Source: Octopus vulgaris (lineage: Eukaryota). Taken from it: a DNA stretch of 64,000 nt. Each line of letters begins with the position of its first letter. Position 1 is the first letter of the stretch. Made by a program: the position numbers and the translations under genes. Of the stretch, positions 1 to 64,000 are shown in pieces. The notes below the pieces were generated by a model. It was not told the DNA's origin and ran no database searches. It saw only the letters and a list, made by a program, of their open reading frames with translations. The stretch spans positions 27,590,001 to 27,654,000 of the forward strand of contig OX597830.1 of NCBI GenBank assembly GCA_951406725.2, given 5' to 3'.

Positions 1-503
1 CCAGAGACTATTTGATCGACATGAGGGCGCGACCCTAGATTTTTCCAGTTAAAGAGTTCCCCAAAATGTCAGTAGTTATTTGATATTTAGAACTTTATAT
101 CTACAGTTGGCTTCAGTTCTCAGACAAACCTGAGTATTTGTACTCAACGAGTGAAGGACACACACGCGTATAAGCATATCCTGTGGTTTTAATATAATAT
201 AAAGATCTGTTATCTGTTGCCAGGTTTAAAACAGAGATTTACCTTCATGGTAAACGCTAGTCCTATTGGGCGTACGAGCAATCGAAAGTGCGCACATTGT
301 TGAGCATTGCAACGCACATTGTCGAAAGAGACGGTGATCCATTTGCTCTAAGGATATTTATGAAGAAAATATAACGTGTGCAACAGAGAATATAATAACA
401 GGATATATGCAAAATTTCATACGATAATGAATAGATAATCACGCATATTCACAAGTATATATGAGTGTATTTATGCATATATATGCATATAAATAATTGC
501 TTT

Positions 504-544
<41 letters not shown>

Positions 545-563
545 GGTGTGTAAGATATATATA

Positions 564-597
<34 letters not shown>

Positions 598-1570
598 CAG
601 GGTGCATAAGATATTTGTGAAAAAATTTGTTTTATAAAAATAAAACCGATATATAACAGATAATAACTTTATCGAAAAATGCTAAGAGGATAAAAATAAA
701 CCTTCTTTTCAATAATGTTATTCAATAAAGCCATCTTCAGCTTCAACAACTGCTTCTATATGAGATCTAAATCATCTACATGCTCGAATCAAGTGGTCGT
801 GCTTCATTTAGGACATTACTCTGAATATGGCAGCTTTCAAAGAATCTCTGGTGCTATGTGCGTGTTCATTCACCTCTTTCTCAACAACACTCCAAATGTA
901 ATAGTCCAATGGATTATGATCTGGGGAATTAGGAGGCCAAATGTTAGGAGTTATGTGATCATGAAAATTTTCAGCCATCCATTCCTGTGTTACTAGATCC
1001 ATGTGTGATAGTGCAGTCTTACTGAAACACATATGGCCTTCCACTGCAAACACTGTTTATCCAGGGCTTAACAATTATTTCTAGGACCTCAATATAGGCG
1101 GCAGAGTTAACTCTAAGGCCTTGTGGAAAGGCATCAAATATCTTTGATTGCTGACAACTCCTAAAACCATGACAGCTGCAGGTAATTTTGTATCCATAAG
1201 ACTTCAAATTTCAGAAGGGTTTGCACATAACCGTCTGTCATTTCTTCTGTTAACTTCTTGATCTTGGTCGAAATTTTTCTCGCTTGAGAACAACAAATCT
1301 TCTTCTGCTGGATTTTCCAGTTTGTTTAAGAACCTTTTTGATCTGATGTAGTGATTTTCTTTTGCTTTTTCTGAGAAATTCATCTTTCCTAATCATGTAA
1401 GACTTATATCTGATGTTTTCATGGACAACATTTCTGACTGTTCCTTCTGACACATGGAGAGCTTTTGCAATTGACCTCATGGACTTTCTAGGATTGTAAT
1501 CAATGGTCTGTTGAACTTGCTAGATAAATTCAGGTGTTCTGATTATTTCAGAGCGTTTAGAATGCCTTTC
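598..1570 (-). mobile_element. Decayed Tc1/mariner-superfamily transposon, DD37D (maT-like); transposase pseudogene plus one terminal repeat
   Basis: Frameshifted minus ORFs 1250-1480, 1019-1207 and 808-1053 give SIAKALHVSEGTVRNVVHE (HTH), then RPYVFQ, then WPPNSPDHNPLDYYIWS. After correcting a 1-nt deletion there are 37 residues between the 2nd and 3rd catalytic Asp. The end TA-CAGGGTG at 596-604 lies in a (TA)n tract. Confidence 0.9.
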
Positions 1571-2000
1571 ATGTCTGGCAACAGGACTATGCCTGATGCT
1601 ACATAAGCAGGAGAACCCAGTCATGGTTGTCAAACAATTTCTACGACCACATCACCCCTAACATCTGGCCATCTAACTCCCCAGACTGCAACTCCCTTGA
1701 TTATTACGTGTGGGGCGCAGTTGAGCGAGAGACCAACAAAACTCCTTGTAACATCAAAGGCAAGGATTATGGCAGCATTCATCAGCTTAAACAAAGAGAC
1801 AGTCCAGAAGAGCTGCAGCAGATTCCGAAGTCGTTTGGAGGTCGAGGTTGAAGCCAATGGTGATTTTATTGAATAAATTTACTCTTTCGTATTTCAAGAT
1901 ACTTTTATGTAATTTTGGCAAATATATCTGTGAAAATGTGATTTCAGTGTTATTTTTATTTTTGCGTAATTTAGACGACAGCTTTTCACTGGAGCCTGTG
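1571..2000 (+). mobile_element. 3' fragment of a second DD37D-type transposon, with its terminal repeat
   Basis: Starts at VWQQD (1573) and continues NFYDHITPNIWPSNSPDCNSLDYYVWGAVERE (ORF 1627-1851). Ends GAGCCTGTG followed by (TA)n at 2000. Confidence 0.85.
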
Positions 2001-2339
2001 TATATATATTGATATATTATTATTAATAATAATAATAACAATAATAATCATAATGATAATGATATTACTAATAATAATAATAGCAATAATAATAACAATA
2101 ATAATAATAATCTTGGAACCTAAAACTACATGACAGTTAAACCTCCCACGACACTCTTCATTCGCTATCCATAAGCGTGGATATAATACATACATAGACA
2201 CAAACAAACACACACACACATGTATATACATGCATCTATACCCATTTATAGGCAGTTTTATGTATGCAAACATACATGCGTACATACACTCATACATACA
2301 TAGAAAAATAATACATATATATATATATATATATAAAAC

Positions 2340-2370
<31 letters not shown>

Positions 2371-3364
2371 CATATATATATGGAGAAACACACATATATA
2401 CATTCACACACACACACACACACACACAAACATACGCACACACATATATATATATATCCATATTATACATGCATATACACACAGCTAACAGCTACAAAAA
2501 GCACACCTTTGTGTGTTTAAGATCTTGTGGACGTGTGTTGTAATATGTAACTATGTATATATACAGGAGTATGTATATGTCTACCATTGCATGTCACATA
2601 CATACATACACACATAAATGATACTATATATATGTATGTATATATAAGTATACACCTATTCTATATACATACATATATACAATATGTATGTATGTATATA
2701 TATATATATGCGTGTGTGTGTGTGTGTGTATATATATATACATATATATATATATAAGCATATGCATTCATGCATACGTATACGCAAACATACATTTATA
2801 TTCGTACGTACACGGATGTATGTAGATGTATTATATGCCTTTCAAATTGGTTTGTCACATTAGTATGGAGCCAGAAGTTTATATTTATATCGTCGTCGTT
2901 GATTCTGTTGGCTTGCTTGCATTACAGAGCGCTATGAGTAATTTCCGGTCGAAGACTGCACTGGCTCTGATGCAGAACAGCACATCAAGCCGAAGACACC
3001 GGAATAAAAAGTAGATTGGCACAAAACTGGACAGCGGTAAATGATTAGTTTGATAAATAGAGCTATGGAATCATTGTTTTGGTATTACTGAAGTGCTTAG
3101 CTTCGACTTTGGCCTCAGTCCAGCCCTTATATTACATACATACAAACACACACACACACAGGTACATACATAGACACACACACACACACATACAAACAGC
3201 CACCTTACAGACGCATACGCATTAAGAATGCATACTTAAAAAAAGGTGTTTGTACATTTATGTATTATATACATATATATGAATATATGTATATATATAT
3301 GTATATATATACATATATGTATACATATATATATGTTTATATATACATATATATATGTTTATAT

Positions 3365-3413
<49 letters not shown>

Positions 3414-3702
3414 CATATACGTATGTACACATATATATATATAAACATATACAAATGTATATATACATATATGCATACATGTGTATATACATACGTAGAG
3501 ATACATACATGTATAAATACACATACACATATATATATACACATATATGATATAGATCTGTGATGCTTAGGCGCACAGGCCAAAACGTAGCCGTATAAAT
3601 ACATTCTTTCACATGCTTTTATATATATGCATGCATGCATACATATTATACATAGATAAACACGCATCTATGTATGTAAGTATGTATGCATGTACGTACG
3701 TA

Positions 3703-3705
3703 TCC

Positions 3706-3781
<76 letters not shown>

Positions 3782-3893
3782 GTCTGTCTATCTGTCTATC
3801 CATCTATCTATCTATCTATCTATCTATCCATCCATCCATCCATCCATCCATCCATCCATCCATCCATCCATCCATCCATCCACCCATCCATCA

Positions 3894-3981
<88 letters not shown>

Positions 3982-4027
3982 GTCTGTCTGTCTGTCTGTC
4001 TATTTATCTATCTATCTATCTATCTAT
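3703..4027. repeat. Compound tetranucleotide microsatellite (CTAT/CCAT/CTGT)n, representative of the many SSRs in the window
   Basis: Directly visible. It produces the spurious IYLS/IHPS ORFs. Confidence 0.97.
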
Positions 4028-4157
4028 ATTTATGTATGTGTGTGATTCCTGTGTGTTATGAAAAATCTATATTTTTTTTGTATTACTCTCTGCATTCATA
4101 TGTACATGTATGCATACATGCATACAACTATATAGGGATACATACATGCACATACAC

Positions 4158-4222
<65 letters not shown>

Positions 4223-4678
4223 CAGCCATGTTAAAACATAAATTCTTGTGAAAATCTCTATCAAATCACGCAGCTACGTCGCCAGACAAACAATTGAATA
4301 AACAGTTAAACATAGCACCACGCCAGCCTAAGAACTAACACACATTAACATACGAAGAAATACACGCATACACACACACGTACACACAAACACACACACA
4401 TACCTTTCAATCATATATATATACAGAGATAGGTTGATAGATAGATAATGATATAGCTAGAGATATGTATATATATTTGCAATAGGTACAGATAGAACCA
4501 TATATAAACGTTGCTGGCCCCCAAACAGAAACCCATAGATCTAGTAAGAATCAGAAACACAAATACGGTTACATCCATAAGAAAATAATTATTAATATAA
4601 GATCAAGAATTAATGTACACGAGTTTGTACGTAAGCATGGATGTATGCATCTATATAACCTGTATGTATGTGTATGTG

Positions 4679-4736
<58 letters not shown>

Positions 4737-4742
4737 TATATT

Positions 4743-4789
<47 letters not shown>

Positions 4790-4934
4790 GTGTGTATATA
4801 TATATGCACATATATATGCATGTATATATTTTGTCAGATTTATTGCCCAGATCGAAGAAAAAATATCATCCCTACACGCATGCCAGCACCAGGATACACA
4901 GATGCATATATTCACATGTACATATATTTGCATA

Positions 4935-4970
<36 letters not shown>

Positions 4971-5109
4971 CATATAAACATATACGCACGTACACACATA
5001 CCTGCAGGAAATGCCGAAAATGATTTATATACGCAACTGAGTATATTGGTATATACACACATACATTCATTCGCGAGTGTATGTGCCTTTGCGTGTGTGT
5101 ATGTATATA

Positions 5110-5159
<50 letters not shown>

Positions 5160-5838
5160 CACATGTATATGTATGTATGTATGCATTTGTGTGTGTACAT
5201 CTGTGTGTGTATTTATTGAAGGAATTTTATGAAAGTGTAAATATGTGTACGCGATTACGCACACGCAAGAACACAAAATCACACACATATGCGTATGCCT
5301 TGGAATGCGTACGTGCGTCTTTCTATTTGAACATGCGCAAGGGCCTCTGTACGCGTTAATATGTACGTGTGTGTTTTACGTGTCAGTGTGCCTGTGCGTG
5401 TGCGTACGTATCTATGTGTGACTGTGTGTGTGTGAGTGTGTTTGTGTGTGTGCAGGTGTGTGTGTGTGTGTGTACCGAAGCATATGAAATTATGCTAGTA
5501 TTTGACCATAAACTTAGATGATCACGGTCTATAAACATGTCCAGAAACAATAATACATAGTCAAATAGATTAGTCCTTAGCTGGACACACACGCACTCGC
5601 ACACTCACACACACACACACACACATACATACACACACATACTCACATAGACACTCACGAGCACATACGATCATGTGTATAATCACATACAAACAAACCC
5701 TTCTGCAGTAATGGTTATGCATACATTTTTGTGTATGTATATGAATATGTTTAACTTCCGTGGAGTGTTCATGTTTGCGCGCGCGTGGGCGCATTAATGG
5801 CGGTTGGTTGGCTGGTTGGCGTGTGCGTGTGTGTGTAT

Positions 5839-5870
<32 letters not shown>

Positions 5871-6136
5871 TTATGTTGGTGGTCTATTGCTATCAGAGCT
5901 CTCGTGCATATCTAATCACAAATACACTGAAAAATACGATCTTGTATACCACTTACAGTCATAAACACAAATCAACATACACGTTGCTCAAACTACATCG
6001 CAGTTATTAATATCTACTTCGATGTATAGATCTCCCACACCTAAAATATCGTAAATACATACACACACACAGACACACACACACACAGACACACACACAC
6101 ACACACACACGTACACACATACAAACACACACATAT

Positions 6137-6320
6137 ATTCTTTATTCTTTTATTGTAGTCACTTGACTGCGGCCCCAGGACTTATTCTTTGTAAGCATAG
6201 TACTTACTATATCGGTCACTTTTGCCAAACCGCTAGGTTACGGGGACGTAAACACACCGCCATCTTTTGTTAAGCGATGGTGAGGGAACAAAGACAGACA
6301 TTCAAACACACGGACATACA

Positions 6321-6400
<80 letters not shown>

Positions 6401-6560
6401 CGGGTTTCTTTCAGTTGCCGTCTACCAAATCCACCCACAAGGCTTTAGTCGGCCCGTGGCTATATTAGAAGACACTTGTCTAAGGTGTCACGCAGTGGGA
6501 CTGAACTTGGGACTATGTGGTTGAGAAGCAAGCATCTTATCACGCAGAGTGCATGCGCCT
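6137..6560 (-). mobile_element. SINE family A (tRNA-derived, CORE-like), with internal (CA)n
   Basis: Reverse complement gives a tRNA-like head, a CORE-like CACCTT(A/G)G(A/G)CAAGTGTCTT block, and the tail shared with the copies at 9716, 18050 and 20123. Confidence 0.85.
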
Positions 6561-6605
6561 TTTATATGTATATATACATATACATACACACACACACATA
6601 CATAT

Positions 6606-7242
6606 ACGATGAAAACGAAATTATTTCTCCTCGGTGGAATTTGAACGTAGAGCCGGCACAAATGTCCAACGTATTGTATACGATACTATAACAAGAGGAG
6701 AAAATTCTATTTCACCCCACATATGGGGGGAGGAAATTGACAAGAGCTTGGGTGTGTGGGTTGCCGCCCGGAATATAGCCCGAATGGATAGAAGACACTA
6801 TCCGTCGTTGTCTGGGTGGCAAGAGAGCCAAGCTCTTGAATGTCAAAATTCTGCCTGCGGCTGATTGGGTGGGGTCGAAAGCAGTTTTGACCCTGTGGAC
6901 CCAATCAGCCGATAATCTGGTTTTTCCAGATTTTTTTAGGATGACCGGGTGCAGGTATTCGGTGATTCTTGAGGGTTGCGCCCCTAGTTGTCATCAGTGC
7001 CTGGATCCTGACCATATAAAGAAAAACTGTCCTCAGGAACAAAGCAAAGTCCTGGAGCAGTTGATGGAGACTTCTGTAGCAGAAGGAACGAAGGCGGCCG
7101 AGGAGACGGAGGACTCCTCGAAGAAGGGCCGCAAGGTGAGCAATAATGGGTGCTCACCGATGGATCCTAGGGATGAGGGAGGGGAGGCGAATCTCCCGGT
7201 CACGGATGAGACGCACCCTCCCCCAGATGAGAAGAAAAAAAA
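6606..7242 (+). mobile_element. LINE (Tx1/L1-like) ORF1 fragment with a gag-like zinc knuckle
   Basis: GC-richer island. ORF 6836-7264 contains CHQCLDPDHIKKNC (CX2CX4HX4C) followed by an acidic/basic low-complexity tail. Confidence 0.7.
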
Positions 7243-7429
7243 TATATTATATATATTGAAATAAACACACGTAAGTGCATATATGACATCCTGTTTTATT
7301 TCCCTATAGGTATGTTTTCCTGAAACTAAGTGAAACCATGGGAAGCCAACTTCCTAACTAATCAGCTATCCCTGCGCATATTCATATATTTAATATTTTC
7401 ATAAATAAATAGATATTAATAATGGTTGC

Positions 7430-7620
7430 AAAGCTAAGGATAGCAATATTACGGGATTAGATTACATCGACCAAAGTGTTCAATTGGTACTTATTTTATC
7501 GATGCTGGAATTATGAAAGCAATGTCGACCTGGGTGGCATTTGAACTCGTAGCGTAAATACGGTCGAAATGCCGATACACATTTTGTCCGGCGTGCTAAT
7601 GATTCAGCCAGCTCCTGCCT
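7430..7620 (-). mobile_element. SINE family B copy (diverged)
   Basis: Homologous to 7750-7936 and 8062-8272 (GGTACTTATTTTATCG...ATTTGAACTC...GGCGTGCTAATGATTCAGCCAGCTC). Confidence 0.8.
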
Positions 7621-7749
7621 TAAATAAGCTGTTTATAATGTTGCTATTTGATCAGTGTTTTTTTTAAAATCTAAAGTCAACAGCGTGTGAACCGGTGCAT
7701 GAGGAATGGTGTACTTTCTCCTCCATGACAACCGCTAATGCTACATCAC

Positions 7750-7936
7750 CAAATTTGAGGGTAGGGGGATAGTCCATTATATCGACCCCAGTACGCAACT
7801 GGTACTTAATTTATCGACCCCGAAAGGATGAAAGGCAAAGTAGACCTCGGTGGAATTTGAATTCAGAACGTAAAGACGGGTGAAATACCGCTAACCATTT
7901 CGCCCGACGTGCTAATGATTCAGCCAACTTGCCGCC
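7750..7936 (-). mobile_element. SINE family B copy
   Basis: ATCGACCCCGAAAGGATGAAAGGCAAAGT...GGAATTTGA motif, with a B-box-like sequence on the minus strand. Confidence 0.85.
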
Positions 7937-7996
7937 TCAGTAATAATAATGATGATGATGATGATGATGGTGATAATGATAATGATAATAATAATG

Positions 7997-8051
<55 letters not shown>

Positions 8052-8061
8052 TAATAATAAT

Positions 8062-8272
8062 CCTTTCCGCTAAAGGCACAAGGCCTAAAATTTGAGGGCA
8101 GTGGGTGGTCGATTATATTGACTCCAGTACTCAACTGGTACGTAATATATCGACCCCCGAAAGGATGAAAGGCAAAGTCAACCTCGGCGGAATTTGAACT
8201 CAGAACGCAAAGACGGACAAAATACTGCTAAGCATTTCGCCCGACGTGCTAACGATTCTGCCAGCTCGTCGC
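8062..8272 (-). mobile_element. SINE family B copy with (ATT)n tail
   Basis: Full head-to-tail match to the other B copies. Tail ...GGCCTTGTGCCTTTAGCGGAAAGG(ATT)n on the minus strand. Confidence 0.88.
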
Positions 8273-9654
8273 TTTGAGCCCCAGCAATAATCAAATTGAT
8301 TTAGCCAACAAAGTAGCCATTACATAAAGCACGAGTAGCGTTTTTGGAGAAGCGGGTCACATGAGACACGGATCATCATTTGGCGAGCTGCACTACTAAA
8401 AGAAATTCAAGGTAGTGTTCCTTGAGGTGTGCCATTAAGAGAATCCCGTGGGCCGCAGGTTGCCCATGATTGATGTGCATGGTCTCTCGATTTGGTAGAA
8501 ATAACAGACTCCATCTTAACACTGAAGATAAAACGATCGAAGGCAGCCAGCAAAATACGTAATAGCTATGACTGAAACACCTTTCATCATAAATGAACTC
8601 GATGAATGTTGACAAGAGAGTAAATACCATTATCACCGCCGCCGCCACTACCGCCACCACAACAAGCACAAGCAGCAGCAGCAGCAGCAGCAGAGACATC
8701 GACATCACCACCACCACTACAAACACTACCACCGCATTCTTCCTGTCACCACTGTCACCACTACCTTCATCACCACCACCATCATTGGAGCCTCAAGACT
8801 TGCCGCCTCGCTACCATCGCCGCCCCCACCATTGATGCCGCCAGCTACACGACGACGATGACGACGAACCACCTTACCCCCCACGCCCAACACCACCACC
8901 ACCACTACCACTCCCACCAGTCCTACCACCACCACTCCCACCAGTCCTACCACCACCACGCTCACCATTCTTGCCACCACCACTCCCACAACCACTCTCA
9001 CCACCACCACCACCACCACCTAAAACAACCACCGCCACCACCATCAGCAGTGTCAGCAGTACAAGCAACCAGTGCTTGTATGTATTTCAGTAGCACCGAT
9101 TTTGTAATGAAAGTTCCATTTGGAGGTTGGAAATCATCTGTTTTCGCCTTAAACCTTTAGAATTATCTGTACTGTATGAACGTCACACATTCTCATTTTC
9201 CTTCCGTTCACTAAAATATAGGTGTTAATTGTTGATGTGATTAGCAAAAAAAAAAAAGAAAAAAGAAAAAAAAGAAAGAAAAAACAACGAACAAAAGAAA
9301 CTAAAATACATCAATTTTCTTAAAAGGCGAAATCAAAACACTCACCAACATTCACAAACGTTCGTATATAGGCCGGGCCGATATGCATGTATAGAGTCAC
9401 TATATGCCATTATGTTATACACATGAACACACTTATACACATGCGCGTATAAACATGTGTACTGTACACGTGAAAGGAAGCAGCTGCCAAAACTTAATGG
9501 CTTATTGGTAAATCGTATTTCCGTTGGACATATCATATAACTGCTTCAAGTTTCTACTATTTGTCTGTTCTGCGAGCTAGTCTATTTACCATTCGTTGCT
9601 GCTGGCGGTGACTTGAATCTACTAACTAACTAACTAACTATGTATATATATATA

Positions 9655-9715
<61 letters not shown>

Positions 9716-10123
9716 TCTCTCTTTTACTCTTTTACTTGTTTCAGTCATTTCAATGTGGCCATGCTGGAGCACCACATTTCGTCGAGTAAATCGACCCCGG
9801 GACTTATTCTTTGTAAGCCTAGTACTTATTCTATCGGGCTCTTTTGTTACAGGGACGTAGGCACACCAGCATCGGTTGTCAAGTTATATTGGGGGGGGGG
9901 GGGCAAACACAGACACACAAACTTATACACACTCATGTATATATGTATATACATATATAGGACGGGCTTCTTTCAGTTTCCGTCTATCAAATCCACTCAC
10001 AAGGCGTTGGTCGGCCCGAGGCTACAGTAGAACACACTTGCCCAAGGTGCAACGCAGTGGGACTGAACCTGGAACCATGTGGTTCGTAAGCAAGCTACTT
10101 ACCACACAGCCACTCCTCCGCCT
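9716..10123 (-). mobile_element. SINE family A, near full length
   Basis: Minus strand reads AGGCGGAGGAGTGGCTGTGTGGTAAG (A-box-like), GGTTCAGTCCC (B-box-like), CACCTTGGGCAAGTGT (CORE-like). Confidence 0.9.
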
Positions 10124-10150
10124 ATATCTATCTATCTATCTATCCGCCTA

Positions 10151-10294
<144 letters not shown>

Positions 10295-10387
10295 TGTATG
10301 TATGTATGTATGTATGGATATATGTTCTACAAACGACGAAGTAATCTTTCGAACGCAGTGTAGCCATTAAAAGAGCCCAAAGACTGT

Positions 10388-10522
10388 CTTGCTTCCCAAC
10401 CACATGATTCCGGGTTCAGTCCAACTGCGTGGCACCTTGGGTCAGTGTCTTCTACTATAGACTCAGTCCGATCAACGCCTTGTGAGTGGATTTGGTTGAC
10501 GGAAACTGAAAGATGCCCATCG
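10388..10522 (+). mobile_element. SINE family A, 5' half
   Basis: CCACATGATTCCGGGTTCAGTCC...GCACCTTGGG...GTGAGTGGATTTGG...GGAAACTGAAAG. Confidence 0.85.
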
Positions 10523-11071
10523 TATATATATATATATATATATATATAAATATAAGTATATATGTATCCATCTATATATATATATATGAAAGAAAGTTTG
10601 AAAATGCAATTTTAAAAGATGTTTATTTACTTTATCGGTTTCACTTTTTTTAGAAAAAGATTGTCAAAAGTAACATGTAAAAGCTTGGTTGTGCCTGGTA
10701 CTGGTTGTCACAAAATATTACAATTTACATATACATTCCTTGATAATAAGGACATGTTAAGAACAGCTTACAAGGGAAAATCTTGGGAAAATGTAAAATA
10801 GTTTAACAAGTTCATTAAAATACTGGGCACAAAAGATTACAACATATATATACACTCTCACGAAAATGTTAAAGGCAGTTTCCAGAAGGAATTATTAAAA
10901 AGTTCAGTGGAATATTGGTATTGTATATGTATATATATATACACACAGAGAATATTATAAGTTCAAAAAAGTTTACATTTTAGTAGTGGTAGCTTAAACT
11001 GACCTGGTTCACCATGTTATCGTAAAAAACAATTTTTTATTTCAAACACACCTACACTGTCCCACTGTAAG

Positions 11072-11161
11072 GAAGCTTTCATCTTTCTTTCTTTCATCTT
11101 GCTTCCTTTCTCTGTGTAAGGCCTTATGGCTAATATAATGAAATAAAGAAGCTTTCATCTT
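11072..11161 (+). mobile_element. 62-bp 5'-truncated retro-insertion with 14-bp target-site duplication
   Basis: GAAGCTTTCATCTT at 11072-11085 and 11148-11161 flanks an insert ending CCTTATGGCTAATATAATGAAATAAA. Confidence 0.6.
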
Positions 11162-11422
11162 GTTGGTAAAAAAAGTCATCATCAGCAGATATGATGTCAC
11201 CATCATTCGTACGGTGTCAAACGCTCTAACAGGTAAGTTAATTCACCAACTTGAGTTGGTACTTCTATTTTCATCAACTTCCAATGCATGAAAGCGAAAT
11301 CGACTTTAGCGGGATTTCAACTTAGAGTACAGAGAATCGGATCAATTACCACAAGGCATTGTATCCAACGTTTTAACGATGAAAGTGCGTGTCCATTTCC
11401 TATATGATTTATGTCACAGTTC

Positions 11423-11680
11423 ATTATTTACATTATTTACATTATTTACGTTCGACAGATATTTGTCCTCTTCTTGTTTGTTGTTAACAAAACGTTTCGG
11501 CTGATATACCCTCCAGCCTTCTTCAGGTATCCTGGGAAAATTTCGAACCCTGAAGAAGGCTGGAGGGTATATCAGCCGAAACGTTGTGCTAACAACAAAC
11601 AAGATGAGGACAAATATCCGTCGAATGTAAATAATGTAAATAAAGTGCATAATTCCTCATCTCTTAAATATAGAACTGTA
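11423..11680. mobile_element. Penelope-like inverted terminal (pLTR) palindrome with hammerhead-like core
   Basis: Arms of ~94 bp (about 11434-11527 and 11549-11642) with a 21-nt spacer. CTGAAGA-aGGCTG..CAGCC-GAAAC is present on both strands. Confidence 0.75.
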
Positions 11681-11754
11681 ATATGTTACAGTAGTTGATA
11701 CAACATGGTAGAAAAACCAGTGTTTACAGCGACTGTAAGTCACTAAGACAATAG

Positions 11755-11844
<90 letters not shown>

Positions 11845-13589
11845 CGGTAGATAGATAGAGAGACAAAGAGAGGAAGGTTAGGAAGAGAAAGAGGGGAAAT
11901 GATGAGAGAAGGAGAAGAGAGAGAAGGAGGAAGAGAGAGGAAAAGACAAGGAAAGTGAGTGAGTAAAGACCGGGAGAGAGGAGAAGGGAAAGGGAGAAAT
12001 AGGAGAAGAGAGGGGAAGAGAGAAGAGCAGAGGAGTAGAAGGATAAAAGGATAAAAGAAGAGAGTGGAATAGGAGAGTGAAGAGTGGGGGATGAGAAAGT
12101 GGGAGAGAGAGAACAAGGAGAGATGCTGGTGGGAAAGAGAGATGGAAAGGAAGTAATAAAGGGGAGAGAGAGAAAGAGAAGATAGTGAGAGGCATAGTCG
12201 TATAGTCTCTCTTAGCTCTTCTCTACTATTTATGCTATCAGAGCCGTTCATTTCCCACAATAACTTACTATACTTGTAACATCTAAGAGATAAAATCAGA
12301 TCAGACAAGCAGAAAATAGATGAATAAATAATTAAAAAAATAATAACTGAAGTAATAATTAATATATTGTTTGCGATTGAGTCTCAGAATTGGCACCAAC
12401 AGAACTCTTGAACCTTTATTTATTATGTATTATGCTAATCGAAATTGTATATCTATATGTAAGAGCAATCGCTTTGGTCTTTATTGTCGCTTCGTCCGAG
12501 AGATTTGAAATAACCATAAAGAAAGCGTGTTACAATGCATCGCCAACACCTACATCAACACCAGCATCAATGACAGTTGAAGTAGTAGCATCAGCAGTAG
12601 TGCCACCGCCATCACCATCACCACCACCGCTAGCCGCCACCGCCGCCGCCGCCGCCACGACCAGAGGCGCAATCGGTCAATCGCTATCACTAGAGTCAGC
12701 GTCAACAGTCACGCCAGGTCCAACCCCGCACATAACTAGAACCAGCGTTACGACCAATACCAATGTCAGCGCCATTACCGTTTATCATCAACACCATGAC
12801 TGTTGCCGCCGTCACGCCAAACACTATCGCCATTTTAATTACCGCAAGCCTCCTCTCCTACTTCACCGCTACACTCAACGGCCACCGCCCAACTACTCGT
12901 CAACGATAACTGCTACATATATCATAGATACCGCCGCCGCCAAATCTGCCACCACAACCACCACCACCACTACCACCTCTGCAATCACTTATTTTATTAC
13001 ATTCATTAGTACCACTATCACCAATACCACAAACCACCACCACCACCACCACCACCACCACCACCACCACCACCACCACCACCACCACTGCCATCGCCGA
13101 CGCTGCCACACCGCTGTCACACCGCTTCCACACCATTGCTGCCGCCGCCTCTGCCACCACCACATCGATCGCCATTATGACCGCCAGCGGCGCGGTGGCG
13201 ATCATTGCTTGTACCACCACCAACACCACTACCACCCCACCACCACCACCAACAATAATAATAATTACAACGATAATAGCAACAGCAACACAACTTACCA
13301 ATACCAACCTCACTTTAAACCACCCACCCTCCCCACAGCTGCAAACCACCACCTCCACCATTAGCTTCAACGCCACCGCCATCAGCCATCGTCACCACCA
13401 CAACCTTCACTGCAACTTTTACTACCAACGCAATTTTTACCACCACCGCTAACCTCATGCCATTTCCATCAACAAGAACAAGATCAACAACAACGGCAAC
13501 ACCAGAACCAGTACTGGTACCAATTCCACTGCTTTCACCCCCCCCACTTCTTCCACGACACTTATCGCTAACATCCCCCACCAAATTCC

Positions 13590-14260
13590 ACTATGTCAAT
13601 GACCAACATTACGATGGAAGCCTCTACACTTGGTCTGCAGGAAATAGCAAGTAGGTTTTCTCGATTCACAATTAAAAAAGTTTTAAAAAGGAAGCAATCA
13701 TTTAAAAATGTATTTCTAGGTATACAAAAACTCCAGAATCGCTTTGAGTGGAACGTTTTTGATCATAAGTCTCCTCCGTCAGGTCGGACGTGGGGTTAAA
13801 CAACAACAGCAGCAAAATTATATTGCAGTCTGTGGAAACGTACGGAGCAATTTCACGAGAAAGATATTGCTAGCGATAGAGCTTTTATGTCAAAAACAAC
13901 GGCCGTATCTCCTTCAAATCAAACCCTACTATCTTACAAGACAAAATACACATTCGATAACGAAGATTTCGGTGAAAAAAGTGTCAGCAGTCACGACAGT
14001 TCGAACCCCTAACTAGAAACAACGTTACGACCAATACCGATCGCAGCACCGTTAGCGTTTATCACCAACACCATGGCTGTTGCCGCTGTCACACCAAACA
14101 CTAACGCCATTTTAGTTATCGCAAGTTTTTTCCTTCTTCTCCATTACAATGCACTACTACTTCACGAAATATAAAATAAATATGATGGTCACGGCTGGAG
14201 CACTTTTTATCAAAGATTAGTTAAAATCGGGTATGGCTTTAGGCAAAACAACGGCAGTAC
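13590..14260 (+). repeat. Cluster of diverged copies of an unclassified interspersed repeat
   Basis: Loosely shared motifs (CAAATCAAACCCTAC, GATGGTCACGGCTGGA, CTTTTGATCATA, ...AAACAACAAC end). Similar motifs recur at about 36000-36420 (opposite strand), 39600-39750 and 40690-40950. Confidence 0.4.
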
Positions 14261-14395
14261 CAGCAAATTTCACTAACAACAAACGCCACCAACAGCACCA
14301 ACCAAATTACCAACACCAACTATTCCGCTTCAGATAATTGCAATTTACTTAGACAAACTCAGAAAAATCCCGCTACACACGTACACACACGCACG

Positions 14396-14466
<71 letters not shown>

Positions 14467-14941
14467 ACACACGCACAACCGTACACACAAACGCATGCAC
14501 ACACGTAAAAAGAACTACAAAAGCATACTCAAGCAAACGCATATACTTATATACACAAACACACACGTACAACATATTCACACAATAAATTGCCAAACAA
14601 TTTCATTAGTTTATCAAGATTTCCGGTGAGTTATCATTATTATTTACATAAAATATCAGATTTTGAAAGTTTCTAGATCTTTTCTTTTGATATCATCTTC
14701 GATGCGTTCGAAAGAAACGTTTCGACGAAGAATCACCCAAATGGGAATTCTTCCGATAGAAATACAAATTGAAATTAAAGATAACGCCAACAGCATAGGC
14801 TGTTAATCCGATAAGTTCTTGTGTAATTAAACAAACTATGGTATGTATATTTGTGCGTGTGTTCCCTATGTATGTATGTATCTATAAATACATGTGTGTG
14901 TATATGTATATATATATGCATATATATATGTACACACACAC

Positions 14942-15050
<109 letters not shown>

Positions 15051-15080
15051 CATACATATACATTTGTTTCAATAAGTATA

Positions 15081-15978
15081 TATCAGACTGAGTAAAAAGT
15101 AAGCAACATCATCACAATATATTTCAACAATACGGAAATTTTATCCACCAAAAGTAAGTACCATTACAATCAACACATTTTTGCCAATGAGTTACAAATT
15201 TGTTTATTCATGTAACATAAAAAATCTGGAGTTCCGGCGCTGATGAACTCTTTGAACACACTTTCAGCATCGGTTTCATTTTTGAACCCCTTCTTTCGCA
15301 GGATACCATCAAGGTGCTTGAAAAAGGGGTAGTCGGAGGAGAGAGGTCTGGGGAATAATTTGGGTGGGGAAGAACTTCGTAGCCAATTTCCCTCAACTTC
15401 TGGACCGTCATTAGTGAAACGTGTGGTCGAGCATTGTCATAAAAAATGTTTAGATCTTTTCTGGTGACCAGTCTGGGACGGAAGAATTGCAGTTTTTCGT
15501 TCATTTTGGCAATTTCATGGCAATATGTTTCTGTGGTAATGGTTTTTCCGGGTTTTAAGAAGTTATAGTGGATGAGTCCAGCAATACACAACCAAACAAT
15601 CATCATAACCTTCTTTTCGAAGAGTTCGGGTTTGGGGAAGGTTTTTGATGCTTCATTTTGTTCCATCCACTGCGAAGAACGTTTTCTATTATTGTAGAGA
15701 ATCCACTTTTCATCGTAAGACAGAATACGGTCGAGAAATAGATCAGTCTGCTTACGGACAAGAAGCGACGAGCAAATTTCATACCTTCTCTTTTTTCCGA
15801 TTTTGATTCAAATCGCGTGGTACCCATTTGTCGAGCTTTTTTGATTTTTCGATCGCATGCAAATGGTTTTTAGGCAGTTTTCGGCTTTCTGGCTAACTTC
15901 TTTCAAGTTCTTTTGCCAGTTCTCGAGTGGATTTACGTGGATCTTTCTCAACAGCAGTCTTTACTTGACGGTCATCGA
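15081..15978 (-). mobile_element. Decayed mariner (DD34D) transposon, 3' two-thirds
   Basis: ORF 15208-15666: KKVMMIVW..GLIHYNFLKPGKTIT..YDNARPH..LPHPNYSPDLSP. TA-flanked end TATCAGACTGAGTAAAAAG at about 15081. Confidence 0.92.
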
Positions 15979-15979
15979 T

Positions 15980-16043
<64 letters not shown>

Positions 16044-16440
16044 CAAGCATGCACATGCGTGTATATCTGTATTCGTATACGTGTGTGAGTGTATATATAT
16101 GCAGATTTCTGTTTGATGCTTTACAGTGAGATAAGAGATATCCAGCAGTGAGAAATGATCTTGAATTCAAGTATAGGCAGAAAAGAGGGATTGCGAACTC
16201 AACATCTTAACCTCAGGTTCTTAGGGTCGTTGATGGGACTGAAAACCATACGGTTACACGCATACTCACCCACTCAGAGATATTCGCACATATATTGACT
16301 GCATACATGATTAGGTAGAGACAAAAGAAGTAGAAAATGCACTCTGAGTCCTTTAGAACTTTTAATTTTAAAATCCGTAATTTTCAAAAGTTATGATAGG
16401 ATGACGTGGGGCTATGTCGCAGTTGACCTGCTTTTCTCCC

Positions 16441-16512
<72 letters not shown>

Positions 16513-16643
16513 GTATATACATTTATATGTGTGCGTGCGTCTCTGTGTGTATGTATCTATACTAACATATATTCAGTCAATATATGTGTGTGTTTATGTG
16601 AATATGTATATGAACATATATGCAGTCAATATATCTATATATA

Positions 16644-16860
16644 AGGCAGCGAGTTGGCAGAAACGTTAGCACGCCGGGCGAAATGCTTAGCGGTATTTTC
16701 ATCTTTTACGTTCTGGGTTCAAAACTACCGGGGCCGCCTTTGCTTTTCATACTTTAGGGGTCGATAAAATAAATATCATTCGAGCACTGATATTGAGTTA
16801 ATCGACTTAGCTGTCCCCCGCCCCACCAAAAATTGCTGGCCTTGTGCCAAGAATCGGAAG
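16644..16860 (+). mobile_element. SINE family B copy
   Basis: GGCAGCGAGTTGGCAGAAACGTTAGCACGCCGGGCGAAATGCTTAGCGG...GGGGTCGATAAAAT. Confidence 0.85.
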
Positions 16861-17250
16861 TAATATACGAGTCAATATACACGTGCGTGTGTATGTGTGC
16901 AAGCATTCATAAACATGCAGACACATATACGCTGACCTAGTACCTAACAATTAGAACAAGGAACCAGCAATAAAAAGAGACGATGCAAAACAAACGTATG
17001 AATATTTTAAGACAGTCTCTGCATGACGATGTAAGAAGCAATAAACAAATGTATAATAAACATTTAGAACGTGGTGTATGAAGAAGAAAATACAATACAG
17101 GAATATAAACCCTTATGTAAACGGACAGTTAAAGGGTAAAGTCATATACACACAAGCTCGCATGTGTATCTAAATAAATACACAAAAATATGTTCATATA
17201 CTTACACACATATATAGATACGTACATGCACACGTACGTGCATCAATACA

Positions 17251-17345
<95 letters not shown>

Positions 17346-17935
17346 TTATGCACACACATATATAGGGAGATTCATGCAGATACACACAAAAATACACAAA
17401 CAGACACACACACGAGCTCAATTCGAAGAGAGGGAAGAGAGTGTAGAAAATTAAATGAATTCTCGATTTTAATTTCAAATTAGACAGTCGAATTATTTCA
17501 AAGAGTCTCTTTGGGATTCCTCGGGCGGGAATTAGAAATAAAAGTGTAGCAGTTAAAAGTTAAGGTCATTATCTTCCTGACATCTTCCGACATCGTGCTG
17601 TATTCTGTTTCACAATCAATGAATGGTAATATTAGCTTTTTAAGTAAATACATGCATAGAAGTAGAGCTATTATTTGTCTAACTTTCAATTATTGTTATA
17701 AATGTCCACAGTGGATTCAACATATGATTAAATTAATCTGTGAACAATTTATAGGAAATAAATAAATGAATAAATAAACGAATTCAATAAAAATATTTTA
17801 AAATTAATTAAAAAATTTTAATAAAATGCAATGAAGATTGCCAAACATACATAGTGGAAGGACGACAAATATGAACATAATCTTGCATTCATCCGAGTGT
17901 GTGCATGCGCGCGTGTGCATATATATGTGCTTGTG

Positions 17936-18037
<102 letters not shown>

Positions 18038-18049
18038 CATGTATGTATA

Positions 18050-18498
18050 CCTTTTACTTTTTACCTGTTTCCGGCATTTGACTGTGGCCATACTGGAGCA
18101 CCGCCTTTAGTCGAGCAAATCGGCCCTCAGGGCTTATTCTTTGTAAGCCTAGTACTTATTCTATCGGACTCTTTGGCAGAACCGCTAAGTTACAGAGACG
18201 TAAACACACCAGCATCGATTGTCAAGCGATGTTGGGGGGACAAACACAGACACACAAACATATACACATACATGCATACATACATACATATATCTATCTA
18301 TATATATATACATATACATATACATACATATATAAAACGGGATTCTTTCAGTTTCCGTCTACCAAATCCACTCACAAAGCTTTGGTCGGCCCGAGGCTAT
18401 AGCAGAAGACACTTACCCAAGGTGCCACGCAGTGGGACTGAACCCGGAACCATGTGGTTCGTGAGCAAGCTACTTTCCACACAGCTACTCCTACGCCT
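18050..18498 (-). mobile_element. SINE family A, full length
   Basis: Colinear with 9716-10123 over head, CORE-like block and tail. Confidence 0.9.
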
Positions 18499-18739
18499 AT
18501 AATATATGTATATGTATACATATATATATGTATGTGTGTTTGCGTGTGTATGTGTGTGTGTTCAAGCACATACACACATATGTGTTGGTGCGTATGTATA
18601 TATAGTTTAAAATATATACATTTAAAAATGTATAAATATACTGGAGTAAATAAAGACTTATACAAACTCTTGTTTCTGTAATTCCTTATAACAAAAGCAG
18701 GGTTTGAACAATCACACCATATTTCGACATTTGCTTTCC

Positions 18740-19760
18740 GATGCACTAACTTCCAGTGGTCCACAGGCTTGCTTACTCTATCACAAAAGATAATTTCGCT
18801 GGGCCGCGCAACCATTTATGCACCGCTACCAGCAAATCGATGACTTCGGAAAGGAAGTTGGAGCGGTCCACAGAGGTGATAGTCAGAAGGATCCAGATTT
18901 AACATGTATGCTGTGTGTTTCGATAACACGAAACACAATTTTTGAATGCTTTCAAAGATGGAGGTGGCCGTGTATTGGCGTACATTGCCGTGCAGCAATA
19001 ACAGTTATTTTGAAAACAGTCATCGGCGTTTGGTGTCACTTGCTCGTTTCAGTTTGCTGACCAGCATTTTCCGTTAGCCTGCACAAGTGACTGTAGATCC
19101 CTTTTCCAGATAATGTTTGATGTTTGAGTATAAGTTCCTTTGAGTTCCAAAAAATGGCTATCATTACATTTTCTGCCGAAAGTTGAGTGTTGAATTCGTT
19201 TTTCGGTGGTGATTCCGAGTGTTTCCACTCCATATATTGCCTTTTGGATTCTGACTCAAAATGATGGACCCAAGTCTCATCTCTTGTGACTGTTCTCTCT
19301 CTCTCAAAAAAATTTTAAAAAAGGTTCGCATTCAAGGTTGTAGCGGTCGAGTAAGCATTGACAGGTCTTCACATGATTGTACTTATGAGCTTCAGTAAGC
19401 CCACTTGGCACCAATTTCTCATTTTACAAAAGTGAAGCTTGTGGAAGAACCATGGCTAATTTGTAGAGAACATAAGACTCCATCGAAAGGCACTCTTCGG
19501 TTCGCTAGAACCATGTCTCGTTCTTGTTGAATCTTCATATGAATGGCGCGGTTTAAAGGGGCGTCTTGCTTTTCCTTCGTGCATCACCGTTGCCCGGCCG
19601 TTTTTAAACACATTTCTACACGGCAGAGTACTGTCCCCGTATTGTGCAGAAAGCAGACGATGAATTTCAAACCCTAACACACCTGAAGGCAGTGTGGCCA
19701 ATATTAAGAAAGTGTTGGCGAAGGTGTGGATAATGTTTTACAACGCCTTCTATATATACG
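18740..19760 (-). mobile_element. Decayed mariner transposon (different subfamily from 15081)
   Basis: Minus frames give EIHRLLSAQYGD, VTRDETWVHHFESESK, MEWKHSESP..SAENVMIAIFWNSK, LHGN and LDPSDYHL. Confidence 0.85.
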
Positions 19761-19896
19761 TTCGTATATGAAGATCTTGCGAGATGGTTTAAAATAATCT
19801 TGATATATACTGATCCGAGGAGTAATGCACGTGTATGAATATATTAGATGCATAAATTTGTCTCGCACACTAATTTACACTACGTATAAATATAAC

Positions 19897-20547
<651 letters not shown>

Positions 20548-20930
20548 ATATATATAATCACACTTTCTATCTCTCACCCTTAGCATAGTGCTATATGCTT
20601 CTGGTATGTATGTATATAAATGCAGACAGGCACTCATAAATATAAACACATATATGTGTGTGCAAATGTGTGTGTACATGCATACATATACACAAATACA
20701 TACATATATAGATATATACATATACATACACACGCACACATGTATATGCATGCGTGCACACACATACATATAAGTATATGCATATATAGATTCATATACA
20801 AATGTGTGTTTGTGTGTGTATATATATATATGTATATATATACACACGCATCTCTCTTCCCCGCGCTCTCTATCTATGAATGAATAAAATTATATTCACG
20901 GGCATAACATCCATACACACAGACACACAG

Positions 20931-20983
<53 letters not shown>

Positions 20984-20995
20984 TAGATAGATACG

Positions 20996-21027
<32 letters not shown>

Positions 21028-21038
21028 TAGATAGATAC

Positions 21039-21129
<91 letters not shown>

Positions 21130-21163
21130 GGCATCTATCTATCTATCTATCTATCTATCTATA

Positions 21164-21194
<31 letters not shown>

Positions 21195-21317
21195 GTAACA
21201 TACGTACATATGAATATGTGTGAATATTTCTACATATGTATATCTAAATGCACCTTACATACAAGTTATATATACATACAAGTTATATATACATATATAC
21301 GTATATATACATAAATG

Positions 21318-21356
<39 letters not shown>

Positions 21357-21391
21357 TGTATATATATATATATACATATATACATGTACAT

Positions 21392-21470
<79 letters not shown>

Positions 21471-21798
21471 TGCGTGTGTGCTTGTTTGTTTATGTGTGTG
21501 TGTTTATGCGTGCACATACATAAATACGAGACGCGCGCACACCCGTGCGTGTGAGCGAGGCAATGTTCGTATGTTACAACAGTGGCAGTCCCTTGATGCT
21601 CACAATGGCAAATTTCGTTTTTTAAATTTTATTCATTTTCGACTAGGAATTTTTTTTCTCCATTCTTCTTATAGTTCCCAGTTACGCCATATATACATAC
21701 ATAAATATATATATAGATAAATGCATACATTAAGACGTAAGACATACATACATACATACATGTATATATATTATACATACATACAGATATATTTATAT

Positions 21799-21844
<46 letters not shown>

Positions 21845-22376
21845 GTACATTTATACGTGTGTAGGATTGTGCATATGTATGCTTATTTTCATTACTGGAG
21901 TCTTTTCCCACTCTCTTTAACGCTGCATATCTTATTTATATGTCTCTCGTTTTTCATAATTTTCACTTGCAACCCATCAGAAACACAAATGACCGCCATA
22001 CTTTCTAAGTGTAAAACTTTATGGATATTATTGAGTTAGCTAGAGCTGCGTCCAATTTGTCTCGCATCGGCAAGCAACTCTATTTCCAGCAACTTGGGAT
22101 ATATAGGTACATACATACATATGTACATACATATATACATATATACATACATATATACATATATACATATATATATACATAAATACATACATACATAGAC
22201 TCATACGCACACACATACAAACAAACATACAGACATTCATAAGTCCATACCTATATACATACGTACATGCATGTGTTGTGCTTGTGAGTATATTTATCTA
22301 CATATTTGTGTTTATATACGTATAAACATATATTTAGATGTATATACGCACAGAAAAAACACGCACTCACACACGC

Positions 22377-22417
<41 letters not shown>

Positions 22418-22426
22418 CTTACATAC

Positions 22427-22461
<35 letters not shown>

Positions 22462-22499
22462 CATACATGCATATATATATATACATATATATGTATACA

Positions 22500-22531
<32 letters not shown>

Positions 22532-22924
22532 CATATATATATATATGTACATATGTATATAGTATATTTATAAATGACCCTAACCATGTGTGTTAAGCAA
22601 CATATTCACGCATATGAATGTTTGTATATATACGCATATATATGTATGTATACAAGTATATAAGTAGAATTATATATATGCGTATATACATATATACAAA
22701 TGTAAATATATACTATACACACACACACGCGCGCATACATACATGCATGTTTGTGTGTGTCTGGCTGTGCAAGTGAATGTGGTTGTGAGTGTGTATATAT
22801 GCAAACATGTGTGCATTTATGTATATATGTATACTCATGTATATGTGTTCATATATATACATATATGCATACGCCTATACATACATACATATATACATAC
22901 ACACATACATACCCCCCTACACAC

Positions 22925-22962
<38 letters not shown>

Positions 22963-23110
22963 ATACCCAAACCAGACCTACACCGAACTTTGACACTGTT
23001 TACAAATCATCCATCTTCAAGACGTAAACGAACGGAAGAAATGGAACTGTAAAATATATAAAAAAAAAAGAACGGCTGACATAAATGAAGAGAAACACCG
23101 TACCATTATC

Positions 23111-23164
<54 letters not shown>

Positions 23165-23302
23165 GACGACACAGAAAATGAAGTAGAACAGCAACAACAA
23201 TGCTATTAATGATACGATAAGGAAAGTTAAAATGATACTAATAGTAATAATAAGAGTGGTAATAAAAATTATGTCTATAATAATAAAAATAACAACAATA
23301 AC

Positions 23303-23352
<50 letters not shown>

Positions 23353-23475
23353 GAATAACAATAATAATAATAATAGTAATAATGATGATGATGATGATGA
23401 TGATGATGATAATAATGATGATAATAATAATATTAATAATAATAATGATAATAAAAATAATATTAATAATAATAA

Positions 23476-23506
<31 letters not shown>

Positions 23507-23526
23507 AATAAAAATTTATAAAAATG

Positions 23527-23575
<49 letters not shown>

Positions 23576-23637
23576 TAATAATAATAATAATAATAATAAT
23601 GATGATGATGATGATAATAATAATAATAATAATAATC

Positions 23638-23696
<59 letters not shown>

Positions 23697-23872
23697 TATA
23701 ACAACAACAACAATTACATGAACTGGTGAACAGAATACCAAGAGGAATTTAAAAAATAACTTAATGGATATAGTAGCACTATTTTCTAAGCATGAGCGTT
23801 AAAAATGAAATATTATGATGACGATAATGATGATGATGAGGATGATGGTGGTGGTCATCATCATCATCATCA

Positions 23873-23926
<54 letters not shown>

Positions 23927-24603
23927 TCATCATCATCATCATAACAACTCTCCACCCCCACCATCACTGGGACTACCCGCTACACCACCACCATCACCGC
24001 AACGAGCAACAAGAACACTTCAACTACGACCATCACCATCGAAATAATAGCAACGATCATTAAAATCACCATCATTGCCACAACTGCCAGCACCAGCATC
24101 ATCCATGTGATAATCGTCGTGATGATGCCCCTTATGATGTTGATAACTTCATTGTCACCGCCGTCGTCGTCTTTGTCATCTCTGTCTTCTTTTTCCTTGT
24201 CATCATCATCGTCGTCGTGATTGTGATCTTGGTGGTGGTGGTGGTGGTGGTGGTGGTAGTGATCATCATCATCATCGTCTTCGTCACTATCATCTACGTC
24301 GTCATCGTCATCATTATTATCATCGTTTCATCGCCATCGATGTCCTTGTCGTCGCCGTTGTCGTCATCGTAGTCGTTGTCGTGGTCACCGCCGCCACCCT
24401 CATCTTCGCCTTTGTCGTCGTCGTCGTCGTCGTCATCGTCGTCGTCGTCGTTATTCTCGTTGTTATTTCAATATCCTAATACACATTTGTGGTCTCGAAT
24501 GTTTCTTTTCTCTTACTAAATAAACAAATTTTGCGGCTTGCTATTTTCTTTACAAAACAAGAACTGAATACAAAAACAAAGAAAAATAAAAGAAATATAA
24601 TAT

Positions 24604-24668
<65 letters not shown>

Positions 24669-25423
24669 TATATAATATATAATATATATATTTCTTTTAT
24701 ATATATATAAAATAAAATAAGATAAAATGAAATAAAATGAAATGAAACGTTCTGTAATACAATAGACACACAAGAGTACGCACACATATTCATACATACA
24801 CGCGTACACAGGCACACACACACACACATGCACACATACACACATACATGCACACACACCCATGCATACATATATGCATAGAAACACATATATATTATCT
24901 CGTCCTGTTGTCTCTCCGGGCTCTTCAAACTGTCATGAGTTTTTTTTGTTGTTGATGGTATTTTGGCGTTTTTCTTTTTTCTTTATAATTGTTTGTCTCT
25001 TTGTTTTTATCCTTGATTTTATTTTTTTGTTTTGTTTATTAACCGCAACTTTCTTTTTCTTAAATCATGATGACGATGATGATGATGATCATCATCCTCA
25101 TCCTTATCCTCATCATCATCATCGCCACCGCCGCCGTTGCCGCTGCCGCCGCTGTCCCTGTCGCTGTCGCTGCCGCCGCTGTCCCTGTCGCTGTCGCTGC
25201 CGCTACCGCCGCTGCTGCCATACCACCACCACCACTACTACCACCACCTCCACCACCACTACTACCACCACCACCACCACCACCACTAAAACCATCACCA
25301 AAACCACCTCCAAAACCACCTCCACCACCACCACCACCTTTTTCCTTCTCCTCATCCCCTCCTCTTCTTGTTCTTCTGTTCTTGTTTACGTCCTTGTTCT
25401 TGTCAGTTTTCTTCATATTCATA

Positions 25424-25477
<54 letters not shown>

Positions 25478-25493
25478 CACCACCACCACCACC

Positions 25494-25528
<35 letters not shown>

Positions 25529-25810
25529 AATCTCCAGTTTTAACCATATTTTTGGCAGTTACATCTACGCTTGCTGTTCTAGCAAATGTAACATAAATTC
25601 TCTCCCTCTCACCTTTCTCTCTCTCAGTCTCGCATACCTACACTGTCACGGCGTATTCCTTTCGATTTTATAGTAAACCCTACATTCTATCGTCTGCTTT
25701 TCTAATTTCTCTTAAGATGTTGCCCTTGTGGGAACAATAAACATCGTTTACATCACATAAGAATAATAATGATGATGATGATGATGACGATGATGATGAT
25801 GACGATGATG

Positions 25811-25863
<53 letters not shown>

Positions 25864-26456
25864 CTCTTCAGAGATCATGAAGAAAAAAAATGCTTTCTAA
25901 TTGACGTATCAATACCAGCAGATGACAAAGTTTCTCTAAAAGAAATGGAGAAACTTTCAAAATACAAAGACCTGGAAATAAAGGTAACTCGAATGTAGAA
26001 TCTAAAAACAGAAACAATTCCTATCATAGCAGGCGCATTAGGTATGATAAAAAATATTCAGACAAATACATAACAAAAACACCAGGACTTACAAATATAT
26101 ATAAGATACAGAAAATAGCACTACTAGGCACTGCACACATCCAACGCAAAACACTTTTAGTACAGTAACCATAAGAGCATCACAGTAAACCACAGCACAT
26201 ACCCAAGGCACACGTTCGGTAGTGCAGTGAAAGCACGTGATAAAAATAAAACTACTGAATGATAATAATAATAATAATACAGTAACCATAAGAGCATCAT
26301 AAGTGCAGTGAAAGCACGTGATAAAAATAAAACTACTGAATGATAATAATAATAATACAGTAACCATAAGAGCATCACAGTAAACCACAGCACATACCCA
26401 AGGCACACGTTCGGTAGTGCAGTGAAAGCACGTGATAAAAATAAAACTACTGAATG

Positions 26457-26460
<4 letters not shown>
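25864..26460 (+). mobile_element. R4/Dong-like RLE LINE 3' fragment in (TAA)n, with the 3' UTR present three times
   Basis: Translates RDHEEKKCFLIDVSIPADDKVSLKEMEKLSKYKDLEI...IPIIAGALG...IQKIALLGTAHI (RLE domain and C-terminus). Flanked by (AAT)n on both sides. Confidence 0.88.
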
Positions 26461-26533
<73 letters not shown>

Positions 26534-26547
26534 TATAATAATAATAA

Positions 26548-28480
26548 TTTCTTTATTAACACTAAGTATCACAAAAAAGTCATTGCGGATGGTACAAGAC
26601 GATACAATGTGGGGTCACATAAAATGAAGCGTGTAAATAGTGAAAATATTAACAAAATAAATTTTAACGACGGAAACTTCCCCCCAAAGAAAGAGGAGAC
26701 CTCACAAAACCCCAGTCACCCTAGCCACTAGGACAAATGCTCTCTTCACAAATGTTCTCTCCACAAATACTCTCTCCACATATGGTCTCTCCTCTTTCTT
26801 CAAACTACTAAGCCAGTTCACTCGGACCATTCTGGACACATTCACCTACCTTTCAATAAAATTGTTAGGAAGTAGTACTTCCTTCTCTAACCGCGCTTTC
26901 CTTTTCAAGTGAAAAAGTTGATGAGGGCTTGTCCAAAGAAGAAAGTATCTGTCTTCAGCCCTTTCTATCTTGGCCAACACACAACCTTTTCACTAAGTCC
27001 ATCAGACAAATAAACACTGCCTGAATGATCAGCTGACGGGACTTATATTTGGGAGGAAGAAGCTCTCTAAGTTTTTTAAGAAGAGGACGCTGTCAGCTCT
27101 TACAGAATTAAACTGACCAAAATCTAGAGCTAAGCCAAGGATTTCTGTAATGATAATAGTACTCTCAAGCCGAGGATTTCTGGAAATTGTCTATGGGCTC
27201 AGGCTCGAAAATCTTTCGGAACAGAACAGCCAACCGCTTCTTGATGACGCTCAGTTCCTCAGAGAACGCCGTCGCACTTGTCCGTCACTGAGCTTTTATA
27301 AAACGCCAAAGTGGAATTTCCACCTACCGTATTGCCCGATTGACAGAGGACTGTGAGCGCCTGACGATACTCTAGGTGCCAGGCATCCTGCCTCAACCTA
27401 CGCTTGATGCAGCTCAGTCAAATAGACGAGGTGTGGGAGAGCGAGTTTCATTTTCAGTCTTCTACCGCGCTTTTCATTTTGTAAGTTTTACTTTCTCCTT
27501 GCACCAGGAGCCATTCTAGTGGTTTCTAAAACTGTTTTCCTCGCTGGATAAGTTTTCACAGCCAGCTAAATCAGTAGCATTTGGAAGAGATACATTTGCA
27601 CAGTTGCGCATTTCTAAGCTGGTGGTCTGGTCGTCGGATGTAGATGAGGCTTTTCTCGGTTGCAATGGTGCAGGTGATGTTATTGTTTTTCTTGCGTGTG
27701 GTAGCGGTGCTTGCTACTGATGTTGACTGAATCTCTCCTGTTACTCTTGATGTAGTTGTTCTTTTGGATGCTGCTACACTTGGTACTTAATCTGGGGTTG
27801 TTGGTGCTTCTGTTCTTGCTTTTTATACTGTGGTTGTTATTGTGTTAGAGGTGTCTGCAGCAGCGGGAGATTTTCCTTTTCTTTGGATGGGGAAAAACGT
27901 CATTAATTGGTGTGCTTCGGCACAAATGTGACATCTTGGCTTTCTGCCCTTGACTACAACGAATAGCTGTATAATCTCAGTGAAGTTAACCAGGTAAGGG
28001 ATAGCTTCGATACCACCAAATTGGCGTGTATCAATAATTCCATTCCCTGATCAACTTTTCTTTCCCGCTCTGAGCACTCGGAGAATTATTGTTTTGTACT
28101 CCATGCCGTACAATACGGCTGCCACCAGCAAAGAGATCTCCAGTTCTGGTGGTACTTTTGTTATCTTTGTTTTAGTCACCCTCCGACCAAAGTATGTCGG
28201 AAGTAGCCACAATTTTTAACTTTTTAGGATTGCTGCTGCACTTTCTTTTGCTAATTCTTCAATTGGGAATCTCACATCAGCTGTGCCAAAACGTCTTCCA
28301 CGGGCGACGTTGGTGTCTATCTCCCAGACTGGTCTTAGACATTTTTCAATCTGGACCTGCGTCGCTCGTTCCAGAGTCCTGGTTTTCGTTGAAATACATT
28401 TGTATGTAATAGTTGGTTTCTAGTGTCTTATTGTTTTTCATCCTCCTTATTAGAAATACTAATCTACCATTTTTTCTCCG
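26548..28480 (-). mobile_element. Heavily decayed, internally deleted Tx1/L1-like LINE
   Basis: Minus strand ends in AATAAAGAAA(TTA)n at about 26548. ORF2 C-terminus-like sequence lies at 26800-27400. An ORF1-like stretch VVVKGRKPRCHICAEAH lies near 27910-27965. Confidence 0.55.
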
Positions 28481-28839
28481 GCGTCACTTAGCGTTTCTTT
28501 TCTGCGAAACTTTTCCTATTTTGTTTAAAAATATGAACGGCAGCTTGTGTTGGTGGCTGTGGTGATGATGGCGGTGGTGTCTGAAGTAATGATTGCGTTA
28601 TTTTAAATTTCATTCTGCTTGTCACTACAGCTAAATCCTTTGTTGCTATTGTTATCTGTGATTTGTCCCTCGACCCTATCACTTAGTTATATGAAAATAA
28701 TGCCATAATAGTTGTTCCAACAGCCATCACTTTCCTCGATTTGGGAATATTAAATTTGAAATATTAAATTTGAAATTTTAAATCTCAAAAGTCGCTCTTA
28801 AATAAAACAACGAATTCCATTAAAAAATTATTATTATTT

Positions 28840-29145
28840 AGTGAGAGCAGTGCAAGCCATTGAAGTGACACTGGGGTAAAATATACGAAACCCAGTGTAC
28901 CCATCATAACTATCTGTATGTTAAGAATACACCAGGCACATGCCTCACACCATCCTCATCATCTAAGTATACCGGACAGAATGCTTCGTGATATTTCTTC
29001 CTGCTTTACGTTCTGAGTTTAGTTTCTGTCGAGGGGGACTTTTCACCATTTCAGAGTCAATAAATTGTTGGACTCTCAGTGTCGAGAACCGGGGCAATTT
29101 GCCCACCACAAATTTCAGGTTTTGAGCCTATAATAGAAGGAATTG
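28840..29145. mobile_element. Adjacent SINE fragments (unclassified tail at 28840-28955, diverged family B at 28960-29145)
   Basis: TTTACGTTCTGAGTT and CAAATTTCAGG..GCCTATAATAGAAGGA match family B. Confidence 0.5.
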
Positions 29146-29188
<43 letters not shown>

Positions 29189-29321
29189 GTTTGTTCATGT
29201 CTTCCACGGTCAAATCTGGTCTCGTTTCTTCAAGTATATAAAGCAAAATATGCATGTACGTGTGTGTGCGTGCGCACGTGTATATTTATGTGTGTGTTGG
29301 TATGCATATGTATATGCTTAT

Positions 29322-29361
<40 letters not shown>

Positions 29362-29371
29362 GTGTGTAGCA

Positions 29372-29500
29372 ATTTTATGAAAATAAGATTCAGCGTGACT
29401 GAGATGTTTCGACTTCTTAGCCTTCATCGGAAAGTCTGACAGGTATTAATTAGGTCTAAGTAACTAAGACCCGTAAATTATTTCCTTGTAAAAAATAATA
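29372..29500 (-). mobile_element. Penelope-like terminal fragment with hammerhead-like motif
   Basis: Minus strand 29430-29402: CCGATGA-aGGCT-AAGA-AGTC-GAAAC-ATC. Confidence 0.45.
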
Positions 29501-29614
29501 GATATTTACTAAAATGTCACGGGTGATCCTTCATTTGAAATGTTATGTTGTTCATATATAAATTTATTTACCAACAAACATGAATATCTATGTATACATA
29601 TACATGTATATACA

Positions 29615-29670
<56 letters not shown>

Positions 29671-29879
29671 AAAGAATCGATACGTGTACATATATATATA
29701 TGTGTGTGTGTACATATGTTTATGTATGTATACACATACATTTATATATACATTTATATTTGTATATTATATACATAAAAACTGTTTTCACATACTGTGA
29801 CGAAATATTAGAAATATTTTCACACACACGGGCGCGTGCACACGTACACACACACACATCTGTATTCAATTAACATAAA

Positions 29880-30850
29880 TCTGATGAATCTTTGTAGACG
29901 CGTTTTCGATGTTTGTACTTTTCAAAAATAGTTGCTATTCTGTAATCTGGGTAATAATTGTTTTCAGTAGCGGTTTTCACTCTTTTCAGCTTATTTTCGT
30001 ATTGAGAATACTTATGATATTCTCTTCTTTTGCCTTTTGCAATTCACCACTTTCTACCTTTATTTCGAAAAATGGAAATATTTTGAATTTCTTACTCACA
30101 CGAATATCTAGGTGTTCATTATGTTGATCACCTCTAGGAGATGAATCATAGATTTGTTGCTTATGCACCCTGACTCGGTCTATTTATTTCGTTCCTCGCT
30201 TATATACTTTACATTCCATTGTGCACATGCGATGCAGTGCCACCGGTTTTTGTTTTGCTATTAATATTTTCATTAGCCTCAATTATTTCCCATTCACAAT
30301 TTTTTCGTCTTACCATGTTCAATCAACTGACACGTCTCACCACGAACGTCTTCGCATTTTGTTGTCTGCATTATTTCTTTTTCTGAAATAAATTTCCTGT
30401 TTAAGAGTCTTTTAAGATTTGTGGTTTATTTTCTGTTGTTATTAAATTTGTAACTCTGATTATTCTTTTACTTTTGACATTTGGTGTAGAATTGGATTGT
30501 ATTGTTAGGCCAAATATTACATGCTGTATTTCTGGGATTTGGGGTGAAACAGACTTTATTAAACTGAATGTTTTATTTGTTACAATACACTACTTTTTCA
30601 TTCATTTTAGCCTTATGAATAAGTAATATACGCAACAGCCTAGTACAGTTAAGTTGTCACATAAATATATGATATTCATCAACTCGTGGACATTTTCCTT
30701 GCTACCGGAAGGATTCCTGGTAAATTGAAGTATAGGGAAAACAAGGAAAAACTTGTTATGAAGTCAATGTTTGTGAATATGATTATTATTTTGGTGTTAT
30801 TATTCTCTTAAACACTTTCGAAAGAAAATGCATTAATCGCATATAAATTA
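29880..30850 (-). mobile_element. Decayed Penelope-like element, GIY-YIG endonuclease C-terminal region
   Basis: Minus frame RVRVHKQQI..HNEHLDI..KFKIFPFF..KAKEENII.IL resembles the R..H / F.IFPF / KE..I C-terminus of PLE GIY-YIG domains. The 5' boundary is uncertain. Confidence 0.55.
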
Positions 30851-31405
30851 CAGAGTGGTTTGATTTCCAATCGTCATCAACTCGTTCATTTATTAGATGG
30901 GTACAGAAGAAGAAAGAAAGAATCATTTTTTTCCTAAACTAGAAGTAACAACAGTTTTATGCATAAGGTCGTTGGTGGAAAATATGAAAAAATCATATGA
31001 AAACATAATAATTCTGTATTCTATGAAATTAAGAGATATAATCCCTTAGCGAAATAAACAAGTATGATAAATGGAATAGAATGACACTTTGTTTAAAAAA
31101 TACAGAAATCTGCTGCAATATATTTCAGAGAAAAAAAAGGAGTAAATCCGTAATTTCAATATTTAAAAAAACAAAAAAAAAAAAAGAATTTTAAAGAAAA
31201 TTATATTAGAATCAAAATATAAAAAGATGTGACGAGACATTATCAATCAATAACATTAGCAACAAGAACAAAGGCAACGGCAATAACAACAATACCGCCT
31301 CCACTACCACCACACCCACCTGCACCATCACCACCACCGCCGCCGCCGCCGCTGCTGCGGCTGCGGCGGCTGCTGCTATTGCTGCTGCTGCTGCTGCTGC
31401 TGCTG

Positions 31406-31465
<60 letters not shown>

Positions 31466-31610
31466 GTACTACTACTAAATATATGATCACAGAATATATA
31501 TCGATATATATTGAAAATTACAGGCATATTGGGTTGACAACTTGTCATATTCTATAGCGAAACTACATGTCTACGATAAATAATCAGACGAAAATAAAAC
31601 GTGTACACAG

Positions 31611-31675
<65 letters not shown>

Positions 31676-32371
31676 TACACACACACACAAGTACACAGGC
31701 ACAAAATCAAATAAAACAACAAATATAGCTATGATGGCCATATAAGTCACCAACAGAGACGAATCTTCCCGACAACTAAAAATATATACACGCACTCATG
31801 CAAACACACTGACCCAGACACAGACACAGACATACACACACACGAAAACATACACGCACACACAGAGGCTAGGAATTCTGGAAAAAATATCTATAAAAAA
31901 TGATTGTTAAAAAAATTGACCAATAACTAGCTTTCTACCAACTTAGAAACTTTTGAAATCCATATATACTAATAGATTGCTTGGCCATTGGAGAAATAAC
32001 AATATTTCATCAGATCAACTGGAAAGGAGGCAACTTATTGAAGATTTAAGTAACGTAGAAAAAAAATAATAAAATGATGCAAAGCCAATTAATCATGACA
32101 TGGATTGATTACTGAAAAAACCAATTCAAAACAAAACACAAAATATAATAACGATAAACAAATACATAAATATATAAATAAATAAATAAATAATATGAAT
32201 ATCAATCAAGGAAAAAAGGGTCAGCGGGAAAAAAAATCCTACCTCAAGCTATCTTAATACTGTGCTCTTAGATACAGAAGACAACCACCATAAAGTAAGC
32301 AAAGCCAATATTAAGGCAATATATCAAGCACGTCACAAAATAATGTCTCTCCCTCTCTCTCTCTCTCTCTC

Positions 32372-32421
<50 letters not shown>

Positions 32422-32806
32422 TGCGTGTGGTTTGTAAGTACGTATGTACATGAAAGCGCACACAGAAGCATGTCCTGGTAAGCAGAGAATTGCAGCTACC
32501 AACTCAATGCCCCTTGGGAAAAAAGGGAATATTTTTTATCTTCTTGAAGTGGACTCTATTATCATTAATATTCTGTCCATCTTTAACACCATTAACTAAT
32601 TTGATGAATCAAACCAGACACAGCCACAAGTGTTATGAACAATCTATAAATCATCTAAAATACATACATGCATACATACATACATACATACATACATACA
32701 TACATACATACATACATACATACATACATACATACTTGTACAAATACATGCATATATATATATATATTTATGTAAATATAAATATACCTATGCGTTTTTA
32801 TATAGA

Positions 32807-32858
<52 letters not shown>

Positions 32859-32875
32859 CATACAGCCATACATAC

Positions 32876-32913
<38 letters not shown>

Positions 32914-32933
32914 CAATTATAGGGATTTACATG

Positions 32934-32979
<46 letters not shown>

Positions 32980-33141
32980 ATATGTGTGTGTATGTGTGTG
33001 TGTGTTTATACATACCTATATATGAATATATAGATACTGATATATGTATGTAAATATACACAAAGCAACGTACATGTAAATGCACATGCACACATAAAGT
33101 CATATACATACATACATATATATATGTGTGTGTAGTGTCAC

Positions 33142-33196
<55 letters not shown>

Positions 33197-33907
33197 CATA
33201 TATAAATATATATATATATATATATGCACATATATACAATGTCACACGTGTATGTCGATATAAGTGTGCCATGGGTTAACTACAGCAAAAGCCTATTTCT
33301 TAAGTTATCAGTAGCCGATTATACTACTCGTATTTAAATATCTCCTTCAGCATGGCAGGCTAGAATAGAAGGAATCAGGTGCCTTCATAGACTCCACCCA
33401 TTATTTCAATTCATAATTGCCATATTCTCACCAGCTATCCGCTCTCAAAAGACGTAGTCTATTAGTCCAAATGAATGCCATAAATTCGATTGTGTGTGTA
33501 GGGGGGGGGGGGTCATTGAATTTTAAAACACTTCTGTGCGCCGAATACTTGAGCGTCGTAGCTAGAGTGTCTCTTCTACTACGTGGAGAATATATGAAAT
33601 CGTCTGTTATCACTACAATTTAGCTGACCTGAATCGCGCAAGCTTTTTTCAATTAGAAGCCATTTTAAGTTTTTAAAAATCTTCTGTCCATTCTGATTCC
33701 ACACACCTGAGGATGAACGCGTATGTCTGTACCCACGAAAGATTAGATAGTAAGGAGATGAGTCATCCTAACTGATATTAAACTTACAAACACACACACA
33801 CACATGCATGTATATATAGATAGATAGATAGAGAGAGAATGAGAAGGACGTACATATATACGTATATATACGTGTGTATATATTTATGTATGTATGTATG
33901 TATGTAT

Positions 33908-34159
33908 TTTTATTCTTTTTTATTCCATTTATTTGTTTCAGTCATTTGACTGCATCCATTCTGGAGCACCTCCTTTAGTCGAACAAATCGAGCCTAGGAT
34001 TCATTCTTTGTAAGTATAGTACTTATTCTATCGGTCTCTTTCGCCCAACCGCTATGTTACGTGGCCATAAACAAATCAACATCGGTTGTCAAGTGATTGT
34101 GGCAGAAGAAACACACATACACATACATATAATACACACACTCACACACACATACATAC

Positions 34160-34202
<43 letters not shown>

Positions 34203-34270
34203 CATATATATACGACGAGCTTTTTCAGCTTCTGTTTACCAGATCCACTCACAAGGCTTTGGTCGGCTCG
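33908..34270 (-). mobile_element. SINE family A, 3' part
   Basis: TTTGTTTCAGTCATTTGACTG...AGTACTTATTCTATCGG...ATCCACTCACAAGGCTTTGGTCGG. Confidence 0.8.
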
Positions 34271-34585
34271 ATGTTATAGGACTAATGTGTCCTTCTAATT
34301 TAATTAAATTCTATGTCTTTGTACAGTTGAAGATTGCTCTACATTTTAAATTGATGTAATAAAATGATTGTATCTTAAATTGATGTAATGAAATTATTGC
34401 ATTGTTCAGTTAAATGGAGTCGCATGAAACGATCGTACTGCATTACCTCTGGATATCCTTGTTGCTTATTTTGATTTTAATCACCTTATTTTGAAATTGT
34501 ATGGATAATACCATACTAAATTCTGGTGCTTCAACTTAAGTACCATATTCATCTTAATCTGTCTATCTATCTGTATCTATACATA

Positions 34586-34678
<93 letters not shown>

Positions 34679-36683
34679 TATATGAGTAACTCCACTTGTG
34701 TAACATAGAATAAAGCCATTTGGTTGCCTGAGTTAATCCGTCGCTTTGTTGAATACCATTTCCTTAGCTCCAGATAACTTTACCAAATTCCATTCTGTTG
34801 AATTATTGGAATCAAGCTTCTTACCACTCAATAACATATTCCATTGATTTCCCCACTTTCGAGGACTCTGAGAAAGTTCATAGGCGTTGAAGATTCTTCT
34901 TTATACCAAATTCATAAAAATATAGTTTGTGCTAGAAAGGAATCATACACGAAAATTTGATAAGTAAGGATATATTTTGACTCCATGAAAACCCATAATC
35001 ATGAAAAGGAAAAGCATTGTTGAAGCGTTTGGTGATTTCATTTAGAGTGGTGGCATTCATTTTTAAATACTACCATTACTTCCCCTGCAAAAAAATATTT
35101 ATGAAACCGGGTCACTTATTTTCACCAGGAGTGTAACTTACCTCTGAGGGGCTCATCAAGCTAGCTTAGTACTCCGTTTTGAGATTACTGTCAGGGTTGA
35201 GATAATAGGTATCAACACATTTTCTGTCCTAGTTATAAACCACCGCGGCAACATAATGTTACATGAATTCAACAGCTCGGATAAGAAATCCAGAAATCTG
35301 ACCTTCGGGTTACACATCAGTTGTATTGAAGCAGATATTGATAGTATATTCTTTATATAGACATTGATCGAATGAGGCTGTCGACAATTGAAGAATTTAT
35401 ATATAATAACTGCATAGGATCTTTATACAATTCAAGAATTGATATAAAATAACCGCATCGGATCTTTGAAAAAGCACACTGGGAAGGAAACAAAGGTAGG
35501 CTGGTAACATAATATAAGCTGAGAGGGACAAAAAAAAAAAAAACGAAAAAAGAAAAAAATTGTTTTCCATCATGTATTAAAATACACTGAGCAAATAAAA
35601 CATGGTGTAGGCCTATAATGAAAGAGGAAAAAAAGTTAATCTTAAACAACAAAGGAAACGCGGAAAATATATTCACTATCAATAAAGAGAAATAAATTTT
35701 GATGATCAGTACCCAGCAACAAGAGACAGAGCATATGTACGCCCATGCGTAAGCCAACAATGATAGAAACACTCTTGAATATAAAATCGCACAATAAAGG
35801 TTTGATTATAGCTGCTACACTGGATCAATATTTGGCCACGAACAACTACCAAACACCAAAATAATAAAATAATATGCAATGCTAATGGCAATTGCAGAAT
35901 GTGCAGTGAACAAAGAAATATAACACAAAGTACTGAGATTACTAGTCATCTATCGCATCGATAATTGTAACAAAGCTATATATACATGAGTTATTAATCG
36001 TTGTTCTTTAGTACCAGCTTAGTCCTAACTGAGCAGACCTATGATGAAAGGCAGTCTAACCGTGACTATCCCGACATTTTTGTAAAGAAGGTCGATACTT
36101 CATTTTCCAGTGTGTCATATCTTAAACTTCTCTATGGTTTGAGGGCAATTTAACTTATATATGATATATAACATATCGCACGACTACGTAGAGCCCCTTT
36201 CTTTTGTGGTGGGAGCACTAGTCAGTTTCGGCTTAGCCCGTATCTGAGAAGACATTTTAACGGAGGCATTCTAACCATGACCATCATATCGTTTTAGAGT
36301 GTCTAAGACGACATTATCTAATGTGTTACTAGAAATGTTTCTAAATTCCTCTTCTAGCGCAGCTGGATGATTTTTTAGAGGGACAACTTGCTACATTTAT
36401 CAGGTCGATAAATAAACTATATTAGCTAATTGCTTTTGCTCGTAGTTTTTTCGTTGTTGTTGTTGGTGGTGGTGGTCATGTTGGTTGAAATTGTGATGGT
36501 ATTGGTGGTCTTGGTAGTGCTGTTGTTAGTGGTATTAGTGGTGGTTGTAATGGTAATGTTGTTTAGCCTCGGGTTAATCTTCACGAGAAAAGGTATGTGA
36601 TCACATACATTCCAGCATTTTCCATTCCGTCTTCTATTAAAATAAAGTATTTCAAGTACAACATTATCAAATTGTGGGTTTCC

Positions 36684-36738
<55 letters not shown>

Positions 36739-36857
36739 ATAATAATAATAATAATGATGATGATGATGATGATAATAATAATAATAATGATGGTGATACT
36801 AATAATAATAATAATGATAATGATGATGATGATGATGATAATAATAATAATAATAAT

Positions 36858-37332
36858 CGATCAGACATAGTCATTGCAGACAGCGAAGAAAATACTTGTA
36901 GATTAATAGATGCAGGCGTTCCCACTGATAAAAATATATCTTTAAAGGAATTTGACAAATTGAGTAAATATAAGGAACTGGAAATTGAAATACAAAAGAT
37001 GTGGCATCTTAAAGTGAGAACTGTTCCTGTTATTGAAGGTGCCCTAGGTATGAAAAAAAAGAGATTCAGAAACATCAAGATAGCATCTCAGGAGAACCAT
37101 GTCTCAGAGAAATCCAAAAGTATGTTCCGGCAAGTACTGTCCACATCCTTAGAAAAACCTTATCAATTTAAATGTATGTGTTGTATTACATGAAGACAAT
37201 TCGTTACTTACCCCGGCTAATTCCCTCCTCAAGCTTTCAACGATACTGTAGCATCTCTTATCCTTCACTTGCCCTAGGACGCTGGGTGTATCTTGGCAAG
37301 TGATTGTTACAAACATGCAGATTAAAAGTAAA

Positions 37333-37335
<3 letters not shown>
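36858..37335 (+). mobile_element. R4/Dong-like RLE LINE 3' fragment (second subfamily) in (TAA)n
   Basis: RSDIVIADSEENTCRLIDAGVPTDKNISLKEFDKLSKYKELEIEIQKMWHLKVRTVPVIEGALG (RPD..D..K..KY-type RLE motif). Its 3' UTR differs from the 25864 copy and runs into (TAC)n(TAA)n. Confidence 0.88.
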
Positions 37336-37411
<76 letters not shown>

Positions 37412-37631
37412 TCTTTCTACTATAGGCACACGGCCTGGATTTTGTGGGGAGGGGGACAGTCGATCACATCGACTCCAGTATTCATCTGGTACTTAATTTA
37501 TTGAACCCGAAAGGATGAAAGGGAAAGTTGACCGCGGTGCAATTTGAACTCAAAACGTAGCGACGGACGAAAAACCGGTAGGCATTTCGGCCGGCGTGCT
37601 AACGATTCTGCCAGTTGCCAGTTCGCTGCCT
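37412..37631 (-). mobile_element. SINE family B copy
   Basis: GAAAGGATGAAAGG...ATTTGAACTC...GGCGTGCTAACGATTCTGCCAG. Confidence 0.85.
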
Positions 37632-37690
37632 TAATAATGATAACAACAACAACAATAATAATAATAATAATAATAATGATAATAATAATG

Positions 37691-37753
<63 letters not shown>

Positions 37754-37755
<2 letters not shown>

Positions 37756-38414
37756 CACCGGGGGACTTTTAAAGAGAACACCGGGGGACTTTTAAAGAGA
37801 ACACCGGGGGACTTTTAAAGGAGAACACCGGGGGACTTTTAAAGAGAACACCGGGGGACTTTTAAAGAGAACACCGGGGGACTTTTAAAGGAGAACACCG
37901 GGGGACTTTTAAAGAGAACACCGGGGGACTTTTAAAGAGAACACCGGGGGACTTTTAAAGAGAACACCGGGGGACTTTTAAAGGAGAACACCGGGGGACT
38001 TTTAAAGAGAACACCGGGGGACTTTTAAAGGAGAACACCGGGGGACTTTTAAAGAGAACACCGGGGGACTTTTAAAGAGAACACCGGGGGACTTTTAAAG
38101 AGAACACCGGGGGACTTTTAAAGGAGAACACCGGGGACTTTTAAGGAGAACACCGGGGGACTTTTAAGAGAACACCGGGGGACTTTTAAGGAGAACACCG
38201 GGGGACTTTTAAAGAGAACACCGGGGGACTTTTAAGAGAACACCGGGGGACTTTTAAGAGAACACCGGGGGACTTTTAAGGAGAACACCGGGGGACTTTT
38301 AAGAGAACACCGGGGGACTTTTAAGAGAACACCGGGGGACTTTTAAGAGAACACCGGGGGACTTTTAAGAGAACACCGGGGGACTTTTAAGAGAACACCG
38401 GGGGACTTTTAAGA
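37754..38414 (+). repeat. Minisatellite: 29 tandem units of AACACCGGGGGACTTTTAA(A)G(G)AG (22-24 bp)
   Basis: Counted directly. There are no spacers, and the last unit continues into the LINE 5' region. Confidence 0.97.
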
Positions 38415-39140
38415 TGTAAGAAGGAAAATTCAGAGCTCCGAAACCTATCCACAAACATCGAAAACAAGGACATCCTATGGAGCCAAAGTTTTACTAACAA
38501 AGAATTGGACTGTATCCGAGTAAGTAATACAAACTGAAATTTATTACTATTTTCGAAACGAAATGATGTATTTTGACTCGATATCATCTCCACCTCTAAC
38601 GCAACACATGTAAACATGCGTGAAACATCACGATCATCTCCGACCCCAAACACCATGTACAAAGGAACTACGAAGAAATTAAATGCCACCGATACTATTC
38701 AACCCAAGAATAACAATCGAGCGGTACGTACATTAAACCTACAACAAAAAATGTACGGAAAACTACACGTGCGAAATAATGTGACAACAGAAATAAACGG
38801 GCCGGTACCCTACGAAAATGACGACCGTCAAAATAATGGGCCGGACGTTGTACCTCATGTCCCGCAAATAAAACCCAAAAGACGTAAATGGACACGTGAG
38901 GAATACATTTCTATCTTACACGCATACTTCACAGCAGTACTCTACCCAAAAAATGAAAATACAACAACACATATACAGAAAATTGCACTACTGGGCACTG
39001 CACACATCCTACGCAGAACACTTTCCATACAATAACCATCAGAGCATCACAACAAATCACAGCACATACCCAAGGCACACAGAGCTGCGCTCGGTAGTGA
39101 AGTGAAAGCACGCTATAAAAATAAAAATAAAACTACTGAA
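38394..39140 (+). mobile_element. Internally deleted R4/Dong-like non-LTR element (5' region + N-terminus fused to C-terminus + 3' UTR), in (TAA)n
   Basis: ORF 38616-39035 has Myb-like KRRKWTREE..IL.AY joined to IQKIALLGTAHILRRTL. The 3' UTR (CACAGCACATACCCAAGGCACAC...AAAACTACTGAA(TAA)n) closely matches that of 25864-26460. Confidence 0.85.
38616..39035 (+). CDS. 139-aa open fusion ORF of the deleted retroelement (no RT, no endonuclease); expression unknown
   Basis: True ATG at 38616, no stops, ends at the element's native stop. Confidence 0.4.
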   Translation: MRETSRSSPTPNTMYKGTTKKLNATDTIQPKNNNRAVRTLNLQQKMYGKLHVRNNVTTEINGPVPYENDDRQNNGPDVVPHVPQIKPKRRKWTREEYISILHAYFTAVLYPKNENTTTHIQKIALLGTAHILRRTLSIQ

Positions 39141-40061
39141 TAATAATAATAATAATAATGATGATGATTATGATGATGATGATGATGATAATAATAAGAA
39201 TAATAAATTCTAGATCTTACATACCTTGCAGACAAGTGATCTGCTTATCACATTGTATAAGTCAACTAGTTTTTATCTGGGAAATAACAATGCAAAACAA
39301 CCAAAGAAACAAACTAAAAACACCTCTCCGAAACAACAAACAAAAACCTACATCTGAATAAATCGATTAGTGACCAAAGGCAATGCACTTGATTAGGGTC
39401 CCAAAATTAGGGCTACAATGCATAAATCCTTCTTGTCCAAGTAAATCAAGAATGAATCTCTGAAATCGTTTTTGTCAAAAGATTGACATTAGCTATAAAA
39501 TGAAAATATAAAAAGATAAACAAAGAAATAAATAAAAAGAGAAAGAAAATGATATAAAATGGGAGGAGACGAATAGACTGACTTAATGCAATCAAACGGT
39601 CCGCTAGATATAGCAACCAAATTTACGACAAATCATATCCTGTCGCTCTCAAATAGCAAATATATATATATTGGTCATGTCATCCTAAATAAAAGATATT
39701 TGGAAACAAAAAGACAAAATGGTCCTAACTAGAACTCATACAACCATAGATAATTCTTTGGGGGGGGGGGAGTAACGGAACGGTGGATCTCGATGCAAAT
39801 AAAGCTATAAGTAACAGTGTGTAAATATTGGGTAGTGGACAGAAAAATATCCGAAGGCTACCGGAGGCACGCGAATCCACATTGCCTGTAAATATAAGAG
39901 GCGTTCTACAGTAAACAACTTACAGTCATAGTTTTTCTGGATCAGTTCTACCTTGGAAATCCTCATCAACAGCAGCAACAACAAACCAATAAAAAAGTTT
40001 GTATATGACCACTCGACGTGCTAGAAAGAGTAGTCAGAGCTTTATATCAAACAATACATTT

Positions 40062-40469
40062 ATCTTTTACCTTTTACTTGTTTCACTCATTAAACTGCGG
40101 CCATACTAGGGCACCACCTTGAAGAACTTTTAGTTGAATGAATCGACCCCAATACTTATGTCTTTTAAGCCTTTTACTTTTTCTATCGGTCTTTATTGTC
40201 GAACCGCTAGCTTACAAGTACGTGAACACAGCAGCATCGGTTGCCAAGTAGTGGTGGAGGACAAAGACAGACAGACAGACAGAAAGACAGACAGACACAC
40301 ATATGCGACGGGTTTCTTTCAGTTTCCGTCTACCAAATCCTCTCACTAAGCTTTAGTCGGCCTGAGAATATACTAGGTGACATTTGCCCAAGGTGCCACT
40401 CAGTGGTATTGAAACCGGAACCGTGTCGTTAGGAAGCAAGCTTCCTACCACACAGCTAAGCCTGCACCT
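40062..40469 (-). mobile_element. SINE family A (diverged)
   Basis: TTTCAGTTTCCGTCTACCAAATCC...TTGCCCAAGGTGCCAC...ACCACACAGC. Confidence 0.85.
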
Positions 40470-41477
40470 ACATTAAAAAAGATACCAACAACACGTTCAA
40501 TAATGTATTTTTAGATAAAATATGTATGATGTAGAACACCCTCCCCACACCCTCCAAAAAACACCGGATTTTCATGGTTGAACGCCAATAATCCAACGTC
40601 TGCTAGATAAGGTCTGACATCTTGTTGAAAGACAACAGCAAAAGAAAAAAAAACAGAATAACATAAACATCGAAGGAGAGACGATATGATCACTAGACCT
40701 ACGAGAAATAGCAGACAAAAACGCCTTTTATATGACGCTTAAGCGTCTTTAAAGCAGGGTAAAAAGGAAAAAAAAAAAAAGAAAGTAGATGGGAGACATA
40801 TTGGATAATCTCGCCATAGATATAGTGCGAAAAAGAACCACCACCCGGAAAGAACAAAATAAAAAAAAAATTACAAAGAAAGGCGAGCAGAAAGGAAAGG
40901 AAGATGGCATGGTCACAACAGAAGGCCTTTAATCAAAAGCAACAACATCAAACAGGCATTGGTTGGTTCATTGTATCAAATATTTTAGGTAAACTAAAAA
41001 CAAAAAGAAAAAAACCCACGTCAGCGACAACAATCACCACAACAAGAATAAGACCAAAAGGACACATAATATTCATCAATATATCTTCTGATATGTCTGT
41101 CGATTGATCATACGTGGTGAGTGATTAAATATAGTGGCCATGTGAGTGCTTGTGTGTATATGTATGTATGTGTGTGTGTACGTATACATAAACACATACA
41201 TATTTACATATATATGTGCACACTTCAGTTTTTTTTAGAGTTCATAGATTGGTTATTTTTCTGAGTTTACAAATGTTAATCAATAAATAGAGCAAGGAGG
41301 ACAGACAACACCCCTTTTTTTTTTTTTCAGAAATCACTAAGTTGAAGGTGTGTGTATGTGTGACTTTGCTTTGTGTGTATGTATATGTGTGTATGAGTGT
41401 ATACACACACACACACACATATATATTTACGATTATATATATATATATCTGATTTAGTGTATATAGATATATCATCC

Positions 41478-41511
<34 letters not shown>

Positions 41512-42391
41512 CGTAATACTTATACTTATATATAAATATATATATATATATGTATACGAATTATGTAGCTATATATATGTAATTATATATATATTTATAC
41601 ATACATATCTACATTATATATAGAATATATATATATATATGTTTATATATATATATATGTATATATGTTATATAGGCATATATATATATATAGATAGATA
41701 TATGCATACACAAATACAAAAGTCAGACGCAGACGAGCATATACACACACATATATACATCAACATGCATATGGATATATGCCTACATGTATACAGTAGG
41801 TGGTATATATAAATACATATCTGAATTCACACATACTTATATATGCAAATATCAATAAATGCATATATGCGTTTATACTTTCACATACACGGATATGTGT
41901 ATATGCGCATTTGTACATGTGTGACTCTGACTCTGTGTGTGTATGTGAGCATATATGTGTGTGTTTGTGTGTGCGTTTATGTGAGTGAAATGTAATCACA
42001 TTGAATGAATAGATCACGTGTATGAAACTCCATCTATCATTACCCGAGTAAGGAAGATAAAGGTATTTGCGCATGACGCATGCGCACATTAACACAATCA
42101 CAAACGCACCAATGTATATACACAGAAGCATGTAAATATGCATACAATTGCATTTACTCATACTTACATACATACATTAATAATTCCTCCCAATACCCCC
42201 TACTCTTTACTCGTCTATACAGACATACGAACGTACATATATACATAAATACATAAATATAGATGCATATATATACATATATATATATATAAACATATAA
42301 ATATAGATATGTATATATGTAAATGTAAATACATAAGTGCATATATCCATGTATATATATTCATATGCTTGCACACACACATGCACGCACA

Positions 42392-42513
<122 letters not shown>

Positions 42514-42660
42514 TCTATATATATAACCTCCACACGAACATTCTCTTGCTTACTTACTTAAATGTATATGAACTGTAAAAAGTAAATCACTCTCGAGTGC
42601 CGCTGAGTCACGCCGTTGGGTGTTTGGGACTCGTTATGCATACACATACATACATAGATA

Positions 42661-42699
<39 letters not shown>

Positions 42700-42766
42700 G
42701 CATGTTTGCATGTACGTATATGTATGTGTGTGTACATATATATATGTATATGTATATATATATATA

Positions 42767-42844
<78 letters not shown>

Positions 42845-43468
42845 GTGTATATGTTAACTCCACGACAGTCTGCAAGCTTGAACCACCGGCGTTACGGCCA
42901 TATTAATGTTAAGCTACGAGTTTAGGTCGTAATTCATCAAAATATGAGAAAAAGAAGAAAGAAAACAAACAAACAAACAAAAAATGGAAAGCTACATCTA
43001 TAGTAACAACAATGACAACAACAATAGCAACGACAACGACAACGGCAACAGCAATAACAACAACTACAACATCAATACAACAAAAAAATACGGAATTACA
43101 ATGAGGCGAAACGTTAAGTTTTCCAGAAAAATGAGGCGAGAGTTAAAGCGTGATAGATCGTGTGAAGCAACGTAGAGACAGGATGAGACACTGAGAGAGA
43201 GAGTGAGAGAGAGAGAGGGATGGAGAGAGGGAGAGGGAGGAGAGGGAGGGAAGAAGGGGAAAGCGTTGGATAAGGGGAGTGTAAGGAGGGAGGGGTTGGG
43301 TATTGCATATATATGGAGGGATGGACTGAAATATTTGGTAAATGCTGACCTCCGATGGACAATGCAATTTCTGTGATGTTTGCAATTCTGGTGCAAGATG
43401 TAATTTTGTTATGCGTGTCTGTGTATAAAGGGTGATGCGTGTGGGTGATGCGGGTGCTCGAGCGCGTG

Positions 43469-43508
<40 letters not shown>

Positions 43509-43592
43509 CGTGTGTGAGAGCGTGTTCGAGGTTGGTGTTTTGTCCCTAATGACTCATACATCATTTCGACAAATTGAGGATACTGTAAGAAG

Positions 43593-43640
<48 letters not shown>

Positions 43641-43974
43641 ATATATGTATTTGATATATACATATGTATATATTTGATATATATATCTATATATTTTAAA
43701 ATATACTTATGTTTATATATGTATATGTATGTAAATATATATATATATATATATATATACATACATTCATCACACACACATACACACATATATATATATA
43801 GACATATCTGATATATATATATATATGTAAGTACGTTTATATATACATATATACATGTAATATATGTGTATGTGCGTGGTGTTTATTGATATATGCACAT
43901 GCATTTATCCTCGATACATACAATGTATATGTATATATGTTAGAAGAGTAAAAGAATATATATATACATATATG

Positions 43975-44042
<68 letters not shown>

Positions 44043-44811
44043 CATATATATATATGTGTGTGTGGAATTATATATATATATCTATATATACACACAAATA
44101 TATATATATTTACATATATAAATAAGTATATATATATATCTGTGTGTTTGTGTGCATATATGTATACACGCATATATAAGAAACTGCCCGCTTGTTTGCA
44201 TATGCATTCCTGCAATTTATACTAAGATTATACATACATACACACATACACACATATATGTATATATATACATACATACGTACATACACGTATACATATA
44301 TATATATGCATATATATATGTGTGTGTGTGTGTGTGTTTGTGTGCAAGTATGTGTGTATGTCTGTTTATGTATGTATGTATCTCCCACCATTCCATATAC
44401 TTCCTCAGTATCAATAATTTATATGTACGAAACATGTATGAAATTGCACATTCAAACTGAAGGTTTGCAAAAATTTATTAGGTAGAAACTAGAACTGAAA
44501 TTTTCACCAAGTATTTCATAAATGACAAAAGCCACATCAATTCCACAGTCTCCTGAGAGACTTTTTTTTGTTATTGTATGTCTATACCTGCCTCAAATGT
44601 GTTATCTCCTTATAGATAAATTTTTAATGGTAGAGGTTGCACGTAGGGATACAGCATTTATGAAGCAGTATGTATTCATTTTGAAGTACATGAAATTATA
44701 ACTATGTACAACTACGTATTAAGGCTGCCAAACACCCATGTATACATGTGTGTGTGTGTACATGGGGGGGGGTGTAAAAAGTTCCTGGCTTTCATTAAAA
44801 ACAGTTCTTGT

Positions 44812-45185
44812 AAGCGGTGAGCTGGCAGAAACGTTAGCACGCCGGGCGAAATGCTTAACGGTATTTCGTCTGCCGTTACGTTCTGAGTTGCCTTTCATCC
44901 TTTCGGGAACGATAAATTAAGGACTAGTAACGCACTGGGGTCGATATAATCGATTTAATCCGTTTGTCTGTCCTTGTTTGTCCCCTCTGTGTTTAGCCCC
45001 TTGTGGGTAGTAAAGAAATAGGTATTTCGTCTGTCTTTACGTTCTGAGTTCAAATTCCGCCGAGGTCGACTTTGCCTTTCATCATTACGGGGTGGATAAA
45101 TTAAGTACCAGTTGCGTACTGGGGTCGATCTAATCGACTGCCTCCCCTCTCCTCAAATTTCGGACCATGTGCCTAGAGTACAAAC
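44812..45185 (+). mobile_element. SINE family B head-to-tail dimer with two different 3' tails
   Basis: The first unit ends ...AGCCCCTTGTGGGTAGTAAAGAAAT (45019). The second restarts at AGGTATTTCGTCTG without the head and ends ...GTGCCTAGAGTA. Confidence 0.85.
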
Positions 45186-45912
45186 GAATTCTTGCAAAAG
45201 TTTAAGGAACAAGTACTCTACTAAAAAAAGCATTGAGTAATTCTACGCTTTTACGTTAAATTGTTTTTATATATAACCTGACATAAAATAAGCATTAATA
45301 AATGTGTGTTAGTGTGTATGTATGTATGTATGTATGTATGTATGTATGTATGTATGTATGTATGTATGTATGTACGTATGTATGTGTATACACGTATATA
45401 CGAACGGGCGATCAAACGAAAGAAAGTAATGCTCAACAGATTTACATGGGGTCATAGTTAACAGTAAGTGAACTGGGTTTGCATTGCTGGTCGCATAACG
45501 TTTTCACTTCCTCAAATATACAGATTCATAGAAAGAATATATATATTGTTAAATATACATTTCCACTATCACGAATATTTCCACTACCACGTGGAGAAAT
45601 GAATGTTTCTGAGCACTTTAAATATGGACATGACAAGTAATTACCAATGGTGGCCAAAATATTCACACACAGTGACCCTTAGAAATTTCTTTTAAATTCC
45701 CCCCACTCTTATAGCAAATGATGTGAATCCATTCGCATCGAGGCAAGTTTAATAGAGCTGAGTCATCTTGGACCTATGTATGTAAGTATGTATATATGTA
45801 TGTATGTATATATCTATCTATCTACCTACCTACCTGCCTGTCTATTTGTCTGTCAGTTTTTCTATCTGTCTATCAGTCTCTGTCTCTCTTTCTCTCTGTT
45901 TCTCTCCCTCCC

Positions 45913-45983
<71 letters not shown>

Positions 45984-45985
<2 letters not shown>

Positions 45986-46231
45986 TTCATTTCTCTTTCC
46001 TTTTGTTCCTTTTCCTTTTCTTTTTTTTCTTTTTATTCTTTTTATTTTATTCAATTTTTTTTTGTTTTTTTTGTTTTGGTTCTTTTCGTCCCTTTTACGA
46101 TCCCTCTTGATCGAAAACCTACGCCACCCCCTTTTTTTCTTTTGTTTTTTGTTCTCTTCATCCCCCAAAAGAAAAGCTCTACCTTGTAACTTGTCCCATC
46201 TGTGTGCAGCCCTGTGTGGCCAATAAAGAAA
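45984..46231 (+). mobile_element. LINE-like (probably Tx1) 3' end inserted in (CTAT)n, copy 1
   Basis: T-rich UTR ...TTTACGATCCC..GATCGAAA..AAAGCTCTACCTTGTAA..CAGCCCTGTGTGGCCAATAAAGAAA, flanked by (CTAT)n. Confidence 0.65.
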
Positions 46232-46296
46232 CTTATCTATCTATCTATATATCTATCTATGTATCTGTTTGTCTGTTTGTCTGTCTATCTATTCAC

Positions 46297-46376
<80 letters not shown>

Positions 46377-46552
46377 TTTTTCCTCTCCCCCTTTTTTTAA
46401 CCCCCCTTTTTTGTCCTCTTTCTCTCCTTTTACGATCCCTTTTGATCGAAACTCCCCCTTCCTTTTTTTTTTTTTTTTTAACCCTTCAAAAGAAAAGCTC
46501 TACCTTGTAATTTGTTCTATCTGTGTGCAGCCCTGTGTGGCTAATAAAGAAA
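46377..46552 (+). mobile_element. LINE-like (probably Tx1) 3' end inserted in (CTAT)n, copy 2
   Basis: Diverged paralog of 45984-46231 with the same terminus and flanks. Confidence 0.65.
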
Positions 46553-46557
46553 CATAC

Positions 46558-46625
<68 letters not shown>

Positions 46626-46744
46626 TTATCTGTCAATCAATCTATCTATCTATTTATTTACCTAGCTACTTACCTGCCTGTCTGTCTGTTTCTTTGGCTG
46701 CCAGTCTTTCTATCTGTCTATCTGTCTCTGTCTCTCCCCCTCCC

Positions 46745-46811
<67 letters not shown>

Positions 46812-47029
46812 GTCTGTCTGTCTGTCTGTCTGTCTATCCATCTGTCTGTTTGTCTGTCTGTCTGTCTATCAATCTATCTGTCAGTCTGTCTGTCTGTCTC
46901 TCTATCTATCTATATTTATACATACATATACATACACACACATACACACACACATACACACACACACATATATATATACACACGCACACATGTGTGTGTA
47001 CGTATATGTGGGTTTTTGTATCTGTGTGT

Positions 47030-47215
47030 GTCCCACACCATCACTTGTCAAGCGGTGTTGTGTATGTCTCCATAACATTAGTTGTTCGGCAAAAGAGACA
47101 AATAGAACAAGTCCCGGCCCCCAAAATGCACTGGACTCGATTCGCTCGACAAAACTTCTCTAAAGTGGTGTTCTTGCATTGCTGTGGTCTAATGAATGAA
47201 AAATATAAAGATATA
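47030..47215 (+). mobile_element. SINE family A, 3' half (diverged)
   Basis: GTTCGGCAAAAGAGAC..ATAGAA...GGTCTAATGA.TGAAA tail. Confidence 0.6.
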
Positions 47216-47268
47216 AGATAAAAGATATGTGCATGTTTGATTGTGCGTCTGTATGTGTATATGCGTGT

Positions 47269-47326
<58 letters not shown>

Positions 47327-47526
47327 CTTTATTTAAAGCAGCAGAAAATTCAACAAAATCTGTTACTCTGAGTTTCTCGTTGCCGTTCATCAGATGAATG
47401 GCAACGAGAAACTCAGAGTAACAGATTTTGTTGAATTTTCTGCTGCTTTAAATAAAGCATATTACTCTACCACTGGTATTTGAGTACTCTTTTTTCCACC
47501 TTGTTTCACATTTATGTGTTTACTCC

Positions 47527-47530
<4 letters not shown>
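47327..47530. mobile_element. Penelope-like inverted terminus: 131-bp near-perfect palindrome (47327-47457) with minimal hammerhead motif
   Basis: 64-bp arms, one mismatch, 3-nt centre. The minus strand reads CTGATGA-ACGGCAACGA-GAAACTCAGAGTA. Confidence 0.75.
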
Positions 47531-47564
<34 letters not shown>

Positions 47565-48195
47565 AATAATGAGGGAGATAAATTAATATTAATTTTAATA
47601 TCAATTTAAAACCAGTAGTCTAGCATACAAAAAATCTGAGAAATCAGAGAAAATTCTAATATATGTCTATATTGGCAGGGCAAGACTGCTAGGTAGTCGG
47701 CCGTATGCTAGAAATAGATCATCAACGATCAAACTACAAAGAAAGTTCTCTAGAGGAAAAATTCAGCGAACACCAGAACCAAATTTGGCGGACAGGACAG
47801 ATGAAAATTTATATAAAAAACAGAATTAATTGCATACCTCGGCTTCGGCCTTCAACAAAAGAATTACTTACATAATTCAAATGTCCGTGGCCTAATCAGT
47901 ACAATCATTCAGTGTAAATGCCATCTGCCAAACTAATCCCAGTTTTCTGTGCCAAAACAGACACGTGTTTAGTTTTACCGATTACATTAGGTATAAAATT
48001 TCAAACGTCTTAGTTCCGGCGCGCTAAAAAATTCCTGAAGCGAAGAACTGCAGTAAATAATTCACTGCGGCTAGTGCTTGCTACTAGAGAACGTATTTAT
48101 TTCAATATTTCAATAATGAGGGAGATAAATTAATATTAATTTTAATATCAATTTAAAACCAGTAGTCTAGCATACAAAAAATCTGAGAAATCAGA
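47565..48195. repeat. 631-bp element bounded by identical 84-bp direct repeats (PLE-like partial tandem or TRIM-like)
   Basis: 47565-47648 equals 48112-48195. Confidence 0.8.
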
Positions 48196-48214
48196 AATAT
48201 ATAGATAAATAGAT

Positions 48215-48345
48215 AGATAGGTTTAAGAGACAGAATCACTCTCAAGCAACTCAATCATCATTGAACGACATTATCCATGATAGGAACATATAAGACTAAA
48301 GGTACATATAGGACTTGAGGGTGATTCTGTCTCTTAAACCTATCT
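48215..48345. repeat. MITE-like inverted repeat, 32-bp arms
   Basis: AGATAGGTTTAAGAGACAGAATCACTCTCAAG / CTTGAGGGTGATTCTGTCTCTTAAACCTATCT, one mismatch. Confidence 0.75.
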
Positions 48346-48434
48346 CTATATATGCATATAATACAGTAAGTAATTCATTTTAGTATGACTAAATTGAACT
48401 TATCTCCCCTGTGGACTCAGAAATAACTTCCCTA

Positions 48435-48470
<36 letters not shown>

Positions 48471-48925
48471 GTATATATGCATACACATATTAAGAATGAT
48501 TTATATAATGTTGATGTAAGTCTGACATAGTCACCAAAGAGTGTGGAGTCGGTGAGTTGGCTGTAAGACCGATCGTAATCGAGGGGGTATGGAAGTCGAA
48601 GGTTAGAGAATCAATAAACGTCCTCAGAAATGTATTTGTATGAAAAGTTGCATATGATTTAATCAAGTTTTATCCTTACGGCTGTTTCGGATAATCGATG
48701 ACCGGTTGATATTGTCTTGATGTTGCAGGTATACATAAAAGCAAAGGAGAATTATCAACAAGAACGGATTTTGATATTCCTGTGTAGCCAGATTGCGATG
48801 TCTTCATCAGAAAGACATACACACACGCGCGCACACACACACGTACACACATACACAAACACACAGTCACGTGCTATTACTCGTGCATACATGTATGTAT
48901 GTGTGTATGTGAGCGTGTGTGCATT

Positions 48926-49236
48926 TTATTTGGAAGGAAGTAATAGAAAAAGTACTGTGAAATTGCAATGAAGAATGGAATATCCAATGTTTCGAACGGA
49001 GTCCTCCTTCAGGGCAAAGTTGAGGAATTGGCTGCAACTGATGAAGAACAGAAGAATAAATGTGAATTTGACATTTAAGCTGGAAGTAGGAGCGAGTGTT
49101 GGTGAAGAAATGAGAAATGAAAAGCGAAGACTACGTGCATGAGGTGGAGGGTAAATGAGGTAAGAGGGGAGCTGAAAGATAGTACTGTGATCAATGAAGT
49201 AAGACGAGGTGTAGGAATGGAAAGAGAAAAGTTGTA
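48926..49236 (-). mobile_element. Penelope-like 3' end relic
   Basis: Minus frame RSLRFSFLISSPTLAPTSSLNVKFTFI resembles a GIY-YIG C-terminus. It is followed by CTGAAGG-aGGAC-TCC-GTTC-GAAAC (49012-48986). Confidence 0.5.
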
Positions 49237-49277
<41 letters not shown>

Positions 49278-49334
49278 CGTCTCTGTCTCTTGGTCTCACG
49301 CGCTGTCACCCTTTCTCTATCCAAATGCCTAGTC

Positions 49335-49720
49335 TATGCTCACTGGTGGAATGTCCCAGTGAAAACCCCAATAAAATGCAAATATAATGGTCCAGTCATA
49401 CTGATTTGGAACAGAAAAGAGATAGTATGTAGAGTAGTGTAAATGAGGTTGCGAGTAGATGTTAAGAGAAAGGTAAATATCAGCAAAAAAGAAAATACTT
49501 CCATTGAACTATTGAATTATCAGATTACAAATGCTGATATATATTGCATTTACTGGGCCATTGGGATATGTAACAAACTGCCCAAACAACTATCTTGCGG
49601 ATATAAGTTTCTCAGAATCAGAAAGAAGAAACTTCATTAGAAGACTGTAAATACAAACTATGAAGGGAACTGCCAAAATTTGTAAAACATTCCAAAAGTT
49701 TAGCATTTAAGTGTATATGA
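49335..49720 (+). mobile_element. Decayed RLE-type non-LTR fragment (third subfamily)
   Basis: WWNVPVKTPIKCKYNGPVILIWNRKEIVCRVV resembles the W.....T.....NRPDI RLE motif. Confidence 0.6.
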
Positions 49721-49853
49721 TCAGGTCTCCATGTGAAACTATATGCATGCTACTACATACATGAAACAAATAATACACACCTGCAAGTACAGAGAATGAC
49801 TCCAGATATTGCACATATACACACGAACATGCAGAAATATCTTCCAGACACAG

Positions 49854-49927
<74 letters not shown>

Positions 49928-49929
<2 letters not shown>

Positions 49930-50325
49930 TACATAAATAATGATATTTTCATAAATATATGAAAGCTACTATGAAAGGCTCATAGTATAATAACTGTATA
50001 TAATATATATATATATATATATATAATGACATATATTTTTAAATATAAGCAAATGACCGAAAAATGATGAGCTAACCTCAGGCTGAATCAAACTCACAAA
50101 TCGACGCTTTCATGGCACTTTGCGAATCTGATTGGCCAAACGCTCACCCATCAAATTCAGTCAAATTTTATTAATATATACTTAAACTGTCTCAATACTA
50201 CATAAATAATATTTTTATAAGCAAACCCGAAAGGCTTTGCGAAGTAAGGAGAGAAAGCTACTATGGAAGGCTCATAGTATAATAACTGTATAATAACTGT
50301 ATATAATATATATGATAATGATATT
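49928..50325. repeat. Short element with ~40-bp direct repeats
   Basis: GAAAGCTACTATG(A/G)AAGGCTCATAGTATAATAACTGTATA at 49961 and 50253. ACTACATAAATAAT at 49928 and 50198. Confidence 0.6.
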
Positions 50326-50337
50326 TATTCACACATT

Positions 50338-50500
50338 ATGGCAGGTTTCTACACAGTTTCCGTCTACAAGGCATTGGCATGTTAGGGGCTATAGTACCAG
50401 ACACTTGCCCAAAGTCCTACTCTTTAGTACTGTAACCGGAGACTGGACTCGATATCACGCTGTTGTATAACTAAGTGCTTAACCCTACAGCTATGCCTGC
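50338..50500 (-). mobile_element. SINE family A, 5' half (diverged)
   Basis: CAGTTTCCGTCTAC...GACACTTGCCCAA...ACAGCTATGCCTGC. Confidence 0.65.
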
Positions 50501-50669
50501 ACACACACACACACACTTACACACACATGTATATATACAAAGAGTGAGAAGCAGAGAGTGTCTCATCGATGATAACACCCCGTCTTTGTCTCTCTCTCCT
50601 ATTCTCTCTCCCCATTTTATCTCTCTCTGTAATATGGAACGCATATTTCAAGTTATTTGTTTTTAATAT

Positions 50670-50762
<93 letters not shown>

Positions 50763-51456
50763 TAATAATAATAATTATTATAATGGTGGTGTCTGAGGAG
50801 ACAGTTTTTAGCATTGCATAGAAACGCAATAAAAAAAATGAGAAATCGATAACGAATTCGCAGCTACGTAAAGTAACACCCACCGGAAGCAGAATATAAA
50901 AATTGCTACAATATGTGAAGTAAGTCAATCGAAAATGGAAGAACTGTTATGGAAAATATTTAAAGCAGAATGGGTGATATCTTCACAGATACAAACTGCG
51001 AAGGGGTTAATGTTGTTAAGCACAGAGAAAATACAGTAATAAAAATATATTGAGAAAAAAAAAATCTCACATCCTACCCGTTTTACTGTGAAACTCACCC
51101 CCATAAATCTAAGAACAAAACACCCTAAAATAATAAATAAATGAATAAATCGGTCGCCGCCCCTACGATAACATCTGGATATGACTTGTACGCAAATTCC
51201 TGAAAGCATGTATGGAAAAAAACCGAGACGGACAAGAAATAATCGATACAATAGAAGATTTCCTTATTCCTTCTGTCTTAGAAGGATAAATAAAATGAAT
51301 ATATGTACATGTATATTCGTATGCAGGTATATATATATGTACGTGTGTATGTGTTCATGCATGCATATATGTAAATATGCGTATATATCATATATAATAT
51401 ATATGAAGAATAAGGACATACATATATATATATAAATATAAATTTATATATATTTA

Positions 51457-51494
<38 letters not shown>

Positions 51495-52393
51495 ACCATA
51501 TATTTATAGACGATTTATTTATACGAATTCTGTCTATATCTTTATCCATCTGTGTGTGTGCGTATGTTCAAGGATGTCTGTATAGATACACATATATTTT
51601 GTTATGCATGTGTACATCTCTCTCTGTCTCTCTATTTCTCTCTCTGTCTCTCTCTCTATCTATCTATCTATATAAAGCACAAAGAACTTTTACGTTTTTA
51701 AATGACGGAATAATACAAGAGTAAAAACAAACAAAAAAGCAAGAAAAACAATGATAAAAAAAATACAACGAAATAGGCTATGGAAGCAAAGACAGAACTT
51801 GGAGGAACAAGAAAAAAACACAGAAAATAAACTAAATAGGAACTTATATTTTACATCAACGGAAGTAAACAACAACAGCAACAATAACAGAGCAGCAGCA
51901 GCAACAACAACCACAATAATGATAATAATAATAATCAACAAAAACAGAGCATCAGTAATATATGTCATACTTGATCGAAGAGAGAATATGTCATAAAGAA
52001 TTATATCAGCTGAATGTGTTGTATCACTCTGGTTTTGATTCTAGAGTGTGGCATATTTACGTTGTGTACTAATAATACAATTCTCCGCCATTTCTATTTC
52101 AAAATGCTCTGTACTACTTACAATCATGGTATAGTGTTCATATATATATATATATTTACACATACCTATGACTATAGATGTATGTCTATGTACATATATG
52201 TACCTATGTATATAAATATTTTGTGCTTTCTTAGCCTGTAGTGTTTAGTTTACAAATCAATATACACATACTTACCTGATTTTAATATGGTAAATTTCAC
52301 TTTGTTCAGGAGCTTGTAAAATAAGCTACTGCGAGGCATCACATATATACATATATATCTGTTTATATATCTATGTAAATGTGTGTTAATATT

Positions 52394-52426
<33 letters not shown>

Positions 52427-52949
52427 GTATCTATATATGTATATATACATATGTGTGTATGTATGTATTTCTCTCACTTTCACTATTTTCCTCTTGTTTT
52501 TGTCTAACAAGCCTCCATGTTTGTTTTGGTTCGGTTTCCTTATATGTCTCCACTGTTCTGTTTTTGTTCCCAACTTTGTGCTTCCCATAAATCCTAAATT
52601 TTATTTTCGAATCTATGGGAGCAAGTATCTTTGAACACTCATATTTTCGTCGAATGCTCGAAATGAGGAGTAGAGAGACTGCCGACGACTGATGAAGGGT
52701 CCTGTCTCTCTTTTCACTTGTCCTGTTTTCTATTTTCTTTTTGTTGCTGTTTACATATTTCATTGTTTTTGCACAGTTAGTGACGTCCTGTGCTCAAATA
52801 TGCATATATATGTATATATATTTATTTATTTAAAATTAAGGATAAAATATTTATAAGAAATTATCAGTAGTTAGCGTGAAAAACCTCGTAAGAGAAAAAA
52901 TCTGTAAATTTTTCCACTATGAAAAATATTTATTTATATTACCCTCTAT

Positions 52950-53034
<85 letters not shown>

Positions 53035-53035
<1 letters not shown>

Positions 53036-53280
53036 ACCATGGCTTTGCACATAAAATGTTGCCCTCCAGGCAGAGTTGCGGGCATTGTTGTTTGTTGAAG
53101 ACTAGCAGTCACCTATGATTAACACTCTCTCCTCTCCATATCTGCGATGTTGTCCATGGGACGGGCAAAGAGCACCAAACCTTAGTGACTTTGCAACTTA
53201 ACTGTACAGATGAGTGAACTGGAGCAACATGGAATAAAGTGTCACCGACGCTCTAGCCACTGAGCCATGCACCTTCACAA
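53035..53280 (-). mobile_element. SINE of a third family (tRNA-like head, internally deleted)
   Basis: The minus strand begins GTGAAGGTGCATGGCTCAGTGGCTAGAGCGTCGG (A-box TGGCnnAGTGG). Confidence 0.6.
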
Positions 53281-53571
53281 TCACAGAGAGAGAGGTGGGG
53301 GAGAGAGACAGGCAGACAGACAGACAGAGACTGAGACACATACACAGATACAGACACACATACACGCATACACGTATGTATGTATGTGTATATATATATA
53401 TGAATTTCTTAACACCCCTATGTATATTTGTACACGCACGCGCACACACACGTACGTATATATGTACGAATACATATGTGTATATGCGTATGTATGAATG
53501 CATATATACATCTGTGTATGTGCGTGTGTGAATGTATGTATGTGAATGTCTATTGTGAGTTTAAGTATTCC

Positions 53572-53805
53572 TTATTTCTCTATTGATCACCAGGGGCTAA
53601 ACATAGAGGGGACAAACAAGGACAGACAAACGGATTAAGTCGATTACATCGACCCTAGTGCGTAACTCGTATTTAATTTATCGACCCCGAAAGGATGAAA
53701 GGAAAAATCGACCTCGGCGGAGTTTGAACTCAGAACGTAAAGACAGACAAAAAAACTGCTAAGCACTTCATCCGGCGTGCTAACGATTCTGCCAGCTCAC
53801 CGCCT
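53572..53805 (-). mobile_element. SINE family B with the LINE-like alternative tail
   Basis: Tail AGGGGCTAAACATAGAGGGGACAAACAAGGACAGACAAACGG is the reverse complement of about 44960-45001. Confidence 0.88.
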
Positions 53806-54066
53806 TATTTAAATATTTCTATGTGTGTGCTAAGTGTGTGTTTGTTTGCATGTGAAACTTAAGTAGATAAAAAAGAACAGGTGAATCCTAGTGATAATTA
53901 TTGTGGTGTTTATCGTGGTCGGTCGTTTTGCCAATCCATGTCCACATCAAATGTTGTCGTACAAGCGTTTTACTAGCGGTTGTCTTTGTCCTCATCGTTA
54001 TCGTCGTCGTCATGAACGTCATCATCATCATCGATAGTGGCAGCCAGCTGCAGCAACAGCACCAGG

Positions 54067-54161
<95 letters not shown>

Positions 54162-54514
54162 AATGATGATGATGATAATAATAATAATAGTGATAATAAT
54201 AATAGTAACAATGATGATGATAATAATAATAATAATTAAAAAATTATTATTATTATTATTATTATTATTGTTTAATTCAATACAAATAGACTGCATCCTA
54301 TCTAACAGCGGTTTCTGCTTCCAATGTTATATGTTATTGCCATTGATATGCTAAAAACAAAACTATTCATCATAGACTGATACTAAAACCGATCTGGAAC
54401 ATGGAGCTTCATCAGAGTGAAGAAAATACATACATAAAAGGAGATCTTAGAGAGGAAAAGGATAGGTTGGATATGTCTAAATCGTACCATTTTGCTTATG
54501 TGTCTCTTTGGGAC

Positions 54515-54575
<61 letters not shown>

Positions 54576-54581
<6 letters not shown>

Positions 54582-54716
54582 TGAAATTACAAAAACCAGA
54601 ATACGAAGACAGGTGTATAAACAACAAGCAAATGTATTAGTTTGACGCTCGGGAAGGTGAGAAAGTTTTTTACGTTTCGAGCCCATGCTCTTTAACAGAA
54701 AGGGACACGAGGAACA
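54576..54716 (-). mobile_element. Penelope-like terminal fragment with degenerate hammerhead motif
   Basis: Minus strand 54698-54671: CTGTTAA-aGAGC-ATGG-GCTC-GAAAC-GTA. Confidence 0.45.
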
Positions 54717-55149
54717 CACGTACTAAAAAGAAACTTCTTCCAAAAAGGTTAGTGGCGTTGTGATCAAGAATTTACAATTATTTCTTTTAAACTAATTTTT
54801 TAAGAGATCTTTTTTATACTTAGTACAAATGTATCAAATATATACATTTATATATATATATATATAAAGGCGCCTTCACAGACACATGGGGAGGTATTGC
54901 GCGTGCGTGTGTTATGTGTGTGTGTGTGTGTGTCTGTGAAGGAGCCTTTACGTTTTTGTTTGCTGCTCCACCATTTCAAAACTGGTATTGTTTCCTTTAT
55001 TTCTTAATAACCTACCGTTTCTGCACAGCGATCGATAATATGATTATCGCATTAGAAATATAAGTACTGGGGTCGATTTGTTTGACCAAACCCTTCAGGC
55101 CGGAATTCCAGTTAGGGAAACCATCAGGTGTAGAAAATCAAAAATTATC

Positions 55150-55530
55150 ATGGCGTAGGTGTGTGTTAAGAAGTTTGCTTCCCAGCCACATGGTTCTGGG
55201 TTCAGTTCCACAGCGGGGTATCTTGGGCAAGTGTCTTCTACTATGGCCTCGGCCTGACCAAAGGCTTATGAGTGGATTTGGCAGACGGAAGCTGAAAGAA
55301 GCCTGTCGTATATATATGTATATATTTGTGTGTTTGTGTCTATGTTTTCCCTCTAACATCGCTTGACAACCGATCTTGGTATGTTTACGTCTTATGCAGT
55401 TCGGCACAAGAGACTGATAGAATAAGTACCAGGCTTACAAAGATTAAGTCCAGGGGTAGATTTCTTCGAGTAAAAGGCGTAGCTCCAGTGTGGATACTGT
55501 CAAAATGACTCAAACAAGTAAAAAATAAAA
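55150..55530 (+). mobile_element. SINE family A, full length
   Basis: GGGTTCAGTTCC...CTTGGGCAAGTGTCTTCTACTAT...GATAGAATAAGTACCAGGCTTACAAAGA. Confidence 0.85.
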
Positions 55531-56726
55531 TGGTGGCTATAATGATAATCTTAGGTGGGGTACGAACTGAGACTCGTGAAAACGATGGCGGTGATGACAG
55601 TCTTTATGATTGTAAGCAAAGACTGGCAGCAAAATGATAGGTGGTGTCTGCAATGCGAACTCTCTCTTCAAGGACACTTTGCGTAATTAAGAAAGTGCTA
55701 ATTTGAGATAGAGAGTGAGGATGGGAGAGAGACGGGGGATGGGTAGTTTCAAAAGGCAACAGCACGACGTGCATATTATTTTTTGATTTCTGAAATATTT
55801 ACCACTGAAGATGATACTTTTAGTAATACGGATGATTGGGATGATGATGATGATGATGATGATAATGAAAAAAGCAGCCGATAAATGTGTTCATGAAGAT
55901 GGGGGCAACGATGACTATGATAATTGGGATAACGATAAATATTGTGATGATTGGAATTTTTCAGTTATTACTGTTAAAAATTCTTAATCCAAGATTTGCT
56001 GGTATTCCTGGATGTAGTGTTGGTACTGCTGAAAATATAATGCTGATGAAGATATTGATTGCTGAAATTGTTTGCTATTTTGCTTTTCTGGTAATGTTGG
56101 TGATGATGTTGATAACAATGCCAATGATTATGATGGTGATAATAAGGATGACGAAGATGTCGATTATGATGATGATGATGATAATGACGATGATGTTGAT
56201 GATGATAACGGCGATGACTACGATGTTGATGATGAAGATGATGATGATGATGATGATGATGGTGGTGGTCGTGGTGGAGATGATGATAATGATGAGATTA
56301 CTGATGATGATGACGATGATAATGGTGATGGTGGTGATAATGATGATGATGATGTGTGAAATACGGAGGAGTGAAAACGAATAATTGCAAAAAAAGTGTA
56401 GGGGAAGAATAATAGGAGTAAAAAAAGGCAAACCGTTTGAAAAATAATCAAACCAAATAAATAAATACACATAGAAAATAAAATAAAGAAAAAACTGAAT
56501 CACCAAAATAAACAATATAAGTAAGGAAAGAATGAGGAAAACCACAAAAAAGAACAGAAGAACATTTTAAACAACAACAATAAGTGCAATAATGATGATG
56601 ATGAAGATGACGTCGACGATGATGATGATGATTAGGATGATTATGATGATGATGATGGTGATGATGATGATGATAATAATAATAATAATGATGATGATGA
56701 TGATGATGACGATGATGATGATGATG

Positions 56727-56761
<35 letters not shown>

Positions 56762-56892
56762 GCAGATGAAAAGTAAGAAAGATAGAGAGAAATAAAAAGT
56801 CACTTGCCTCTTCCCCAAAAGAACGAAAAAAACAAAAACCACATGAATGAAATAATTTAGAAATAAAAAAAGTGAGGTTGAGAAGAAGAGAA

Positions 56893-56973
<81 letters not shown>

Positions 56974-58024
56974 AAGAGAGAGGGAAGTAGCAAAAAAAAA
57001 TGAACTAAAGGGAAATAAGAGAAATATCGATACTTCAGCGCTTGCTAAATTGATTCCAATCCAGCAAATCTTTAAGTCTAAAGAACGAATTCATGTCCCC
57101 ACCCCTTCATCATTGCATGTCCCCAGACCCACCCGTAAACTTCCATCCCTCCTTCTACTCACGTTCTTCCTTCAACATAATCGACATCAGTGCTACCAGT
57201 CACAAGGAACGTCACCGTCACCGCCAACAACAAACGCCATTTTGATAAGAAGAGTTTTTTATGTACATTTTTTCTCTTTGTTTTATTAGGTTTGTATTTG
57301 ATAGATTTTCGTTGAAATTTAAAAAAGAAAATCACGTTGTTATATTTGCTGTTGTTGTTGATGGTGATGGTGTGTATGTTTGTGTTTGAGTAATGGTCGT
57401 GGGTGACTTTTTATGCTTTTACGTATCTTTCTATATATTGGGAAAAGAGATATAGAGAAATAGCTTGAGAAAGTGAGAGAGATGCATTACAGCAAAAGTG
57501 GGATATATACATAGAGCGACAGATAGATAGACAGATAGAAATATACATACATAAATAGATAGAAAATAGATAGATAGATTGAAAATAGATTGATACACTG
57601 ACTGGCAGACAGATAGATAAATAGATAGATAGATAGATAGATACATACATACATACATAAATAGATAGATAGAGAAAAAGAAAAGTATACAGACTGACTG
57701 ACAGATAGATAGGTAGGTAGATAAATAGATAGAAAGATAAATACATAAATTGATAGATAGATAGATAGATAGACTGACAGATAAAGCAGATAGATAGCCA
57801 GGTAGACAGATTGATAGACTGTTAGATAGGTGGACAGACACACGGATAGATATAGAGGATGATAGACACATGGATAAATAAGTAGTTAGATTCATAAATA
57901 GACATAGAGAGAGAATGCGACAGAAAAATATCGATGATGATGATGATGATGATGATGACACCAATATTAATACTAATATTAATATTTCTGCTGCTGCTGC
58001 TGCTGCTGCTGCTACTACTACTAT

Positions 58025-58055
<31 letters not shown>

Positions 58056-58244
58056 GCTACTACTACTGATGGTGATGATGATGATGATGATGATGAATAA
58101 CAGTAATTGAAACAATAAACGACAAAGCAACGATAAGCTAAATGATGGTAATGATGACGTTGATGATGATGGTGAAAATGATGATGTTGATGATGATGAT
58201 ATTGATGATGATGATGATGATGAAGATGATGATGAGGATGATGG

Positions 58245-58290
<46 letters not shown>

Positions 58291-58297
58291 AATAATA

Positions 58298-58357
<60 letters not shown>

Positions 58358-58679
58358 TTAATAATAATAAAGCACCTTCACCAATACCAAGAGCGACAAG
58401 AAAAACAATACCGACAACAGTTACAAAAGCGCCAATGCCACCACCTCAACCACCATAACCACTACCCCCAACACCACAATCACCACCACTGCCAGAAACA
58501 ACACTAGCCACACCACCACCATCAACAACAACAACAACAACATCAGCAAGAACGATAATTGTGACTGAGGTAAGAAAGGAAAATTCAAATGAAGACCTGC
58601 AAAGATTAATGAAATCAAGAAAATTGTACAAAAATAGGGAATAATGAGATGGGAAGGAGAACACGGTCCTTGCTCCACC

Positions 58680-58708
58680 TTATCGTGCACCGTTCACCCC
58701 ATACATCC
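58680..58708 (-). other. Candidate terminal coding exon of an unidentified minus-strand gene, (G)MYGVNGAR*
   Basis: A long polypyrimidine tract ending TTTTCATTTTCAG precedes GC-richer unique sequence with TAA at 58682-58680. No homology recognised. Confidence 0.25.
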
Positions 58709-59192
58709 CTGAAAATGAAAAAAAAAGAAAGGAAAAGAAAAGAATGAAGAGAGAACGAAAGAAAAATATATTGAAAACATTTAACATTGAAATTTAAAAA
58801 AAAAAAGAAAAAAACCTCTGCAACATAAGTATTAAAGATGTTGGTTAAAAAATAAGAATAACAACAAATATTAAAGGATAAAAAATAGAGAAATACATGT
58901 ACATCAGATGTTGGTTAAGAACGAAAGAAAAAAAAATTAAGTGATGTGGGGAGATGGCGCAGAGGGAATTGAATAAAATGTTTCAAAAAGAAGAAAAAAA
59001 AAAGAAAAAAATAGTAAAAAGAAAACCAGTTTGAGGAAAAAGAAAAACTTTTAGTTTAAAAATAAAAATTAATCAAGAATAGTAATTCTATTATTCTTGA
59101 AAAAAAAAAGAGGAAACAAAAAAGAAGAAACCCTTTGATTCTTCTAAGAATTCTATTTGTAGTTTATTATTATTATTATTATTATTATTATA

Positions 59193-59276
<84 letters not shown>

Positions 59277-59312
59277 GTTGTTGTTGTTGTTATTATTATT
59301 ATTATTATTATT

Positions 59313-59361
<49 letters not shown>

Positions 59362-59675
59362 CAGAATACATTAAATACGATCGTATATATATATATATAT
59401 ATATATACACGAACACGTACAAACGTATTTGTACACACACAAACACACTGATTCATATATAAACACCTGTATATCTATTTAAGAATGAGTATGTACGTAC
59501 GTTCGTACGTACGTATGTAGGTATGTATGTATGTATATATATATATATATATACATATATAAAGGTTTATCTTCTGTCCATTAAACTATGATTCTATTTC
59601 TCTCTTCCTTATTATACATATATATATATATACAAATATGCATGCATACATACATTATATACATACATACATACA

Positions 59676-59735
<60 letters not shown>

Positions 59736-59790
59736 CGTATACGTGTGTGTATGTGTGGAGTATGCATTCGGCTATATATAAGTACTCATG

Positions 59791-59824
<34 letters not shown>

Positions 59825-59994
59825 GCATATATATATAGTTATATGTAATATATACATATGTTTATATATATAATATATATATATATATATACATGCATAT
59901 ACATATATCTATATGTATTCGTAAATATGTGTAAATTGTCTTCATGTATTCTTTTGTATATGATTATAAGTTTCTGTATATGTATAGAGTATGC

Positions 59995-60072
<78 letters not shown>

Positions 60073-60263
60073 GCATGTATATATATGCATGCATATATAA
60101 GATGTGTGTATACATATGTACGTGTATGCAAAACGTTGAATGCATGTACGTATATATATTTATGCACGTATGTATTGCTCTTAGTGTTGTTTCAGAATGA
60201 AATAGAATTTATGGGTGTGAAGAAGACTCGATAAGACAATTTGTTGCAAAAGATGACAAATTC

Positions 60264-60315
<52 letters not shown>

Positions 60316-60382
60316 ATACATATATAAATATAATATACATGTATGTGTATATATATATATATATATATAATATACATGTATG

Positions 60383-60414
<32 letters not shown>

Positions 60415-61310
60415 ATATAAATGTATATATGTATGTATATATATGGTATATATATATAAATGTATATATATATCTGTATACATATGGTATATATATATAT
60501 AAATGTTTGTATGTATATATATACATATATAATGCCTATTTGAATGTGTATATACTTAAATATATATGTATGTTTGCATATATGAATTTATTAGTGAATA
60601 TAAGTGTGTGACAGAAATCGTTTTGATATCCGTGATCGGAGTGAGTTATACGTACATGTATATCTACGTATTTGTTTATGTGTGTATGTGTGTGTTTATA
60701 AATATGTGTGTGTTTATAAATTTATATATATGCGTGTGTGTGTGTGTGTGTGTATTTGTGATGGGCAAGAGAAAGGAGGGAGAGAAAGTATATGTAAGAA
60801 GCGATAACCTATGCAGAAGGAGAAAAAAATCAGATTCCAAAAAATATATAAGGGTAGAAATCAATGAACAGGAAATTAGGAGAATGTGATGAAAAGGAGT
60901 AATAAATATATGTGGGTGTTAGTGAGAGGGCTAGATAGGAATGATGACAGTATTAGAGTGGGAGTGCCACATATATGAAAAGAGATTATATAATCTAAGA
61001 GAAGAAGCGGATTCGTACATACCAATCCCTCCTTCACGCACACTCACATGTAAACCTAATATACGTTTATATATATACATACATGCATACATATATAAAT
61101 ATATATATATATATACATATATATATGTGCATGCATACATATATACGTGCACATATGTAAATCTATATATATATGGATATGTTTATGCGTACTTATATAC
61201 GTATTTAAATAAGAATATATGTATGTGTGTATATATATACATTTACATGTATATATATATACATATATATCCGTATATATATGCGTATATATGTACATAT
61301 ACAAGTATAC

Positions 61311-61347
<37 letters not shown>

Positions 61348-61370
61348 CGTATATATACATATATATATAC

Positions 61371-61457
<87 letters not shown>

Positions 61458-61924
61458 CATACGTATATATATATATATATATGTATATACATATATGTGT
61501 GTGTGTGTATGTATATATATGTTTATATGAATGTGTCTTCATAGAGATTCTTATTAAGAATATGAATTAGAATAAAACATAAGATGAAATGAAAGACATT
61601 TAAAGTGAAAGTAGAAAGTGAAAGAGGAAAAGAGACAGAAATGCAGAAAGAGAGGGGGGAGATTGTAAGAGTTAAGAAGAGAAGCCAGATTGAGGGCAAA
61701 AGATATGGATGACCGAGAGTGCAACGATAAAAAGTTAAAGAAAAAGAATGTCGTAAACTGAGCGAGTATACCACTGTTTTAAATTTTAATGAAGCATGTG
61801 AAGGGAGCTATGTAGAAATATTAAGATGGAGATGTGGAAAGGTGGCATCGGAGAGAAATGGTAAGTTTAAAGGTAGGAAATGAGAGGAAGAAAAAGTGTG
61901 CAATACGATAAAAATTGTGAGGTG

Positions 61925-61967
<43 letters not shown>

Positions 61968-62195
61968 GTATATGTAAATATACACTTATAATAAAAGGCA
62001 TATAATATAACTACAGATAAATAGATAGACAGTTAGATGTGTTGCTAGCTAGCAAGCTAGATAATGATGGCTCGGCATAAAAACAGTGACAGGTATAATG
62101 TTCATCATGATTGTAATGATGATAATAATAATATCTATAACAGCAAAAATGATAGTAATAATAAAAGTCTATACAATACAATCCGACATCTCTAT

Positions 62196-62294
<99 letters not shown>

Positions 62295-62503
62295 CCTATC
62301 ATCTATCAATTTATCTATCTATATTTCTACCTATCTTTCTCTATATACATATATGTATGTATTTATGTATGTATACAGACACAAAAATGCACACACACAG
62401 GCACACACACATACATATGCATTCGTACACAGATATATATACATAAACATGCATATGAATAAGTCGGCGAATAGATAAATAGATACACTCTTATGTGTAT
62501 GAC

Positions 62504-62543
<40 letters not shown>

Positions 62544-62570
62544 GCTTATATACTTGTATATATATATATG

Positions 62571-62634
<64 letters not shown>

Positions 62635-62846
62635 CATATATATACATATATATATATACATATATATACATATATATATATACATATATATATATGTATA
62701 TATATATGTATATATATATGTATATATATATATATATGTATATATATATACATACACATATACATGTGTAAAAGCATAAATTTCATGCATATGCATACAC
62801 ACACACACATATATGTGTGTGTAATTGTGTATGTGTGTGTATTTCT

Positions 62847-62895
<49 letters not shown>

Positions 62896-63701
62896 GGTGT
62901 ATAAAACCATACATCCATATACACAATTGGAAAAATAGATAGATGAGAAAATATTTGGGACAGATTTAGGATATTCCGCATTACTCTCCAGTAAAAGAAA
63001 AAAGAATTGGCGATGTATACAGATTAAAAGGAAGTTAAAAAGATTCGGTATTAAAAAGAAAACACTAAACAAAACAGCAGGAAACAACAAGAGCAATGAC
63101 AATGATAACATCAATATAATCGCGACGACCACCACGACGGTCACCGCCATCTTCACCGCTACGACCGCTGCCAACCACCGCCAACATTTTCAAAAACAAC
63201 GACAGCCACGTTACCAATAATATTATCAAGAACATTAAGAACATACAAAAACTATACAACAACATCAACATCAACAGCAATAACAACAAATGCTGCTACA
63301 ACAAAAATCAACATTAGTGCTATATTACCTACAACATTCTGAAATAGCTGCGAACAGCTGCCTTGATAACAAAATAAAAATAGGAGAAAATACGAATAAA
63401 AATAAGAAAGCAAAAAAAGAAAAAAGAACAAACGGCGTCATTATAATGGCGAGACATTTGAGGCAGTTAATGTTTCGTAAAACAATTTTTTAGAATACAC
63501 TATGCGTCGTATCTGCTTTTAACATGGAAGTTTGGTCAAAAGGGGAAGAGAAGACGATATATGTATGTACGTATGTTTATACGCATGTATGTATGAATGC
63601 ACATGCACACACAAACGCACACACATACATATATATGTATGTATATAAATGTATACGTATATATATATATAGGCATATACATATATATACATATATATGT
63701 A

Positions 63702-63745
<44 letters not shown>

Positions 63746-64000
63746 CAGTGTACTTATGTGTCTTATGCGCTCATACACACAGATATGTATATCTAAGTAG
63801 TGTATTTATGTGTGTGTGCGTGATTATATGCATGTGTGATTGTGTGTGCGTGTGTACACGAATGTATGGGGATATATGCGTATACTTAAATAAATAAATA
63901 AATACGTAAATAAATAAATAAGCATTAACAATGTTTTCATCAGAAATATATTCCTCTCTAAAATCGAAACACAAAAATATAAAGTAAATCCAAAAACAAA

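What the first reader, a model, noticed from the sequence alone, without database searches (positions are those of the whole stretch)
37754..38414. First ~21 nt of a Dong/R4-like retroelement reiterated 29 times at its 5' junction (telomerase-like or promoter-monomer array)
Seen: the array sits exactly between the (TAA)n target tract and the element body. The last unit (AACACCGGGGGACTTTTAAGA) runs directly into the element's 5' region. Almost all unit variation is at the unit junction (AAGAG, AAAGAG, AAGGAG, AAAGGAG). It is polarised, with 22-mers next to the element and 23/24-mers distally, including a 23-23-24 higher-order period. Known: R2-group reverse transcriptases add non-templated nucleotides and template-jump at the RNA 5' end, and rodent L1s carry 5' monomer arrays that act as promoters. 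Inference: the array was seeded by reiterative copying of the RNA 5' end, or it is a self-renewing 5' promoter array of this family. Later slippage probably expanded it. The G5 runs could also form G-quadruplexes.
Basis: partly seen in the sequence, partly recalled or inferred. Interest (0 to 1): 0.8.

Follow-up and report, generated by a model that had tools for sequence, protein, structure and literature searches.

The report
Retrotransposon start copied 29 times
A broken jumping gene carries its own first 21 letters repeated 29 times in front of it; similar repeats show up in other sequencing runs but appear to mark only a few percent of the family's copies, likely because its copying enzyme restarts at the same end during insertion and DNA slippage likely lengthens the run later.

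Summary
There are 29 units at 37754-38414, between a (TAA)n tract and a Dong/R4-like LINE, and the last unit is the element's first 21 nt. The element is a dead copy: N-terminus joined to the last ~21 codons across an 11-nt overlap.

In three genomic-type runs the family is very abundant. Depth over a second unit is only 2-3% of body depth, so the array is not a family-wide promoter. Unit-unit junctions do occur in all four runs laid, with junction forms absent from this locus, so it is not a one-off or an artefact. Unit order is strongly blocked (p about 1e-5), pointing to DNA-level expansion rather than 29 enzyme cycles.

Best model (inferred): second-strand synthesis aborts after about 18-21 nt, adds purines and re-primes on the cDNA 3' end; slippage then expands the seed. 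Short multi-copy 5' reiterations are known for R2 (PMC3774820). One RNA-like run hints at a near-identical, array-bearing sister copy, so an inherited, transcribed sub-lineage is not excluded. New variant of a known kind.

The parts
37406..37635 (+). SINE-like dispersed repeat whose (TAA)n tail is the target tract
   Evidence: blastn finds 8 further matches in the window, 70-83% identity
37632..37754 (+). (TAA)n target tract, left flank
   Evidence: TRF period 3, 41 copies; sequence
37754..38126 (+). Distal block, units 1-16 (23- and 24-mers, three-A junction)
38127..38393 (+). Proximal block, units 17-28 (22- and 23-mers, two-A junction in 11 of 12)
38394..38414 (+). Unit 29, the first 21 nt of the element (5' terminus inferred)
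   Evidence: depth here is family-level, 54-59% of the body median; 495 nt from the conserved N-terminal motif, against 229-703 nt from the TAA tract in 9 of 11 relatives placed
38415..38615 (+). Rest of the 5' UTR (stops in all frames; start codon inferred near 38616)
38577..38983 (+). Open frame holding the N-terminal part of the LINE protein (KWTREEY motif)
   Evidence: 56% over 45 aa to P0016 residues 6-49, E 6e-11; 12 hits at E<=0.001
38973..38983 (+). 11-nt overlap at the internal deletion that removed RT and endonuclease
   Evidence: contigs of the 5' part align up to 38983, and 76-96 contigs per genomic-type run have loose ends before 38973
38973..39035 (+). Last ~21 codons of the ORF and its stop
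   Evidence: match to P0016 residues 1133-1157, the C-terminus
39036..39138 (+). 3' UTR
   Evidence: aligns with the 3' UTR of another copy at 26150-26470
39139..39206 (+). (TAA)n/(TGA)n tail and right flank

Best explanation
The array is the first ~21 nt of a (TAA)n-flanked, Dong/R4-like LINE repeated 29 times at the 5' junction of an internally deleted copy; it was likely seeded at insertion, when second-strand synthesis likely stalled after 18-21 nt, added a few purines and restarted on the cDNA 3' end, and it was likely lengthened afterwards by DNA slippage or unequal exchange. Shown: the anatomy, the blocked order of unit types, and other junction forms in other runs. Inferred: that only a few percent of copies carry a second unit (from summed contig depth), the strand and enzyme of the seeding step, and that the array is a by-product without function.
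For: (1) The left edge is fixed at the element's first base while the right edge varies. This locus has 4 junction forms. One search adds AAGAGAG (4 of 4 runs), AAGGGAG (2 of 4), a +A joint (X11, depth 67) and a depth-50 contig in X3 with at least 4 units of about 18-20 nt and its own core variant. (2) Only a minority of copies: first-bin depth over median body depth is 2.2%, 3.1% and 3.0% in X1, X3, X11. The bin at the other edge keeps 15-38% of its neighbour, so an edge effect alone does not explain this. X3 record 25 starts at 38395 with 24 unlike letters before it, i.e. a one-unit copy. (3) DNA-level expansion: A2/A3 order has 4 runs, p about 1e-5. (4) Known biochemistry: B. mori R2 RT jumps serially onto RNA or DNA templates, helped by a 1-nt pairing with the template's 3' end. 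It adds 1-5 untemplated nt, most with high dATP, jumps most with excess dGTP, and uses dYTP very poorly for such additions (PMC8594491). The cDNA 3' end is element base 1, and purines added to the top strand are what is seen. (5) Precedent: R2 5' junctions carry tandem copies of the RNA's 5'-most 13-28 nt in about 5% (flour beetle B) or about 10% (silkmoth) of junctions, some in three copies with extra letters between (PMC3774820). (6) Another copy in this window has its 3' UTR plus tail three times, so terminal reiteration also occurs at the other end.
Against: No other locus could be read whole, because no genome is held. Recurrence rests on short contigs, and longer alleles of one locus could supply part of the signal. 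Summed contig depth is not a copy number, and X1 and X3 were read only 76-80%. Most junction forms end in AG, which suggests one ancestral junction mutating in a purine run rather than independent additions; the reference also biases detection towards such forms. Overhangs above 2 nt inhibit jumping in vitro, yet several forms need 3-5 extra letters. Nothing shows why synthesis would stop at base 18-21. No loose ends at 38394 were among the rows shown (572 rows hidden), so a (TAA)n flank at other copies' 5' ends was not seen directly. In the RNA-like run X2 the second unit is at 31% of body depth, which favours inheritance. None of 10 relatives with a readable TAA-to-5' junction repeats its first 16 nt (12 tested, 2 had no tract).
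Confidence: 0.5

Rival explanations
1. One ancestral duplication in a master copy founded a young sub-lineage whose RNA includes several units. The array is inherited at each insertion and may act as a 5' buffer or as a stack of promoter/enhancer sites, like mouse L1 monomers on a tenth of the scale.
For: X2 (RNA is only a guess) holds a 300-nt contig identical to 38390-38684, including letters that are minority alleles in the genomic-type runs. It also holds a junction contig with AAGAGAG and contigs that continue past the deletion point, which suggests an undeleted sister about 99.6% alike. Second-unit depth there is 31% of body depth against 2-3%. Most junctions share a final AG. Each unit matches the insect kappaB consensus GGGRAYYYYY.
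Against: One run only, chosen for likeness to this locus; it may be DNA or intronic RNA, or an allele of this same locus. Contigs cannot show a start. Arrays also occur in X11, where the window's letter at 38534 is absent. The leftmost unit is complete, whereas mouse 5'-most monomers are typically cut (PMC6454616). 22 nt is far below the ~200-nt monomer. The kappaB match is one degenerate 10-mer picked after the fact, with 3 more matches elsewhere in the window (1.6 expected).
Confidence: 0.25
2. An ordinary minisatellite that arose after insertion, by local duplication of 21-22 nt beside an unstable (TAA)n tract, and was expanded by slippage with no part for the retroelement enzyme.
For: The blocked order shows DNA-level turnover. 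The window is very rich in tandem repeats (245 TRF rows). All variants at this locus are homopolymer changes. The unit contains a TAA-like word that could pair with the flank.
Against: The unit starts exactly at the element's first base. It contains at least one junction letter (G) found neither in the flank nor in the element's continuation. The same register recurs in 4 of 4 runs under two organism labels with at least 4 further junction forms.
Confidence: 0.17
3. All 29 units were written in one insertion event by telomerase-like repeated copying.
For: R2 RT crossed at least 10 templates in series in vitro. The extra G is about as frequent in both blocks (5 of 16 and 3 of 12, Fisher p=1).
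Against: Independent cycles predict mixed junctions, but the A2/A3 order is blocked at p about 1e-5. In the R2 junctions listed in PMC3774820 I counted at most three copies.
Confidence: 0.05
4. Assembly or long-read artefact.
For: All variants here are homopolymer-length changes, and the three longer junction forms were not listed.
Against: T4 is invariant and G5 is changed in only 1 of 28 complete units. Variants are ordered. Unit-unit junctions are present in 4 of 4 public runs.
Confidence: 0.03

Closest known systems
Dong elements (R4 clade, restriction-like endonuclease LINEs targeting TAA repeats; B. mori Dong, DongAg, DongBg)
   Same: (TAA)n on both sides; ends of a single ORF whose relatives have RT, a CCHC finger and a PD-D endonuclease motif. 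TAA targeting by Dong is stated in PMC3812793. Dong-R4 is the LINE group with most recent insertions (1129) in Octopus vulgaris (PMC13282606).
   Different: This copy has lost RT and endonuclease. No named Dong protein was available for a tree. The HDV-like 5' ribozyme shown for B. mori Dong was not found here. My searches found no 5' array described for Dong.
Tandem duplications at R2 5' junctions (Eickbush et al. 2013, PMC3774820)
   Same: A minority of copies carry the RNA's 5'-most ~13-28 nt in tandem, some in three copies with extra letters between.
   Different: There the repeated piece is 28S target sequence carried on the RNA, and the paper explains it by joining without annealing. Here it is element sequence, 29 copies long, with block structure.
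Serial template jumping by B. mori R2 RT (PMC8594491)
   Same: Jumps onto RNA or DNA templates guided by the template's 3' base, with purine-favoured untemplated additions.
   Different: In vitro each template is copied end to end. The model here needs a stop at base 18-21, which is not shown.
Mouse L1Md 5' monomer promoters (PMC6454616)
   Same: Tandem repeat at the 5' end of a LINE, with variable number.
   Different: Monomers are about 200 nt, typical of many promoters, additive in activity and cut at the 5'-most unit. Here units are 22-24 nt, appear in a few percent of copies, the first unit is whole, and activity is untested.
Short internally deleted elements (SIDEs) of R2 (passage in PMC3774820)
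   Same: Keeps 5' and 3' ends and lacks the coding core.
   Different: No evidence that this deleted form was itself copied; no listed contig bridges the deletion.

Membership tests
Dong / R4 clade LINE | Inserted in (TAA)n with a (TAA)n tail | tested here: met
   Tracts on both sides. Among relatives, 20 of 44 loci reaching the C-terminus have (TAA)4 within 450 nt, and 11 of 20 reaching the N-terminus have a TAA tract upstream.
Dong / R4 clade LINE | Single ORF with RT, CCHC finger and restriction-like endonuclease | tested here: inconclusive
   The core is deleted in this copy. Both ends match such proteins: P0016 has RVT_1 at E 1e-27 and R2 structures at E 1e-28. 52 of 120 long homologs are hit at both ends at a loose cut-off of E<=10.
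Dong / R4 clade LINE | RT phylogeny places it with named Dong/R4 elements | not testable with these tools
   No RT in this copy. None of the 120 homologs listed is named Dong or R4.
Dong / R4 clade LINE | HDV-like self-cleaving ribozyme at the 5' end | tested here: inconclusive
   No such Rfam match at E<=5. Folding z=0.09. My recalled descriptor found none here, but also none in 15 of 15 relatives, so it had no positive control.
L1-type 5' monomer promoter array | Array present in most full-length copies | tested here: not met
   Second-unit depth is 2-3% of body depth in 3 of 3 genomic-type runs; indirect measure.
L1-type 5' monomer promoter array | 5'-most monomer cut at an internal start site; unit about 200 nt | tested here: not met
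   The first unit is whole and units are 22-24 nt; one locus only.
L1-type 5' monomer promoter array | Additive promoter activity | not testable with these tools
   Needs reporter or CAGE data.
R2-type 5' junction reiteration | Repeat unit is the 5'-most stretch of the template, in a minority of copies, with extra letters between units | tested here: met
   the RNA 5' end itself is inferred, not mapped.
Telomerase-like processive repeat addition | Units written in one run from one template, so junction types are not clustered | tested here: not met
   Blocked order, p about 1e-5.
G-quadruplex-forming repeat | Four G-tracts with short loops | tested here: not met
   0 matches with loops up to 12 nt; G4Hunter mean 0.73, maximum 1.12.

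The most novel reading that the evidence does not exclude
A young, transcribed sub-lineage of this Dong-like LINE renews a 5' array of its own first 21 nt by enzyme re-priming at each insertion. Because every unit carries a kappaB-like site, the array works as a self-made, dose-adjustable promoter/enhancer: a retrotransposon that writes its own regulatory repeat in a telomerase-like way.
Probability: 0.1. Interest if true: 0.85.

Novelty: new variant of a known kind. Interest (0 to 1): 0.45.

Why it matters
How non-LTR retrotransposons start their second strand is called the greatest uncertainty of the R2 model (PMC3774820). A family this abundant, in which a few percent of copies appear to carry reiterated 5' ends with a fixed left edge, would give many natural records of that step. 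One long-read assembly could then test strand, stop point and added letters. It also shows a route by which a LINE end becomes a minisatellite. If the array is inherited and active, it would be a very small, independently evolved counterpart of mouse L1 monomers.

Tried and rejected

Exact motif scans found 0 matches in JGI metagenome contigs and 0 in viral contigs. This is no evidence either way for an animal repeat.

The first homolog search with the N-terminal piece found nothing, and Pfam found nothing on the two fragments.

No RNA holder was listed on record for the stretch. Eight holders are only guessed to be RNA, and I laid one of them.

No listed contig bridges the deletion or spans the whole stretch.

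An HDV-like ribozyme was not found, but the test lacked a positive control.

Tandem-unit folding is not unusual: 22% of 500 shuffled units fold at least as well. A G-quadruplex role was rejected.

The 16-bp x15 array in L006 lies before a 5'-truncated copy and is not its start. The single 12-mer near-match at 29034 is not in an element context.

The variant-location test on pooled junction forms gave p about 0.002 for 7 of 10, but only 0.13 for 2 of 3 at this locus alone. The pooled tally was counted by hand and is biased by the reference, so I do not rely on it.

Earlier findings of this scan: none.

Full report
OBSERVATION. The array is there as described. One search lists 29 unit starts from 37754 to 38394. 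The 28 complete units share a 17-nt core (27 of 28 identical; unit 17 has one G fewer) and end in AAAGAG (12), AAGAG (8), AAAGGAG (5) or AAGGAG (3). The first unit follows the (TAA)n tract 37632-37754 directly, and unit 29 runs into the element. Units 1-16 all have three A at the junction, against 1 of 12 for units 17-28; 4 runs has p about 1e-5 in 200,000 shuffles. The extra G is spread over both blocks (5 of 16, 3 of 12), and its spacing is only borderline regular (p=0.049), so the 23-23-24 period is weak. The motif occurs nowhere else in the window at up to 3 mismatches.

THE ELEMENT. Downstream lies a remnant of about 745 nt. Its frame 38577-39032 matches both extreme ends of a 1157-aa protein, P0016: residues 6-49 (E 6e-11) and 1133-1157. 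P0016 has RVT_1, a CCHC finger and a PD-D motif by inspection, and its solved relatives are R2 proteins. 52 of 120 long homologs are hit at both ends at a loose cut-off. In public contigs the 5' part aligns up to 38983 and the 3' part from 38973, with loose ends continuing on both sides, so RT and endonuclease were lost at an 11-nt overlap. Relatives share the target: 20 of 44 loci reaching the C-terminus and 11 of 20 reaching the N-terminus have TAA tracts there. Dong elements target TAA (PMC3812793, passage). The distance from unit 29 to the conserved N-terminal motif is 495 nt, within the 229-703 nt between tract and motif in 9 of 11 relatives placed, so unit 29 is likely the true 5' end. 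I call the element Dong/R4-like; clade membership by tree was not testable. The host looks like an octopus from the recalled look of its SINE and repeats; no call shows this. Dong-R4 is abundant and recently inserted in Octopus vulgaris (PMC13282606, first third of text and passages).

OTHER COPIES. No genome is held. I laid four of the 20 holder runs on 38372-39110, which has two units plus the body. In the genomic-type runs X1, X3 and X11 (two organism labels; X3's kind is not on record) the 5' body has summed depth mostly of 1e5 to 9e5, while low-depth contigs are at about 40-65. The bin over the second unit has 2.2%, 3.1% and 3.0% of the median body depth; the bin over unit 29 has 54-59%. 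The far edge bin keeps 15-38% of its neighbour, so this is more than an edge effect. The tool warns that summed depth is no copy number, and X1 and X3 were read to about 80% and 76%, so the fraction is rough. Most copies thus appear to have one unit.

Junctions nevertheless exist beyond this locus's forms. AAGAGAG appears in 4 of 4 runs (depth 7058, 611, 698, 18) and AAGGGAG in 2 of 4. X11 has a joint with one extra A, and X3 has a depth-50 contig with at least four shorter units carrying their own core change. Depth at the junction (4,900-11,000) is roughly 100 to 250 times a low-depth contig, against 28 junctions here. Longer alleles of one locus could explain part of that. The three longer junction forms of this locus were not listed, and loose ends at 38394 were not among the rows shown. 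None of 10 relatives with a readable junction repeats its first 16 nt, though such short-read contigs may collapse repeats.

A HINT THE OTHER WAY. X2, only guessed to be RNA, holds a contig identical to 38390-38684, including minority alleles, a junction contig, and contigs that go on past the deletion point. Its second-unit bin is 31% of the body median. This suggests a near-identical, undeleted, array-bearing sister or allele. It is one run, picked for likeness, and contigs show neither start nor strand.

MECHANISM. Shown: fixed left edge, right edge at base 18-21, zero to five purines between units, blocked order. Inferred: the seed. B. mori R2 RT jumps in series onto RNA or DNA templates, helped by a 1-nt pairing with the template's 3' base. 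It adds 1-5 untemplated nucleotides, most with dATP, jumps best with excess dGTP and uses dYTP very poorly for such additions (PMC8594491, passages and section 6). After first-strand synthesis the free template 3' end is the cDNA end, which is element base 1. A second strand that aborts near base 20, gains purines and restarts there gives exactly this register and purine joints on the top strand. First-strand stuttering would be expected to leave pyrimidines there, unless a cap is copied (recalled). Against it: overhangs above 2 nt inhibit jumping in vitro, most forms share a final AG, and no cause for the stop is known. The blocked order needs later duplication in DNA, so I favour a seed of a few units plus slippage (0.5). 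The rivals are an inherited sub-lineage (0.25), a plain minisatellite (0.17), one telomerase-like run (0.05) and artefact (0.03). A second copy at 25864-26548 carries its 3' UTR and tail three times with shared private letters, so the family's ends are prone to reiteration; DNA duplication could explain that case too.

KNOWN SYSTEMS. R2 junctions carry tandem copies of the RNA's 5'-most 13-28 nt in about 5-10% of junctions in two species, some listed with three copies (PMC3774820, passages, section 14 and first part of section 17). Passages of PMC2718515 and PMC11331408 describe untemplated letters, snap-back and extra-template junctions; I saw no long reiterations in those passages. Mouse L1 monomers are about 200 nt, additive and cut at the first unit (PMC6454616, passages); the two features testable here are not met. 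B. mori Dong has a 5' HDV-like ribozyme; my tests for one were inconclusive. Each unit matches the insect kappaB consensus (PMC11116330, one passage), a weak lead chosen after the fact. PMC4640811, PMC7650587 and PMC9115989 were seen as passages only and mention no such array there. Searches turned up no report of a 5' array in Dong/R4 elements. Repbase, Dfam, subscription papers and all supplements were not seen and may bear on novelty.

VERDICT. A real, recurrent but minority feature of a Dong-like LINE family, here on a dead copy. It works like R2 5'-junction reiteration carried to minisatellite length, and it is not a family-wide promoter array. New variant of a known kind, interest 0.45.

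Noticed in passing
window 25864-26548: A 5'-truncated copy of the same family, starting right after a (TAA)n tract, has its 3' UTR plus TAA tail three times in tandem. Both extra units start at the same place near the stop codon, and the middle one is internally deleted.
   Followed up: partly
window 36684-37754: Nested pile-up in one TAA-rich tract: a more distant Dong-like 3' fragment (36858-37335) with a (TAC)n(TAA)n tail, then a SINE, then the focal element in the SINE's tail.
   Followed up: partly
L007 84-168; L016, L019, L030, L036 first ~200 nt: Several Dong-like relatives begin with a tRNA-like head, in L016, L019 and L030 right after the microsatellite. Only L007 was called by ARAGORN and Rfam (1 of 6 loci scanned); the others are by eye.
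   Followed up: partly
L017 5' UTR; L018 341-435: L017 has a ~25-nt word dispersed about four times in its 5' UTR, and L018 has a 29-bp x3.3 tandem upstream of its ORF.
   Followed up: no
window 38417-38447; L001, L002 5' regions: A purine-rich word just after unit 29 resembles one in the 5' regions of L001 and L002 (by eye); possibly a conserved 5' UTR element.
   Followed up: no
window 38384-38393 and each unit: The 3' half of the 22-mer is nearly self-complementary as RNA, so neighbouring units can pair; folding is no better than shuffled units.
   Followed up: yes
L006 192-429: A 16-bp x15 minisatellite directly before a 5'-truncated relative, not derived from its start.
   Followed up: partly
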